From positions 24,077 to 88,076 of the forward strand of contig JBGAVP010000006.1 of NCBI GenBank assembly GCA_044228065.1: a stretch of 64,000 bases of DNA. Direction: 5' to 3'. Made by a program: the position numbers and the translations under genes. Each line of letters begins with the position of its first letter. Within the stretch, counting starts at the first letter, position 1. This document shows, one piece after another, positions 1 through 64,000 of this stretch. A model generated the notes under the pieces. The model did no database searches and was not told the DNA's origin. It saw only the letters and a program-made list of their open reading frames with translations. This DNA is from Chitinophagales bacterium (GTDB taxonomy: Bacteria > Bacteroidota > Bacteroidia > Chitinophagales > LD1).

Positions 1-1
1 C

Positions 2-1258
2 TGGTTTTCTTCATGGCTTTGGCCTATTTCTGTTTTTGATGGTTTTAAAAATCCTGATGGAAAAGACATCAACTATTATTATCCGACCAATGATTTAGTA
101 ACAGCTCCTGAGATTTTATTTTTCTGGGTAGCCCGTATGATAATTGCGGGTTATGAATACCGTGGTGAAAAACCTTTTACCAATGTATACCTCACCGGAA
201 TTGTAAGGGATAAATTAGGAAGAAAAATGAGTAAGTCTTTAGGGAATTCCCCAGACCCATTAGATTTGATAGAAAAGTATGGAGCTGATGGTGTGCGCGC
301 TGGTGTATTATATGCTTCTCCTGCAGGCAACGATTTGATGTTTGATGAGGGGCTTTGTGAGCAAGGTAGAAATTTTACGAATAAGATTTGGAATGCATTT
401 AGGCTCGTGAAAAGTTGGGAGGTAAAGGAAGGTGGAAATGCACAGAATAAAGTAGCTGTTGATTGGTTTAATGCGCGCTTAAATGAACAACTTGCAATCA
501 TCGATGAGTATTATACAAAATACAAAATCAGTGATGCTTTAATGGCTATTTATAAACTGATTTGGGATGATTTCTGCTCTTGGTATTTAGAAATGATAAA
601 GCCAGAATACGTAGCAGATAAAGCATCTGTAATAGACGCAGATACCTATCAGGCCACAACTGTAATTTTTGAAAAATTGATGCGGTTGTTGCATCCGATT
701 ATGCCTTTCGTAACAGAGGAAATTTTCCAGCTTTTAGAAGAGAGAAAAGAGGGGGAAAGTATTTGTGTAGCATCTTATCCCAAGGCATTAGAATCTGATA
801 AATCAATTTTGGCAGAATCGGAATTAGCATTTGAAGTGATTACCAATATTCGAGAGATAAGAGCCAAAGCACAAAAGAAAAATCATGAAACGGTCGATGC
901 TTTTTTTACAGGTAAGGATGCCGTTTCCTTAGAACGGTTTTCAGGCTTAATTATTAAACTTTCTAAACTAGCTAAATGGGAGCGAGTAGAGCAGGAGCAG
1001 GTTGGGTTGAAAACATTTGTAGCGAAAGGATATAAATGTTTTGTTGAAACAGGGGTAGTAGAAGATGCTGCCGAAGAAAGAGCAAAATTAGTAAAGGAAT
1101 TAGAGTACACTAAAGGCTTCTTAACATCGGTAGAGAAGAAGCTTGGAAACGAACGATTTGTAGCAAGTGCTCCAGCATCAATTTTGGAAACTGAGCAACG
1201 GAAAAAAGAAGACGCACTTAGGAAGATAGCACAATTGGAGGAAACTTTGTCAAAATAA
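2..1258 (+). CDS. valS: valyl-tRNA synthetase, C-terminal part (5' end outside the window)
   Basis: The frame is open from position 2. It shows the class I aaRS KMSKS loop (GRKMSKSLGNSPDP), an anticodon-binding region and the C-terminal coiled coil (EQRKKEDALRKIAQLEETL) typical of ValRS. Confidence 0.9.
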   Translation, partial: WFSSWLWPISVFDGFKNPDGKDINYYYPTNDLVTAPEILFFWVARMIIAGYEYRGEKPFTNVYLTGIVRDKLGRKMSKSLGNSPDPLDLIEKYGADGVRAGVLYASPAGNDLMFDEGLCEQGRNFTNKIWNAFRLVKSWEVKEGGNAQNKVAVDWFNARLNEQLAIIDEYYTKYKISDALMAIYKLIWDDFCSWYLEMIKPEYVADKASVIDADTYQATTVIFEKLMRLLHPIMPFVTEEIFQLLEERKEGESICVASYPKALESDKSILAESELAFEVITNIREIRAKAQKKNHETVDAFFTGKDAVSLERFSGLIIKLSKLAKWERVEQEQVGLKTFVAKGYKCFVETGVVEDAAEERAKLVKELEYTKGFLTSVEKKLGNERFVASAPASILETEQRKKEDALRKIAQLEETLSK

Positions 1259-1321
1259 AAAGCTAAAAAGTTTTGATAAAGAAAGGACAAATTATAAATT
1301 CGTCTAATAATAAAATACCTT

Positions 1322-1696
1322 ATGTACGAAACCTCTACCTACAAAAGAAAATCGGCCGATCAAAAGCAAATGCATTATTCCCCTAATTTGCTGAGTACTA
1401 TTAATAATGCTATTGATAATTCTTTAGTTACTACTATAGAGTACGATTCGCGTGAAAAGGGAATTACTGTTCGTGAAATAGAGCCTATGGCTATAGTTTA
1501 CAAAGACCGCAAGCGAAATTTGGTAGGCTGGTGTAGACTTCGTAATGATTATCGCTCTTTCAGATTGGACCGATTGAATTTGGTGAAGCTACACAAGGAT
1601 GATTTTATGAGAAGGCAAGATTTCAATATAGAAGAGTACCAAGATGATCCTAATTCATCTCATGTCCAAGAAGATAACTACAACGAAGAAGATTAA
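1322..1696 (+). CDS. small WYL-domain-like protein
   Basis: 124-aa ORF. The segment ITVREIEPMAIVYKDRKRNLVGWCRLRNDYRSFRLDRL resembles the WYL-domain core (W..c.....R.FRldRi). No HTH is visible. Confidence 0.5.
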   Translation: MYETSTYKRKSADQKQMHYSPNLLSTINNAIDNSLVTTIEYDSREKGITVREIEPMAIVYKDRKRNLVGWCRLRNDYRSFRLDRLNLVKLHKDDFMRRQDFNIEEYQDDPNSSHVQEDNYNEED

Positions 1697-1715
1697 TACC
1701 ATTTTCAGATACAAC

Positions 1716-1747
1716 AAAAAAGGCTAACAACATTGTTAGCCTTTTTT
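1716..1747. terminator. bidirectional rho-independent terminator between convergent genes
   Basis: The GGCTAACA / TGTTAGCC stem (1722-1741) is flanked by an A-run on one side and a T-run on the other. Confidence 0.55.
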
Positions 1748-1765
1748 GTTTTGGGAAAAATTTAA

Positions 1766-3346
1766 TTAATTTCTCTTAATAACAATACTTTTCGAAATCG
1801 AACTTTCCCCACTAGTAAGTACCATTAAATAATTCGCTGAAGCAAGCTCTTGCATTTTTAACTCAAGTGTACTTTCTCCTTTTTGCAATTCTACAACTTT
1901 GCTCCAAACTACACTGCCCTTCAAATCATAGACATTCACTTTCGATTTAAAAGCAGTTTCAGAATTCGTTTTCAGGAAAACAATACCCTTGCTCGGATTA
2001 GGGTACAATTCTATCTGAGCAGGAAAAGTGTGATGATGCTCCTCAATAGAAGTAGGGGCTAAATCTCTTTCATCATAACCCGAACTGATGGGTATGGCTA
2101 GTTTTGCGGCAGTGGCTATGGTAGCTTTTACAACATTGGTCATAAAAGTAAAATTGAGAGTGCCTATACTATCGCCTGGAGTGTGGTAATTTTTATTTCG
2201 AGTATTCGCACCATCAGTGAGCATGAGTGCGCTTTTTCCATTGTCCCAAAAAGAAGCATGATCGCTTCTTCTTAAGTCTGGTGCTATACTTCCATTTTGT
2301 GGCACTTCCAAGGAAGTTATTTTTAATGCTGGTACATACTGCGAAGCTGCGGTTGTGAATTGAGAAATCAAAGAACTAGAAGTTGTGTTTCCACAAACAA
2401 TAAGACTGTTTCCTTTAAAGCTATCTGCTTGCAATTTTTGGTATGCTTGCGGAAAAAGTAAATCAAAGCCTGCTGGTGTGGTTTGTGAATGAAAGGAATC
2501 AGAGTAATAACCTATCATTTCGAAATTTAAAACTCCTTGAATGCTATCATAAGGTTTGATACCGTTTTGAACATAGCGTTGACTACCTACTAAACCAAGT
2601 TCTTCGAAATCAAATCCAATAAAACGAAGTGAGTGTTCAAAATTATATTTTGATAAAATACGAACTGCCTCCAGTATTCCTGCTACTCCAGAACCATTGT
2701 CATCAGCTGCGGGTGCAGTAGCCACTCCATCATAATGTGCATCTATCAGGTAGGTGGTGTTCTCTTCTTTTAATCCAGCTTTTCTACCTAAAATATTTTG
2801 TCCAGATTCAACACCATAAACAAAATTTTGTCTTTCGGTGGTTAGTCTAGCTCTGTTAAAACGCTGTTCAATAGAATCTCTTACCTCATTTAGATGAACA
2901 GTGCCTGCACTAAAATGACGGATGCCTTCAATGAATTTTAAATTACTTTTTAAACGATTGCTATCTACAGCATTTACCATGTCGGCAATATTTACAGGCT
3001 TATTGTCAGAGGCAAGCACTCTAATTTTGGTATCGTATATATTGCCTGTATGCGAAGAGTAATCCCACACAATTGATTTGCTATTTCCAGGATTAATTCC
3101 GGTGCCAAAATCATTGGATAATTCTCCGCTTGGTACTGCTTCAAAATAATCACCACCATCTTTTGAAATTTTTACCCAAACATCACAAGTATTATTTTCA
3201 ATATCTAAAAGAGTATAATTGATAGTTACCTGTTGCGATACCTCATCTACGATTGCAGATTGAATAGATACAGTAGGAGGGGTATTCTGAGCATCAGAAA
3301 AGAAAGTAGTTAGACAAAGACTAATTAGCGTAGCTATTTTTTTCAT
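1766..3346 (-). CDS. M28-family aminopeptidase with T9SS C-terminal sorting domain
   Basis: Has a signal peptide and the M28 zinc-ligand region (IDAHYDGV...DDNGSGVAGILEAVRIL...FEELGLVGS). The C-terminus (ELYPNPSKGIVFLK...) is a type A Por/T9SS sorting domain. Confidence 0.8.
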   Translation of the reverse strand: MKKIATLISLCLTTFFSDAQNTPPTVSIQSAIVDEVSQQVTINYTLLDIENNTCDVWVKISKDGGDYFEAVPSGELSNDFGTGINPGNSKSIVWDYSSHTGNIYDTKIRVLASDNKPVNIADMVNAVDSNRLKSNLKFIEGIRHFSAGTVHLNEVRDSIEQRFNRARLTTERQNFVYGVESGQNILGRKAGLKEENTTYLIDAHYDGVATAPAADDNGSGVAGILEAVRILSKYNFEHSLRFIGFDFEELGLVGSQRYVQNGIKPYDSIQGVLNFEMIGYYSDSFHSQTTPAGFDLLFPQAYQKLQADSFKGNSLIVCGNTTSSSLISQFTTAASQYVPALKITSLEVPQNGSIAPDLRRSDHASFWDNGKSALMLTDGANTRNKNYHTPGDSIGTLNFTFMTNVVKATIATAAKLAIPISSGYDERDLAPTSIEEHHHTFPAQIELYPNPSKGIVFLKTNSETAFKSKVNVYDLKGSVVWSKVVELQKGESTLELKMQELASANYLMVLTSGESSISKSIVIKRN

Positions 3347-3441
3347 GATAGATAATTTATTGTACTAATGTACTTTAAAAAATCGTATCATGAAATTTAG
3401 AAAAATGGAAATACACTTCTAAAATTAATAGCACAGAATTG

Positions 3442-5361
3442 TTACATCCCTGTTACTATAAATTCTGTTCTTCTATTCTTAGCTTTTCCTTCGTTGGTGT
3501 TGTTATCTGCAATAGGTTTAGCAGCAGCATATCCTTTGTAGCTAAGCCTTTCAGCCGATACTCCTTTTGAAATAAGATAATCAAACACCGCTTTAGCTCT
3601 GTTTTCAGAAAGCATTTGGTTGTCTTTTAGTAATCCTGAATTATCAGTATGTCCGCCTATTTCAATTTTTAGATTTGGATTTTTAGTGAGCATATCTTGA
3701 AGTGTTGTCAATTCAGTTTTTGACTCTTCTTTTAATTCAAATTTGTTGGATTCGAAAAACACATTATTTAAAATAACAGCTTCTCCAATCTTAACCTTTT
3801 TCAAACCTATCTCCATCACATACGGTTGCCCATCTTGTCTATCTTTTAAAGAAAAATTAGCCGAATAAAACAAATATCCTTCTTTGGAAATCTGACATGC
3901 ATAGTTTTTGCCAGAAGGTAATGTGAGCAAGCATTCTCCTGTGAGCTGGTCTGATGATGAAGTAGTATATAATTTAGAAATTTCTACATCAAAAATCTGA
4001 ACATTTGCTTTGAGTGGTGCTTTGGTATTTGCATCAAAAACTTTGCCTTTAAAGTAAGTAACGTATTCAGGCTTATTGACTGCATCCATTTCAAATTTGT
4101 ATAAATCTAAACCACCTGCACCACCTACTCTTTCTGATGCAAAGTATGCAGTCTTGCCATCCGCAGCTATGGCTATTCCTAACTCATCACCATTGCTATT
4201 AATGGGGTAGCCTAAGTTTTCAGGCTTACTCCAGTGACCATTTGCATCTTTTCTTGATACAAAAAAATCTAGCTTACCAAAACCAGGATGACCGTCTGAT
4301 GAGAAGTATAAAGTCTTACCATCAGGATGTATGAACGGCCGCTCTTCATTAAACTGGGTATTGATTTCGCTACCTAAATTTTGGGGTTCGCTCCATGAAT
4401 AATCATTTTGTAAGTAACTCACCCAAATATCTAAACTACCCTTACCACCAGGTCTGTTGCTCACAAAGAAAAGCGAACGACCATCAGCCGAAATGCAAGG
4501 CTGAGTGTCCTTTCCAGGCTTATTGATTCGTATGTTCATGTGGTTGGGTCTATCCCAAGTATCACCCAACCTTTTGGTAAAATAGATATCACAATCCCCT
4601 TCACTATCGGGTCTGCGGCTCGATGTAAAAAATAAATATTTACCGCTTTGAGAAATACAAGTAGCGCCTTCTATGTACTCATCAGTTGAGATAGGTCTAT
4701 CTACCAAAGCCGCGGGTCCCCATTTGCTGTTGAGTTGTTCACTCATCCAAATATTTTCATCGGCAGCTCGTCCCATGTGTTCCAATCGTGTGAAATAAAT
4801 GTAACGCTCATCGGCAGTTACAGTAGGCATGTATTCATCATCTGGAGTATTGACTCCATCACCCAAACTCATGGGCTGAAACTTGCGAGGGCTCTTCACA
4901 GCCTCCACTGCATAGTCACAACTCTTTATCAAATTATCAATACTATTTTGATCTACCTGCGAAGTGGTGCCCTTTGTTTTAGCTTCAGTTAGTGCGGCTT
5001 TAGCTTTAGCATAATCACCTGCGTAGAAGTACGCCATGCCAATGTTGTAATCTAATTTTGGAGAAAAATCTGATTTGAGTTGCTTCACCTTTTCAAAAGC
5101 CAGTGCAGCTTCCTTATACTTTTCTGTATACTCCAATTCTACCAAACCCAATACCCAATAGGCATCTACAAAGCGAGGCTCTTCTTTAATGGCTTCATTC
5201 AAAGCTGTCTCTGCTGTTGCTACTTTTGCAAAAGCGTATGCATTGTTTCCTTCATCAAAAAGGTCTTTGGCTTTGCGTTTAGCATGGTCGTAAGTAATTC
5301 CTTGTGCAAAAATTTGTGCAAGGGAAAAAGATAGCAGTAATAGAACCAAAGATTTTTTCAT
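3442..5361 (-). CDS. OmpA-family protein with TPR, PD40/TolB-like propeller repeats and a C-terminal OmpA peptidoglycan-binding domain
   Basis: Has a signal peptide and repeated PD40-like units (ADERYIYFT, SGKYLFFTSSR, ADGRSLFFVSNR, DGKTLYFSSD, DGKTAYFASER). The C-terminal OmpA_C motif is IGGHTDNSG...LSENRAKAV...NRRTEF. Confidence 0.8.
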   Translation of the reverse strand: MKKSLVLLLLSFSLAQIFAQGITYDHAKRKAKDLFDEGNNAYAFAKVATAETALNEAIKEEPRFVDAYWVLGLVELEYTEKYKEAALAFEKVKQLKSDFSPKLDYNIGMAYFYAGDYAKAKAALTEAKTKGTTSQVDQNSIDNLIKSCDYAVEAVKSPRKFQPMSLGDGVNTPDDEYMPTVTADERYIYFTRLEHMGRAADENIWMSEQLNSKWGPAALVDRPISTDEYIEGATCISQSGKYLFFTSSRRPDSEGDCDIYFTKRLGDTWDRPNHMNIRINKPGKDTQPCISADGRSLFFVSNRPGGKGSLDIWVSYLQNDYSWSEPQNLGSEINTQFNEERPFIHPDGKTLYFSSDGHPGFGKLDFFVSRKDANGHWSKPENLGYPINSNGDELGIAIAADGKTAYFASERVGGAGGLDLYKFEMDAVNKPEYVTYFKGKVFDANTKAPLKANVQIFDVEISKLYTTSSSDQLTGECLLTLPSGKNYACQISKEGYLFYSANFSLKDRQDGQPYVMEIGLKKVKIGEAVILNNVFFESNKFELKEESKTELTTLQDMLTKNPNLKIEIGGHTDNSGLLKDNQMLSENRAKAVFDYLISKGVSAERLSYKGYAAAKPIADNNTNEGKAKNRRTEFIVTGM

Positions 5362-5534
5362 GGATTATTTTTAATGACCATAACAATATTAACGTGTTTC
5401 TTAGAAAACAGATATAAAACCATTCCACATTTGGGCAATGGTTTTGTTATTGGATTAAAAACTGCACAACTTACTTTTAATTAAACTTTTTTAACTTAGT
5501 TGATATTTCATTTTTCATTCCTAAAATAACTTTT

Positions 5535-6803
5535 ATGAAAAGAAGTTTATGTACGATAATTAAATGTGTTTTACTCTTCGCACTCCTCCCCAATCTATTG
5601 ATTTCACAATGTTTGACGGGTGGTAGATATTACGATAAACTATTTCAGGTAAAAAGTAACTTGAATATTCAGTATGGTACAGGTTTAACCTTCAACGCTA
5701 CTTATCAGGATTTGTACATGAATGTTTATGAACCCTTAAACGATACCTTAACACCTCAAAGACCGCTTATAGTATTAGCTTTTGGTGGAAGTTTTACTTC
5801 TGGTTTTAAAACAAGCCCTGATATTGTACGCTTATGCAATGAGTTTACGCAAAGAGGTTATGTGACTTGTGCCATTGATTACCGTTTGGGTTTTGAAAAT
5901 GGAAATGACAGTGATACCAACCAGTTTAAGGCTCTGATACGTGGAGTGCAAGATATGAAAGCTTCTGTTCGTTACTTTTATAAAGATGCACAAACTGCAA
6001 AAACATATCGGGTAGATACGAACAAGATTTTTATAGGTGGTGTTTCTGCTGGAGCGTTTATAGCACTAAACTATGCATACGGAAGACTCGATACGCTCTC
6101 CTTTCCTGCACCTGGCTTTGCATTGCCAGCTTTGCTATCGCTTGGTGGTCCGGAGGGTGATAGCGGTAATCCTGGCTACTCTTCTAAAGTGAGTGGCGTA
6201 ATAAATTTATGTGGAGCAATAGCTGATACCGTTTGGATTATGCCATCAGCACCACCACTTTGCGGAGTGCATGGTACCAATGATAGTTTGGTAGCTTGTC
6301 AGTTTGATAGTGCTCATGCTGCTCAGACTGTGGAGTCACGACTATTTGGTGGGTGTGATATAGTACATCGTTTACAGCACATTAACACGAGCAGTTCTTT
6401 CCATATTTTTCAAGGGGCAGGGCATGTGCCTTTTGTTTTGCCGAGTGGACCTTCTACTCCTCCTAGCTCTTATTATATGGATACAACTATTTGGGTGATT
6501 CGTGATTTCTTGTACCGTCAGGTGTGTTATCAAGCTCTGGCGGTAGAAGCTGTAAAAGAAGGCTTGAGTATATCTGTGTATCCTAATCCTAGCAGTGATT
6601 TTGTAAATTTTTCATCACAACAAAACAGTCCACTACAATTGGAAATTTTTGGAGTAGATGGGCGGCTGATGGCACAAAATAGTATTGAAGCAAATGAAAC
6701 GATTACACTTAGCAAACAACAAATAGGAGCAGGTGTTTATATTTATAAATTGACTGATGTAGATTTGGGAACTAATAAAGTAGGAAGGTTAGTATTTTAT
6801 TAA
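5535..6803 (+). CDS. secreted alpha/beta-hydrolase (esterase/lipase-like) with T9SS C-terminal sorting domain
   Basis: Has a signal peptide, a nucleophile-elbow-like GGVSAGA and a T9SS CTD (SVYPNPSSDFVNF...VYIYKL). Confidence 0.7.
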   Translation: MKRSLCTIIKCVLLFALLPNLLISQCLTGGRYYDKLFQVKSNLNIQYGTGLTFNATYQDLYMNVYEPLNDTLTPQRPLIVLAFGGSFTSGFKTSPDIVRLCNEFTQRGYVTCAIDYRLGFENGNDSDTNQFKALIRGVQDMKASVRYFYKDAQTAKTYRVDTNKIFIGGVSAGAFIALNYAYGRLDTLSFPAPGFALPALLSLGGPEGDSGNPGYSSKVSGVINLCGAIADTVWIMPSAPPLCGVHGTNDSLVACQFDSAHAAQTVESRLFGGCDIVHRLQHINTSSSFHIFQGAGHVPFVLPSGPSTPPSSYYMDTTIWVIRDFLYRQVCYQALAVEAVKEGLSISVYPNPSSDFVNFSSQQNSPLQLEIFGVDGRLMAQNSIEANETITLSKQQIGAGVYIYKLTDVDLGTNKVGRLVFY

Positions 6804-6912
6804 AACAGTAGAGTTTGATTTGTCATTTTTTTGTAAGAAAAGAATAGGTTTGAATTTTTTAAGTTGGTATGCTTTATCTTTGATACGAAAACTTACTGTC
6901 AAATTGAATCAC

Positions 6913-7377
6913 ATGAAATCACTCATTACCATATCATTTTTCCTATTGCTTCTTGTAGCCTGTCGGAAAGATGAAAAGGCTGTACCTTTAACACCAATAA
7001 CTCCCATTAAGACTCTTTACTTTGGCAATTATCAATTTAGAGTAATAAAAGAAAACTGGGTAGGTTTTACTTATACCTACGATACTTTTAATACATCAGG
7101 TACTGTATCTAATTATGCTGTAGAAGATGGAGACAGCGATTTATGTGCTCTACAAGAACCTATAAATGAAATAGGACAACGTTACACCATAATTTTCATG
7201 GCTAATAACTCAATTACTCCTTGTGTAGACTCTTTAGATAATTTTGTTGTTAGATATGGCCCTCACTATAAACACGATGGGTATTTCCATGATAGTACAA
7301 AAGTTGATTTTTCTATCACTAGATTGGGCGGACAGGGTGGAGGATATAATTATTATGTGTCTGGTGTTAAACAATAG
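6913..7377 (+). CDS. hypothetical lipoprotein
   Basis: The internal ATG at 6913 gives MKSLITISFFLLLLVACRKDE, which has a lipobox. The longer ORF starting at 6820 adds a non-signal-like extension. Confidence 0.5.
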   Translation: MKSLITISFFLLLLVACRKDEKAVPLTPITPIKTLYFGNYQFRVIKENWVGFTYTYDTFNTSGTVSNYAVEDGDSDLCALQEPINEIGQRYTIIFMANNSITPCVDSLDNFVVRYGPHYKHDGYFHDSTKVDFSITRLGGQGGGYNYYVSGVKQ

Positions 7378-7404
7378 GATGTGTTATGTATCAAATACCA
7401 TCTA

Positions 7405-7439
7405 TAAAAAAAGGCTACTCAATTGAGCAGCCTTTTTTT
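7405..7439. terminator. bidirectional terminator hairpin between convergent genes
   Basis: AAAAAAA-GGCTACTC-AATT-GAGCAGCC-TTTTTTT, with one mismatch in the stem. Confidence 0.45.
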
Positions 7440-7457
7440 ACGAAACTGAATTTTTAT

Positions 7458-8246
7458 TTATTGCATATCAAAATTCAATACAGCATCTTCTAGTTTATCT
7501 ACAGTAGCTGATTTGAATGCATCGTTCCAAACAATTTTTGCTAAATCATTACTTAGAATTACAACATTAATATTCTCAGATTCGCCCCTTCCTAATAAGA
7601 AGGTTTTTTCAAGATTAGAGTTTACAATAATGGTTCCCGCTGGAACTATTCCTGTAATCTTTTTCGGCTCTACTACTGCCATTCCTTCACCTATATAAGT
7701 AATTTTAAATTTGCAACGTGTACCGTATATCAAATTCGGTGGCGCAAAAAAAGTATAGTTTAATAATTCAATTCTATAGTCGCCTATTTCTACAATTTTT
7801 TGAGAAGGAGGTAAAGTGAAATCTGGCAATTGCTCTGCATCTCCAGTTTTTACTTTATAAAATCCGTTTACTAAAAATTGAATGTTCATATCATACACAC
7901 TCTTCTCTGGTGTGCTGGTGGCATCTAAGATTTTGTAGTCGCTTTCAAAAGGTTTAATGACTAATTTCTTCTTGTCGTTCAATGCCACTTCTGTATTGCC
8001 AGATTTTAAAGTACACTCAGTAGGTTTGAAAATGATAAACGATTTAGAATTGTTCTTGATATCAAAGCGAAATTTAGTGATGTCTTTTTCTGAGAAAACA
8101 TCTTTGGTACCGATTGTGACATCTTTTAATTCTTTCGTGACAGGTTTGTACCAAATTTGCTTTGGTTTTTTGGTCTTCTCTTTTCCAGCAAAGGCTGTGA
8201 GTTGCGCTATACAAAGGATAGCAATCATTATTTTTTTTGTTGTCAT
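7458..8246 (-). CDS. hypothetical secreted protein
   Basis: 262-aa ORF with an N-terminal signal peptide (MIAILCIAQLTAFAG). No family recognised. Confidence 0.55.
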   Translation of the reverse strand: MTTKKIMIAILCIAQLTAFAGKEKTKKPKQIWYKPVTKELKDVTIGTKDVFSEKDITKFRFDIKNNSKSFIIFKPTECTLKSGNTEVALNDKKKLVIKPFESDYKILDATSTPEKSVYDMNIQFLVNGFYKVKTGDAEQLPDFTLPPSQKIVEIGDYRIELLNYTFFAPPNLIYGTRCKFKITYIGEGMAVVEPKKITGIVPAGTIIVNSNLEKTFLLGRGESENINVVILSNDLAKIVWNDAFKSATVDKLEDAVLNFDMQ

Positions 8247-8281
8247 GGTTGGTTTATTTTTAGGTTATATAAATGATTAAA

Positions 8282-9397
8282 TTATTTTTTTAGGTTGATA
8301 AATTTCATCAGTTCCTCTTTGTCTCCACTAAAGTTAAAGGCATCTACAAGCGTGTAATAATTGTTTTTATCAGTGCAATAATCCCAAGAGAATTTAGCAA
8401 TGTCCATTTTGTTTTCAGCAAATGGGAATACACCTATAATTTGAATAATTTGATTAGTAGTAAAGCATTTTTTTGCCACAATAATCTGATGAGCTAACGC
8501 TACCATGGTTTCGCTAAAATTCTGTTTCTTGATGGTATTGAGTAGTTCAGGCATTTCATCTTGTCTTACACCACATACGGGAACTGGCGGAGGTAGAGGA
8601 GTAGGCATTGGCACTGGAACTGGCATAGGACGTGGTGGTGCTAAAACAGAACGAGCATAGTTTATCCAATCGTTTTTGTACATCGCATTTGAAAAAACAG
8701 CAGTAGCATAATTGTAATTTTCCATATCATAAATCAGCGCAAAATGGTTTTTCATAAACTTCAAGCGGTTAGTCTCTAAAGAAAATGAAAGTACAATTCG
8801 CATTAGTTGCCCCATGCTAATACAACTTCTGCTTATCAAATCAGAAGCCGCTCTCATTTTTGCATCATCCGTATTTAGATAGAAAATATTTCTTGAGTAA
8901 TAATCAAAATCATTATCAGTAAGCGGAAGTGAACAATTTGATTTCCCATTGTAGCCATTGCAGTCTGGAAGTGGCACTGTAGGTCTGGTTGGTATAGGTT
9001 GAGTAGGTTGTGCATTTCCATAAACTTGGTCTGGTAGTGATTTCAGAAAATCATTTAATCTGAAAATGGCAGAGTAAGTAGTAAAAGCATCATACACATC
9101 GTAGAAATTTTGTTGATCGGCAGTTTGTGGATAGGCTGCTACAGCAAACTGGTAACGCCAATAGTCTCCTGAAAAAAGCAGCGCCAATTGTTTCACTTGT
9201 TGGCTACTAAAGTATTTACCATTGGAGTTCATTTTAAATCCTCTGTATTTTCCCTCATCACTTCCTCTAGATGCCATGCCTTGATACTGTTGCTGGAATT
9301 CTATTTCCGAAATGGGGTATAGAAAATTTTGAGCTTTTGAAAACATACTGCTAAAACACAAAGTTATCAGTAGTAGTAATTTGATTGAATTTTTCAT
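8282..9397 (-). CDS. secreted protein with three tandem DUF4476-like repeats
   Basis: Has a signal peptide. Three ~90-aa repeats each end in a y.vydaF pattern (NFYDVYDAFT, NYNYATAVFS, NYYTLVDAFNFSGDKEELMKFI) and are separated by Pro-rich linkers. Confidence 0.6.
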   Translation of the reverse strand: MKNSIKLLLLITLCFSSMFSKAQNFLYPISEIEFQQQYQGMASRGSDEGKYRGFKMNSNGKYFSSQQVKQLALLFSGDYWRYQFAVAAYPQTADQQNFYDVYDAFTTYSAIFRLNDFLKSLPDQVYGNAQPTQPIPTRPTVPLPDCNGYNGKSNCSLPLTDNDFDYYSRNIFYLNTDDAKMRAASDLISRSCISMGQLMRIVLSFSLETNRLKFMKNHFALIYDMENYNYATAVFSNAMYKNDWINYARSVLAPPRPMPVPVPMPTPLPPPVPVCGVRQDEMPELLNTIKKQNFSETMVALAHQIIVAKKCFTTNQIIQIIGVFPFAENKMDIAKFSWDYCTDKNNYYTLVDAFNFSGDKEELMKFINLKK

Positions 9398-9450
9398 GTT
9401 GGTTGGTTTTAAAATTTTTCTGAGAAAATTTTTCTTAAAATGATTATTGA

Positions 9451-10854
9451 TTACGGGTTAACTTGTAACTCCCACCAAGGTCTGGTTTGCCCTTTTATAA
9501 ACCATGTTTTATCTGGTCCACCTTCATCTATGGTTATCTTAAACATCTGCTCATATTTTGCAGGTTTTTGGATGATATAATTTATAGGTGTTTCACTATT
9601 GTAGGTGTCTAATCCATCATCCCAAGTAATCGTAACTTTGGCACCATCTAAAATATTTACTTTAATGTGTGGCTGCTCCGTATAGCTATAGGTAGCGAAC
9701 AAGGTAAATGACCTCCCATCATTCAGTTTTATCTTTCCATCTACTATGGTTGCTTTTAAAGGTACTACTGCAGGCGGTGGAGGCGGTGCATTGTATACGG
9801 GAGCCGAATTTGGATTGTAGGTAGTGGTATTGCTTGAGCTAGTGCTTGTTGGCTTTTGACCATTTGATAAATCGCCTACATTGCTTCTTAATCTTAGTAC
9901 AAAAAAACCTTTGCTATCTCTTTCTATAGCATAGCCGCAGTCTCTACCCATACGCATAAAAGATTTTTTGATAGTAGGAATAGCAGGGTCTTCAAATTCA
10001 ACTCGTACTTGCAAAAAACCTTCCGTTACATTTGGAACTACCACATTCGATTGAGGTGTGTTATTTATTTTTATTCCTTGCATATACAACGTGAAGTTGT
10101 AGCCATCATTAGAATAAAAAGTAAACGTGCCAGGGGGTAAACCTTGTGCTGGAGCTGTTTGCGCTGGTGGGGGAGTAGTAGCTTGTTGAAATTGTTGTAC
10201 CTCATCAGCAGTAGGTAGTGGACCTGGTAAACCTGGGACCACAGGTACTACACGCACATTGCTGCTTACCGAAAATTTTCCGTTGGCAGATTTGTAGCCT
10301 TGTGTATTTCCATCATCATGAAACTCTCCAGCCTTACTACTTTTTATATCAGTTATTTTTCCGTCACTATTGGCTTTTACATCTAGGCTATTGGTAGGTG
10401 CGGTGTTCTGAGATGTAGTGTTGTTTGTATTGTTGGGCACTCCATTAGTGGTAGTGGTGGTAGTAGTGGTAACTACAGTAGTAGTGCTAGTAGTAGGAAC
10501 CACAGCAGCAACTACCACTGGCGGTGTAAATGGTTTTGTTCTAGGCACTACCACTATTCTACCTTTTTCGTTTTTCAACACAGAATAGAGCCCATCATTG
10601 GTAGATCTTTCCAGTATTGTAGAAACAGTGGGTAAACCCGATTTCTGAAATGAGATGGTAATGGGAATATTGCTGCCACTAATATTTTTTGCGGTAGCCC
10701 AAAAATCTGGGGGATTGTTTTGACGAACACTATTTACAAACAATGTAAATTTAAGACTGTCTTCTGAAACCACAGTAATGTTTCCAGTTTGTGCCTTTAG
10801 GTAATTTGTAGCTGCTGTAATCAGAAGTAGCAAAAAAAGTGCTTTAGATTTCAT
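9451..10854 (-). CDS. hypothetical secreted protein with Thr-rich and Pro-rich linkers and an internally duplicated beta-rich domain
   Basis: Has a signal peptide. The segment LKFTLFVNSVRQNNPP... recurs as YNFTLYMQGIKINNTPQ.... A poly-Thr tract (TTTVVTTTTTTTT) is present. Confidence 0.6.
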   Translation of the reverse strand: MKSKALFLLLLITAATNYLKAQTGNITVVSEDSLKFTLFVNSVRQNNPPDFWATAKNISGSNIPITISFQKSGLPTVSTILERSTNDGLYSVLKNEKGRIVVVPRTKPFTPPVVVAAVVPTTSTTTVVTTTTTTTTNGVPNNTNNTTSQNTAPTNSLDVKANSDGKITDIKSSKAGEFHDDGNTQGYKSANGKFSVSSNVRVVPVVPGLPGPLPTADEVQQFQQATTPPPAQTAPAQGLPPGTFTFYSNDGYNFTLYMQGIKINNTPQSNVVVPNVTEGFLQVRVEFEDPAIPTIKKSFMRMGRDCGYAIERDSKGFFVLRLRSNVGDLSNGQKPTSTSSSNTTTYNPNSAPVYNAPPPPPAVVPLKATIVDGKIKLNDGRSFTLFATYSYTEQPHIKVNILDGAKVTITWDDGLDTYNSETPINYIIQKPAKYEQMFKITIDEGGPDKTWFIKGQTRPWWELQVNP

Positions 10855-11203
10855 GTTGGTTGGTTTGGTTATTAAATTTAAAATATATTATAGTTATTTT
10901 TAATAAATGGTTTGGGAAAACCCTGCCGAAGTTTCGAACCTTCGAGCAGAGTGTTTTCCAACCACTGAAAAAGATTGAATACGATTTTAAGAATGCAATT
11001 CGTGTTTTATTTTTTTAATGATTAATTAACGAAACAAAGCTAGGTGGAACCGAATAGGAGGAATAAGATACATGTATTGTTTAAGTAATGTTTGGTTCGT
11101 GTGTCTAAAGTTATTTTTCTGAAACTATTGCTATTAAACAGTTTTAGTAAAATGATTATGAGTTCAGTAAAAGTGAAGTAACCCAAAATTGAAACCCTAA
11201 AAG

Positions 11204-12736
11204 ATGGCAAGTAGTTCAATAGATATCAATTCCGCAATCGTAAGAAATGTAAAAGACCTCTCGGTAGAGGCAAAAGCAATTTTCAGAAAAACCTTTAGCA
11301 AAGCGCCATTGATGTTAGCTTTTCTAGATTTTTTAGAGCAACAGAAACAAGAAAAATTTAAAACCAATGAGGCTGTTCTGTATTTATATAAAATTAAAAA
11401 CAGCCACAAAGATTACGTTCAGTATGAAAATAGATTCTTCAAACTTCGTAAAAAACTATACGACTATTTTCATTCAGCTGTGGTAGAAACACACCCTGTT
11501 TTTACACCACAAGAAATTCAATTACATGAGATAAAAAATCTCACTATCGCTGGCAGATACAAAGAAGCATCTACATTGTTAATCAATTTCGAAAAGAAAT
11601 TATGGGATGAAAATATTTTTGAATTATTGCCAGAAGTATTAGATCTAGCTATTCACAATAATCAGATGCAGCGAAAGACAGATGAGAACAAACCGTTGTA
11701 TGCAAGATTAGATTTAGCAAACGAACTTTCTTTCGACATTATAGAAGCAAAGAAATTAGCCCGGTTGATTTACGACATCAACATGACTTTGGGTATAAAA
11801 GAGGCTACTCCTTTTTTTGTAAAGCTACAACGACTCGCTATCAAGCACAAAAAGTATCCTCGCTTCAAGCTCATTTACAATCTTATTTCAGCCAATTGCA
11901 AATTGGGAGGTGGAGGATTAGATTTTAAACCCGACTTTAAAATCACCAATCGCTTTATCAAAGTAATCACCAAAATTCATACGCTGCATCCCCTCATGCC
12001 TGACTATCGCTTCATTGCAGGGTACACAGCCAATCAAAATTACATTTTCGAAAATTTGAATGTAATGAATCACTTTAATGCATTTCATTTCAGAGATGCA
12101 GCCAATTTGATTAAATCAGTCTATGATTCTGTGATGGAAGAAAACTCTCCTCTGAAGCGAATGCGCACACCTGTTTTTTTTACATCATCAGCACTTGTCT
12201 TTACACTGGGAGAGCGACCACATGATGCATTAAAGGCGTCCAAAGATTTTTTAAGCTATGTGGTAGATACCAATCAAACAAATAATCTTTTAAATGCTTA
12301 CATAGAAATAGCCAATGCAGATGTTTGGGTATATCCATCCTCTTCGGGCTTTTCCAACAATTTTCTATCAGACAAAATTGAGCAATACATTCGCTCTGTA
12401 AAAGATGGAGAATATAGTCATTACTATCTAGGCATGGCCAACTGGCTCAAAATAAAATGGCTGCTAGTGACAGAAGAATATTCAAAAGCAAAAAGTGTGT
12501 TTGATCATGCCGATTTCACCAGCTATTTCATGGATAAAAAATTAGGAAAGAATGTAGAAGAGTTGATTTTATTGCTTCTCGATAAAACATCTTTAGAGAA
12601 AAAAAGAAAAAGAATGGAAGACCTCATAAAAACACTGCACTTACTCAAACTCAATACTAAACTACCTCCAGACTATGCCAACTATCTTTTTTTAGAAACT
12701 TTCTTGACCAGAAAACTAAAAGCTAGTTCCATCTAA
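11204..12736 (+). CDS. hypothetical cytoplasmic protein (helical-repeat-like)
   Basis: 510-aa uninterrupted ORF with no signal peptide. No family recognised. Confidence 0.5.
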   Translation: MASSSIDINSAIVRNVKDLSVEAKAIFRKTFSKAPLMLAFLDFLEQQKQEKFKTNEAVLYLYKIKNSHKDYVQYENRFFKLRKKLYDYFHSAVVETHPVFTPQEIQLHEIKNLTIAGRYKEASTLLINFEKKLWDENIFELLPEVLDLAIHNNQMQRKTDENKPLYARLDLANELSFDIIEAKKLARLIYDINMTLGIKEATPFFVKLQRLAIKHKKYPRFKLIYNLISANCKLGGGGLDFKPDFKITNRFIKVITKIHTLHPLMPDYRFIAGYTANQNYIFENLNVMNHFNAFHFRDAANLIKSVYDSVMEENSPLKRMRTPVFFTSSALVFTLGERPHDALKASKDFLSYVVDTNQTNNLLNAYIEIANADVWVYPSSSGFSNNFLSDKIEQYIRSVKDGEYSHYYLGMANWLKIKWLLVTEEYSKAKSVFDHADFTSYFMDKKLGKNVEELILLLLDKTSLEKKRKRMEDLIKTLHLLKLNTKLPPDYANYLFLETFLTRKLKASSI

Positions 12737-12850
12737 AATGAACTTTTATACAATTTTCGAAAAAGAATTGACCTGGGTAAATATCTGTAAGTCATTCTTA
12801 TCATCTAGCATTTTTAATACTAGATTTGCATTTCAATTCATCAAAATACA

Positions 12851-14191
12851 TTGAAGAAGATTTTAATAATAGATGACGAAGAAAAGCTGAGAAGCTTACT
12901 TACAAGAATTATCAGCTTGGAAGGTTTTGATGTATCGCAAGCTGGTGATTGTAAATCAGCTTTGAAAAAACTAGAACAATCAGATATAGATGTAGTGTTA
13001 TGTGATGTAAAGTTACCCGATGGAAATGGAGTTGATTTTTCGAAAAAAATAAAAGAATTATATCCTACACTAGAAATCATTTTATTGACTGCTTATGGAA
13101 ATATTCCTGACGGAGTGCAGGCCATAAAAAACGGTGCATTTGATTATATCACCAAAGGAGATGATAACAACAAGATTATACCTCTGCTCTATCGTGCCAT
13201 AGAAAAATCAGAATTATCGAAAAGAATTCAAAAGCTCGAAAAGCAGTTAGGTGACAAACATTCTTTTGATTCTATCATTGGAAAATCGAAGGCTATACAA
13301 CTTGCTGTAGATTTAGCCAAGAAAGTATCTGAGACAGATACCACAGTGCTTTTAACAGGAGAAACAGGAACAGGGAAAGAGGTTTTTGCACAAGCGATTC
13401 ATCAAGCAAGTAAACGCAATGGTAAAAATTTTGTAGCTATCAATTGTTCAGCATTCAGTAAAGATTTATTGGAAAATGAAATGTTTGGACATAAGGCGGG
13501 AGCCTTTACGGGTGCTGCAAAAGACCAAAGAGGGTTGTTTGAAGAAGCGAATAACGGAACAATATTTTTAGATGAAATTGGTGAGATGAGTTTGGAATTG
13601 CAAGCAAAACTTTTGCGTGTATTGGAAACAGGCGAATTCTTAAGAGTGGGTGAGACAAAGACTACCAAAGTGAGTGTAAGAATTATAGCTGCTACACATC
13701 GAAATTTGCATCAAGAAATACTATTGGGAAATTTCAGAGAGGATTTATTTTATCGTTTATCCGTATTTCAAATTAAACTGCCAGCACTTCGCGAAAGGGT
13801 CATGGATATTGAGCTTTTGGCAAAACATTTTATGCAATTATTTTGTACAAAGACCAACAAGAAAAACAAACAACTTTCCACAGATTTCCTCGAAGCATTG
13901 AAGCAGCATAACTTTCCGGGAAATATTAGAGAACTCAAAAACATCATAGAACGATCTGTAATTCTGAGCACATCAGATGACTTAACAATAGACACACTAC
14001 CTTTTGAAATAGCCCATAAACCTACATCTGCCAATGGTAAAATCCTCTCGGCATTTGATTTGACAAGTGTAGAGAAACTGCATATCCAAAAAGTACTCAA
14101 TTATACCAATGGAAACAAAACAGAAGCAGCCAAACTTTTAGGAATAGGTGCTGCCACCCTGTATAGAAAAATCGAAGAGTATAAATTGTAA
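12851..14191 (+). CDS. sigma-54-dependent response regulator (NtrC/Fis family)
   Basis: Receiver domain (ILIIDDEE...DVVLCDVKLPDGNG), AAA+ sigma-54 activator core (LLTGETGTGKEVFA, GAFTGA, ESELFGH-like NEMFGHKAGAF) and a C-terminal Fis-type HTH (GNKTEAAKLLGIGAATLYRKI). TTG start. Confidence 0.9.
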   Translation: MKKILIIDDEEKLRSLLTRIISLEGFDVSQAGDCKSALKKLEQSDIDVVLCDVKLPDGNGVDFSKKIKELYPTLEIILLTAYGNIPDGVQAIKNGAFDYITKGDDNNKIIPLLYRAIEKSELSKRIQKLEKQLGDKHSFDSIIGKSKAIQLAVDLAKKVSETDTTVLLTGETGTGKEVFAQAIHQASKRNGKNFVAINCSAFSKDLLENEMFGHKAGAFTGAAKDQRGLFEEANNGTIFLDEIGEMSLELQAKLLRVLETGEFLRVGETKTTKVSVRIIAATHRNLHQEILLGNFREDLFYRLSVFQIKLPALRERVMDIELLAKHFMQLFCTKTNKKNKQLSTDFLEALKQHNFPGNIRELKNIIERSVILSTSDDLTIDTLPFEIAHKPTSANGKILSAFDLTSVEKLHIQKVLNYTNGNKTEAAKLLGIGAATLYRKIEEYKL

Positions 14192-14214
14192 AAGCCTCTC
14201 ATTTTGATTCATTC

Positions 14215-14241
14215 ACTCTCTCATTTTGAGAGAGTTTTTTC
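14215..14241 (+). terminator. rho-independent terminator after the response-regulator gene
   Basis: ACTCTCTC-ATTTT-GAGAGAGT stem-loop followed by TTTTTT. Confidence 0.5.
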
Positions 14242-14332
14242 TTTATAACATTTCACCTTTCATTTTTATCAGATAGCTGAAACTATTACTGTAATTAGCT
14301 TTCAGTCACAATCTTTGAATTGTAAAATTCAG

Positions 14333-14347
14333 TGGCACTACTTTGGC
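14333..14347 (+). promoter_or_regulatory. sigma-54 (-24/-12) promoter candidate for the kdp operon
   Basis: TGGCAC-TACTT-TGGC keeps the GG-N10-GC spacing and has one mismatch to TGGCAC-N5-TTGC. It lies about 120 nt upstream of kdpF, downstream of a sigma-54 activator gene. Confidence 0.6.
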
Positions 14348-14466
14348 TTACCCCATGCCAAACAAATCTACTATGATTACCATCATTCTCACCACAGCAG
14401 GAGTTATCTGTTTTGCAGTGTTTTTTAAGGCTATTCATTTTTTCGAAACCATTTAAAAATCTAAAC

Positions 14467-14544
14467 ATGCTCGCACTATTTATTACCGCTTTAATAGTAT
14501 TCTCCTACATGGTGTATGTATTAATTAAACCAGAAAAATTTTAA
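14467..14544 (+). CDS. kdpF: K+-transporting ATPase subunit F
   Basis: 25-aa hydrophobic peptide MLALFITALIVFSYMVYVLIKPEKF, ending 1 nt before kdpA. The length and the ...KPEKF terminus are typical of KdpF. It is not in the supplied ORF track because it is too short. Confidence 0.75.
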   Translation: MLALFITALIVFSYMVYVLIKPEKF

Positions 14545-14545
14545 C

Positions 14546-16246
14546 ATGAACACAGAAATACTCGGCATCATTTTGATGTATTCAATCCTTCTACTTTTTG
14601 CCATACCACTTGGCAGATATATAGGTAAGATTTTCAGCAATGAAAAAACTTGGTTAGATGTAATCTTTAATCCTATCGACAAACTTTTTTTCAAAATAAG
14701 TGGGATAGATAGCACAAAAGAAATGACATGGAAGGCACACTTAATGGCACTCCTTACTATCAATGTACTATGGTTTCTCATCTCTATGTTTGTACTTACC
14801 AATATGAGTTGGCTTCCGCTCAACCCTGACTCAAACCCTTCTATGACGGGCGATTTGGCGTTTAACACTTCCGTGAGTTTCGTGACCAATACCAATCTGC
14901 AACATTACTCTGGCGAAACAGGATTATCCTATTTAGGGCAACTTGTTCTGATGTTGTGGCAATTTATAAGTGCGGGATGTGGTATCGCTATTTGTGCGGT
15001 TGTGTTCTTAGCTATGAAAGAAAAAACAACAAACACACTTGGTAATTTTTACTTCTTTTTTGTGAGAAGTTGTACAAGAGTTTTATTGCCTATTTCTTTT
15101 ATTGTAGCGATTGTATTGGCGTTCAATGGTACTCCTATGACCTTTGAAGGAAAGGACACCATCACTACCCTACAAGGGGATACGGTGCAAGTAAGCCGTG
15201 GACCAGTAGCGGCTTTTGTTGCTATTAAACAACTCGGAACCAATGGCGGTGGATTCTATGGCCCTAATTCTGCGCATCCATTAGAGAATCCCAACTACCT
15301 TACAAATATTGTAGAAACTGTTTCTATTCTTTTGATTCCGATGGCTCTGGTTTTTGCAATGGGTTATGTTTTGAAACGCAAAAAATTAGCATGGACAATT
15401 TTTGGTGTAATGACTATTGGTTTCTTCTGCTTCTTGATTCCATCTGTGATGAGTGAAATGAATGGCAATCCTGCCATCGGTCATCTGGGTATTGCACAGC
15501 CTATGGGCAGTATGGAGGGAAAAGAAGTTCGCTTTGGATCCGCTGCTTCTGCTTACTGGGCTATCAATACAACCGTGACCAGCAATGGTTCGGTGAATGC
15601 TATGCACGATAGCATGACTCCGCTCACTGGTATGTTTACCATGCTTGGTATGATGGTTAATGCATTTTTTGGCGGAGTAGGAGTAGGCTTTTTGAACTTC
15701 TATATTTTTATCATTCTAGCTGTATTTATCAGTGGCTTAATGGTGGGTCGTACCCCCGAGTTTTTAGGCAAAAAAGTAGAAGCTAAAGAAATGAAAGTAG
15801 CCATGATGATAGCGCTCTTGCATCCATTTCTAATTTTAGCAAGTACAGCTATATCTAGTCATTTGTATGCTCATAATCCAACTGAATACGCAGGTTGGTT
15901 AGCTAATCCCGGCTATCATGGTTTCAGCGAGATGTTGTATGAGTTTACATCTTCTTCTGCTAATAACGGTAGCGGATTCGAAGGACTTGGTGACAACACT
16001 CCTTTTTGGAACATAGTATGTGGAGTGGTGATGCTGCTCGCTCGATATCTACCAATCATTGGACCAGTTGCTATTGCTGGAATTTTGGCGAGTAAAAAAT
16101 ATATTCCAGAGAGCAATGGTACACTCAAAACAGATACTGCCACCTTTGGGCTGATGATTTTTGCTGTCATTTTTATCGTAGCAGCGCTTTCATTTTTTCC
16201 AGCTCTTACATTAGGACCGATTGCAGAATTTTTCAGCATTCGCTAA
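14546..16246 (+). CDS. kdpA: potassium-transporting ATPase subunit A
   Basis: 566-aa polytopic protein with KdpA selectivity-filter-like segments ([30 protein letters not shown]). Confidence 0.95.
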
Positions 16247-16277
16247 ACAACACATTTCACATCTAACAGAAAAACAA

Positions 16278-18296
16278 ATGAAATCAAATAACACATCCTT
16301 ATTTCAGAAAGAATTGGTGAACGAAGCTCTTCGTCAATCTTTCGTGAAACTCAATCCTAAAACGATGTTCCGAAACCCAGTAATGTTTACGGTGGAAATA
16401 GGAACGCTGGTAGTGTTCATCGTATGCTTATGGATTCTTATCGGTGAAAAATCACAAGGCAGTTTTACCTACAATTTTTTTGTATTCCTGATTCTGCTGC
16501 TTACCTTATTATTTGCAAATTTTGCAGAAGCCATTGCGGAAGCAAGAGGAAAAGCACAAGCAGATTCACTCAGAAAAACGAGAGAAGAAACTCCTGCAAG
16601 ATTAGAAAATGGTCAAACTATTTCTTCTGCACAGCTTAAGAAAGGAGATATATTTATTTGCGAAGCGGGCGATGTGATTGCAACCGATGGCGAAATAATA
16701 GAGGGAATAGCTACCATAGATGAATCAGCCATCACAGGTGAAAGTGCTCCCGTAATCAGAGAATCAGGTGGAGATAAATCTTCTGTCACAGGTGGCACCA
16801 AGGTTCTATCAGATAAAATAAAAGTGGTTGTGACCACACAACCTGGTGAAAGCTTTTTGGACAAGATGATTGCATTGGTAGAAGGTGCATCTCGACAAAA
16901 AACGCCAAACGAAATAGCATTGACAATTCTGCTTGCAGGCTTTACATTAGTATTCATAATCGTTTGTACTACTCTAAAACCATTTGCAGATTATGCTCAT
17001 ACGCCTATTACCATTGCAGCTTTTATCTCTCTCTTTGTTTGTCTAATTCCTACTACTATTGGTGGTTTGCTTTCTGCGATTGGTATAGCAGGAATGGACA
17101 GAGCGTTACGCTCTAATGTGATTACAAAAAGCGGCAAAGCTGTAGAGACTGCTGGTGATATTGATGTGTTACTTTTAGATAAGACAGGAACCATCACTAT
17201 TGGCAATAGAAAGGCTACCAATTTTTATCCAGCCAATGGTATTTCGGAACAAGTATTTTTGCAAGCTTGTGTCTATTCATCTTTAGCAGATGAAACTCCC
17301 GAAGGCAAATCTATCATTGAGTTGGCAGGAAAAGAAGTAACTAAAAATCTTTCGATAGAAGGAGCTACTCTTATAAAATTTACAGCAGAAACAAGATGCA
17401 GTGGTGTGAATCTAACGAGTGGTGCTCGCATTCGCAAAGGCGCCACCGATGCCATCAAAAAAATTTCAGAAAATGCAGGCAATACTTTTCCGAATGAAAC
17501 AGCTGAAAGAGTAAAAACAATTTCCAGTAATGGAGGTACACCTTTGGTAGTTTCTGAAAATGAAAAAATACTTGGGGTGATAGAACTGCAAGATATCATC
17601 AAGCCCGGTATTCAAGAGCGATTTGAGCGCTTACGCAAAATGGGAATAAAGACCGTAATGGTGACGGGCGACAATCCTTTGACTGCAAAATTTATAGCTG
17701 AAAAAGCAGGAGTAGATGATTTTATAGCCGAAGCAAAGCCAGAGGATAAAATGAACTACATCCGTAAGGAGCAAGCTGAAGGCAGATTAGTAGCCATGAT
17801 GGGTGATGGTACCAATGATGCACCAGCATTAGCTCAAGCAGATGTAGGTGTAGCAATGAATAGTGGCACACAAGCTGCTAAAGAAGCTGGCAACATGGTA
17901 GACTTAGACAACGACCCTACCAAGCTCATTGAAATTGTAGAAATCGGGAAACAACTGTTGATGACTCGTGGAACCCTCACTACGTTTTCCATTGCCAATG
18001 ATGTAGCAAAATATTTTGCGATAGTGCCTGCATTATTCATTGCATCCATTCCAGCATTGCAAGGACTCAATATTATGAGATTACACTCACCAGAAAGTGC
18101 CATTCTTTCTGCCGTAATTTTTAATGCCATTATCATTCCTATGCTCATTCCATTAGCGTTACGAGGCGTAGCATACAAGCCAATTGGTGCATCCGCCTTA
18201 CTTCGTAGAAATTTATTCATCTACGGATTAGGAGGTGTAATCGTACCTTTTATCGGCATCAAATTGATAGACTTACTCGTTTCATTCGTAATGTAA
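16278..18296 (+). CDS. kdpB: potassium-transporting P-type ATPase subunit B
   Basis: P-type ATPase motifs DKTGTIT, TGDN and [13 protein letters not shown]. The ATG at 16278 is preferred because the ORF-track start at 16221 overlaps the end of kdpA. Confidence 0.95.
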
Positions 18297-18345
18297 ATTT
18301 TAAGATTTCACAATTCATTCATCTCACATATATCAACCATAGAAA

Positions 18346-18909
18346 ATGAAAACCAATATTCTTCCAGCTATTAAACTAACGCTTTTCTGTGCCTTCTTTT
18401 TTTCTGGGATTTATACACTAGCAGTGTATGGCATTGCTCAGTTGGCTCCTAATCATGGAAAAGGCGAAGTCATTGTCTATAATGGAAAAACATTTTATAG
18501 CAACATTGCGCAGAACTTTTCGAACGATGCTTATTTTTCATCACGGCCTTCGGCAGTAGCATATAATGCTGCAGGTGCTGGTGGTAGTAACAAAGGACCT
18601 TCTAATCCTGATTATTTAGCAGAGGTAAAGGCTCGAATAGATACTTTTCTTGTGCACAATCCTGATATTAGCAAATCTGAAATACCAAGTGATCTAGTAA
18701 CAGCAAGTGGTGCGGGCTTAGACCCAAATATTTCAGTACCAGCTGCAAAAGTTCAAGTAAAACGAATCGCCAAATTAAGACATCTCTCAGAAGAAAATAT
18801 TCATCAACTCATTGCTTCTAACACCGAAAAACCGTTATTTGGATTGTTCGGAACAGAAAAAATAAACGTACTAAAGCTTAATATTCAACTAAACAACTTA
18901 AAACAATAA
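18346..18909 (+). CDS. kdpC: potassium-transporting ATPase subunit C
   Basis: N-terminal TM helix and the KdpC signature SGAGLDPNISVPAAKVQVKRIA. Confidence 0.9.
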   Translation: MKTNILPAIKLTLFCAFFFSGIYTLAVYGIAQLAPNHGKGEVIVYNGKTFYSNIAQNFSNDAYFSSRPSAVAYNAAGAGGSNKGPSNPDYLAEVKARIDTFLVHNPDISKSEIPSDLVTASGAGLDPNISVPAAKVQVKRIAKLRHLSEENIHQLIASNTEKPLFGLFGTEKINVLKLNIQLNNLKQ

Positions 18910-18910
18910 A

Positions 18911-20164
18911 ATGAAATCGCTCATTTACAAATTCATTACTTTTAAAAAAATAGCACTCACCATGTTTGTGATCATGATTGCTATCAATAGCTATAGCCAA
19001 AATTCACTTTCACCAGCAGAGAGAAAACTACTGATAGAGGAATTAAAAAGAGAGATTCTTGATTCTTTGAGAAGCAGTTCAACCCCAACATTATCGAGCG
19101 TTGATAGCACTAAAGAGGCAACCGAAAAACCTTGGAAAGGCAATTTGGAATTGAGTGCTTATTTAGAGGCTTATTATTTGTATGATTTTAATAATCCTGA
19201 AAATGGAAATCGTCCATCATTTGTATATAGCCACAATCGTCACAACGAATTCAATGTAAATTTAGCATTGATAAAATTAAACTATACTGCTGCAAGATTA
19301 AGAGCCAATGTGGCTTTCATGGCTGGAACGTATAGCAATACCAATCTTTCTTCAGAACCCGGAGTGCTCAAAAATATTTTTGAAGCTAATGCTGGAATCA
19401 ATATTTCTAAGAAGAAACAATTGTGGTTAGATGCTGGTATTTTCGCATCACACATCGGTTTCGAAAGTGCTATAGGTAAAGATTGCTGGAATATGACACG
19501 AAGTATTTTAGCAGACAATTCACCTTACTATGAAAGTGGAATTAAGTTGAGTTATACCTCTGACAATGGAAAACTTTTTGCAAGTGCTTTAATCTTGAAT
19601 GGTTGGCAACGTATTCAAAAAGTGAATGGCAATTCATTGCCAAGTTTTGGATGGCAAATAACGGGAAAACCAAGTGATAAAATCCTCATCAATTCATCTT
19701 CGTTTATAGGAACAGACAAGGCTGATGTAGCAAGGCAAATGCGCTATTTCCATAATCTTTATGCCATTTTCAGTGCTACTGATAATTTTGGAATTACATT
19801 AGGCTTTGATATAGGTGCAGAGCAACAAGTAAAAGGTAGCACCGAATATAATTTATGGTATTCGCCAGTGTTGATTGCCCGTTATCAGCCTATTTCGAAA
19901 CTGGCTTTAGCTGCGCGTTTCGAGTATTATAGTGACAGAAACGGTGTGATAATAGCTACAGGTTCTCCCAATGGTTTTGCCACCTTCGGCTATTCGCTGA
20001 ATGCTGATGTAATTCCATTTGCTAATGCTATGATTCGTGTAGAAGGTCGCTTATTTCAAAGCAGACAAGATGAAATTTTTGAAAAGAGAAATGGCGGTTT
20101 TACTAAACTCAGTCCTAGTCTTGGTCTCAGTTTCGCTTATTCATTTGCACATCAATTCAAATAA
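18911..20164 (+). CDS. outer-membrane porin embedded in the kdp operon
   Basis: Has a signal peptide and aromatic/Gly-rich alternating beta-strand patterns. It starts 1 nt after kdpC. The porin call rests on composition and position only. Confidence 0.55.
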   Translation: MKSLIYKFITFKKIALTMFVIMIAINSYSQNSLSPAERKLLIEELKREILDSLRSSSTPTLSSVDSTKEATEKPWKGNLELSAYLEAYYLYDFNNPENGNRPSFVYSHNRHNEFNVNLALIKLNYTAARLRANVAFMAGTYSNTNLSSEPGVLKNIFEANAGINISKKKQLWLDAGIFASHIGFESAIGKDCWNMTRSILADNSPYYESGIKLSYTSDNGKLFASALILNGWQRIQKVNGNSLPSFGWQITGKPSDKILINSSSFIGTDKADVARQMRYFHNLYAIFSATDNFGITLGFDIGAEQQVKGSTEYNLWYSPVLIARYQPISKLALAARFEYYSDRNGVIIATGSPNGFATFGYSLNADVIPFANAMIRVEGRLFQSRQDEIFEKRNGGFTKLSPSLGLSFAYSFAHQFK

Positions 20165-20167
20165 AAA

Positions 20168-21292
20168 GTGGAAGAAACCAGAAAATCGGCAGAGGAATTT
20201 CTCCAACTGATTAAACAATCAAGGCGAGGAAAATTCAAGATTTACATTGGCATGAGTGCTGGTGTGGGCAAGACTTACAGAATGTTGCAAGAAGCGCATT
20301 CACTGCTGAAAAATGGAATTGATATCAAAGTAGGTTACATAGAAACACATTTTAGAAAAGAAACCCATGAGCTTTTAGAAGGACTACCCATAATCCCTCG
20401 CAGAAAACTTTTCTATAAAGGAAAAGAATTGGAGGAACTGGATCTTCAAGCAGTTATCAATCTGAGACCTGAAGTGGTAATAGTAGATGAACTAGCTCAC
20501 ACAAACATAGAAGGAAGTAAGCATGAGAAACGCTGGCAAGATGTATTGGAAATTTTAGAGGCTGGCATCAATGTGATAAGTGCAGTAAACATTCAGCATA
20601 TTGAAAGTTTGAATGATGAAGTAAAGACTATCACTGGCATTGAGGTCACTGAACGAATTCCCGACAAAGTCTTAGCACTAGCCGATGAAGTGGTAAATAT
20701 TGACTTAACTGCCGATGAATTGATTGTGCGATTGAAAGAGGGGAAAATTTATCAGCAAGAAAAAATTCAAGCAGCACTCAATAATTTTTTCAAGCCAGAA
20801 CATATACTACAGTTGCGTGAATTGGCACTGAAAGAAGTGGCATCACAAGTAGAAAGAAAGGTAGATAAGGAAGTGCCCAAAAATATTGCTCTACGTCATG
20901 AAAAATTTATGGCATGCATCAGTAGCAACGAGAAGACAGCCAAAAATGTAATTCGTAAAACAGCCCGACTTGCCAGTTACTACAATGCAAAATGGATGGT
21001 ACTCTATGTTCAGACACCCACTGAAAGTCCCGATAATATTGCGTTAGATAAGCAGCGACACTTGATTAATAATTTCAAACTTGCCACAGAACTGGGAGGT
21101 GAAGTGATTCAAACACAAGGAAAAAATGTACCATTAGCGATGCTAGAACAGGCAGTAGAAAAAGAAATCACAACACTGTGCATTGGCAAGCCTCATCTAA
21201 CGTTGCTCAAAATAATTTTAGCTACCAATCTTTTTAATGAATTACTGAGTAGATTATCTAGTTCAGATATTGATTTAATTGTTTTATCCTAA
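20168..21292 (+). CDS. kdpD: KdpD N-terminal sensor domain plus USP domain protein (stand-alone, no kinase core)
   Basis: GTG start. KdpD_N Walker-like motif (KIYIGMSAGVGKTYRMLQEA), then VIVDELAHTN and NIQHIESLND, followed by a USP-like C-terminus. No HisKA or HATPase region. Confidence 0.85.
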   Translation: MEETRKSAEEFLQLIKQSRRGKFKIYIGMSAGVGKTYRMLQEAHSLLKNGIDIKVGYIETHFRKETHELLEGLPIIPRRKLFYKGKELEELDLQAVINLRPEVVIVDELAHTNIEGSKHEKRWQDVLEILEAGINVISAVNIQHIESLNDEVKTITGIEVTERIPDKVLALADEVVNIDLTADELIVRLKEGKIYQQEKIQAALNNFFKPEHILQLRELALKEVASQVERKVDKEVPKNIALRHEKFMACISSNEKTAKNVIRKTARLASYYNAKWMVLYVQTPTESPDNIALDKQRHLINNFKLATELGGEVIQTQGKNVPLAMLEQAVEKEITTLCIGKPHLTLLKIILATNLFNELLSRLSSSDIDLIVLS

Positions 21293-21302
21293 GTAAAAAG
21301 CA

Positions 21303-22988
21303 ATGAAAATAAAAACGAAAATACGCTTTGGATTACTCTTCCTTTTAGTCATCATTATGACGTTAGCTTTTACAGGAAGCTACTATATAAATAAGCTTGC
21401 AGACATATCTTCTTCTGCTGTCAAAAACAATTACGAAACATTGCAGTACACCAAAAACATGATACAAGCAATGGACGAAGGCAACAATGAAGAAGCACAC
21501 AAAAAGTTTGAAGAGAACCTGCTCAGGCAAGAGCATAACATTACAGAAGTGGGCGAAAAGGAAGCTACACAAGACATTCGTAATATTTTTGAATTATACA
21601 AAAGCGATAAAAGAGATAGTGCCACTGAATCTTCACTTATCAGAAATATTCTCAGAGTACAAACACTGAATATGGATGCCATTAAAAACAAGAGTATAGC
21701 TGCTACCGAAACTACCCGTCAGGTATTTGCTTACATTACTATACTAGGCACTATTTGCTTCTTGTTGAGCTTCACATTTGTTGTCAATTTCCCAGGTATG
21801 ATTGCCAATCCTATCACTACGCTCACAGATAGTATTCGTCAGATAGCTAACAAAAACTACAAGGAACGTTTGAATTTTTTTTCACAAGATGAGTTCGGAG
21901 ATGTGGCTACGGCATTTAATTCCATGGCTGCCAAATTGGAGGAGTTTCAAAACAGCAGTTTATCAAAATTGATGTTTGAAAAAAGTAGAATTGAAGCCAT
22001 CATCAACAATATGCAAGATGCCATAATAGGCCTAGATGAAAAGAGAAATATCCTATTTATAAATGAAGTGGCAGAAAATTTACTAATGCTCAAAAAGAAA
22101 GAAGTATTAGGAAAATATGCGCCAGATATAGCATTACGAAACGATTTGTTACGGAATCTGCTCAACAAAGAGGTGAGCAACGATTTGAAAATATTTGCCA
22201 ATAATCAAGAAAGTTTTTTTACTAAGAATTACCGAATAGTAACCAGTGATGATAAAATAATAGGAGAAGTGATAGCCATGCACAATGTAACTCCCTTTAA
22301 AGAATTAGATTCTGCCAAAACAAATTTCATTGCTACTGTTTCACATGAATTTAAAACGCCAATCTCCTCTATCAAAATGAGTGTACAATTATTAGAAAAC
22401 GAACAAATAGGCACACTCAATGAAGAACAAAAAAATCTATTGGACAGTATCAAAGATGATGCTGGCAGACTACTGAAAATAACCGCTGAATTGCTCAATA
22501 TGACACAAGCAGAAAGTGGGAATATTCAATTGTCTATATTACCATCCGACCCTAGAGAAATATTATCGTATGCCATCAATGCTACTAAAAACCAAGCAGA
22601 CCAAAAGCATATAAAATTTGAAATTAATTACTCTGAAAACTTAAATAAAGTACAAGCCGATACAGAAAAGACAGCTTGGGTTTTGACAAATCTTATATCG
22701 AATGCTATTCGGTATTCGAATGAAAATTCCATCATTTTATTAAGCATTTCGCAGATAGGTGACAAGGTAGTGATTGCTGTAAAAGATACAGGACAAGGCA
22801 TCGCAGAACAATACAAGAGCAAAATTTTTGAACGCTACTTTAGAGTGCCAGGGACTAACAAAGAAGGTACTGGTCTAGGCTTAGCAATTAGTAAAGAATT
22901 TATAGAAGCACAAGGGGGAAGCATAGCTGTAGAAAGCGAAGAAGGCATTGGAAGCACATTCACAGTTACACTAAACTGTATGGGTTGA
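21303..22988 (+). CDS. membrane sensor histidine kinase (HAMP-PAS-HisKA-HATPase)
   Basis: TM segments, an H-box (TVSHEFKTPISSI), an N-box (LTNLISNAIRY) and G-boxes (DTGQGI, GTGLGLAISK). Confidence 0.85.
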   Translation: MKIKTKIRFGLLFLLVIIMTLAFTGSYYINKLADISSSAVKNNYETLQYTKNMIQAMDEGNNEEAHKKFEENLLRQEHNITEVGEKEATQDIRNIFELYKSDKRDSATESSLIRNILRVQTLNMDAIKNKSIAATETTRQVFAYITILGTICFLLSFTFVVNFPGMIANPITTLTDSIRQIANKNYKERLNFFSQDEFGDVATAFNSMAAKLEEFQNSSLSKLMFEKSRIEAIINNMQDAIIGLDEKRNILFINEVAENLLMLKKKEVLGKYAPDIALRNDLLRNLLNKEVSNDLKIFANNQESFFTKNYRIVTSDDKIIGEVIAMHNVTPFKELDSAKTNFIATVSHEFKTPISSIKMSVQLLENEQIGTLNEEQKNLLDSIKDDAGRLLKITAELLNMTQAESGNIQLSILPSDPREILSYAINATKNQADQKHIKFEINYSENLNKVQADTEKTAWVLTNLISNAIRYSNENSIILLSISQIGDKVVIAVKDTGQGIAEQYKSKIFERYFRVPGTNKEGTGLGLAISKEFIEAQGGSIAVESEEGIGSTFTVTLNCMG

Positions 22989-23020
22989 TTGAAATATATC
23001 CGTTTAAAAAAAAGCAAACC

Positions 23021-23641
23021 TTACGGCACATTCAGATACTTATGAATCTGTAAGGATATTTCCCATTGTTGATTTTCCTTGACATACTCTATCAACATGG
23101 GTACGAGTTCTTCTTCTTGCTCCCATTCTGGTGCAAGATAGAGCTTGCATTGAGCATTCACTTTTGCTTCAAATTGTTCAGCCCATTTAAAATCATTTCT
23201 ATGATTGATGACAATTTTTAGTTCATGAGCCTTTGGTAAATTTTCTTCTAATGGAAGTTTGTATCGTTTAGGTGAAATCGTTATCCAGTCAAAGTTCCCG
23301 AGAATAGGATAGGCGCCAGATGTTTCTACATGAGTTCGAATATTGTTCCTCTGAAGAGCAGTTGTCAGCTCTGTCAAATCATACATGAGTGGCTCTCCGC
23401 CAGTGATGACACATATTTTCGCACCCGACTCCACTACATATTGTACCATTTCACTGATAGCTATTTTAGGATGAGCAGCAGCATCCCAACTTTCTTTTAC
23501 ATCGCACCATGGGCAACCTACATCACAGCCACCTAATCGAATGAAATAAGCAGCTTTCCCTTGATAGTAGCCTTCTCCTTGTATGGTGTAGAAGTGCTCC
23601 ATCAAAGGAAGTGAAGTGGCTATATTGGGTGTGCTTATCAT
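23021..23641 (-). CDS. queE: 7-carboxy-7-deazaguanine synthase (radical SAM)
   Basis: The QueE N-terminus FYTIQGEGYYQGKAAYFIRLGGCDVGCPWCDVKESW carries a CxxxCxxC-type cluster motif. Confidence 0.85.
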   Translation of the reverse strand: MISTPNIATSLPLMEHFYTIQGEGYYQGKAAYFIRLGGCDVGCPWCDVKESWDAAAHPKIAISEMVQYVVESGAKICVITGGEPLMYDLTELTTALQRNNIRTHVETSGAYPILGNFDWITISPKRYKLPLEENLPKAHELKIVINHRNDFKWAEQFEAKVNAQCKLYLAPEWEQEEELVPMLIEYVKENQQWEISLQIHKYLNVP

Positions 23642-24621
23642 TCAGATTTCAATTCAAAGATATCGCGATTGTAGATGGCATTTTTCCAATCTACAACATC
23701 ATTTTCTACAGGCAAAATAATAGATAATGGAGTAGTATCTCCTTCAGTATAGTAGTTAATTTGTAAGGCAAAACCAGTAATATCTTTAGTTGTATAATGC
23801 TCGTCCAACTTAGTCAGAATAACACTTTTGCCATCATTGGTAAGTGAATTACCTGATTCTTTCACCATCATCATTTGCATTTCAGGAGTGTATGCAGGTA
23901 TTTTTTTATTGCCTTTGAGATGAATGGAAATTTTGCTCAGATTCTCTTTGGTTGAAACATAATTTACTTCTGCAAAATCGGTAGGTTTTCCAGCTTCTTG
24001 CGTTCCCATTTGAGACAGATATCCAAAAAATCTTTTGTGAGATGTATTCGGAATTAGCACTCTCAGCTCGCCATAAGTGTACGACATTAATTTTTCACCC
24101 GAAAGAAGACTAAAGAGTGAATACGTATTCTCTGACGAATCACCTATAGCATCAGTTTGTGCTATTAAAACCTTGCTAGAGTAGTCAATATCATTAGCTG
24201 TGATCGATTTTTGCCAATCTACTTTCACTTTATTTTTAGAATCCAAACTATTAGCTGAAACCGTGTATGATGCTGTGTTGGCAGCACCTTGTTGCAATAC
24301 TTCACTCTTTACCACTTTGAGTAATAAATCAAACTTATTCTCATTGTCAATCACCGAAACAATATCGTAAGAAGCATTGCTCTTTACAAAAATTGGTTGA
24401 CCATCTTTACCTATATAGGATTGAATAGAAGAAACAGCACTATCTGCAAACTGTTGTTGTGCATCTATTTTTAGGGAAGATTTAGAGGAATTGTTGCAAG
24501 AAGAGGTGAAAAATAACAGACCTAAGACTAATGACGAAAGACCAAGTTTGGAGTTCGAAATCTGAAATCTGACTTCTGAAATCTGACTTTTAAAGTCCGT
24601 CAACTGATTACGCAACTTCAT
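23638..24621 (-). CDS. hypothetical lipoprotein
   Basis: 327-aa ORF with the lipobox LLFFTSSC after an unusually long n-region. It overlaps folD by 14 nt and queE by 4 nt, suggesting an operon. Confidence 0.55.
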
Positions 24622-25486
24622 GTTTGTATGCTTTTAGAGTATTTAATAAAAGCGAAACAACTGTCATAGGACCTACTCCACCTGGCACAGGAGTGATGGC
24701 TGAGGCTTTCAAAGATACTTCATCAAATTTCACATCCCCCTTTAATCTCCAGCCATTTTTAGCTGTGGCATCTGTAACACGCGTGGTGCCTACATCAATG
24801 ATTACTGCTCCCTCTTTTACCATATCAGCTGTGAGAAATTCTGGTTTGCCGAGTGCAGCAATAATGACATCTGCCTGCAAGCAGATTTCCTTTAGATTTT
24901 TTGTTTTGGAATGACAAAGAGTGACGGTTGCATTGCCTACTTTAGAATTATTGCTCATCAAAATACTCATAGGTCTTCCGACTATGTTACTTCTACCTAT
25001 CACCACACAATGTTTGCCAGAAGTTTCAATATGATATCGTTCCAAAATTTTTGTAATACCAAGTGGTGTAGCTGAAATATAGGATGGCAGACCAAGAGAG
25101 GTCTTCCCAACATTCACAGGATGAAAACCATCTACATCCTTTTTTGGGTCTATTGCCATAATTATTTTATCGGCATCTATATGTTTCGGCACTGGCAACT
25201 GAACGATAAATCCGTCAATTTCACTATTCTCATTCAGCTTTCTCACTTCATTTAAGAGTTCCTCTTCCGTCACAGAATCAGAAAAACGCAACAATGTAGA
25301 TTGAAAACCTACTTGCTCACAAGACTTCACCTTATGCCCTACATAGGTTTCACTACCACCATCATTTCCCACCAATATTGCAGCTAAGTGTGGTGCACGT
25401 TTTCCTGTTTCAGTAATTGTTTTCACCTCAGCAGCTATTTCTGCTTTTAGTTCATCTGCCAGTTTTTTTCCGTCTAATAAAATCAT
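24608..25486 (-). CDS. folD: bifunctional methylenetetrahydrofolate dehydrogenase / methenyl-THF cyclohydrolase
   Basis: FolD motifs throughout ([49 protein letters not shown]). Confidence 0.92.
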
Positions 25487-25555
25487 GTATCTCTTTTTGA
25501 TATGTGAACAGTAACTATTTTGAAAAGGGTGAAACTTTACCAGCTTCTAATTATC

Positions 25556-27241
25556 TTAATCATCTAATTTTAAAACGGCAATGAATGCTTCTTGTGGTAC
25601 TTCTACTTTACCAAATTGACGCATTCTCTTTTTTCCTTTTTTCTGTTTGTCTAGTAATTTTCTTTTACGTGACACGTCACCACCGTAACATTTAGCAGTC
25701 ACATCCTTACGCATAGCAGAGATACTTTCACGAGCTATGATTTTGGCTCCAATAGCAGCTTGTATTGGAATCATAAACATTTGTCTCGGTATAATTTCTT
25801 TCAACTTTTCGCACATTCTTCTTCCGAAATCCTCTGCCTTAGAACGGTGAATCATACAACTAAATGCATCTACTACCTCTGCATTCAAGAGAATATCCAT
25901 TTTTACCAAATCACCAGGTCGGTAATCAATAGGAGAATAATCAAACGATGCATATCCACGAGAAATGGATTTTAATTTATCATAAAAGTCAAAGACAATT
26001 TCCGCCATAGGCATCTCAAACGAAAGCTCTACACGATCTTCAGTAAGGTAATGTTGATTTTGTAAAATGCCACGTTTGTCCATACACAAGCTCATGATAG
26101 CACCAATATATTCGGGCTTAGTAATCACTTGCGCTTTAATATATGGCTCTTCTATTCTATCTACACGCGATACATCCGGCATATCGGCAGGGTTACGAAT
26201 AAGAATTTTTTCTTCATTGGTTAGATATGCCCAATAACTCACCTGAGGTACAGTAGTGATTATAGTCATATCAAACTCGCGCTCCAATCGCTCTTGTACA
26301 ATCTCAAGATGCAATAGACCTAAGAAACCACAACGAAAGCCAAAGCCTAATGCTACAGAGCTTTCTACTTCATACACCAGAGAGGCATCATTTAATTGCA
26401 ATTTTTCTAAGGAGTCTCTTAAGTCTTCATAGTCATCGTTATCTATGGGGTAAATACCTGCAAATACCATTGGTTTTACATCTTCAAAACCATGAATAGC
26501 TTCAGGGCATGGATTGTTAAATCCAGTAATGGTATCGCCTACTTTAATCTCTTTAGCGTTTTTTACACCAGTTATCACATAGCCTACATCACCTGTCTTT
26601 ACTTCATTTCGGGGCTCCATATCCATGCGCAAAATACCCACCTCATCAGCATTGTAAGCATTGGCGGTGTGAAAGAATTTTATCTTTTCTCCTTTCTTGA
26701 TAGAACCATCTAATACACGATAGTAAGCAATCACACCTCTAAAGGAATTGAAAACCGAGTCAAATATCAATGCACGTAAAGGCGCATCAGGATTTCCTTT
26801 AGGGGCTGGAATGCGATCAATAATAGCATCTAAAAGTAAATCTACTCCTTCACCTGTTCTACCGCTGGCACGAATTATCTCCTCACGTTTGCAACCTACT
26901 AAGTTTATCATTTGGTCTTCTACAAACTCTGGATTGGCTCCAGGCATATCTATTTTGTTAATCACTGGAATGATAGTCAAACCCTGATCTACCGCCAAAT
27001 ACAGATTCGAGATAGTTTGTGCTTGTATTCCTTGTGAAGCATCTACTAAAAGCAATACGCCTTCACAAGCCGCTAAAGAACGAGACACCTCATACGAAAA
27101 ATCTACGTGCCCAGGAGTATCTATCAAGTTCATTACATATTTCACACCACCTCTGGCAAAGTCCATTTGTATGGCGTGGCTCTTAATAGTGATACCACGT
27201 TCGCGTTCTAAATCCATATTATCCAAGACAGTATCCATCAT
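25556..27241 (-). CDS. lepA: elongation factor 4 (LepA), longest intact ORF; it lacks the G1/P-loop (see the 5' fragment below)
   Basis: [31 protein letters not shown] and the LepA-specific C-terminal domain are present. The ORF starts at an internal Met, downstream of where the P-loop should be. Confidence 0.85.
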
Positions 27242-27271
27242 CTCTCGCTCCGAAACAGTCTTGGTTGTTTA

Positions 27272-27346
27272 AATCAGTCGGTCAGCCAACGTTCTCTTGC
27301 CGTGGTCAATGTGGGCGATTATGCAGAAGTTCCTTATATTTTCCAT
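27272..27346 (-). pseudogene. lepA: detached 5' fragment of lepA (25 codons), separated from the main ORF by an in-frame TAA
   Basis: It translates to [25 protein letters not shown], followed by TAA at 27269-27271, then [14 protein letters not shown] in the same frame as the main ORF. Confidence 0.65.
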
Positions 27347-27461
27347 AGTCCGCGAAAATAGGCAATAATGGAAGAAAAGAAAGGGAGAATTTAAGAAGTT
27401 TGATTTTTGATTTTAGATTTGCTTTGGTCACTACATTTAACTATTCAACAATTAACGAAAA

Positions 27462-27785
27462 ATGCCTCGCCCCATCCGACAAAACGAACTTGAACTATTA
27501 GCCTTTCTCTTGCAGCAAATACAAATGAAACTAGAAGATTTCACAATCAGTGAGTTGGTAGATGAATATGAAGGCGGGAAAATGGGGAGTATCAGTTTGG
27601 GTGGTGATGTGAATGCCTATGCAGGGGATTTGGTCAAGGTAGAATATACTGATATAGATGGAACGGATGTAGTAATTACCTTGACTAAAGACGATAAAAA
27701 CCAATTACTGGATTTAGATTTTTGGAAAGTTGATTTTTCTAAATTGTTAGAATATCCTACCCCAGATAAGGTGAGAGTAGTTTGA
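27462..27785 (+). CDS. hypothetical small cytoplasmic protein
   Basis: 107-aa ORF with no recognisable motif. Confidence 0.45.
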   Translation: MPRPIRQNELELLAFLLQQIQMKLEDFTISELVDEYEGGKMGSISLGGDVNAYAGDLVKVEYTDIDGTDVVITLTKDDKNQLLDLDFWKVDFSKLLEYPTPDKVRVV

Positions 27786-27793
27786 AAAAGAAT

Positions 27794-28522
27794 TTAACTA
27801 TTCCAAATCCTCCAATTCTCTTCTGCTTGTAACACTAGCATTTCGTAGCCGTTTTTTACAGAGGCCCCTTGAGCTTTTCCATTTTTCAGAAACAAAGTTT
27901 CAGCAGGGTTGTACACTAAATCGAAAAGAAAATGTGCAGGTGAAATAAACGGATAGGGGATAGGCGCACAGTCACTCTCATTAGGAAACATTCCTAGTGG
28001 AGTGGTATTAACAATGAGTAGGTGTTCTGAAATAATTTCTTGATTCAAATCAGAGAAAGTAAATACTTCTGAAGTCTTTCTGCGCGATACAAAATTGAAC
28101 TCAATTCCCAATTCTTTTAGTGCATAACTTACTGCCTTAGAGGATCCACCCGTGCCAATTATAAGCGCTTTTGGTTTGTGCTTTCCAATCAAATTTTTGA
28201 GTGATTCTCTAAACCCATGCACATCAGTATTGTAGCCTTTGCGTTTTCCATTTTCAAACTTTATAAGGTTCACAGCACCTATTTCTTCTGCAATAGAATC
28301 TAGTTCATCTAAATATTCAATTACTTGCTGTTTGTAGGGTATTGTTACATTAAGTCCAGATAAATTTTGCCCATCAACAAGGGCAGGAAAATCCTCAATA
28401 CTTTCTATTGGAAAGTTTAAATATTGTGCATCTCGAATATTTTCTTTCGAAAATTTTTCCTCAAAATAACGCACTGAAAAGGAGTGTGAGAGCGGAAATC
28501 CTATTAAACCAAAAGTGCGCAT
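27794..28522 (-). CDS. aroE: shikimate dehydrogenase
   Basis: FGLIGFPLSHSFSVRYF, the NVTIPYK motif and the NAD(P)-binding IIGTGGSSKAV. The ATG at 28522 is preferred because the longer ORF overlaps dedA. Confidence 0.8.
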   Translation of the reverse strand: MRTFGLIGFPLSHSFSVRYFEEKFSKENIRDAQYLNFPIESIEDFPALVDGQNLSGLNVTIPYKQQVIEYLDELDSIAEEIGAVNLIKFENGKRKGYNTDVHGFRESLKNLIGKHKPKALIIGTGGSSKAVSYALKELGIEFNFVSRRKTSEVFTFSDLNQEIISEHLLIVNTTPLGMFPNESDCAPIPYPFISPAHFLFDLVYNPAETLFLKNGKAQGASVKNGYEMLVLQAEENWRIWNS

Positions 28523-28526
28523 GTAT

Positions 28527-29174
28527 TTATTTAGAAGATGGGAATCTTGCTTTAAAGGCTCCAATTATAATTGGCAATACCGATAAGCCTATAATTCCAA
28601 AAACTACTATTTCAAAATTATTTTTTACCAAAGGAATATTCCCAAAAATATAACCCAATAAAGTAATACCCACTACCCATACAATAGCACCAATTATACA
28701 ATTAAGGATATACTTAGAATAGGTCATACTGCCCGCTCCCGCTACAAAAGGAGCAATAGTGCGAACAATAGGTACGAAGCGAGCCATGATAACAGTTTTG
28801 CCTCCATATTTTTCATAAAACTCATGTGTTTGTTCAATGTATTCTCTTTTAAAGAAAAGGATGCGCTCTTTCGATTTAATATAATCGCCAAAGAATTTTC
28901 CTACAAAATAATTGACATTGTCACCCAGTAGAGCGGCACAAATTAAAAGCGGAATAACTATCCAAACATTAAGCGCACCAGTAGCTGCAGCTAATGCTCC
29001 AGCAGCAAAGAGCAGTGAATCGCCAGGTAATAGAGGCATCACTATTAAGCCTGTTTCTACAAAAATAATTAGGAACAAAATGGCATAGCTGAGTGTGCCG
29101 TAATTATTGACAATATCAGTTAAGTGTTTGTCTAAATGTAAAATGAAGTCTATTAAAAAGTGTATAATTTCCAT
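28527..29174 (-). CDS. DedA-family inner-membrane protein
   Basis: DedA/SNARE-associated signature (ETGLIVMPLLPGDSLLFAAGALA ... GGKTVIMARFVPIVRTIAPFVAGAG). Confidence 0.85.
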   Translation of the reverse strand: MEIIHFLIDFILHLDKHLTDIVNNYGTLSYAILFLIIFVETGLIVMPLLPGDSLLFAAGALAAATGALNVWIVIPLLICAALLGDNVNYFVGKFFGDYIKSKERILFFKREYIEQTHEFYEKYGGKTVIMARFVPIVRTIAPFVAGAGSMTYSKYILNCIIGAIVWVVGITLLGYIFGNIPLVKNNFEIVVFGIIGLSVLPIIIGAFKARFPSSK

Positions 29175-29217
29175 AAGTGCGAATGTAAGAAAATTGTGAA
29201 ATGTGCTGGTAGTAACA

Positions 29218-30912
29218 CTAATTTTTAACCACCCACTTAATTCTGGGACTATTTAAATAAGGTGGATAGAAATTGTAAGAAACACAAATTAGCAAATAGT
29301 AAGTTCCTGCTTTGCTGGGTGATTGTATGTTTACTGCCATCTTTTTTTGATTCAAAGCATCTATCAATTTTATGTTGGTAGCACTATCGCTTAGTAAATG
29401 CTTGTTATCATCATAAAAAAGATACCGAATAATGGCACGCTCTTTTAAGTGATTTACGGTATCCGTTAAGTGAAATTCGCAATTTACTTTTTTAAGCTCA
29501 TTTACGCTGCTTGTGTACTCTGTTTGCTCTGGTGTAATTACCACTTTGGAGTAGGAATAAAAACTGTCGCAAACAATTCCCTGATAATTTTCGATTGGGG
29601 TTTTAAACGATTCAAAGCTAATGGCATTGCCAGGAACCATGCCCCACAGCGAATAGAAATAGATTTGTTTGCCTTGAATAGAATCTTCTAAATCTAACAG
29701 ACTGAATTGATTTTTTCGGCCCAAAGCATTGTTTAGCGAAATAGCTACTTTCCCTGTGTAGAACATATATTTAGAAGCCAATTGGTATGAGTTGGCAAAA
29801 ACAACAGGGCGGTCTCCAGCGCGAGATGCTATGGTGTCGGCCCATGCATTATAGTGGTGACAATCGGTGTGAAGATGCAAAGCATCTACAGCTTTGTCGG
29901 AAATTAGTAACACGCGGGCAATAATAAAAATCAATAGAGAAATGGGAGCCAAGTAATAGAGCCATTTTCTTAGAAGACTGTTTTCTGCAAAAGTTTGATA
30001 ACTCAATATTATAAGTGGAAGAGAATTAATGGCTGTCCAATTAGCTTCGGTACGTCCCCTAAAACTACTCACAAAAAAGAACAAATAAACTCCCCACAAA
30101 AGATACTGAAGAGACTTGTGAAATTGTGATTTACTCTTGTTCTTGTAACTGGCGTAAATTAATAGGAATCCAGATGGAATGCCTGCCATAGCTAATTGTG
30201 AGTACAAGTAGTGAAGTGTAAAATCTATGGTATACAATTCGCGCGAACGCTCTTCAAACAAATGAAAACGGTAAGCAATAAAATCGTGTGAATATTGCCA
30301 ATACAGATGCGGCAGAAAAAATACTACACCGATAGCAATAGCTATATAAAATTTTGGGGAGCGCAGCAGTTTTAAATTTGACAGCAAAACAAAACCGAAA
30401 AGCAAAACAGCATGCTCTTTGCTATACAGTAAAAATGCTATTAAAACCCCTAGCAGAAAAGAGTTGAGATAGGTTTCTTCTTCCAAAAAGAATTTATAAA
30501 CCCAGAGAAAACAAGCACTAAAAAAGATAAGAGGAATATCAGGCACTGCGTAAAAAGAGGCTGCTACTAAGGGCGTGCAGCTTAATAGAAGTACTACAAA
30601 TAGTAAATTGTTTTTAGGATTTATTATTTTGTAAAGCACCCAAAAAGTAAGCCCACCCACTATTATAGAAACCAAGCGAACACCTAGTTCATTCTTAAAT
30701 AAACTGTATCCGATGCCTGTAAAAAGCCCAATCATGGGTGGATGATCAAAATAACCCCATGCTGGAAATTGACAATACAGCCAGTAGAGCGCTTCGTCAT
30801 TTATCAATTCTGTATTATATGCGCAAAGGCAGTTGAAAAGCAAGAATAAGCCTAACAATATTTTTAACGAGTCGATATTATTAAGTAATGATTTAATTTT
30901 TGGAAGTAACAT
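29218..30912 (-). CDS. polytopic GT-C glycosyltransferase (family 39 / ArnT / PMT_2-like)
   Basis: The N-terminal signature NDEALYWLYCQFPAWGYFDHPPMIGL, typical of ArnT/PMT_2 enzymes, followed by many TM helices. Confidence 0.7.
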   Translation of the reverse strand: MLLPKIKSLLNNIDSLKILLGLFLLFNCLCAYNTELINDEALYWLYCQFPAWGYFDHPPMIGLFTGIGYSLFKNELGVRLVSIIVGGLTFWVLYKIINPKNNLLFVVLLLSCTPLVAASFYAVPDIPLIFFSACFLWVYKFFLEEETYLNSFLLGVLIAFLLYSKEHAVLLFGFVLLSNLKLLRSPKFYIAIAIGVVFFLPHLYWQYSHDFIAYRFHLFEERSRELYTIDFTLHYLYSQLAMAGIPSGFLLIYASYKNKSKSQFHKSLQYLLWGVYLFFFVSSFRGRTEANWTAINSLPLIILSYQTFAENSLLRKWLYYLAPISLLIFIIARVLLISDKAVDALHLHTDCHHYNAWADTIASRAGDRPVVFANSYQLASKYMFYTGKVAISLNNALGRKNQFSLLDLEDSIQGKQIYFYSLWGMVPGNAISFESFKTPIENYQGIVCDSFYSYSKVVITPEQTEYTSSVNELKKVNCEFHLTDTVNHLKERAIIRYLFYDDNKHLLSDSATNIKLIDALNQKKMAVNIQSPSKAGTYYLLICVSYNFYPPYLNSPRIKWVVKN

Positions 30913-30948
30913 TAATCGTATTTGTAATTTTGTACGTGATAAATCATC

Positions 30949-32421
30949 TTAATTTGTTTTTTGTACCAGATAAAAATATTTTGAATTCGTATTTAAGATA
31001 TTAAAGCCTTTTGCTTGCAAAGCATTTTTTTTGTTTACAGGCACAATATTATAGTTTGAATTGCAATTGTTTTCGATTTGGAAGTGGGTTCCAAAATAAC
31101 GTTGTAAATAGGCTTGTAAATATCCATCTTGAATAAAAGTTGAATCCAAACAAACATTTGAAAAAGGAGGTAGCTTTCCCTCAATTTCATGCATATCACT
31201 TACTAAAGTAGTTGCCCTGCCTACTTTCCCAAACAAATAAAAACAAACAAAAATTACGATTGTAATGCAAACTAACAAAAGTCTATTTACTGCTATTAAA
31301 ATATACTTTTTTATAAATGGTAAAATGCTATTCAATATTGGAGCAAAAAGCAAAGCTAACGCAATAGCATAATAGTGTAAAGAAGGAAGCAAATAATATA
31401 CCCTTTGTTTTTGCGAAATTAGAATAGGAATTGATGCACATAATGCAACTAAACTAAAAAACAAGAACTGTTTTGAGTAAGTGAATTTGTTTAGAATTCC
31501 AATAGTATTTTTTGAAACATAATAAAGTATAGAGATAATAGATACTGGTATCCAAATTTGATGAAAGAGATATGTGAATACCTGAAACCTTCCATTGGTT
31601 GACTCCGCATTAGTAATAGATCCGTATAATTGTTCTCTCCAATACATTTCCATATAATGATGGTAGGTGGAATATTTATACAAAAGTGTAATACACAATA
31701 TTAAAATTAGAAGTAGTGAAATGCTGTAGGATAGACCTAAAATTAATTTCTTAGAAAATGAAAAAACATAACAAATAGGAACTGCTAAAATAAAACAAGC
31801 AATAGGTCCTTTTGTGAAAATGGCACCAAGAAAAGTAATCACAGAGAATAGAAATATTGGAAAAGAAAAGTGTTCTTTTTTTAAAATATAAACAACGCTC
31901 CAAGTGCTAGCCATGCAAAAAGTGGATACGAGTGTATCTATCATATTGTTCGGATACACCCAATGTACCACAGGCATTAGCATGTAAAAAAATATAGGCA
32001 GAAAGCGAAATTTATTATCTGAAATAAATATTCTCCAAAGTTGATAAATAAGGAAAGTATTTAAAAAAAGTAATACTAGACAAAAGATACGCTCAGTATA
32101 TAGGTGGTCTCCCAGAATACTAAAGAATAACGATTGTATAATAAAAAATAAAGGAGGGTGACCATAAAATTCTGTACTAAACAATACATGACTACTACTA
32201 CCAATTCCTAAAGCTAGATTCCGAGAAATAGCTGCGTAGGTTAGCCCATCTACAAACATATCTTCCTGTACAAGAGGTGTAAAAATGAAAATAGCTGCTA
32301 TTAAAATAGTCAATTTTAATATTGCTCTGTTTGCAAATCTTTCAGATATATTTTCTTCAGTGAATGATTTCATCGTTCGGTGTCTAATTTCTGTAATTAA
32401 TGTAGTAAGTTTGGCAAACAT
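30949..32421 (-). CDS. second polytopic GT-C-like glycosyltransferase (ArnT-like)
   Basis: EDMFVDGLTYAAISRNLA...FYGHPPLFFII plus more than 10 predicted TM helices. It sits adjacent to the GT39-like gene. Confidence 0.55.
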   Translation of the reverse strand: MFAKLTTLITEIRHRTMKSFTEENISERFANRAILKLTILIAAIFIFTPLVQEDMFVDGLTYAAISRNLALGIGSSSHVLFSTEFYGHPPLFFIIQSLFFSILGDHLYTERIFCLVLLFLNTFLIYQLWRIFISDNKFRFLPIFFYMLMPVVHWVYPNNMIDTLVSTFCMASTWSVVYILKKEHFSFPIFLFSVITFLGAIFTKGPIACFILAVPICYVFSFSKKLILGLSYSISLLLILILCITLLYKYSTYHHYMEMYWREQLYGSITNAESTNGRFQVFTYLFHQIWIPVSIISILYYVSKNTIGILNKFTYSKQFLFFSLVALCASIPILISQKQRVYYLLPSLHYYAIALALLFAPILNSILPFIKKYILIAVNRLLLVCITIVIFVCFYLFGKVGRATTLVSDMHEIEGKLPPFSNVCLDSTFIQDGYLQAYLQRYFGTHFQIENNCNSNYNIVPVNKKNALQAKGFNILNTNSKYFYLVQKTN

Positions 32422-32436
32422 AATTGTTTAGTTTTT

Positions 32437-34551
32437 ATGAAATATATTGTTTGTCTTTTAATGGTATTTGCATTACTTTCTAGTTGCAAGAAGCAAGAGG
32501 ATAAAACAAGTTGGAGTATAGATGCATTGGCTCCTTTAGCTACCACTAGTCTTTCTCTTACTAATTTGGTAAAGGATTCAACTATTAAAACCAATGCTGA
32601 TAATTCTCTTACTCTGGATTATAGAACCACAGTTTATGAACTCAGTTTAGCTGACCAATTTGTAAAAATCCCCGATACTTCAATTACACAAAAGTATACG
32701 GTTGATTCTATAACACTTCCGCAGAATGGTTTGGAGTATAAGGTTTCACTGGGTTCACTTGCGCAAACATTATCGGTTAGTTCTGACCCTTTACAAATGG
32801 CTTATGGTAATTTTATTCTCAGTAAAAACGGACAAAGTGTAACTATTACAGCTTTTAATGGTTTCAGTACTTCCCCCTATGTTTTTGATGGTTCCGCTTT
32901 TTTCAGAACCATGACTTTAAATAGTGGCTATCTCGATTTTTGGGTAGTTAATCATCTGCCTGTTGATTTAACGAATGTTCAGTATGAAATTAGAAATAGT
33001 ATTTCAGGTACATTGATTCTTTCGGATGTAGTTCCTTTTATACCTAAGTATGATTCTGTTTATCAATTAAAAGATTTGTCAGGTCAAACCATTGAAAGCG
33101 GAATTAATTTTAAGATATCAAATTTTAATTCACCGGGAAGTTCGAGTCCTGTGCTTCTAGATACGAATGATTATATCAGAATTCATGGAAGGTTATTTGG
33201 GCTTAGGGCTAAAAATGCAATCGCAAGATTTCCTTCTCAAGATTTAATAAATTCAAATCAGGAGGTAGCTCAAGATATAGGGGATAGGAAACTTTCTTAT
33301 GTTGATTGCAGAGAAGGAGATTTGACGGTTACCATTATTAGTTCTGTTCAAGAACAGATGCGTCTTAAATATAAACTAGTTGGTGCCTTTGATAAATATG
33401 GTAATCCCTTAGTAAAAGAAACTCTCGTAACACCAGCAGTTTCAGGTCAGCCAACTATTATACAACAAACATTTCCGTTAGCTGGTTATGCTATTAACTT
33501 AACTGGAGTGGATGGTTCTAAGTTTAACACCTATACTCAATTAATTATTGCCCACATTGACTCATCAGGAATCGAGCGGCAGATAACTAGCTCTGATAGC
33601 TTGCAAATGACTTATCGTATTCGCAACATTCGCCCTAACTACATTAAGGGTTATGTAGGTCGCGATACAGTAAATATAAAAGGAGATTCGCCTTTCGATT
33701 TTACAAACATGTTTAAGAACAGTGCACCCAATGCATTGAAATTTGAAAATGTAAAAATGAGTTTGAGTATTGAAAATGGTTTGGGAGTAGATGGAAATGT
33801 AAAAATAAGCAACCTTTCAGGAATCAATGCCAATGGCAACTCTGTATCGCTTTCTGATTTTTCTGGTAGCCCTATCATTGGCACTACACAACATATCAAT
33901 AGAGCTACTGATTTTCCGCTTACACCTGCAGTGAGTAATTTTGTTTTGCAAAGTGCTAGTTCTAATATCAATGATTTTATAAGTAATCTTCCTAATAAAA
34001 TTAGCTACGATGTACAGATAAAAACCAACCCAAGTGGCAATAGAAATACCTACGATGATTTTGCTTATTTGGAGAGTAGATTAAAAGTGAATTTGGATAT
34101 TAATATGCCGCTTTCCTTGCTTGCCAATAATTTGATTCTAAAGGATTCATTTGGGTTTAGTTTAGGCAGTAGCACCAAGGAAATTGATAATATTAAAGAC
34201 GGAACCTTGCATTTAATCACGCAAAATAAATTTCCTATTCAATCCGATATTGAGTTGTTAGTTTTTGATGAAAATTGGAATTTGTTGGATAGCTTGGTTA
34301 GCAATGCGCGCGTAGATGCTGCTGATTTGAATGGCGCATGTAGAGCAGAAGTAGCTAAAAGAAATGTATTGAATATTCCATTGAGTGGTGCTCGTTTAGA
34401 AAAGATAAAAAGTGCTAAACATGCCGTGGTTACTGCTGTTTTCAATACCAAAGCTACGGGAACTTGTAATGGACAATATTTAAAAATATACAGCGATTAT
34501 AAATTAGATGCCAAAATTACGGCAGACTTTAATTACAAAATTAAATTTTGA
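32437..34551 (+). CDS. hypothetical large lipoprotein
   Basis: 704-aa ORF with the lipobox ALLSSCKK, a beta-rich composition and a C-terminal Phe. Confidence 0.6.
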   Translation: MKYIVCLLMVFALLSSCKKQEDKTSWSIDALAPLATTSLSLTNLVKDSTIKTNADNSLTLDYRTTVYELSLADQFVKIPDTSITQKYTVDSITLPQNGLEYKVSLGSLAQTLSVSSDPLQMAYGNFILSKNGQSVTITAFNGFSTSPYVFDGSAFFRTMTLNSGYLDFWVVNHLPVDLTNVQYEIRNSISGTLILSDVVPFIPKYDSVYQLKDLSGQTIESGINFKISNFNSPGSSSPVLLDTNDYIRIHGRLFGLRAKNAIARFPSQDLINSNQEVAQDIGDRKLSYVDCREGDLTVTIISSVQEQMRLKYKLVGAFDKYGNPLVKETLVTPAVSGQPTIIQQTFPLAGYAINLTGVDGSKFNTYTQLIIAHIDSSGIERQITSSDSLQMTYRIRNIRPNYIKGYVGRDTVNIKGDSPFDFTNMFKNSAPNALKFENVKMSLSIENGLGVDGNVKISNLSGINANGNSVSLSDFSGSPIIGTTQHINRATDFPLTPAVSNFVLQSASSNINDFISNLPNKISYDVQIKTNPSGNRNTYDDFAYLESRLKVNLDINMPLSLLANNLILKDSFGFSLGSSTKEIDNIKDGTLHLITQNKFPIQSDIELLVFDENWNLLDSLVSNARVDAADLNGACRAEVAKRNVLNIPLSGARLEKIKSAKHAVVTAVFNTKATGTCNGQYLKIYSDYKLDAKITADFNYKIKF

Positions 34552-34590
34552 AACAGTAAGGTTATTCAGTTCGTAGTTAGGAGCATTTCT

Positions 34591-34618
34591 CTACGAACTA
34601 CGAACTACGAACTATGAA
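34591..34618. repeat. heptamer tandem repeat (TACGAAC x3 plus TATGAAC) with an upstream inverted copy
   Basis: The sequence reads TACGAACTACGAACTACGAACTATGAAC. GTTCGTAGTT at 34568-34577 is its inverted complement and can form a hairpin after the stop at 34551. Confidence 0.6.
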
Positions 34619-34627
34619 CTACTTACA

Positions 34628-35962
34628 ATGAAATATTTGAACTCTATACTTTTTGTTTTTTCTGTTTTTTGTAGTGTTTCTCTTTTTGGGCAAGATACCT
34701 TATCTAAGGATAAAGTAAGGGATACTATTATCCCCATCATATGCACTTTTGGAAATAATATAAATACGAATCTTAACGCATATCCTTCTATTCCACCCAT
34801 GTTAGCAGATGCTTCTAATGAAGCGAATACTTTAAATTTAGATGCGGATTTTCACAATAACTCTAACTCCATTACTAATCATTTGATAGGTTCTTTTTTG
34901 TTTAAAAAAGAGATAACCGATGAAGTGAAAAACAGAACCGCCAACTATGCTTCTAAATGTTTAAAATATGAAGATGAATTGAAAGCCGGACTTACTTATA
35001 AGCACCATTTTAAAAAGACAGATTTCAATTTGTTTGTTTCCTATTATCACAGAAATATTAGAAATTTAGTAGCTCCAAAAGATGCGTATTTAGTTGCCTT
35101 TTACGGCAATAAGCAATTTGAAGATAAGACTGCCGATTTGAGTTTGCTTCGCTTTGAAGACTTAATGTATAATCAGTACTCAGTTGGTTTTAGCAAACGA
35201 TTTAATCGTTTTTATGGGGGAGTAAATTTTTCTTTTTTGCAAGGGTTTTTAGACCAACAACTTGTCAATAAAAGTGGCAGTTTGTATACTGCTCCATTGG
35301 GTGAATATTTAGATTTAAAATATCAGTTAGAGTTCAATCAATCTAGAGAAGGGGCGAGTAAATTTTTTGGTTTAAATGGAGTAGGCTTTTCTACTGATTT
35401 GCATGTAGCATATACGGCTAAAAAGTTTACAGTTACTTTTGACGCACAGGATTTAGGATTTATAAAATGGAACAGCAAACCCGTTAATTATGTGGGGGAT
35501 ACAGCCTTTCGTTTTAATGGTTTAGAAATTAACTTAGGAAATTTAATTTCTGGAAATGGTGCTACAGGCTTGAATATTGATACCCTGATTAAAACACTAG
35601 GACCTAAACGCACAGAAAAAAGTTACCAAACTATATTACCTTCTACATTTCAGATAATTTTTTCAGTGCCAATAAAAGCAGGAAGAGTACCAGTAATTTT
35701 AAATGTAGGAGCTAATACACGCATCCTTTCTAAATATTATGTTTATGGTTTTGTGAAGGCAAATTTCTTTGTGAAATATGGAATTGTGGCATCTGTAAGT
35801 GCTGGAGCAGGTGGCTATTCTTTGTTTAATTTGGGAGGAGAAGTAGCTAAGAATTGGAAGCATTTTAATCTCGCATTAGGTACAGCAAATATAATTGGTT
35901 TGGTAGCTCCTAAATACTATCCTGGTTCATCTCTTTATTTGCGACTAGGCGCTAAATTTTAA
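34628..35962 (+). CDS. hypothetical outer-membrane beta-barrel-like protein
   Basis: 444-aa ORF with a signal peptide, alternating aromatic/Gly strands and a terminal ...LRLGAKF. Confidence 0.55.
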   Translation: MKYLNSILFVFSVFCSVSLFGQDTLSKDKVRDTIIPIICTFGNNINTNLNAYPSIPPMLADASNEANTLNLDADFHNNSNSITNHLIGSFLFKKEITDEVKNRTANYASKCLKYEDELKAGLTYKHHFKKTDFNLFVSYYHRNIRNLVAPKDAYLVAFYGNKQFEDKTADLSLLRFEDLMYNQYSVGFSKRFNRFYGGVNFSFLQGFLDQQLVNKSGSLYTAPLGEYLDLKYQLEFNQSREGASKFFGLNGVGFSTDLHVAYTAKKFTVTFDAQDLGFIKWNSKPVNYVGDTAFRFNGLEINLGNLISGNGATGLNIDTLIKTLGPKRTEKSYQTILPSTFQIIFSVPIKAGRVPVILNVGANTRILSKYYVYGFVKANFFVKYGIVASVSAGAGGYSLFNLGGEVAKNWKHFNLALGTANIIGLVAPKYYPGSSLYLRLGAKF

Positions 35963-36107
35963 CTTATTAAATAGCTAGCAAGTTGCAATTTGCAAGTATG
36001 ATTCAATAAATGCAATAATTTCCCCATTTACAAATTACCTCATTATCAAATCTACTCATTCAAATATTCTCATTATCGGTGCTGGGCCAGCGGGAGCAGC
36101 TACTGCT

Positions 36108-37280
36108 TTGTTTTTGGCAAAGCAAGGTATAGCAAGCACATTGGTAGATAAAGAAAAATTTCCTCGCGATAAAATTTGTGGTGATGCACTGAGCGGTAAA
36201 GTAGTGGAAGTTCTTAAAAAGCTAGATGCTAATCTGCTAAAGGAGCTTTATTCCGATGGCAATTTTCTGGGTTCTTATGGTGTAACCTTTGTAGCTCCTA
36301 ATGAACAACGATTACGGGTGCCATTTAAAAAAGAAATCTCTGCTAATTCAACACCTCCTGGTTTTATTGTAAAGCGAATTGATTTTGATGATTGGTTGGT
36401 AGAAAAGGTGCGACAGAATCCGTTGATTACACTTTTAGAGAATACGGAAATTAGAAAGTATGAGAAAGTAGAGGATGTGATTTTAGCACATACAAAGTCT
36501 GATGAAGTAATTCATGCAAAGATTGTGATAGCAGCCGATGGGGCGTACTCTACTTTTGCAAAAACTATTGCAGGTATTGAAACTGAGCCTGCACATAACT
36601 GTTTTGGACTACGTTCTTATTATAAAAATGTGAGTGGGCTCGATCATCAAAATTTCATTGAACTTCATTTCGTAAAAGATTTTTTGCCAGGTTATTTTTG
36701 GATTTTTCCATTACCAAACGGCATGGCAAATGTAGGAGTAGGTATGCGTGCTGACAAAGTACACGAAAAAAAGATTAATTTAAAAAAGGCTTTTGAAAAA
36801 TTGATACAAGAGAATCCTTCTATCAGTAAACGCTTTGCAGGAGCGGAGCAGATAGGAGAGGTGAAGCTGTATGGTTTGCCCCTTGGTTCTAAAAAAAGGA
36901 AACTTTCTGGCGCACATTATTTGCTTACAGGTGATGCTGGTATGCTTATAGACCCGTTTACAGGGGAGGGAATTGGCAATGCTATGATGAGCGGAATGTT
37001 AGCCGCAGAGCAAGCAGGTAAGGCATTAGCTGCAAACGATTTTACTGAACGTTTTATGAAGCAGTATGATGAGGCAGTCTACCATCGTTTGTGGAGCGAA
37101 TTATCGCTCAGTTATAAAATGCAGCAGTTGGTCAATTTCCCTTGGCTCTTTAATTATGTAGTAAAGAAAGCCAATACTAATAAGACATTGAGCGAAACTA
37201 TTTCAGTGATGTTTGAAGATATAGATTTGCGTGCTCGATTAAAAAATCCAATTTTCTATTTCAAACTTTTATTTTCGTAA
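36108..37280 (+). CDS. geranylgeranyl reductase-family FAD-dependent oxidoreductase (annotated start probably too short)
   Basis: GDAGMLIDPFTGEGIGNAM and other GGR-family blocks are present. The Rossmann motif ILIIGAGPAGAATA lies in the same frame upstream of the first canonical start (TTG at 36108). Confidence 0.7.
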   Translation: MFLAKQGIASTLVDKEKFPRDKICGDALSGKVVEVLKKLDANLLKELYSDGNFLGSYGVTFVAPNEQRLRVPFKKEISANSTPPGFIVKRIDFDDWLVEKVRQNPLITLLENTEIRKYEKVEDVILAHTKSDEVIHAKIVIAADGAYSTFAKTIAGIETEPAHNCFGLRSYYKNVSGLDHQNFIELHFVKDFLPGYFWIFPLPNGMANVGVGMRADKVHEKKINLKKAFEKLIQENPSISKRFAGAEQIGEVKLYGLPLGSKKRKLSGAHYLLTGDAGMLIDPFTGEGIGNAMMSGMLAAEQAGKALAANDFTERFMKQYDEAVYHRLWSELSLSYKMQQLVNFPWLFNYVVKKANTNKTLSETISVMFEDIDLRARLKNPIFYFKLLFS

Positions 37281-37293
37281 AAAAAATCTACAA

Positions 37294-37812
37294 ATGAGAA
37301 AACTATTGATATTGACTATTGGTTCATTTTTATTATTGAACACAGCTATTGCCCAAAAGGAACATTGCGACCCAGCAAAGGAATCTAAATTTAAATCGCT
37401 TTCTAAACCTAATAAGGAAGGAGGCTATGGAAAAATAATAAAGAAGACTGGCGCTATTACGGTGGCTGCTTTAGATAAGAAAATGGCTGTTAAGAAAGAG
37501 GCAATGAAAGTTACTATTACAGGAACTGTTCTTAGTGTGTGTAAAGCCAAGGGGTGTTGGATGGGAGTAGACAAAGGGAATGGAGAAAGTATGCGTATTC
37601 GTTTCAAAGATTATGCCTTTTTTGTTCCTAGAGACATAGAAGGGCAAACCTTTACTGCTCAAGGAACAGCTTATTATGATACTACTTCAGTAGAAATGCT
37701 AAAACACTATGCCTCAGATGCTAAAAAACCTCAATCTGAAATAGATGCCATTACAAAACCAGAGATAGAATTATGCTTTACTGCAGAGGGAGTTTTGTTT
37801 GAGAAAAAATAA
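37294..37812 (+). CDS. DUF4920-like secreted protein
   Basis: Has a signal peptide. I recall the core VCKAKGCWMGV...MRIRFKDYAFFVPRD as DUF4920. Confidence 0.55.
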   Translation: MRKLLILTIGSFLLLNTAIAQKEHCDPAKESKFKSLSKPNKEGGYGKIIKKTGAITVAALDKKMAVKKEAMKVTITGTVLSVCKAKGCWMGVDKGNGESMRIRFKDYAFFVPRDIEGQTFTAQGTAYYDTTSVEMLKHYASDAKKPQSEIDAITKPEIELCFTAEGVLFEKK

Positions 37813-37848
37813 ATTTGGCATATTGTTTTTAAACTTCCGTTAAGATTC

Positions 37849-37856
37849 TATATTTG
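37849..37856 (+). promoter_or_regulatory. Bacteroidota -7 box (TAnnTTTG) upstream of tRNA-Lys
   Basis: TATATTTG lies 26 nt upstream of the 5' end of the tRNA. Confidence 0.35.
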
Positions 37857-37881
37857 CACACGCTTTGAAAAAAGCAGGTCA

Positions 37882-37954
37882 GATTTCGTAGCTCAGCTGG
37901 TAGAGCAATACACTTTTAATGTATGGGTCCTGGGTTCGAATCCCAGCGAGATCA
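37882..37954 (+). tRNA. tRNA-Lys (anticodon TTT)
   Basis: 73-nt cloverleaf folded by hand: acceptor GATTTCG/CGAGATC, D-arm GCTCAGCTGGTAGAGC, anticodon loop CTTTTAA, T-arm CTGGGTTCGAATCCCAG. Confidence 0.9.
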
Positions 37955-37956
37955 CA

Positions 37957-37985
37957 AGCGGTTCAGCAATGAACCGCTTTTTTTG
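37957..37985 (+). terminator. rho-independent terminator after tRNA-Lys
   Basis: AGCGGTTCA-GCAA-TGAACCGCT followed by TTTTTTT. Confidence 0.65.
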
Positions 37986-38095
37986 TGCCTATTATTTTAA
38001 GATGTTTTTTGAGATTACTTATAGTATAGACTTAACACAGTTGTTCAGTTTTTAGAGGTATAAAGATTAGCTTTTGTCGAAAGATTTAGAGAACC

Positions 38096-39664
38096 TTAAA
38101 AAGGTGGAGCTTCATCAAAATCTTCTCTGCCGTGTTTTTTCTCTGCATCAAAATCGTCATTCATTTTAGAAGATATTCTTTTAAAGATGCGTTTTTCATT
38201 TCCAGATTGAACTTCTAGCGTAGAATTTTCTTCATTTTGGAATTCATCGAAGTCAGCAAATTTTGCGAACCTGCCTATGAATTTAGCTTTTACTGTTTTA
38301 AGAGGTCCATTTCTATGTTTCGCAATAATTATTTCTGCTACATCTTTGGTGCTTTGCCCATCCTCATCTTGCGGAATGCCATAGTATTCTCCTCTATAAA
38401 GGAAGATAACAATATCAGCATCTTGTTCTATTGCGCCAGATTCACGCAAATCGGAGAGGATTGGTTTCTTATTGCCACCGCGAGTTTCGGGTGCTCTACT
38501 TAATTGTGAAAGTGCAATTACAGGCACTTGTAGTTCTTTTGCTAAACCTTTTAAGGAACGCGATATCTGAGAAATTTCTTGCTCTCTATTTCCACCTCCT
38601 TTGCCTTCATTAGTGCCACTCATAAGCTGCAAATAATCAATAATAATCATACTGATATCATGCTTCTGTTTTAGCTTTCTACATTTGGAGCGGAGCTCAA
38701 AAATATTCATACCTGGAGTATCATCTATAAATATTTTAGCTTCCCTTAAGAGGTCTATCTTAGAGGTGAGTTGCTGGTACTCGTGTTTCTCCAAATTTCC
38801 TTTCCGAATTTTTTCAGCAGGAATCTCAGATTCCATAGAAATCATTCTTTGAACCAATTGGTTAGATGACATTTCCAATGAGAAAAACGCCACCGCTTTT
38901 TTATGGTCTACTGCTCCATTTCTAGCCAAAGCCAATGTGAAAGCCGTTTTACCCATACCTGGGCGAGCGGCCATTACAATTAAATCTGATTTTTGCCAGC
39001 CGCCAGTAGCTCTATCTAATTCCATAAAACCAGAGGGGACACCATTCAAATGCTCATCACTATTAATTCTCGTATCAATCTCTATCAATTCTTTTTTGAT
39101 GAGAGAGGCTATATCTTCCGATGCTTTTTTAGCGTTATTCTCAGAAATGAGCATCAGATTAGTTTCTGCTTTATCTAGTAACTCAAATACATCAGTAGTG
39201 TCTTCGTATGCATTTTTAATAGTTTCAGTAGAAGATGTGATGAGCATTCGCTGAATGTATTTCTGCGCCACAATCCGAGCATGGTATTCAGCATTAGCAG
39301 CAGAGCCTACTTTATTGGTAAGTTGGGTGACATAAAAGGGACCACCAACTGCTTCTAAATCTCCATTCTTTTTTAGTTGCTCGGTTACAGTTAATAAATC
39401 TATAGGGTGACTGCCACTGTATAAATCTTTAATGGCTTGAAATATTCTTTGATGAGCATCTACATAAAAACTTTCTACTTTAAGTATATCAATTACTTCA
39501 TCAATCACTTTTTCCTCAATCATGATAGCACCTAAGATGGCTTCCTCGAACTCTTTTGCCTGTGGAGGTAACTTACCAAATTCTAAAGCAGAGGTATCTA
39601 CATTTCCCCCTTTTCGGGTAACTATGTCAAATTTCTTCTTGAAGTTTTCTATTTGCTCTGCCAT
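38096..39664 (-). CDS. dnaB: replicative DNA helicase
   Basis: DnaB N-terminal domain (PPQAKEFEEAILGAIM), Walker A (ARPGMGKTAF), IIIDYLQLM and the SQLSR motif. Confidence 0.93.
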   Translation of the reverse strand: MAEQIENFKKKFDIVTRKGGNVDTSALEFGKLPPQAKEFEEAILGAIMIEEKVIDEVIDILKVESFYVDAHQRIFQAIKDLYSGSHPIDLLTVTEQLKKNGDLEAVGGPFYVTQLTNKVGSAANAEYHARIVAQKYIQRMLITSSTETIKNAYEDTTDVFELLDKAETNLMLISENNAKKASEDIASLIKKELIEIDTRINSDEHLNGVPSGFMELDRATGGWQKSDLIVMAARPGMGKTAFTLALARNGAVDHKKAVAFFSLEMSSNQLVQRMISMESEIPAEKIRKGNLEKHEYQQLTSKIDLLREAKIFIDDTPGMNIFELRSKCRKLKQKHDISMIIIDYLQLMSGTNEGKGGGNREQEISQISRSLKGLAKELQVPVIALSQLSRAPETRGGNKKPILSDLRESGAIEQDADIVIFLYRGEYYGIPQDEDGQSTKDVAEIIIAKHRNGPLKTVKAKFIGRFAKFADFDEFQNEENSTLEVQSGNEKRIFKRISSKMNDDFDAEKKHGREDFDEAPPF

Positions 39665-39878
39665 GGTGTAATTCTTTTAAGGGGGGACAAAAATTACCTT
39701 TCAAAGTCGAATTCCGAAGGAAAAGGTAGTAATTATTTTCGAACATCTATTAACAGTCTATTCACAAAATAGAGCTGATGTAATTTCTTCGAAACGTAGG
39801 CAGGGCTTAATAGCCAGAATAGCTATGTGTATAAATATAAATATCTAATTATGGGAAAAAGGGCGAGAAAATCTTATT

Positions 39879-40370
39879 TTAAAGCAATAATAATTCGCCT
39901 AGTCTAAAGAAAACCTCTTCTACCCCTAAATCTTCTTTGGCACTACAAAAGAAATCAGGTTTTGTTGGCATCATTTTCTTTACATTTTCGGTTTCTACTG
40001 CATTTAGTAAATCACATTTATTAGCAGCAATTACTAGAGGTACACCAGGTAATTTACTTTTAAGAAACGCAAGATCTTCATTCATATTTAAGAATGAAGG
40101 TGGAGCTGATATGTCTACTACATAAATGATTCCACTAGAGCCCAGAAAATAAGATTGGGGTGTATTTTGCTGACTGCTTTCACCTGCCAAATCCCAAATA
40201 ATTAAGTTTAGAATATTATCCTTAATGGTGATTTGTTTTTTATCAATTCTAACTCCAATGGTAGAAATGTATTGCTCAGAAAACCTATGATGTACATAAC
40301 GATTTACCATAGACGTTTTTCCCACATTCACATTTCCTACTAGGATTATTTTCTTACTTTGTTCAGTCAT
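39879..40370 (-). CDS. Ras-superfamily (Rab-like) small GTPase
   Basis: G1 GNVNVGKTS, a switch I YISTIGV identical to the Rab consensus, G3 WDLAGE, G4 NKCD, G5 CSAK. 163 aa. Confidence 0.8.
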   Translation of the reverse strand: MTEQSKKIILVGNVNVGKTSMVNRYVHHRFSEQYISTIGVRIDKKQITIKDNILNLIIWDLAGESSQQNTPQSYFLGSSGIIYVVDISAPPSFLNMNEDLAFLKSKLPGVPLVIAANKCDLLNAVETENVKKMMPTKPDFFCSAKEDLGVEEVFFRLGELLLL

Positions 40371-41196
40371 GATTTATGAAATGATTTTCTAGATTTAATG
40401 AGATTTGCTTTTGCACCTCGCTCGTTACATTTTTTATACCCTCTTTTAAATAATTAGTTACAAAGGCATCTGCTTTTTCTTGTAATTTAGATTTAAAGTC
40501 TGCTCCAGCTATACCAGAAACTACAAATGCCATTTTAAAAGTGTAGTAATCTAACAATAAAATTTTATTGTTTTCATATTCTATGGTGCTCAATGTCTGG
40601 TTTTGCTTATGAAAAGCATCTTCTACAAACGATTTGATGGCAGTAAGCATTCCCGCTATCATATCTTGATCTGATAAATCATTTTTAGAATAGCTGCCTA
40701 AAAGCAAACCAGAATCGTTTTGGATTACAAAAATTTCTTCGATACTGGCTTTGTTTAACTCGCTTAAAATAATGGAGGAACTATCTGCTCCAGAGAAAAA
40801 GGCTTTTACTCTGTGAATCCAAATATCTAAATCAAAAGTGGTGGAAATTTGATTATCTATAGATTCCGTTAACTTCTCGAGTTCAGCTTGTAGATATTTC
40901 TTGATAAGTTTGCCGATTATAGGATAGAGCGAATTGATAACTTCATCTTGAGAGTCTTTTAACTCGCGTTGAATAGCATCTTTCAGTTCTCCTTTAAACT
41001 CTAAACTAAAATTTTTCTTGAGGTAGTCAATTTTAGCTTGTGCAAAGGGTTCTACTTTGTTTCCGAAATTTTCTGGCACTAATAATTCATCCTTCAATCG
41101 CTCCAATTCCGTTTCGATAGAAAGACTTAATTTACGGTCATCTTCTAGTAAGATAGCTCGTAAAGTTTCTAATGCTTGTTCTTTTTCGGCAAACAT
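40363..41196 (-). CDS. coiled-coil protein with a C-terminal Roadblock/LC7 (MglB-like) domain
   Basis: The C-terminal half (IEEIFVIQNDSGLLLGSYS...MIAGMLTAIKSFVEDAF...ILLLDYYTFKMAFVVSG) follows the Roadblock strand/helix pattern. Its stop overlaps the GTPase start by 8 nt. Confidence 0.5.
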   Translation of the reverse strand: MFAEKEQALETLRAILLEDDRKLSLSIETELERLKDELLVPENFGNKVEPFAQAKIDYLKKNFSLEFKGELKDAIQRELKDSQDEVINSLYPIIGKLIKKYLQAELEKLTESIDNQISTTFDLDIWIHRVKAFFSGADSSSIILSELNKASIEEIFVIQNDSGLLLGSYSKNDLSDQDMIAGMLTAIKSFVEDAFHKQNQTLSTIEYENNKILLLDYYTFKMAFVVSGIAGADFKSKLQEKADAFVTNYLKEGIKNVTSEVQKQISLNLENHFINHD

Positions 41197-41204
41197 GAAA
41201 TTGT

Positions 41205-41537
41205 TTAAGAAGAGATTTTTTCTCCTATGTCCATGAGCATTTTACCCAATTTCTTGCGGTCTAATTTTTTCTCATCAATCTTAGCTAACTCTTCCAAGAG
41301 TTTTTGCTGATTGCTTTCCATTTTAGCATTTAGTTTTTTATCTAAATCATCTATGGCTTTGCGAACTGCCGTAAATTCTTTGTCTATAGCATTTAGATTG
41401 GTGTTTATATAATCGCGTAAATCATTAAATTCTTTATCATACTGGCGCATGTTTTGCCCGAAGATGATTTCTTTGATGGCATCAATTTTTGCAATTTCAT
41501 TTGCTGCAGGATCTGCGGATTTGTTTTCTTTTCCCAT
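41205..41537 (-). CDS. small coiled-coil protein
   Basis: 110-aa charged, heptad-like ORF immediately upstream of the Roadblock-like gene, 8 nt away. Confidence 0.5.
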   Translation of the reverse strand: MGKENKSADPAANEIAKIDAIKEIIFGQNMRQYDKEFNDLRDYINTNLNAIDKEFTAVRKAIDDLDKKLNAKMESNQQKLLEELAKIDEKKLDRKKLGKMLMDIGEKISS

Positions 41538-41610
41538 GTTAAAATTTTAATGCAATAAATCTATGTCATTTTTTAAATTAATTCAACTTTATATTTGTAT
41601 AAAAAAGTAA

Positions 41611-42165
41611 ATGGCATTGACTCCTTCTAATATGATGGCACTGGGAACTTTAGCGCCAGATTTTTTATTACCCGATACCGTGAGTGGAAAATTAATGGGG
41701 TTAAAGGACTCAAAGGCAGAACTAGCAACCGTTTTGTTTTTTATTTGTAATCATTGTCCTTATGTAAAACACATACAAAAAGAGTTGGTAAACTTGGCAA
41801 ATGACTATTCTAGCAAGGGAGTTGGTTTTATAGCTATCAATTCAAACGATGCTGAAAAATATCCCGAGGACAGTCCAGAAAAAATGCAGCAAGTAGCCAA
41901 AGAATTCAGCTATTCTTTTCCGTATTTATTTGACGAAAACCAAGCTGTGGCTAAGTCTTACGAAGCTGCTTGTACTCCCGATTTTTATATTTTTGATAAA
42001 GAATTGAAATTGACATATCGTGGACAACTAGATGATTCGCGTCCAGGAAATACTGTTCCTTTGAGTGGTAAAGATATTCGTGCAGCACTGGATGCTATGC
42101 TAAGAGGAGAGAAGCCATCGCCTTTTCAGCGACCAAGTATTGGGTGTAATATTAAATGGAAATAG
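41611..42165 (+). CDS. thioredoxin-fold thiol-disulfide oxidoreductase (AhpC/TSA-redoxin-like)
   Basis: CNHCPYV CxxC motif in a thioredoxin-like context. 184 aa. Confidence 0.75.
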   Translation: MALTPSNMMALGTLAPDFLLPDTVSGKLMGLKDSKAELATVLFFICNHCPYVKHIQKELVNLANDYSSKGVGFIAINSNDAEKYPEDSPEKMQQVAKEFSYSFPYLFDENQAVAKSYEAACTPDFYIFDKELKLTYRGQLDDSRPGNTVPLSGKDIRAALDAMLRGEKPSPFQRPSIGCNIKWK

Positions 42166-42182
42166 AAAATTAAAATCGCCAA

Positions 42183-42953
42183 ATGTTTAAAGAAAATTTA
42201 TTTAAAGATAAAGTAGCATTGGTTACTGGAGGTGGCAGTGGTATTGGGTTTGCTATTGCTAAGCAATTGTTGGAACTAGGAGCCAAGGTCATAATTTCAT
42301 CTAGAAAAGAAGAGCGTTTAAAAGCGGCTATAGAGAAACTTTCTGAATTTGGAGCAGTACGATATGCTGTTTGTGATATACGAGATGTAGAGCAGGTGGA
42401 AGCCATGGCACAAGGTATTTTAAGAGAAGAGGGTAGGTTAGATATACTGGTAAACAATGCTGGTGGACAGTTTCCGTCACCTGCAGAAGATATTTCTTTT
42501 AAAGGATGGAATGCCGTAATCAACAATAATTTGAATGGTACTTTTTATGTAACACAAACTATGGCAAAGCATTTTTTTATTCCGAACAAGAATGGAAATA
42601 TTGTGAATATTATTGCTAATATTTATAGAGGGTTCCCGGCTATGGCACACACTGGTGCTGCACGTGCTGGAGTAGAAAATTTGACTAAATCGCTCGCAGT
42701 AGAGTGGAGTCGTTTTAATATTCAAGTAAATGCAGTAGCGCCTGGAATTATTAAAAGTACAGGCTTAGATCAATACCCTCCAGAGTTTCTGGGTGGAATA
42801 GAAGAAAGTATTCCCGCCAAGCGATTGGGAACTATTGAGGAAGTAGCTTACCTTACACTTTTTCTTTGTAGTCCTATGGCGAACTATATTACAGGGGAAA
42901 CTGTTTATGTAGATGGAGGGCAAAGATTATGGGGCGACTTATTTAAGATGTGA
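42183..42953 (+). CDS. short-chain dehydrogenase/reductase (enoyl/dienoyl-CoA reductase-like)
   Basis: TGGGSGIG cofactor motif, the NNAG motif and an SDR length of 256 aa. Confidence 0.85.
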   Translation: MFKENLFKDKVALVTGGGSGIGFAIAKQLLELGAKVIISSRKEERLKAAIEKLSEFGAVRYAVCDIRDVEQVEAMAQGILREEGRLDILVNNAGGQFPSPAEDISFKGWNAVINNNLNGTFYVTQTMAKHFFIPNKNGNIVNIIANIYRGFPAMAHTGAARAGVENLTKSLAVEWSRFNIQVNAVAPGIIKSTGLDQYPPEFLGGIEESIPAKRLGTIEEVAYLTLFLCSPMANYITGETVYVDGGQRLWGDLFKM

Positions 42954-43018
42954 TGTCTTGAAAGTAGCAATGAATTTTCTACAGAAATTAAATCTATTAC
43001 TATTAAAAAAATAAAACT

Positions 43019-44191
43019 ATGAATCCATTTACCGAACAACATGATTTATTACGTCAGTCTTTCAGGCAGTTTGTAGAGAAAGAAATCGCTCCTAATGTAG
43101 CTTACTGGGAGGAGAAGAAAATTTGTGAGCGCGAAGTGTTTAATAAAATGGGACAAGAGGGTTTTTTTGGAGTAAGTTTTCCTGAGGCGTATGGTGGCAG
43201 TGGAATGGACATGTGGGCGGCTGTTGCTATTAGTGAAGAGCTTTCAAAAGCAAATATTGGTGGATTGGCTATGAGCTTGTATGCACATACTTACCTTCCA
43301 TTGCCTGTGATTAATGCTATTGGAACAGAAGAGCAAAAACAAAAATATTTAGTACCTGCTTTAAAGGGGGAAAAAGTTGCAGCACTGGGAATTACAGAGC
43401 CAGGAGCAGGTTCCGATGTAGGAGGAATAAAAACTACTGCTGAGGATAAGGGCGACCATTATTTAGTGAATGGATCTAAGATGTTTATTACAAATGGTAC
43501 TATGGCAGATTTTATAGTATTGGCAGTACGTACAGGTGAAGGACATAAACTTTCGCTCTTACTGTTTGATACTAACATAAAAGGATTTAGTGCCAATCCT
43601 ATTCACAATAAATTAGGAATGCATTCTTCTGACACAGGGCAATTATTTTTTGAAAATTGTATTGTACCTAAAAGTGCCTTGTTAGGGGAGAAAGATTTTG
43701 GATTTTACTATATCATGAGTAATTTTCAAGAAGAACGTTTGATAGCGGCTATTACAGGTACCGCATCTGCCCAACATGCGCTTGATAAAGCCAAAAAATA
43801 CATGCATGAGCGGGAAGCTTTTGGACGTACGCTAGGTAAATTTCAAGTATTACGTCACAAGATTGCAAAGATGGCTATCACCACAGAAGCTTGTCATTCG
43901 CTAGCATACAGAGCTGTCGAAGAGTTTATAGAGCATGGTCCTGGGGCATATCGAATTGTATCTATAGCTAAATGCTACGTGTGTGAAGAGTCGTTTAATG
44001 TAATTAATGAAGCACTACAAATTCATGGAGGATGGGGATATATGGAAGATTTTGGTATTGCACGGTCTTTGCGTGATATCCGCTTAATGAGTGTAGGGGC
44101 TGGTACCACTGAGGTAATGCACGAGATTATAAGTAAGATAGAATTAGATGATGTAAAACATGAAAAGCAGTTTGTAAAAGCTAGGGCTTAG
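43019..44191 (+). CDS. acyl-CoA dehydrogenase
   Basis: ACAD signatures (GITEPGAGSDVGG, KMFITNG, QIHGGWGYMEDF). Confidence 0.9.
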   Translation: MNPFTEQHDLLRQSFRQFVEKEIAPNVAYWEEKKICEREVFNKMGQEGFFGVSFPEAYGGSGMDMWAAVAISEELSKANIGGLAMSLYAHTYLPLPVINAIGTEEQKQKYLVPALKGEKVAALGITEPGAGSDVGGIKTTAEDKGDHYLVNGSKMFITNGTMADFIVLAVRTGEGHKLSLLLFDTNIKGFSANPIHNKLGMHSSDTGQLFFENCIVPKSALLGEKDFGFYYIMSNFQEERLIAAITGTASAQHALDKAKKYMHEREAFGRTLGKFQVLRHKIAKMAITTEACHSLAYRAVEEFIEHGPGAYRIVSIAKCYVCEESFNVINEALQIHGGWGYMEDFGIARSLRDIRLMSVGAGTTEVMHEIISKIELDDVKHEKQFVKARA

Positions 44192-44224
44192 GATTTATCT
44201 AAAGGATTTTATCTTTTTTTCAAA

Positions 44225-44232
44225 TACATTTG
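44225..44232 (+). promoter_or_regulatory. Bacteroidota -7 box (TAnnTTTG) upstream of the cold-shock gene
   Basis: TACATTTG is a perfect match, about 58 nt upstream of the ATG. This fits the long 5' UTRs of csp genes. Confidence 0.4.
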
Positions 44233-44289
44233 ATTATTAAATAAATTAATGTTACTATTGCACCAATATTTAATTAAAACAATAAAACA

Positions 44290-44484
44290 ATGTACAAAGG
44301 AAAAGTAAAGTTTTTTAACTCAACAAAAGGGTTTGGATTTATTTGCGACAGCAACACAGGAAAAGACATTTTCGTTCACTCTTCAGGTCTTAGAGAAGAC
44401 ATCCGTGAAGGAGATGAAGTGACTTTCGAAGTAGAAGATGGTAAAAAAGGACCAAACGCTGTAGAAGTTAAAATCGCTAGATAA
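44290..44484 (+). CDS. cold-shock protein (CspA family)
   Basis: GKVKFFNSTKGFGFI (RNP1) and DIFVHSS (RNP2). 64 aa. Confidence 0.9.
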   Translation: MYKGKVKFFNSTKGFGFICDSNTGKDIFVHSSGLREDIREGDEVTFEVEDGKKGPNAVEVKIAR

Positions 44485-44506
44485 TTTATTCATAAATTAT
44501 TTCACT

Positions 44507-44537
44507 AAAATGCCACTCCAAAAGGGTGGCATTTTTA
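44507..44537 (+). terminator. rho-independent terminator after the csp gene
   Basis: AAAATGCCAC-TCCAAAAG-GGTGGCATTTTT. Confidence 0.65.
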
Positions 44538-44673
44538 GTTTTGGGAACTCCACTAACAGTATGTTAGTTGCTTTGTCAGTGAATGCTTATACTCTTTGTA
44601 TGTAAGTTAAAAGTTGCTTAGCTCATTTTAGCAAGTAATAAATATACCAAATCTTGAATAGGAACATTTTTCT

Positions 44674-44691
44674 ATATGGCAATTGCCATAT
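44674..44691. promoter_or_regulatory. perfect 18-bp palindrome (candidate operator) upstream of the four-gene operon
   Basis: ATATGGCAATTGCCATAT equals its own reverse complement. It lies 122 nt upstream of the ATG at 44813. Confidence 0.4.
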
Positions 44692-44812
44692 TTGTTGATT
44701 TTTTACTTTACCACTTACAAGGTTTTTATATTAGAATACTCATAAGTATAAGTATTTTTTTATACTTGTAGCAAAATACATTTTCCATTCAGTTATATAA
44801 CATTTCAATTTT

Positions 44813-47800
44813 ATGGCAACAACAAAAGGACCAGAGACACCTGTAACAAAGACAGAGGATTTAAATTTAATAATGAATCGTTTTTCAGGAAAAGTTGAAG
44901 TGTTGAATCCAAGCGGTTCGGGAGTGATTTCTGCTGCAGGTTATTTTTTAGATGTATATGCCAGCACAATTAGTATCACTTTTGATAAAGCCTATTCTCC
45001 AATAGGTAACAGTATCATGCTTTCAGATGATGGTAGTTTCACATTCGATGCTACAGCTACTAATTTATCATCAGCCTCTGTAACTTTTGTAGTGCGATCA
45101 GCTAATGGTTTACCTGCTACTATTGTCTCTGGCAATGCTACCGTGAATAACATTTTCAAAAAAGGCGGTGCGTTTGTATTGCAAGTAAAGCCATACAGTC
45201 CTATGAATTTGGGTAGTGGAACATCTACACCTTCTAATAAAGTTTTAGTAAAAGGCAAAGCTATATATGATGATGGAGAGGTAGTAAAAGAAAAAAGGAT
45301 TGTTCTTTATGCTAAAAATGGGGATACTACTGATACCACGGTGCTTACACTTGAAACAGTAAAAACTCAACCCAATGGAGAGTTTAAAGTATTGGTAGCA
45401 AACACAAAGTTTAGAGATGCGTTTGCTGTTTTGGGTGATAGAGATAATAGTAATACTTGTGTAATCCCATTGGATAATGCTGGGAAGTTTAACAATAAAT
45501 TGATTTTAGTATTTCAAAATAAAATGGAAAGTGATGAGGATTGCGCTTGTACTGATAAAACGCCTCGACTACCCGATGCAGATGATTTGATAAGTCCTGA
45601 AAATAAGTATTCACAAGATATAGGAGGGAATTGTGTGAATTTTACAACACCTAACAGAAGTCTAGAAGAGTTTACTTTTTCATCTATTGTACGTACTACA
45701 GACCCGCGTGGCGAATACACTGCTATGACCAAAGAAGCCATAGCAGAAGAATGGGATGGAAATACTGCTAATACTGCAAATTTTAAAAAGTATTTAGATA
45801 AAACCTTGCGTCAGTCGCTCACCAAAAAAAATCAGTTAGAGTGGGATCATCCTGACAAAAAATTTTCCATTTATCAAGCACTCACAATTGCACATGGACA
45901 TGTACTCACTTTTAAACAAGTTTTTAAATCTGATGGTTATAGTATGGGCGATTTGGTTTATTCGCTTCCGCTTGCTCCTGGGCAAAAAAAATTGATTGTG
46001 ACCTACGATTGGAATAGAGTAGATGAAGCAACTAAAATAGATGATTTAACAGCTGAAGATAGACTAACTGCGAGCATTAGTCGTGACAGAGATATTGATG
46101 AAATTATTTCTGGTTCACTTAGTGAAGATGTAAAAGGAGGGAGTAAAAGCAAAACAAGTGGATGGAGTGTAGGTGGTGGAGTTTCTGCGCCTGCTGTTGG
46201 GCCTGTTTCGGTTTCGGTGAGTGGCGGGTATAATTCTGGTAAAGCGTCTTCTGAGTCTTGGCAGCAGTCTTCCAAAGACATGACCTCTAGTCTGCATAAT
46301 AAATTGAAAGATTCGACACAGCAAAGTTCTTCGATGTTGCGCAGTCAAAGGAATACGGTAATAGCTACTGCCAAACAAGGTGAGTCATATTCAGTTACCT
46401 CAGAAGTAGTTGCCAATCACAATCATTGCCATGCCGTTACTATGCAATATTTTCAAGTTTTGCGACATATTGTTGTAGAACAAGAATTGAGCGATGTACA
46501 AGAGTGTTTGTTTGTTCCACTAACCATAGCACCTTTTGATGCAAAAAAGGTTTTGCGTTGGAGACAATCACTTCAGAATAATTTGCGGTTAAATCGTTTT
46601 TCAAAACTAGGGAAAGAATTGCAAAAGGGCTTTGATTCCATGGAACGAATAGATAAAAATTACGTAAACTTTGATGTGCCTCCAGTAGTATCAGACAGTA
46701 AGATTCGAGAAGTTTATGGAAGTTTTAAGTTGCGTTTAAATTTAAATCGTCCACAAGATAAATCCATAGCTGATTCTCAGTTTGGGCCAGCATTTCAACA
46801 AGCCCTTCAAAGTGATAATTTCATGTCTGAAATGGTGCAGCGTTCACTGATGAATTACCAAGATGTGAATGAAGCAAATTGGACTAGTTACAGTCGTTAT
46901 TTTTCTTCGTTCAGTGTGGAGTCTATCAAGTCACTTTTTACTGGAAAATCGCAAATAGAGCGCGACACTATTTTTTATGAACAAATAGCACCTGAAATTG
47001 CTGAGAATTATGTCCAAAAATTGATGCTAACAGGTATGGCACAAAACATAAATTTTGTAGGGTTTTCAATAGATGGGAAATGGAAGAAAGGGGAAGATTT
47101 AAACATAAGGATTAATACCATTGTCCCTAAAAATGGAACTTCAATAGTTTTGAAACGTAGTGATATCCCTAATCTTCAGATTATTACTAAACTAAATGAG
47201 CCACATATAGATTCACAAGTTACTTCTGGGTATATCAATTATAGAACATCACATTATAATGGGGTTTTTACTAATTATATTTCAGGAAGTACACGTTCTA
47301 TAGATCCTCAAATAGGAGCTTTTGTTTACACTCCTTTGAAACCTGAAGAATCGTTTGATTTTAAGAAAGAAGATATTAGGCTCTCAACCCAATTGCTAGA
47401 TCACATGAATAATGAGAATTTAGAATATTACCATCATGTGATTTGGTATCATGGGATTACTCCAGATAGGCGCTATATGATGTTAGATAGAATTCAATTA
47501 GATAGCCCCGATTTTACACAAGTATATGCTGAACGCGGGGTATTGGGCAGAAGTGTGGCATCTTTGGTAGAAAATAGAATTATTGCGTTGGTTGGAAACT
47601 GTTTGGTGTTTCCTGTAGCTGCTGGCTATAACCTAGACCCAACTTATAAACTAAAAGATAGTGACACAGCCGATGAAAGTGGCATGTCTTTTAATTCGTT
47701 GTTAGAGCATTACCAACCTATTTCTGAAACTGATGGGAATTACAAACCTAGTTATAGAATTAGTATTCCTACTCCAGGTGTGTTTGCTGAAGCAGTGATG

Positions 47801-48598
47801 GGAGCTTGTAATTCTTGTGAAAAAGTAGATGACAGCCGTTTTTGGCAATGGGAAGACCACCCGATAGATGAGCCAACTGCTATCAATCCAATAGATACTA
47901 GCAGTCGTTATCAAAATCCTTTAAATACTCAAGGAAGAGATTTTTCTACACCTGTTATTAACATTCAAAATTCACCAGCAGCACCTGACCCTACAAATAT
48001 GGCTGGGGTATTTGATTTACTCGGAAAGTCAGGGACATTTAAAGATATTACTGGCACTGATGCTACCAATGCTAATGCCATGGGAGCATTGAATGCTGCA
48101 AATAGTCTTGCTAAAGCTAATGGAGATAATGCTACCAAATTAGCATCGGAAGCATTGAAAGAGGGGCTTTTTAGTCAAAACAAGATGGCTACCATGAAAA
48201 ATGCTACCAAAAATATGGCTAAAGGAGAAGATTATATTGATAGAAATTGGCCAGCAAAAGATTTTCCTGAAAAGAATAAGGAACTAAAAGAAAAATTATT
48301 CAATTCCGTATTAGGCGGAGACCCTCTGGGAGGTAAGAAAGACCCAAGTAAAAACGGTGGTAGCACCGATGACAACAATAGTGGTGGTAGTACTGATGAT
48401 GAGAATGGCGGAAGTAGTGGAGATACTGGTACCAGTAATGCAGCACCAGGGCAAAAATCATTAGCAGAAATTTTATCTGGAATGCAAGGTGAATTGGATG
48501 ATTTCAGAAATCGGTATGTACATGATATGGGAGATTACATTGCAGGTATTGATACTAGTGGTTTTCCAAACGATTCTAATCCCACTAATGTAGTATAA
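44813..48598 (+). CDS. 1261-aa protein of unknown family (no export signal), first gene of the candidate protease operon
   Basis: Long uninterrupted ORF with an N-terminal Ig/CarboxypepD_reg-like beta-sandwich region, a Gly/Ser-rich central segment, a His/Cys cluster (NHNHCH) and an acidic low-complexity C-terminal tail. No signal peptide, TM helix or T9SS CTD. Confidence 0.8.
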   Translation: MATTKGPETPVTKTEDLNLIMNRFSGKVEVLNPSGSGVISAAGYFLDVYASTISITFDKAYSPIGNSIMLSDDGSFTFDATATNLSSASVTFVVRSANGLPATIVSGNATVNNIFKKGGAFVLQVKPYSPMNLGSGTSTPSNKVLVKGKAIYDDGEVVKEKRIVLYAKNGDTTDTTVLTLETVKTQPNGEFKVLVANTKFRDAFAVLGDRDNSNTCVIPLDNAGKFNNKLILVFQNKMESDEDCACTDKTPRLPDADDLISPENKYSQDIGGNCVNFTTPNRSLEEFTFSSIVRTTDPRGEYTAMTKEAIAEEWDGNTANTANFKKYLDKTLRQSLTKKNQLEWDHPDKKFSIYQALTIAHGHVLTFKQVFKSDGYSMGDLVYSLPLAPGQKKLIVTYDWNRVDEATKIDDLTAEDRLTASISRDRDIDEIISGSLSEDVKGGSKSKTSGWSVGGGVSAPAVGPVSVSVSGGYNSGKASSESWQQSSKDMTSSLHNKLKDSTQQSSSMLRSQRNTVIATAKQGESYSVTSEVVANHNHCHAVTMQYFQVLRHIVVEQELSDVQECLFVPLTIAPFDAKKVLRWRQSLQNNLRLNRFSKLGKELQKGFDSMERIDKNYVNFDVPPVVSDSKIREVYGSFKLRLNLNRPQDKSIADSQFGPAFQQALQSDNFMSEMVQRSLMNYQDVNEANWTSYSRYFSSFSVESIKSLFTGKSQIERDTIFYEQIAPEIAENYVQKLMLTGMAQNINFVGFSIDGKWKKGEDLNIRINTIVPKNGTSIVLKRSDIPNLQIITKLNEPHIDSQVTSGYINYRTSHYNGVFTNYISGSTRSIDPQIGAFVYTPLKPEESFDFKKEDIRLSTQLLDHMNNENLEYYHHVIWYHGITPDRRYMMLDRIQLDSPDFTQVYAERGVLGRSVASLVENRIIALVGNCLVFPVAAGYNLDPTYKLKDSDTADESGMSFNSLLEHYQPISETDGNYKPSYRISIPTPGVFAEAVMGACNSCEKVDDSRFWQWEDHPIDEPTAINPIDTSSRYQNPLNTQGRDFSTPVINIQNSPAAPDPTNMAGVFDLLGKSGTFKDITGTDATNANAMGALNAANSLAKANGDNATKLASEALKEGLFSQNKMATMKNATKNMAKGEDYIDRNWPAKDFPEKNKELKEKLFNSVLGGDPLGGKKDPSKNGGSTDDNNSGGSTDDENGGSSGDTGTSNAAPGQKSLAEILSGMQGELDDFRNRYVHDMGDYIAGIDTSGFPNDSNPTNVV

Positions 48599-48601
48599 TC
48601 T

Positions 48602-49561
48602 ATGGCAGCAAACGATAATTTTTTCAATTGGGGGTATGCTATGTGTTTGGCAAAAAACGAAAAATTGCCCAATGCGATTCCCTCTGCACAGCGCATGGCG
48701 TATTATCTTAGTAATATATCAACTTCTGGAGTTGTTCTAAGAGATTACCATGAAGTAACTACTCTTACCGAATCTGAGGTTAACATTAAAACATTAATTG
48801 AGGGAATTATTAATTTGGCGATCACAGCTAAAGCAGGCGATGTAGTTACATTGTATTTCGCTATGCATGGCTACGTAGGAGAGGGAAGCACTCACTACAA
48901 AACACCCGATACAAATTTCTTACTTTTTGATGGTTTGCGATTTAGCGAACGTGAATTGTTTTTTCTTTTGAAACTGTTTGAAACTGATGTGCGAGTAAAT
49001 GTAATAATGGATGTATGCAACAGTGGTACATGGCTTACAGGCTTTCAGCGCGATTCATGTAAAGAAGAACGAGAATTTGATTTTTTTGTAAAATCATTGA
49101 AAGAAAAAGAGTCTGCATTAGCCTTTCAATTAAACCTGTTGAAACCTTATTATTTGGATAAACCATTGGCAGCTACTGTGAATGTTTTTGGTGCTATTGG
49201 TGATTTTTTAAATATAAATGATACTGTTTGTTTGGAGTATTACATTACAAAACTAAAGCTAAAGAAAGGACATTTAAATTTTACGAATCAAGAATTAATA
49301 AAGGAATTAAGAGCGGTAGCATTTGATGTAGTGCTTAGTTTGCCCACAGATAAACCTGGAAGAAATCTTTGGCATACTTACTATAAAGATTATTCTGGGT
49401 CAGTACTAAAATGTATCATTCCCGATATAATGTCTGTTCCAAATTTTGATAATACCAATCCTTATCACTTGCAAGCAATGCAGGCAATTATGCCCAAACT
49501 AACACAACTAGGAGAAAATCATTATAAGTATAAACACAATAATGTTTTTGCTTTAAACTAA
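48602..49561 (+). CDS. caspase/metacaspase-like (clan CD) cysteine protease, paralog 1
   Basis: VTLYFAMHG (His89, nt 48866-48868) and VIMDVCNSG (Cys139, nt 49016-49018) match the metacaspase pattern hfSGHG ... iiDsCHSG with about 50-aa spacing. The preceding block NWGYAMCLAKN...AIPSAQRMAYYL resembles the caspase beta1/helix1. Confidence 0.65.
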   Translation: MAANDNFFNWGYAMCLAKNEKLPNAIPSAQRMAYYLSNISTSGVVLRDYHEVTTLTESEVNIKTLIEGIINLAITAKAGDVVTLYFAMHGYVGEGSTHYKTPDTNFLLFDGLRFSERELFFLLKLFETDVRVNVIMDVCNSGTWLTGFQRDSCKEEREFDFFVKSLKEKESALAFQLNLLKPYYLDKPLAATVNVFGAIGDFLNINDTVCLEYYITKLKLKKGHLNFTNQELIKELRAVAFDVVLSLPTDKPGRNLWHTYYKDYSGSVLKCIIPDIMSVPNFDNTNPYHLQAMQAIMPKLTQLGENHYKYKHNNVFALN

Positions 49562-49570
49562 ATAACAAAG

Positions 49571-50539
49571 ATGGCTGAAGGAGGACAATTTTACAACTGG
49601 GGTTATGGGCTGTGTATAGCTATTAATGATGGTTTACCCAATGCTATACCTTCGGCAAATAATATGGCCAATATGCTATGGAAGCGAAAATCTGGTAGTT
49701 TGGGATTGCAAAGTGATTACTATTCGGTTACTACACTTTATGATGCTGCAGCTACTTATGAAAATGTAATTACTGCCATTTTAGATTTAGCTGCAAAAAG
49801 TATTGCTGGTGATATTGTAACCATTTATTTTGGGTTGCATGGAGAAGCGAGAAGAGGCGAAAATAGAGTTGAAAATTTCAACCGACTTCTTTTGCATGAT
49901 TATAAATTCTTTACTGAAGATGAGTTGTATGCTTTGCTTCGTTTGTTCTCTGAAGATGTACGAGTAGTGGTAGTGATGGATATTTGCCAAAGTGGAACCT
50001 GGTTGAATGAGCTTACTATCAAAGATGATTGTGTTTTGGAAAAAGTATGTAACAGTATGATTAATAAATCGGTGAGTTATAATTGTAGCAAGAGTTTTCA
50101 AAATACGATGGTAAAATTAAAGCCCATGATACTTGCTAGCCCATTGGTATCCACGGTGACTATAATAGGTGCCATTTCTGACTCGATTAATATTTCTGAT
50201 TCCGATTGTTTTGCTAGCTTCTTAACTCAAACTTGGAGTAAAGACGGAAACTTGTGGAAAGATATGGAAAGCCTAATTAGGCGAGTGAGAGAGGTAGCAT
50301 TTGAAAGAATAGTAGATAAGCCTGTGGAAGTAAGTGGTGGTTGTACTCGGTGGAAAATGTATTATGTTGACTATTGTGAACTTGTGTTGAAATGTCCAAT
50401 ATCAGAGGATTACGCCCCTAGTTATGATTACAATAACCAACACCATCAGGATGCTATGCGTCATTTTTTACCAACTATAAATTTTCTTGGACCACACCAC
50501 GATAAATATAGTAGCTACAAGGCCTTTTGTGTAAACTAA
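49571..50539 (+). CDS. caspase/metacaspase-like (clan CD) cysteine protease, paralog 2
   Basis: It aligns with paralogs 1 and 3 over its full length. VTIYFGLHG and VVVMDICQSGTW are conserved. Confidence 0.65.
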   Translation: MAEGGQFYNWGYGLCIAINDGLPNAIPSANNMANMLWKRKSGSLGLQSDYYSVTTLYDAAATYENVITAILDLAAKSIAGDIVTIYFGLHGEARRGENRVENFNRLLLHDYKFFTEDELYALLRLFSEDVRVVVVMDICQSGTWLNELTIKDDCVLEKVCNSMINKSVSYNCSKSFQNTMVKLKPMILASPLVSTVTIIGAISDSINISDSDCFASFLTQTWSKDGNLWKDMESLIRRVREVAFERIVDKPVEVSGGCTRWKMYYVDYCELVLKCPISEDYAPSYDYNNQHHQDAMRHFLPTINFLGPHHDKYSSYKAFCVN

Positions 50540-50551
50540 AGAAGTAGAAAA

Positions 50552-51523
50552 ATGGAAAACGAGTTTAACTTTTACAATTGGGGCTACGGAATGTGTGTGG
50601 CTATTAATGATGGTTTAGATAATGCTATCCCTTCTGCTAACTATTTCAACTATATGCTTTCCCAAAGAGCATCTGGCACATTTGGAGCCATGAGTGATTA
50701 TGCAGAAATTACTAATTTATTCGATGATAATGCTACTTTTGAAAAAGTGTTGTTAGGATTTATTGACCTTGCAATAAAAGCCAAAGCTGGTGATATTGTA
50801 ACTGTTTATTTTGCATTGCATGGTTCTTCTTCTCAAACTTCTAATTCCAGCAGACGAAGCAACAAATTATCTTTAAAAAACACTTACTTGACTGAGGAGG
50901 AGCTTTATCTATTACTCAAGCTCTTTAGGCCAGATGTGCGCGTAGTATTGGTTATGGATATTTGCCAGAGCGGTTCTTGGATTGACACTCCCAATTTAGA
51001 AAGTTGTAAGGAATACGAGGCTTATCAATCATTAAAGAAAAAAGTAGATAGGTTTTGCAGTAAAGCTACTTATCAAACTATCTTAAATTTATACACCGCT
51101 TTTTTACAAACAAAATTAGATGCTACCATAACTGTAATTGGGGCTATAAATGATAGATTAGGTGTAAATGATGATATTTGCTTTGCTACATTTCTAAGAG
51201 CAGTTAGCAGTAAACGTGGTAATTTGAATCTGAATATGGATAATTTGATAAAGGAATTGAGGAGGAGAGCTGTACTAATTATTCAAAATATTGATGGGGA
51301 TTATTGCTATAGAGTGACTGATGATATTAATTTATGGAAGGCTTACTATGCATCTTATTCTGAAATAATATTAAACTGTCCAATGGAATTTAAAGATAGC
51401 CCTTCTTTCCACTCTCAAAATCAACATCACCAAGAGGCGATGCTTCACTTTTTACCAACTGTAAATTTTATAGGTCCTAACCACGAAAAGTATTTTGATA
51501 AAAATGCTTTCTGTGTGAATTGA
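50552..51523 (+). CDS. caspase/metacaspase-like (clan CD) cysteine protease, paralog 3
   Basis: It aligns with paralogs 1 and 2 over its full length. VTVYFALHG and VLVMDICQSGSW are conserved. It shares the C-terminal motif QHHQ.AM.HFLPT.NF.GP.H.KY....AFCVN with paralog 2. Confidence 0.65.
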   Translation: MENEFNFYNWGYGMCVAINDGLDNAIPSANYFNYMLSQRASGTFGAMSDYAEITNLFDDNATFEKVLLGFIDLAIKAKAGDIVTVYFALHGSSSQTSNSSRRSNKLSLKNTYLTEEELYLLLKLFRPDVRVVLVMDICQSGSWIDTPNLESCKEYEAYQSLKKKVDRFCSKATYQTILNLYTAFLQTKLDATITVIGAINDRLGVNDDICFATFLRAVSSKRGNLNLNMDNLIKELRRRAVLIIQNIDGDYCYRVTDDINLWKAYYASYSEIILNCPMEFKDSPSFHSQNQHHQEAMLHFLPTVNFIGPNHEKYFDKNAFCVN

Positions 51524-51560
51524 GGGTAGGTGTTCTGTTTCTACTTTTTAATTGAAACCC

Positions 51561-52229
51561 TTACATTCTCAAAGAAAACTTCAATCCAATAGAAGTTTGA
51601 GGGGCGAGGAAAGTAGTATTGAACTGAATCTCTGGTTCAATATGCAAAGAAAGTTTATCAGTCATATCGTAATGGAATAGATGTCCATCTACAGCAGCAT
51701 CTACTAAATTTAATCCATACCACAATGCCAAACATATTGCTGAAATATCTAGGTATCGTTTATAATAATTACGATAGGTTATGAGCGTTTCAGATTGAGT
51801 GATTCCATTGTAAGAACCTACTGTTGCAGGGTTGCCATCTACTTGTAGACGGTAAGCATTTCTTGCTCCGTAAAAGTTTCTCCCCGTATAATATACTGCA
51901 CAACCTATCCCTGCAAAACCAGCATAAACTATAGGGATTTTCCAATATTTTTTATTGTAAGCTTGCCCTAAACCTGGTAATATAGCAGACATCCAAACTG
52001 CTTTAGAAGCACTATGCTTTTTTTCTTTCTTATTTTTTGAAAGAGTAGTGTCTATACTGCCTGCCGTGAAAGAGTTGGGAATAGAATCGGTCTTATTAAT
52101 CGTAAAAGATAAAGTATCCTTTTTGGGAATTTCTAGAATAGAATCAGTTGTAATAGACTGCGCTTGCACAAATATTGCAACTATTAAAAATGCCAACAGC
52201 ATCCCAATTCTTTTGCTGATTTCAGCCAT
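51561..52229 (-). CDS. DUF5683-domain membrane protein
   Basis: The core AVWMSAILPGLGQAYNKKYWKIPIVYAGFAG is typical of DUF5683, downstream of parB as in many Bacteroidota. The ATG at 52229 gives a signal-like N-terminus. The ORF track extends to a TTG at 52292. Confidence 0.7.
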   Translation of the reverse strand: MAEISKRIGMLLAFLIVAIFVQAQSITTDSILEIPKKDTLSFTINKTDSIPNSFTAGSIDTTLSKNKKEKKHSASKAVWMSAILPGLGQAYNKKYWKIPIVYAGFAGIGCAVYYTGRNFYGARNAYRLQVDGNPATVGSYNGITQSETLITYRNYYKRYLDISAICLALWYGLNLVDAAVDGHLFHYDMTDKLSLHIEPEIQFNTTFLAPQTSIGLKFSLRM

Positions 52230-52292
52230 TCTCTTATAATTTCTTGTAAGAATACTCTTGTAGTTTAAGGAAAATGTGATGTTGTATTTCAA

Positions 52293-53195
52293 TTACAATC
52301 CAGCTAACAATTCAGTTAAGCGTTCTAAATCGGCATCGCTAAAGAACTTAATCGCTATTTCACCTTTCCCTTCTTTGGTTCTTACAATATTTACCTTAGT
52401 ACCTAAAGCAGAGCCTATTTGGTCTTGCATTTTCCGGAGAAATACATCCGATTCAGATTTCTTGGCTGCTAGTTGTATTTTTTTAGGTTTTTCAGACACT
52501 GTGCGGACTAATTCTTCTGTTTGTCTTACGGAAAGCCCTTTGTCTAGCGTTTCTTTAAACAAGGCTAAAAGAGTAGGTAAATGGTCTATAGAGAGCAAAG
52601 CCTTAGCATGCCCCATAGTCAATTTATTATCACGAACAGCAGCTTGAATAGAAGGAGGCAATTTAAGCATTCGTAAAAAATTGGTAACAGTGCTTCTGTT
52701 TTTTCCTAAACGCTCTGCCAGCTTATCTTGCGTAATATCGCATTCATCCATTAATCTTTTGTAGTTGATAGCAATTTCTAAGGGATTTAAATCTTCCCGT
52801 TGAATATTTTCAATCAACGCTATCTCTATAGACTCTTGATCAGAAGCAGTACGTACATAAGCGGGCACTTCTGTTTTGCCTGCCAATTTTGAAGCACGTA
52901 AACGTCTTTCTCCTGCTATTAACTGGTATTTGTTATTCTCTATTTTGCGAACTGTTATCGGCTGAATAACACCATGTATTTTTACAGAATCTGCAAGCTC
53001 TTTTAAGCTCTCCTCTTCAAAGGTAGTTCGTGGTTGAAAAGGATTAACTTCAATTTGGTTTAAGGGTAAATACAACACTACCCCAGCCTGATTTGTAATG
53101 GGATTAACAGTAGTTTTTTTTACTTCTACATTTTTATCATCTGTGAGCAAGGCACTTAGTCCTCTGCCCAATACTTTTTTCTTGTTATCAGTCAT
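52293..53195 (-). CDS. parB: chromosome partitioning protein ParB
   Basis: ParB box GVIQPITVR, the GERRLRA motif and an HTH (TQDKLAERLGKNRSTVTNFLR). Confidence 0.92.
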   Translation of the reverse strand: MTDNKKKVLGRGLSALLTDDKNVEVKKTTVNPITNQAGVVLYLPLNQIEVNPFQPRTTFEEESLKELADSVKIHGVIQPITVRKIENNKYQLIAGERRLRASKLAGKTEVPAYVRTASDQESIEIALIENIQREDLNPLEIAINYKRLMDECDITQDKLAERLGKNRSTVTNFLRMLKLPPSIQAAVRDNKLTMGHAKALLSIDHLPTLLALFKETLDKGLSVRQTEELVRTVSEKPKKIQLAAKKSESDVFLRKMQDQIGSALGTKVNIVRTKEGKGEIAIKFFSDADLERLTELLAGL

Positions 53196-54003
53196 TATCT
53201 ATTAAGTTAAATTCTTTGTTTTCTTCTGGAATATTGGTGGCATTATTTTTTTGTAATAATTCACGAACCATGTTCATGTAGTTAATAGCTCCCTTGCTTT
53301 CTGCATCATACAATATGGCAGGCTTACCAAAACTAGGTGCTTCTCCTAAACGGGTATTTCTATGAATAATTGTCTCGTACACAATATTTTCGAAATGTTT
53401 TTTTATTTCGTCTACTACTTGATTAGAAAGGCGTAAACGGGGGTCATACATAGTCAACAAAATTCCTTCTATTTCTAAATCGGGGTTTAATCTGCTTTGT
53501 ACTATTTTAATGGTGTTTAATAATTTACCTAAACCTTCTAAAGCGAAATATTCACATTGAACGGGTATGATAACAGAGTCAGAAGCAGTCAATGCATTTA
53601 CTGTAATTAAACCCAATGAAGGAGAGCAATCAATGATAATATAATCGTATTCTCCTCTGATTTTCTCCAACATTTTTTTGAAAATCATCTCGCGATTGGG
53701 TTGGTTAATTAGTTCTATTTCTGCTCCTACCAAATCTAAGTGAGATGGCAATAAAAATAGATTGGGAGTTTCTGTTTCCAGAATTATATCTTGAGGCTTT
53801 ACTTCATTAATTAAGCATTCATACAAGCTCGTTTTTACTGTTCGAACATCAAAGCCTACTCCAGAGGTAGCGTTGGCTTGTGGGTCAGCATCTATCAACA
53901 AAGTTTTATATTCTAATACGGCTAAACTAGCGGCTATATTTATAGCACTAGTAGTCTTGCCCACCCCACCTTTTTGGTTTGCTAAAGTGATAACTTTTGC
54001 CAT
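53188..54003 (-). CDS. parA: chromosome partitioning ATPase ParA/Soj
   Basis: Deviant Walker A NQKGGVGKTT, LLIDADPQ and IIIDCSPSLG. It overlaps parB by 8 nt. The ATG at 54003 is preferred over the one at 54030. Confidence 0.92.
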   Translation of the reverse strand: MAKVITLANQKGGVGKTTSAINIAASLAVLEYKTLLIDADPQANATSGVGFDVRTVKTSLYECLINEVKPQDIILETETPNLFLLPSHLDLVGAEIELINQPNREMIFKKMLEKIRGEYDYIIIDCSPSLGLITVNALTASDSVIIPVQCEYFALEGLGKLLNTIKIVQSRLNPDLEIEGILLTMYDPRLRLSNQVVDEIKKHFENIVYETIIHRNTRLGEAPSFGKPAILYDAESKGAINYMNMVRELLQKNNATNIPEENKEFNLIDND

Positions 54004-54067
54004 TTTCTTCTCCGTTTTATTATTTTTCAATCTGTTTAATTTAAGTTGAAATGAATCGGCTTTAAAA

Positions 54068-54751
54068 TCAGAATGTTTTGCTTTCGCCTATAGCCAATAG
54101 GGTTAAAAGTTTATTCATGGCGTCAAATTTACCTTTGGCGTGTTCATGATCTATTTTTATCCAACCAAAAGTATCGTAATGAACCCCTAAAACATGGTCG
54201 CATTCCACAAAATTACTTGCCCATATAGCATCATCTACACCCATTGTAAAGTTATCACCTATAGGAAAAATAGCTAAGTCTAATTTTTTACAAGTGAGTG
54301 GAATTAACTTCATATCCATGGTAAGTGCCGTATCTCCAGAATAGTAGAAAGCCCCTTGCTCATGTTCTATTACAAAACCCATTGGGTTAGCTCCATAGCT
54401 GCCATCTGGAAGGGAACTTGAATGTACTGCATTCACACACTTCACACTTCCAAAATCAAATAAGAATCGGCCACCTGGATTCATGTGGTGTACATTTGTT
54501 ACACCTTGTTTTATTGCCCATTCCACAATTTCATAGCTCGATATTAATTTTGCACCTGATTGTTGGGCAATAGCTACAGCATCTGCTATGTGGTCAAAAT
54601 GACCGTGCGAAATTAGAATGAAGTCAGGCTTCAAGATAGTTATATCAATTGCTTTAGCTAATGGATTTTTAGTAATGAAAGGATCAAACAATAGAGTTTT
54701 ACCATTTACAATTACTGAAAAACACGCATGACCATAATAAGTAAGCTGCAC
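54068..54751 (-). CDS. metal-dependent hydrolase (MBL fold, UPF0173-like)
   Basis: The ISHGHFDH metal-binding motif. The length and overall pattern match the UPF0173 family. Confidence 0.8.
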   Translation of the reverse strand: MQLTYYGHACFSVIVNGKTLLFDPFITKNPLAKAIDITILKPDFILISHGHFDHIADAVAIAQQSGAKLISSYEIVEWAIKQGVTNVHHMNPGGRFLFDFGSVKCVNAVHSSSLPDGSYGANPMGFVIEHEQGAFYYSGDTALTMDMKLIPLTCKKLDLAIFPIGDNFTMGVDDAIWASNFVECDHVLGVHYDTFGWIKIDHEHAKGKFDAMNKLLTLLAIGESKTF

Positions 54752-54839
54752 AGAATTTATTTTTTACAAATATACTTTAGCGACTGGAGTATTGACTTTG
54801 TTATTCTCCACTTTTATACAGTGAAAATGTTTAACTGTA

Positions 54840-54890
54840 TGTGGACAACCGCTCAATTTGTGTGGACATACCTTTGTTATTTGTGGAAAT
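54840..54890. promoter_or_regulatory. three TGTGGA-core (DnaA-box-like) repeats phased at 21 bp, upstream of the hydrolase-parA-parB operon
   Basis: TGTGGACAA (54840), TGTGGACAT (54861) and TGTGGAAAT (54882) are all in the same orientation with 21-nt spacing. They have 1, 2 and 2 mismatches to TGTGGATAA. Confidence 0.35.
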
Positions 54891-54900
54891 GGAATTATAT

Positions 54901-54935
54901 ATAAAAACAAAGCCCCCCAAAATTGGAGGGCTTTG
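54901..54935 (-). terminator. rho-independent terminator after the T9SS cargo gene
   Basis: On the minus strand: CAAAGCCCTCC-AATTTT-GGGGGGCTTTG (one mismatch) followed by TTTTT. Confidence 0.55.
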
Positions 54936-54956
54936 TGAATAACTTAGAAACAAAAA

Positions 54957-57014
54957 TTATTTAGTAATAACCAATTGTTTAGTGGCAGTTTTTTCGCCAT
55001 TTACAATTTTCACAAAATAGCTTCCATTAGCTAAATCGCTCATATTGTATGTTTTGTTGAAATTGCCATTAGCTGTTTCATTGTAGCTTTTTACTTCAGA
55101 ACCTAAAATGTTGTAAACTCTTACAGTAAAATCACCTTTTAATCCATCAGCTTTGATATTTAAAATACCAGAAGTTGGGTTTGGAACAAAAGAAACATTT
55201 GTAATATCAGCAACATCATTGATTCCAACACCTTGTACACCTTTAATGCTTACGATTTTACAAGTTTGTGTAGATTGTCCACCAGAAACGACCGTTAAAC
55301 AAACATTGTATGAAGTATCTTTTCCTGTACTAGGGAATGCGTAATTTACAGTTTGACCAATAGCAGTGTCACCATTTCCAAAATTCCAATAGAAACTTGC
55401 AGGGCTGTTGTTAGCGCTACCAGTGAACTTAACACTTTGCTCTGCTTTTACTGTTCCGAAACCTGGAGTTCTAGAGAAATCACAAGTTAATAGATTAGCA
55501 CCGTGTCCGAAGTTAACACGCATAAATGGAACTAAGCTATTATCCAAAACGAAACCATTGGTATTGCTAGCAGGAGTTGTAGTGGATGTAATATCAATTG
55601 CTCCTACACCACCGTTAGCTACAGCTGAAGTTACATACAAGATATTGCTGTCAGTACTTACATACTCTAAAGAAACTAAATAAATACCTATTGGTAATAC
55701 GCTATTTCCAGATTTAGGGTCAATGCGCATATTTACAGTTTTGAAAGCATTAGTCACTAATTCAGATGCTAATACTTTTCTTACAGATGTAGAACATACA
55801 TATTGTACCGTCAATACACCAGCACCAATTGAGTTTTCATCTACTTTATAAACTACTGCTTTTACTTGGCTATTAGGTACTGTACTGATAGTAAAACCAG
55901 CACCAGCTCCCCAGAATGCAGTTGCAACAGAAGTTACAGTATCAGGATTTACTACTTCAATTAAAGAACCCGCTCTGATAGTTAAACCTTGAGAAGCTCT
56001 GTAAAGAGATACTCCTCCTAAATTTGCACCTGTTGTAACAGAATAAATAGAGTCAGTAACATTAAAAGTTAAGGTATCTGAATTGTTGTAAGGGGTAAAG
56101 TCTACTGAATCTGAAGATGAATTTACTATAGCAGTATATGCTGCTATGCCAGTAGGAAGATACGCTCCATTGATAGAAACAAATGTATCTGCTCCAGCAG
56201 CTAATGCCAAAGGAGTAGAATTAGCAGTAAATACAGTGGCTGCTGCTTTTTTTACATTTACAGTAGCTTTTGTGTTTGGTTGTGTTGTTTTACCGTCATT
56301 TAAAATGCCAGCACCAAAACTAATAGAATCTTGTTGTGATAACGGATACGCAGCATAAGCATTTCCTAATGTTCCACTTAATGCTAATGCATTTGTTTGA
56401 ACTAAATCATTGTTTGGAGATTCAATTAAGTTGATATCATCTATCATCCAATAGTAGTAATCACCTTTAAATGTAAAACGAATCCATACTTTTGGTTGAT
56501 TAGCAGCTACAGAAGAGATATCTAAGCTAATAGCAGTAGGGTTAGCAGAAGCATCATTTACATCTACATCTGTATGAATAGTATCGCTTTTCCAAGTTAA
56601 ACTATCTTTACTGTATGATACAATATGAGTTGCTTGAAACTGACGCATAGAGCTACTAAAAGTCAGTTTTACTTTTGAATACCCAGTACAGCTAATAGCG
56701 GAAGAGGTTAAACTAGCATTGTGAGGTGCAGCTGCAGTACCAGTACCACCTGCGGTAGCACCCTCATCATAGAAATCAGAGTCAAAAAGCATAAATCCAT
56801 TTGCTTTTGTAGCAGAATTGATAACATTACCACTAGAGTAACCACCTTGGGTTCCCGTAGTAGAATAGGTCCAAATTGCAGCAGTAGGGATACCGCTATT
56901 TGTCCAACCAGCAGGAATACCGCCAGCAAAATCTTGGCTGTAAATAACAGCCTGTGCTTGTAATTGAATCCATCCGGACGCCAAAACAAGGGCAAGTGTA
57001 AAGAGTTTTTTCAT
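54957..57014 (-). CDS. T9SS-secreted surface protein (choice-of-anchor-J-like N-domain, PKD domain, T9SS CTD)
   Basis: Has a signal peptide, IYSQDFAGGIPAGWTN, a PKD-like FYWNFGNGDTAIGQTVNYAF and the CTD FVPNPTSGILNIKA...GSYFVKIVNGEK. Confidence 0.75.
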   Translation of the reverse strand: MKKLFTLALVLASGWIQLQAQAVIYSQDFAGGIPAGWTNSGIPTAAIWTYSTTGTQGGYSSGNVINSATKANGFMLFDSDFYDEGATAGGTGTAAAPHNASLTSSAISCTGYSKVKLTFSSSMRQFQATHIVSYSKDSLTWKSDTIHTDVDVNDASANPTAISLDISSVAANQPKVWIRFTFKGDYYYWMIDDINLIESPNNDLVQTNALALSGTLGNAYAAYPLSQQDSISFGAGILNDGKTTQPNTKATVNVKKAAATVFTANSTPLALAAGADTFVSINGAYLPTGIAAYTAIVNSSSDSVDFTPYNNSDTLTFNVTDSIYSVTTGANLGGVSLYRASQGLTIRAGSLIEVVNPDTVTSVATAFWGAGAGFTISTVPNSQVKAVVYKVDENSIGAGVLTVQYVCSTSVRKVLASELVTNAFKTVNMRIDPKSGNSVLPIGIYLVSLEYVSTDSNILYVTSAVANGGVGAIDITSTTTPASNTNGFVLDNSLVPFMRVNFGHGANLLTCDFSRTPGFGTVKAEQSVKFTGSANNSPASFYWNFGNGDTAIGQTVNYAFPSTGKDTSYNVCLTVVSGGQSTQTCKIVSIKGVQGVGINDVADITNVSFVPNPTSGILNIKADGLKGDFTVRVYNILGSEVKSYNETANGNFNKTYNMSDLANGSYFVKIVNGEKTATKQLVITK

Positions 57015-57187
57015 TGTTTAATTTTGTTTTAGAATGCTAATTTATAAATAAGTGTACAAAACAAGTCAAAAAGATGCACGTTTCAAATAAAAATGACAAT
57101 AATTTTACAAATAGGACATCTACTTTGTTAAAAGATATGAACTGCATTTTGACAGGAAAACGGTTCTTTGATTCAAATTAGAAATTA

Positions 57188-57754
57188 TTACTTCTTGTAA
57201 TAACAATTCCTACAGCGTGGTTCGTAGGAATCTTTCTCCCCTAAAAGTATTTTAGAGGTTTCTGCTGTTTTTCGAAAAGAGAAATGTGCAATATCTCCAC
57301 ATTGCATACAAATGGCGTGTACTTTAGTAATATAATCTGCAATGCTTAGAAGTTGAGGCATGGGACCAAAGGGTTTTCCTTCAAAATCCATATCTAACCC
57401 AGCTACAATTACTCGGATTCCTTTTACAGCAAGCTTTTCACAAACTTGTGGGAGTTCCATATCCATGAATTGAGCTTCATCTATTCCAACCACATCCATC
57501 CCTTCACTCATTAATAATATATTTTCAGAATGCGTAATAGGAGTAGAGCGAATTGCATTGGAATCATGCGATACTACCATTACTTCATCATAGCGGATGT
57601 CAATAGCAGGTTTAAAGATTTCCACTTTTTTATTGGCTATTTGTGCACGTTTCATTCTTCTTATAAGTTCCTCTGTTTTGCCAGAAAACATAGAGCCACA
57701 GACCACTTCTATCCATCCTTTTGCTTCTTTATGTCTACTGGGTTCTACAAACAT
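57188..57754 (-). CDS. tdk: thymidine kinase
   Basis: P-loop [14 protein letters not shown], the VVGIDEAQF motif and a C-terminal zinc ribbon (CMQCG...CRNCY). Confidence 0.9.
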
Positions 57755-57866
57755 TTTTTATTTTTTACTTCTTACAATGAATACCTTTCTTTATTCACAA
57801 TAGGACGTGAAAATATTCATTTTAAATTAATGAACAATCGAGTAGGTTTGTAAAAAAAATATTCTC

Positions 57867-58532
57867 ATGATAGATTTAAATGTTTTATTAAACAGAATTC
57901 ATATTTCATTAAAGAAGCTTCAAGAAACAAATTTGCCTGAGATAGAACGTGATATTTTATTAGAAGATTTACGAGTACTCTATGGATTGCTAAAAGAGAC
58001 CAATCCTGTAGTTGAAAAAGCAACCACATCTACTTTTATTCAAGAACAAGTGGAGGTTATACCAGTAGCTGTTGAGGAGAAGCCAATAGTAACAAATCAA
58101 GAGCACGAGTTGCCCAAGGTAGCTATAGTAGAAATTAAAGAGAATGAAAAAACTGTTACTGAACTTGAAAAAGTTCAAGCAGAGACAAATCTAAATGTTC
58201 CATTAAACGAAATTTTTAGTACCAAAGAACAATCGCTGAATGAGAGATTAAGTCCACAAGAAGTGAAAAAAGCGTTAAATGATCAGGTGGCATCTAGAGA
58301 TTTAAAAACACTAATAGATTTTAATAAGCAAATAGCACTCACCAAAGAGTTATTCAATAATGATGCTAATGCTTTTGCCACTGCTATTGCAAAACTAAAT
58401 GCATCGACCGATATTCAGCAGGCATTTGATTTTGTTACCAAAGAATTAGTCCTACAATATAAATGGGACAAAGAATCACAAGCTGTAAGACTATTTGATA
58501 AGTTGCTTCGTCAAAAATTTGGTTTGTCATAA
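57867..58532 (+). CDS. hypothetical protein
   Basis: 221-aa ORF with a Glu/Lys-rich middle. No family recognised. Confidence 0.45.
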   Translation: MIDLNVLLNRIHISLKKLQETNLPEIERDILLEDLRVLYGLLKETNPVVEKATTSTFIQEQVEVIPVAVEEKPIVTNQEHELPKVAIVEIKENEKTVTELEKVQAETNLNVPLNEIFSTKEQSLNERLSPQEVKKALNDQVASRDLKTLIDFNKQIALTKELFNNDANAFATAIAKLNASTDIQQAFDFVTKELVLQYKWDKESQAVRLFDKLLRQKFGLS

Positions 58533-58539
58533 AAAGGAA

Positions 58540-58568
58540 ATAGGCAGAGAAAACTCTACCTATTTTTT
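58540..58568. terminator. terminator hairpin between convergent genes
   Basis: ATAGGCAGAG-AAAA-CTCTACCTAT (one mismatch) followed by TTTTT. Confidence 0.5.
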
Positions 58569-58591
58569 AAACCCTATTACCCCTTAAAATT

Positions 58592-59434
58592 TTATTGTAT
58601 AGATGCGCTTGTTGAAAGTGGCATTCTTACAGTAGCTTGCGGAAGATATTCGCCACCATTAACTTTAATCTTATAGTGAACTAAATCGTTCTCAATATTT
58701 TTATCTTGGAAAATCATGGCTACATTATCAGTAGACCCTTTTACTTCTGATATAGTTTCAAAGTTTTTACCATCAAAACTTCTTTCAATCGAAAAGTTAT
58801 TAGCTGTTTCTTTATTTGGATTAGAAACAGTAAGCATGATATTGTTTTTAACTACTTCTGTTTCTAATTTCATAGAAGAAGATGTAGTGGTAGAGGCAAT
58901 TTCGTTTCCATAAAACACATTAATATCTTTACTAAAAGTGGCACTAGGAGAGGAAACTACCGAACTATTTGCGAAATAAGTACCGTTTCTACCTTTTACA
59001 TTTCCTCCAAAATTTAAAAGATTACTTCCAGCCACCATGTTTACATTATTATCTAAAATTCCCTTGTTTTCAATATCTAACATAGACTCGAGCATGGCAT
59101 TATTATTAATAATACCTTCATTGAAAAGTCTTTTTACACTTACATTCCCGTCATTTATAAATTTACCCGATTTAGCTATAAAGATGGATTTGTTGCTCAT
59201 CATCGAGAATCCCTTATCTACTATCAACGTACCTTTTACTATTAGGTCTACATTTATCATTATGTGACTCTTTACAAGAACCACGTCCCCTTCTTCAATT
59301 TGATTTGATACACTGCCATCTTGCCAAATAGAAGCATCTGACCATTTGCCAGAATTAACTATTGTAAATGTTTTAGCGGAAACCACAGAAGCTGTTAGAA
59401 GGCAAACTAAAAAGGTAAGTGTAAACTTTTTCAT
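58592..59434 (-). CDS. hypothetical secreted protein (beta-helix-like repeats)
   Basis: Has a signal peptide (LLTASVVSA) and repetitive short beta-strand motifs rich in N, G, I and V. Confidence 0.5.
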   Translation of the reverse strand: MKKFTLTFLVCLLTASVVSAKTFTIVNSGKWSDASIWQDGSVSNQIEEGDVVLVKSHIMINVDLIVKGTLIVDKGFSMMSNKSIFIAKSGKFINDGNVSVKRLFNEGIINNNAMLESMLDIENKGILDNNVNMVAGSNLLNFGGNVKGRNGTYFANSSVVSSPSATFSKDINVFYGNEIASTTTSSSMKLETEVVKNNIMLTVSNPNKETANNFSIERSFDGKNFETISEVKGSTDNVAMIFQDKNIENDLVHYKIKVNGGEYLPQATVRMPLSTSASIQ

Positions 59435-59608
59435 GTTTCAGGTTTGTGCGTACTTTTACGACATCCTTATTACAAGAGTTTCATGATTATATGTTTTTTT
59501 TATAATCTATTGTTTATTTTATTGAATTACAGCTATTTAAATTAAATTTAATATTCAAATAAAACTAATTTGTTTGAATAAAAGCATAATAGAATGGGAG
59601 ATTAAAAG

Positions 59609-59683
59609 TGGAACATGTCAGGCTCGAACTGACGACCTCTACCTTGTCGAGGTAGCGCTCTAAACCAACTGAGCTAATATTCC
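59609..59683 (-). tRNA. tRNA-Val (anticodon GAC) candidate
   Basis: 75-nt cloverleaf folded by hand: acceptor GGAATAT/ATGTTCC, D-arm GCTCAGTTGGTTTAGAGC, anticodon stem CTACC/GGTAG with loop TCGACAA, T-arm GTCAGTTCGAGCCTGAC. Confidence 0.7.
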
Positions 59684-59698
59684 TTTTTATAAAAAAAA

Positions 59699-60961
59699 CT
59701 AGAGGTAATTTTTAGACTGTAAATATTCGTAAATTTTTTGAGTGCCCCCTAAGTTACTTTCAACATAAGTAGCGGCAAGCTTTCCAGCTTTTTCTCTCTC
59801 TTCATCTTTTAAATAAAAATTGAAAGCCTCCTTCAATGTCTCAGAATTTTGAACACAAATTGCAGCATTTCTAGAAATTAATTCTTTTGCCTCTGTTGCT
59901 TTTTTATGATTCGGCCCCATAATTACAGGCACTCCAAATACAGCTGCCTCTAAAACATTATGTATACTTTTCCCAAAACCACCACCAATATAAGCTACAT
60001 CGGCATACTGATAGAGAGAAGATAAGAACCCCATGCCATCCACTATTATCAGTTTATAATCGACTGCGTTGGTTTCATTTAATTTCGAAAAATAAATTTT
60101 ACTTGTTTTTGTTGAATCAAAAAGTTTTTGAAGACGCTCAGTATCGATTTGATGTGGAGCTATTATAAATTTATAACCTTTAAAGGAATCATCGTTGATG
60201 AGTGCTAATAAATGATTTTCATCTTCTATCCAAGTGCTACCTGCTACCACTATTTTTTCAGTATTAGATTTTTTGAATTTATTTAAGCTTTCCCATTGTT
60301 GAGGATTTTTAGAAACTTCAAATACTCTATCAAACCTTGTGTCTGTAGCTATTTCAGAATTTATATTGATGGAAGAAAGTAATTCTTTGGATGCTGAATT
60401 TTGAACAAAAATCTGAGTGAAGAACGAAAGCATTTCTCTGAAAAATGGCCCTAAATAAGAAAAGAAGATTTGTTCTTTTCTAAAGTTAGCAGAGATTAAA
60501 ATTAACGGGATGTTATTGGTTTTAATTTCTCGTAAATGATAAAACCAAAATTCATATTTCACCCAAACAACTAAATCAGGTTTTATCTCCGAAATAAAAT
60601 TCATTGCGTTTTCAGGGGTATCAGCGGGTAAGTAACATACTAGATCTGCGAAGGAATATTCTTTTCTAATTTCATAACCAGATGGAGAGAAGAATGTAAG
60701 TATAATAAGGCTTTTAGGCTTTTCTTTTTTAATACGTTCTAAAAGTGGACGAGCTTGTTCAAATTCCCCTAATGAGGCACAGTGAAACCAAATTCTTTTA
60801 CTAGTTGTGTGTTTAAGATTAAATTCTTTGGCTAATGCTGCTGTTTTTTTTCTCCCTTCTAAAAGCAATTTTGCCTTGTGATTAAATAATGCAACAATAG
60901 TAATAGCTGCATTGTAGAGTTGGATAAAAATGAAGTAACCCACCTTGGAGAATAGATACAT
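59699..60961 (-). CDS. waaA: 3-deoxy-D-manno-octulosonic acid (Kdo) transferase
   Basis: WFHCASLGEFEQARPLLE is the WaaA/KdtA hallmark. A GT30-type C-terminal half follows. Confidence 0.88.
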   Translation of the reverse strand: MYLFSKVGYFIFIQLYNAAITIVALFNHKAKLLLEGRKKTAALAKEFNLKHTTSKRIWFHCASLGEFEQARPLLERIKKEKPKSLIILTFFSPSGYEIRKEYSFADLVCYLPADTPENAMNFISEIKPDLVVWVKYEFWFYHLREIKTNNIPLILISANFRKEQIFFSYLGPFFREMLSFFTQIFVQNSASKELLSSININSEIATDTRFDRVFEVSKNPQQWESLNKFKKSNTEKIVVAGSTWIEDENHLLALINDDSFKGYKFIIAPHQIDTERLQKLFDSTKTSKIYFSKLNETNAVDYKLIIVDGMGFLSSLYQYADVAYIGGGFGKSIHNVLEAAVFGVPVIMGPNHKKATEAKELISRNAAICVQNSETLKEAFNFYLKDEEREKAGKLAATYVESNLGGTQKIYEYLQSKNYL

Positions 60962-60971
60962 AAAGATTGGT

Positions 60972-61757
60972 TTAGTAGAAGAAATCTACATTGTCTTTAT
61001 TTGTATAAATTGGAATCAACCAGCCCACTCGTATGCCTAAAAATAAATCAATACGCTTGGTATCATCGTGTCTGTTTTTATCAAAATTCCAAGCTCTTCT
61101 ATTTTGTGTAAAAGCAGCATCAAACTGAAGCCCACCATAAAAATTTAGTTTCTTTTTTCTTTCCAATCGAATGAAGCCAAGCATCATAGATACTACTGGG
61201 CCATTACTCATTCTGTCATATCCTTTCCGGTATGTTTTATCGAATTGAGGAAGTAGTCTTTCTTTGGCATTTATCCATATATTGTGTTGAAGAAATCCCC
61301 CACTGACCATGGCTAGTATTCCAGTACTAGGATGCTTTGCATTGAAAGCGAAAATTTTCCCAATGTTTAATTTTATCACAAAACCACTTTCTTGTAAGCG
61401 CACATTGTCAAGTTCTCCGTTGGTATTAATATGCTGAGCATTTGGGTAGGTAGAAACATTAATTAAAATGCTATCTTCCTTCACTTTTGTGCCAAACAAG
61501 TAATTGCCTTCTATGCCGATCATAAAGTTTTTAGGCAATGTGTAACCAATTTGCAAACCTATGGTTGAATTGAATCCGAACCGTTTTTTCATATCCCCAA
61601 AGGGAAACTGCGCTATATAACTTGGGTTGATTAGCACGGCATTGTTGGAATTGAGTGCTCTCCTTTTTGCCCGCGCTAAAGAGTCTTGTGACTGGGCGAA
61701 ACAAAATTGAATATTGATTAAAAGTAGAAAAAGAAAAAGTGGTTGTTTTTTTATCAC
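60972..61757 (-). CDS. hypothetical outer-membrane protein
   Basis: Has a signal peptide (FLLLINIQFCFAQ) and a beta-strand-rich composition. Confidence 0.5.
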   Translation of the reverse strand: MIKKQPLFLFLLLINIQFCFAQSQDSLARAKRRALNSNNAVLINPSYIAQFPFGDMKKRFGFNSTIGLQIGYTLPKNFMIGIEGNYLFGTKVKEDSILINVSTYPNAQHINTNGELDNVRLQESGFVIKLNIGKIFAFNAKHPSTGILAMVSGGFLQHNIWINAKERLLPQFDKTYRKGYDRMSNGPVVSMMLGFIRLERKKKLNFYGGLQFDAAFTQNRRAWNFDKNRHDDTKRIDLFLGIRVGWLIPIYTNKDNVDFFY

Positions 61758-61817
61758 GATGAATAGTTGAACGCATAAATTTAAAAATATTATTTTTGCG
61801 CGCCCTAAATCTTAAGC

Positions 61818-62945
61818 ATGAAAGAAATTAAAATGGTAGATCTTGCATCTCAGTATCAGCGCATAAAGCCTGAGATAGATGCTGCTATTCATGCTGTATT
61901 GGATTCTACACAATTCATTAAAGGACCACAGGTTAAATCTTTTGAAGATAACCTAGCGGCCTATTTAGGTGTAAAGCATGTAATAGGGGTAGCGAATGGA
62001 ACAGATGCCTTACAAATAGCCATGATGGCATTGGGGCTAAAGCAAGGAGATGAAGTGATTACTGCTAATTTTACGTATGCAGCTACCTGCGAGGTAATTG
62101 CATTGTTGAAATTGACTCCTGTATTGGTAGAAGTTAACCCCGATACTTTTAATATTGATGTGACTGCAATTGAGAAAGCAATAACATCTAAAACCAAGGC
62201 TATAGTTCCCGTTCACCTCTTTGGACAATGTGCCGATATGGAAGCAATTATGATATTGGCAGCTAAGCATAATCTTTATGTAATAGAAGATACTGCTCAG
62301 GCAATCGGCTCCGATTTTATTTTTTCTGATGGTACTAAAAAGAAGGCTGGAACTATTGGTCAGATTGGAACCACCTCTTTTTTTCCTTCTAAAAATCTAG
62401 GTTGTTTTGGAGATGGAGGAGCATTGTTTACTAATGATGATGACTTGGCTGTGCGTGTAAAGATGATGGCAAATCATGGACAATCTTCTCAATATGTTTT
62501 TGATGAGATAGGTTGTAATTCTAGGCTAGATACGTTACAAGCGGCAGTTTTGAATGTAAAATTGAAACATTTAGATGAATATTGTGCAGCTCGTCAAAAT
62601 GTAGCTTCTTATTATGATGGAGCATTTAGTGCGCTCAAAAATATAGAGATTCCAATAAGAGCAAATAATTCTACTCATGTTTTTCACCAGTATACATTGA
62701 AGCTAAAAAGTAAAGATAGAGAAGAAGTGAGGAAAAAGTTAGCCGAGAAAGGAGTCCCAAGTATGGTATATTACCCTAAGCCCATGCATCAACAAAAGGC
62801 ATATAGAGATAGTAGGTACAATGACAGTATTTTTCCTGTATCAATTTTGCTTAGTGAACAAGTTCTCTCTTTGCCTATCCATACAGAGTTTGATGAAGAG
62901 CAACTAGAATTTATTACAAACACTTTTAAAGAAATAATAGCTTAA
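61818..62945 (+). CDS. DegT/DnrJ/EryC1/StrS-family sugar aminotransferase
   Basis: GPQVKSFEDNLAAYLG, NGTDALQIA and the PLP-lysine region SFFPSKNLGCFGDGG. Confidence 0.88.
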   Translation: MKEIKMVDLASQYQRIKPEIDAAIHAVLDSTQFIKGPQVKSFEDNLAAYLGVKHVIGVANGTDALQIAMMALGLKQGDEVITANFTYAATCEVIALLKLTPVLVEVNPDTFNIDVTAIEKAITSKTKAIVPVHLFGQCADMEAIMILAAKHNLYVIEDTAQAIGSDFIFSDGTKKKAGTIGQIGTTSFFPSKNLGCFGDGGALFTNDDDLAVRVKMMANHGQSSQYVFDEIGCNSRLDTLQAAVLNVKLKHLDEYCAARQNVASYYDGAFSALKNIEIPIRANNSTHVFHQYTLKLKSKDREEVRKKLAEKGVPSMVYYPKPMHQQKAYRDSRYNDSIFPVSILLSEQVLSLPIHTEFDEEQLEFITNTFKEIIA

Positions 62946-62989
62946 TATAATTAAGCATATTTGTTACGTTAAAACAAAAAATAACAAGA

Positions 62990-64000
62990 ATGAAAATAGC
63001 AGTAGTAGGAACAGGATATGTAGGACTAGTTACAGGAACATGCTTTGCAGAAACAGGAAATGATGTTACTTGTATTGATATCAATCCAAAAAAAATAGAA
63101 ATGCTGAAACAAGGTCAGCTACCTATTTACGAACCCGATTTGGATACTTATTTTGAACGAAATAAAAAAGAGGGGCGTTTGAAATTTACGACCTCTTTAG
63201 AGGAAGGAATTGAAGGTGCAAAAGTTATTTTTCTAGCACTACCTACACCTCCAGGTGAAGATGGTAGCGCAGATTTGAAATATATTTTACAAGTAGCAGA
63301 TCAGTTAGGGCCTATTTTAAAGCAATATACTGTTGTGGTCAATAAAAGTACTGTGCCTGTAGGAACTGCCGATAAAGTAAATGCTGCTATTGCTAAGAAT
63401 GCAAAGGTGGAATATAGTGTGGTTTCTAACCCTGAATTTTTGAAGGAGGGCGTGGCTGTAGAGGATTTTATGAAACCAGAAAGAGTGGTGATAGGGACAT
63501 CTTCCGAGAAAGCAAAAGAAGTAATGGATAAATTGTATGAACCATTTGTTCGTCAAGGAAACCCTGTAATATTTATGGATGAACGCTCTGCAGAGGTAAC
63601 TAAATATGCAGCCAATGCATTTTTAGCAACAAAGATTTCTTTTATGAATGAAATAGCCAACCTATGTGAGTTGGTAGGTGCAGATGTAGATAATGTTCGC
63701 AAAGGAATAGGAACAGATAGTCGAATTGGAAAGCGCTTTTTGTTTCCTGGATTAGGTTATGGAGGAAGTTGTTTTCCTAAAGATGTACAAGCATTGTATT
63801 TTACAGCTGGTCAAAATAATTATGATTTTAGAATTTTAGATGCTGTAATGAAAGTGAATTATGATCAACGTAAAGGCTTCTTTCAAAAGATTTTACAGAA
63901 ATATGCTGGAGAACTAAAAGGTAAGAAAGTGGCTCTATGGGGCTTGGCTTTTAAACCCAATACAGATGATATTCGGGAAGCACCAGCGTTGTATTTAATA
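62990..64000 (+). CDS. UDP-glucose 6-dehydrogenase (3' end outside the window)
   Basis: It is not in the ORF track because it has no stop in the window. Translation gives MKIAVVGTGYVGLVTGTCFAETGNDVTCIDI... and GLGYGGSCFPKD (catalytic Cys). The frame is open to position 64000. Confidence 0.88.
   Translation, partial: MKIAVVGTGYVGLVTGTCFAETGNDVTCIDINPKKIEMLKQGQLPIYEPDLDTYFERNKKEGRLKFTTSLEEGIEGAKVIFLALPTPPGEDGSADLKYILQVADQLGPILKQYTVVVNKSTVPVGTADKVNAAIAKNAKVEYSVVSNPEFLKEGVAVEDFMKPERVVIGTSSEKAKEVMDKLYEPFVRQGNPVIFMDERSAEVTKYAANAFLATKISFMNEIANLCELVGADVDNVRKGIGTDSRIGKRFLFPGLGYGGSCFPKDVQALYFTAGQNNYDFRILDAVMKVNYDQRKGFFQKILQKYAGELKGKKVALWGLAFKPNTDDIREAPALYLI

Follow-up and report, generated by a model that had tools for sequence, protein, structure and literature searches.

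Judged by their sequences, the three tandem genes at positions 48602-51523 of the window (the whole 64,000-nucleotide stretch of DNA that was analysed) encode cysteine peptidases of the caspase fold (clan CD, C14-like) that evolve fast, keep their active-site residues intact and form a rare subfamily; peptidase activity is predicted for them. The caspase-like genes represent a conserved module attached to the gene of a 1261-aa protein, here termed the carrier, and are not autonomous units.

The trio consists of plus-strand open reading frames of 319, 322 and 323 aa in the ORF list. Paralog 1 (48602..49561; His89 codon at 48866-48868, Cys139 codon at 49016-49018) is defined by ORF list, alignment, profile and model; paralog 2 (49571..50539; His90 at 49838-49840, Cys139 at 49985-49987) by ORF list and alignment; and paralog 3 (50552..51523; His90 at 50819-50821, Cys138 at 50963-50965) also carries a Peptidase_C13 match. 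The spacers between them are 9 and 12 nt, and paralog 1 starts 3 nt past the stop of the 1261-aa ORF (44813..48598, plus strand), which leads the four-gene operon of which the trio is the tail. A strong terminator-like hairpin (44507..44535, plus strand), 3' of the upstream cold-shock gene, marks the 5' boundary of the cassette, ~280 nt ahead of the ATG at 44813. Paralog 3 is followed by a convergent gene (51561-52292, minus strand). The neighbours of the trio are the giant protein, an acyl-CoA dehydrogenase, a csp gene and ParAB; the window ORF list has no small ORF inside the caspase array and no evident immunity-like gene after it. All four ORFs share one reading frame. Stop-codon read-through was considered and rejected, as the frames differ in the related loci L001 and L004, and the shared frame is therefore a coincidence.

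The paralogs are 38-47% identical pairwise in an end-to-end alignment with 91 invariant columns, among them H89, G90, D137, C139, S141, G142 and W144, and the His-Gly and Asp-x-Cys-x-Ser-Gly motifs are kept in all three. A relative from another sample shows 47% identity (E 3e-86), and the same residues are invariant across 10 relatives plus 8 more distant ones (18 sequences aligned); the resemblance is therefore one of homology and not chance. An earlier note on this DNA had described three diverged tandem paralogs that all keep the His/Cys dyad. Both statements hold, the dyad being invariant in the wider alignment as well, and every sequence block quoted there occurs verbatim in the translations. 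The note had also described a conserved, His-rich C-terminal motif, which stands in part: there is a conserved family signature, P-x-[FY]-D-x-x-N-x-x-H ... [LM]-P-x5-G-x(8-11)-F, but the His-richness is not family-wide, as only N286, H289, P298, G304 and F316 are conserved throughout. The P...G...F signature is common even to divergent type-B partners.

How rare is the subfamily? An exhaustive HMMER search of 1.84 billion representative proteins yields about 12-15 full-length relatives, and 953 proteins match the caspase profile at E<=1e-3, most of them aligning to the caspase core only. The estimate is taken from this search because word-indexed searches (2 proteins with paralog 2, 3 with a 10-sequence profile) overlooked the L001 paralogs that were seen in a context look-up. 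Neither the family alignment nor P0130 matched anything in metagenome scans, and the alignment of distant members was too divergent for deriving a search pattern.

For the predicted caspase-type fold and dyad there are three independent lines of support: profile comparison, weak sequence matches and AF2/Foldseek modelling. Against PDB sequences the trio profile finds GSU0716 (3bij) at E 8e-10 and Arabidopsis metacaspase-4 (AtMC4) at E 3e-3, and alignment to both puts His-Gly of the family opposite sGHG and D-x-C-x-S-G opposite DSCHSG. With His and Cys thus in register, the caspase/metacaspase-type motif order read earlier is borne out. Single-sequence matches are weak and go to caspase-type models only (NF047832, C13, PADLOC caspase). 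The AF2 model is of moderate confidence (pLDDT 69.7, pTM 0.73); its best 33 Foldseek matches in the PDB are only GSU0716, metacaspases, MALT1 and caspases, at probabilities of 0.85-1.00 (1.00 for the top 24), with TM-scores of the best matches only 0.4-0.54. In the model, strand 81-87 is followed by H89-G90 and strand 131-137 by C139, with His before Cys; the post-Cys loop has a pLDDT <50. The N-terminal motif of the family corresponds to the first beta strand (E11-17) and the start of helix 1 (H25-37) of the modelled caspase fold.

The trio falls short of family thresholds. None of the three window proteins matches Pfam Peptidase_C14 (PF00656; gathering threshold 21.4 bits) at E<=1, and the best Pfam match, that of paralog 3 to PF01650 (C13), reaches 18.9 bits, under the 22.8 cut-off. 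Three carrier-linked relatives lie above the PF00656 threshold (L005b, 42.1; L014b, 39; L011, 26.2 bits). For NCBIfam NF047832 (EACC1-associated caspase) the trio scores 22.1, 15.5 and 13 bits vs a cut-off of 140, and no EACC1-type partner gene is present among the neighbours. Membership of a known defence system was rejected, since PADLOC returned a single weak caspase match (E 1.9e-3). Pfam and NCBIfam searches found no sensor or repeat domain in the trio, in accord with the single-domain description given previously. In metacaspases and paracaspases, the Asp two residues before the Cys lines the S1 pocket. This residue, Asp137, is invariant here; in our reading of the family alignment, the position matching the second S1 Asp, that of the C-x-N-D region after strand 1 in the Arg/Lys-specific metacaspases/orthocaspases (C14B), varies between Ser, Gly and Asp, and no conserved D-E/D-D cluster of the Ca-binding kind is seen after the His.

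Paralogs 1 and 2 have positional orthologues in L001 (w1-L1a, 45%; w2-L1b, 58% identity), and paralog 3 shares 60% identity with P0002 and 40-43% with the duplicated pair L1c/L1d. The dN/dS ratio is roughly 0.16-0.3; as dS is saturated, these values are bounds. Positional orthologues in a second genome, together with this ratio, uphold the earlier view of old paralogs under selection. Divergence between caspase orthologues is 2-3 times that of the carrier (dN 0.38-0.60 vs 0.18), with identities of 45-58% vs 77%.

The linkage to the carrier is conserved. In six independent loci with differing flanking genes, a carrier homologue is directly followed by 1-4 caspase-like genes: three in the window, four in L001 (L002 and L003, from other samples, have the same arrangement), two each in L004, L005 and L014, and one in L011. 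Every subfamily member with a readable context is situated directly downstream of a carrier homologue in these loci, and the linked carriers include ones just 33-34% identical to that of the window. In a rough NJ tree the caspase-associated carriers split between two clades, yet the L011 caspase is of the window type, which points to module shuffling.

In its predicted layout, the carrier has beta-sandwich domains in the N-terminal part. Then come four beta strands of ~30 residues each, which surround a hydrophobic loop rich in Gly and Ser, and an alpha/beta core of no recognised type that bears conserved Cys/His motifs. A long C-terminal helix follows, and after it a linker of low complexity and a short tail. 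The AF2 model spans residues 140-1180 (pLDDT 74), and the body conserved in the family is ~1100 aa long. A Gly-rich hydrophobic segment, residues 449-473 (46157..46231, plus strand; SGWSVGGGVSAPAVGPVSVSVSGGY), retains a central G-P in 40 inspected homologues and appears in the model as a low-confidence loop between very long strands; it is a candidate membrane-inserting hairpin. By E-value the best Foldseek matches of the model are aerolysin and lysenin pores, at a probability of 0.06-0.33 and TM <0.1. The VANHNHCHA motif of the core (46409..46435, plus strand), in which N396, H401 and T404 of the family alignment are invariant and N398, H399 and C400 nearly so, is a possible metal site. No match to the core was found in Pfam, PDB sequences or PADLOC, and single-sequence and profile searches of PDB sequences gave only low-complexity artefacts (e.g. 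huntingtin polyQ). None of 21 inspected N-termini has a signal peptide, and there is no trafficking-domain Pfam match; the caspases likewise have no signal peptide or recognised trafficking domain.

There are 120 carrier homologues, of 1200-2190 aa, and with VANHNHCHA as search pattern about 500 loci in species-representative genomes, e.g. in Myxococcota, Legionella, Streptomyces, Acidobacteriota and Bacteroidota. They are annotated only as 'hypothetical protein', with no Pfam family and no solved structure, and a literature search for the carrier locus tags or a described caspase/aerolysin-like system found nothing specific. A phage origin of the carrier was considered and rejected: viral matches are scarce (one distant match, to an unverified faecal contig, in 50,697 phage records and one match in 2.9 million viral contigs), and fold matches in BFVD are confined to the Ig-like domain.

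Most carrier-family members have a swappable enzyme fused at the C-terminal end after the linker, e.g. C70 (papain-like), C11 (clostripain), a lysozyme or amidase acting on peptidoglycan, a lipase-like domain or tyrosinase. By Pfam, 79 such extensions in species-representative genomes contain 18 different families, among them Peptidase_C70 (20), Amidase_2 (6), PETase-like (6), C39_2 (4), GH25 (2) and tyrosinase (2), with PG_binding_1, M15_4, M23, OmpA and muramidase domains also found. Pesticin and C11 occur in other carriers, a pesticin-type muramidase in one homologue. The fused domains lie past residue ~1300 in P0022, P0017 and P0049. C70 is often placed before a second enzyme, which is no less in keeping with processing than with delivery as a payload. 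Short-form carriers, mostly from Bacteroidota, stop after the same conserved region and linker, and one or more genes directly after them encode the enzyme. Split partners tightly downstream of short forms are Amidase_2 in L034, tyrosinase in L020 (homologues in L017 and L036 are recognised by sequence only) and the caspase-like proteins here. The extreme C-terminal tails of short carriers vary with partner type, and no docking motif is common to the caspases and the tyrosinase or amidase partners. A carrier core is absent from the best 150 caspase-profile matches, i.e. there is no fused C14-type carrier among them; C11 is the only fused clan-CD example in carriers, and hhalign gave no match between the caspase profile and a Myxococcus carrier, including its 370-aa C-terminal extension. 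The family has the polymorphic-toxin organization of a common body with diverse C-terminal enzymes, of which the window member, with no C-terminal toxin domain, is a short form.

How might free-standing proteases and a giant protein act together? Because carrier relatives have enzymes fused to the tail, the trio can be read as the detachable enzyme part of a killing or lysis device. Our tentative preference, which we hold at somewhat under an even chance, is that the three proteins are trans-encoded enzyme heads of a polymorphic-toxin-like carrier. The carrier body would insert into a membrane as carrier or translocator; the caspase-like proteins would dock on its partner-specific C-terminal tail, perhaps via their own P...G...F motif, and be delivered as protease payloads, in parallel to the 'Tox-Caspase' domains of polymorphic toxins and to other delivery systems, in which some effectors are cargo and others fused. 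Several diverged copies would widen the arsenal. Catalytic activity, target and delivery of the caspases are what we infer here. In favour of this reading count the caspase fold and dyad, the linkage in six loci, the like kinds of enzyme in fused and split positions, the partner-specific tails, the shuffling of modules, and the fast divergence and varying copy number of the caspases. Caspase-like domains have been catalogued both as C-terminal toxins of polymorphic toxins and as releasing peptidases, including arrays (PMC3482391). Several observations count against heads acting in trans. A payload that is not covalently bound is, in mechanistic terms, harder to deliver than a fused domain; the lack of a fused C14-type carrier (in the best 150 profile matches), of an immunity-like gene and of trafficking signals does not favour it; the position of C70 suits processing; and the aerolysin-like reading of the body draws on low-probability Foldseek matches.

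A close rival, in itself rather doubtful, is gasdermin-like activation, whereby the caspases would cleave the 1261-aa protein (e.g. at the C-terminal helix, linker or tail) to release a membrane-inserting pore, and the paralogs would be alternative triggers or sensors. Protease genes adjoining a pore former, at times with more than one protease per locus, are the architecture of bacterial gasdermin loci (10.1101/2021.06.07.447441). Long beta hairpins around the Gly-rich loop, with aerolysin and lysenin as best fold E-values, are consistent with such activation. For toxins of the aerolysin type, the classical route to activation is the removal of a peptide from the C-terminus. Among the fused modules a cysteine protease is the most frequent (C70, 20 of 79), and it lies upstream of the second enzyme where there is one, as would be the case for a releasing peptidase; fast caspase evolution is expected of arms-race sensors. 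However, proteases are missing altogether from many carriers (amidase-only, lysozyme-only, tyrosinase, lipase-like, OmpA), so that the family does not in general depend on proteolysis. In addition, the caspases lack a sensor or repeat domain, the body is not a gasdermin and its aerolysin match is weak, and PADLOC has no model for either component except for the one weak caspase match.

Could the trio simply be autonomous orthocaspase-type proteases that serve regulated cell death, the stress response or the turnover of proteins, and share a transcript with a large protein to which they have no relation? Partnerless single-domain prokaryotic C14 proteins are common (most of the 953 profile matches share the core only), and GSU0716, the closest relative with a solved structure, stands alone; but the readable contexts, always directly downstream of a carrier homologue with otherwise unrelated neighbours, the intergenic gaps of 3-12 nt and the signature shared with type-B partners make this improbable. 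Less credible still is an immunity or adaptor array, in which non-catalytic paralogs would neutralise or chaperone the giant protein. The trio is directly downstream of a polymorphic-toxin-like gene, is tandemly duplicated and evolves fast, and tandem immunity arrays are typical of polymorphic-toxin loci (PMC3482391). Yet His-Gly, Asp-x-Cys and Gly142 are invariant in 18 of 18 aligned sequences, which is not expected had catalysis been lost; the window carrier offers no C-terminal toxin to neutralise; and the trio holds the slot that bona fide enzymes (Amidase_2, tyrosinase) have in other short forms.

Pyroptosis and bacterial gasdermin defence rest on caspase-fold proteases together with membrane-disrupting proteins. 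If the reading as enzyme heads, or that as activators, is true, the carrier locus would be a second, unrelated pairing of caspase and membrane disruptor, a logic that evolved more than once, and a giant unannotated family would acquire a function. From the fused and split forms one can read which enzymes are usable as heads (peptidoglycan hydrolases, lipase-like, tyrosinase, papain-like, caspase-like), which allows direct tests of the system as an antibacterial or lysis device; it is also a possible source of new protease specificities. It is conceivable, if on balance unlikely, that the locus belongs to a widespread class of proteins that has so far escaped recognition: giants of 1,200-2,600 aa that lack a signal peptide, insert into membranes and carry enzymatic heads which can be exchanged. 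In one branch, arrays of free-standing caspase-fold proteases would have taken the place of the head. These would ride on the pore former or arm it proteolytically, constituting a killing or lysis system with an origin separate from that of gasdermins.

Among known systems, the Tox-Caspases (Zhang, de Souza, Anantharaman, Iyer, Aravind 2012) are similar in having caspase-fold His/Cys peptidases with large bodies and swappable C-terminal enzymes; they are C-terminal-most toxins or internal releasing peptidases, sometimes in arrays, in Bacteroidetes too (PMC3482391). Unlike these fused domains, the caspases here are free-standing genes (1-4 per locus), the carrier has no RHS, PAAR, TpsA, LXG, MuF, signal peptide or Pfam family, and an immunity gene is not evident. 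In the bacterial gasdermin systems of Johnson et al., cleavage of a C-terminal inhibitory peptide leads to pore formation, and the protease His/Cys are needed for toxicity (10.1101/2021.06.07.447441). The large protein here differs in being ~5 times the length of a gasdermin, with no gasdermin match by Pfam, PDB sequence, PADLOC or among the listed fold matches; the proteases have none of the TPR, LRR, WD40 or NACHT sensor domains; and related carriers bear non-protease enzymes instead. Aerolysin-family beta pore-forming toxins and colicin/pesticin-type bacteriocins resemble the carrier in its predicted long beta hairpins flanking a Ser/Gly-rich insertion loop, and in a conserved body, a variable C-terminal killing domain and the lack of a signal peptide. 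In contrast, its aerolysin fold match is not significant, it is several times larger than any of these, it has no recognised features of receptor binding or of a Tol/Ton box, and lysis and immunity genes were likewise not identified. The best sequence and fold matches of the trio are to metacaspases/orthocaspases (PF00656) and GSU0716, which have the same order of strand, His-Gly, strand and Asp-x-Cys-x-Ser-Gly. The trio is set apart from them by scores under the PF00656 and PF01650 gathering thresholds, by the low TM-scores, by the second S1 Asp and Ca-binding Asp cluster not being evident in our reading of its alignment, and by a subfamily-specific C-terminal motif and an obligate gene partnership. 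What is new here is the context, the linkage of the trio to a giant carrier.

Directly downstream of the giant ORF of 1261 aa (44813-48598, + strand) are three caspase-like ORFs on the same strand, paralog 1 (48602-49561, 319 aa), paralog 2 (49571-50539, 322 aa) and paralog 3 (50552-51523, 323 aa). Paralog 1 starts 3 nt past the stop of the giant ORF, and the gaps between the three are 9 and 12 nt. The proteins align end to end with 38-47% identity and 91 invariant columns, among them H89, G90, D137, C139, S141, G142 and W144. An earlier note had described three diverged tandem paralogs with a caspase-type His/Cys dyad; all the blocks it quoted are present in the three ORFs, and the observation is confirmed. 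The four operon ORFs (starts 44813, 48602, 49571 and 50552) also share one reading frame, an arrangement with a chance of ~1/27, and their spacers consist of a stop codon and 1-4 codons only. This prompted the idea of a read-through fusion, which was rejected: the frames differ in the related loci L001 and L004, and thus the common frame is probably a coincidence.

Do these proteins have a caspase fold? Single-sequence searches gave sub-threshold matches only, all to caspase-type models: NCBIfam NF047832 (E 8.5e-5, 22 bits vs a cut-off of 140), Pfam Peptidase_C13 (18.9 bits vs 22.8) and the PADLOC caspase model (E 1.9e-3). At the level of Pfam families, none of the window proteins qualifies as a member. 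A profile of the three proteins, however, matches the solved C14 protein GSU0716 (3bij) with E 8e-10 and Arabidopsis metacaspase-4 with E 3e-3, and in these alignments the family His-Gly falls on sGHG and D-x-C-x-S-G on DSCHSG. In an AlphaFold2 model of paralog 1 (six-sequence alignment as input; pLDDT 69.7, pTM 0.73), His89 is right behind strand 81-87 and Cys139 right behind strand 131-137. The top 33 Foldseek matches of this model in the PDB are all to GSU0716, metacaspases, MALT1 or caspases (probability 0.85-1.00, TM up to 0.54). The caspase-like reading of the earlier note, fold and dyad included, is thus supported, with catalysis a prediction. An Asp two positions ahead of the catalytic Cys never varies; the S1 pocket of metacaspases and paracaspases is lined by an Asp at this position. 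A second S1 Asp and a Ca-binding cluster are not evident, and no specificity is inferred for this reason.

The subfamily is rare. When 1.84 billion cluster representatives were searched exhaustively with HMMER, 953 matched at E<=1e-3, only about 12-15 of them over the full length; the remainder cover the caspase core only and represent generic C14 proteins. Distant members share a signature near the C-terminus, P-x-[FY]-D-x-x-N-x-x-H ... [LM]-P-x5-G ... F, and a set that has diverged further ('type B') has its P...G...F part too. The earlier note called the C-terminal motif His-rich, but this property is not conserved.

For the giant protein, here termed the carrier, the protein collection contains 120 homologues, and genomic context look-ups show caspase-like genes directly after close and distant ones alike. 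Four such genes (L1a-L1d) follow a carrier 77% identical to that of the window in L001 (L002 and L003, from other samples, have the same arrangement), two follow a 57% identical carrier in L004 and two a 34% identical one in L005, where the second passes PF00656. Scanning one genome per species yielded about 500 carrier loci, and among the best 80 of these a caspase-family HMM identified L011 and L014 as two more cases of linkage. Across the six loci (window, L001, L004, L005, L011, L014), the genes on either side of the cassette are different each time; the linkage is therefore a property of the cassette itself. Identities between positional orthologues are 45% for paralog 1 and L1a, 58% for paralog 2 and L1b, and 40-43% for paralog 3 and L1c/L1d, which shows that the first duplications happened before the window and L001 lineages separated. 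Divergence of the caspases is 2-3 times that of the carrier (dN 0.38-0.60 vs 0.18), with dN/dS about 0.16-0.3 and dS saturated. Carriers linked to caspases are split between two clades of a rough NJ tree, and L011 still has a window-type caspase, which implies an exchange of modules.

Other genes surround the cassette. Just upstream, within 44290-44535, are a small cold-shock (CspA-like) gene for 64 aa and, behind it, a strong terminator with a 12-bp stem (44507-44535). A three-gene cluster on the - strand (39879-41537), whose genes overlap or abut, encodes a 163-aa Ras/Rab-like small GTPase, a 277-aa protein and a 110-aa coiled-coil-like protein. A 685-aa secreted protein (54957-57014, - strand) has a C-terminus resembling a type IX secretion sorting domain, and Por_Secre_tail proteins are also cassette neighbours in L001, L004, L005 and L006; both are consistent with a Bacteroidota host of ~35% GC.

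The carrier is named 'hypothetical protein' in databases. It has no match in Pfam, PADLOC or PDB sequences, NCBIfam recognizes only its N-terminal beta-sandwich, and a signal peptide is absent from every homologue inspected. An AlphaFold2 model of residues 140-1180 (72-sequence alignment, pLDDT 74) has beta sandwiches at the N-terminus, a loop of low confidence with four strands of ~30 residues around it, a core that mixes alpha and beta elements, and a helix of ~60 residues. In sequence, this loop is conserved as Gly-rich and hydrophobic, with G-P at its centre and Ser-rich flanks. The best Foldseek E-values are to aerolysin and lysenin pores at probability 0.06-0.33, so that an aerolysin/lysenin-like body may be considered a lead, not a result. 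Cys/His-rich core motifs, HGH (residues ~360-365), VANHNHCHA (533-541) and GACNSCEK followed by RFWxWEE.P (~990-1000), are nearly invariant family-wide and suggest metal sites or disulfides. A phage origin is argued against by viral structure and sequence searches; the viral collections contain two matches only, at 1930-3522 of an unverified contig of 20 kb from faeces, named 'Bacteriophage sp.' (L089, MT835996.1; 26% identity), and at 1462-4452 of an IMG/VR contig (L090, IMGVR_UViG_3300014205_009237; 41%). Four Legionella species carry homologues (L025, L043, L056, L062), L. pneumophila subsp. fraseri among them. So does a MAG with the label Nitrosopumilus sp., an archaeon (L071), a case that may represent binning contamination or transfer. 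Many loci, especially in Actinomycetota, Acidobacteriota and Chloroflexota, have two tandem giant paralogs (L027, L031, L050, L059, L070, L072, L074, L080, L083, L085, L086), typically a larger one (~1,600-1,860 aa), whose C-terminal extension is long, beside a smaller one (~1,400-1,430 aa), whose extension is short; this suggests a heteromeric pair.

Most of the carrier family is longer than the window protein, at 1,500-2,100 aa with 350-650 additional C-terminal residues. Pfam applied to 79 such extensions found Peptidase_C70 in 20, Amidase_2 and PETase-like domains in six each, Peptidase_C39_2 in four, GH25, Tyrosinase and PG_binding_1 in two each, and M15_4, M23, DUF2272, OmpA, muramidase, Amidase_6 and M12B once each. 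Other carriers have clostripain C11 (clan CD) or pesticin modules, and a plasmid copy is annotated as OmpA-family. Short-form carriers end past the same conserved segment, a helix and a low-complexity linker, and separate genes start a few to about 40 nt downstream; the extreme C-terminal tails of these carriers vary with partner type. The split partner is Amidase_2 in L034 and a tyrosinase in L020 (10385-11353; PF00264, E 7e-24), with evident homologues of the latter, recognized by sequence only, in L017 and L036. In two other carriers tyrosinase is a fused C-terminal domain; in a toxin-like slot, such an enzyme is unusual. Other partners are caspase-like genes or unknown proteins of 430-444 aa. 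Proteins of 365-444 aa with no Pfam match follow short carriers at L030 14113-16752 (a tandem pair of diverged paralogs), L006 12014-13345, L039 6415-7713 and L068 13855-14952, and may be further unrecognized head modules.

The caspase-like genes thus fill the slot held by a fused enzyme in most carrier relatives. By parsimony they would have the same role, as the enzymatic head of the carrier, which probably becomes inserted in a membrane; this reading, with the caspases as a payload encoded in trans, is our preferred one, though tentative. A close rival, by analogy with bacterial gasdermins, which are armed by caspase-like proteases (10.1101/2021.06.07.447441), has the carrier armed through cleavage by the caspases. 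Two observations favour it, the prevalence of protease modules in the carrier slot and the location of C70 upstream of a second enzyme; the many protease-free carriers count against it, and we regard it as somewhat less likely than the payload reading. That the three are autonomous proteases fits poorly with the carrier linkage and is improbable. A role as immunity or adaptor proteins fits poorly with the invariant dyad and is very improbable.

The window trio is best described as free-standing, tandemly diversified caspase-fold modules that would serve a giant, unannotated polymorphic carrier family. The paralogs alone are moderately interesting; it is the carrier family, and the pairing of caspases with a putative pore-former, that merits experiment. 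Among described concepts, the one nearest to the window caspases is Tox-Caspase, a domain in polymorphic toxins that is documented in two roles, C-terminal toxin and releasing peptidase, and is sometimes arrayed (PMC3482391).
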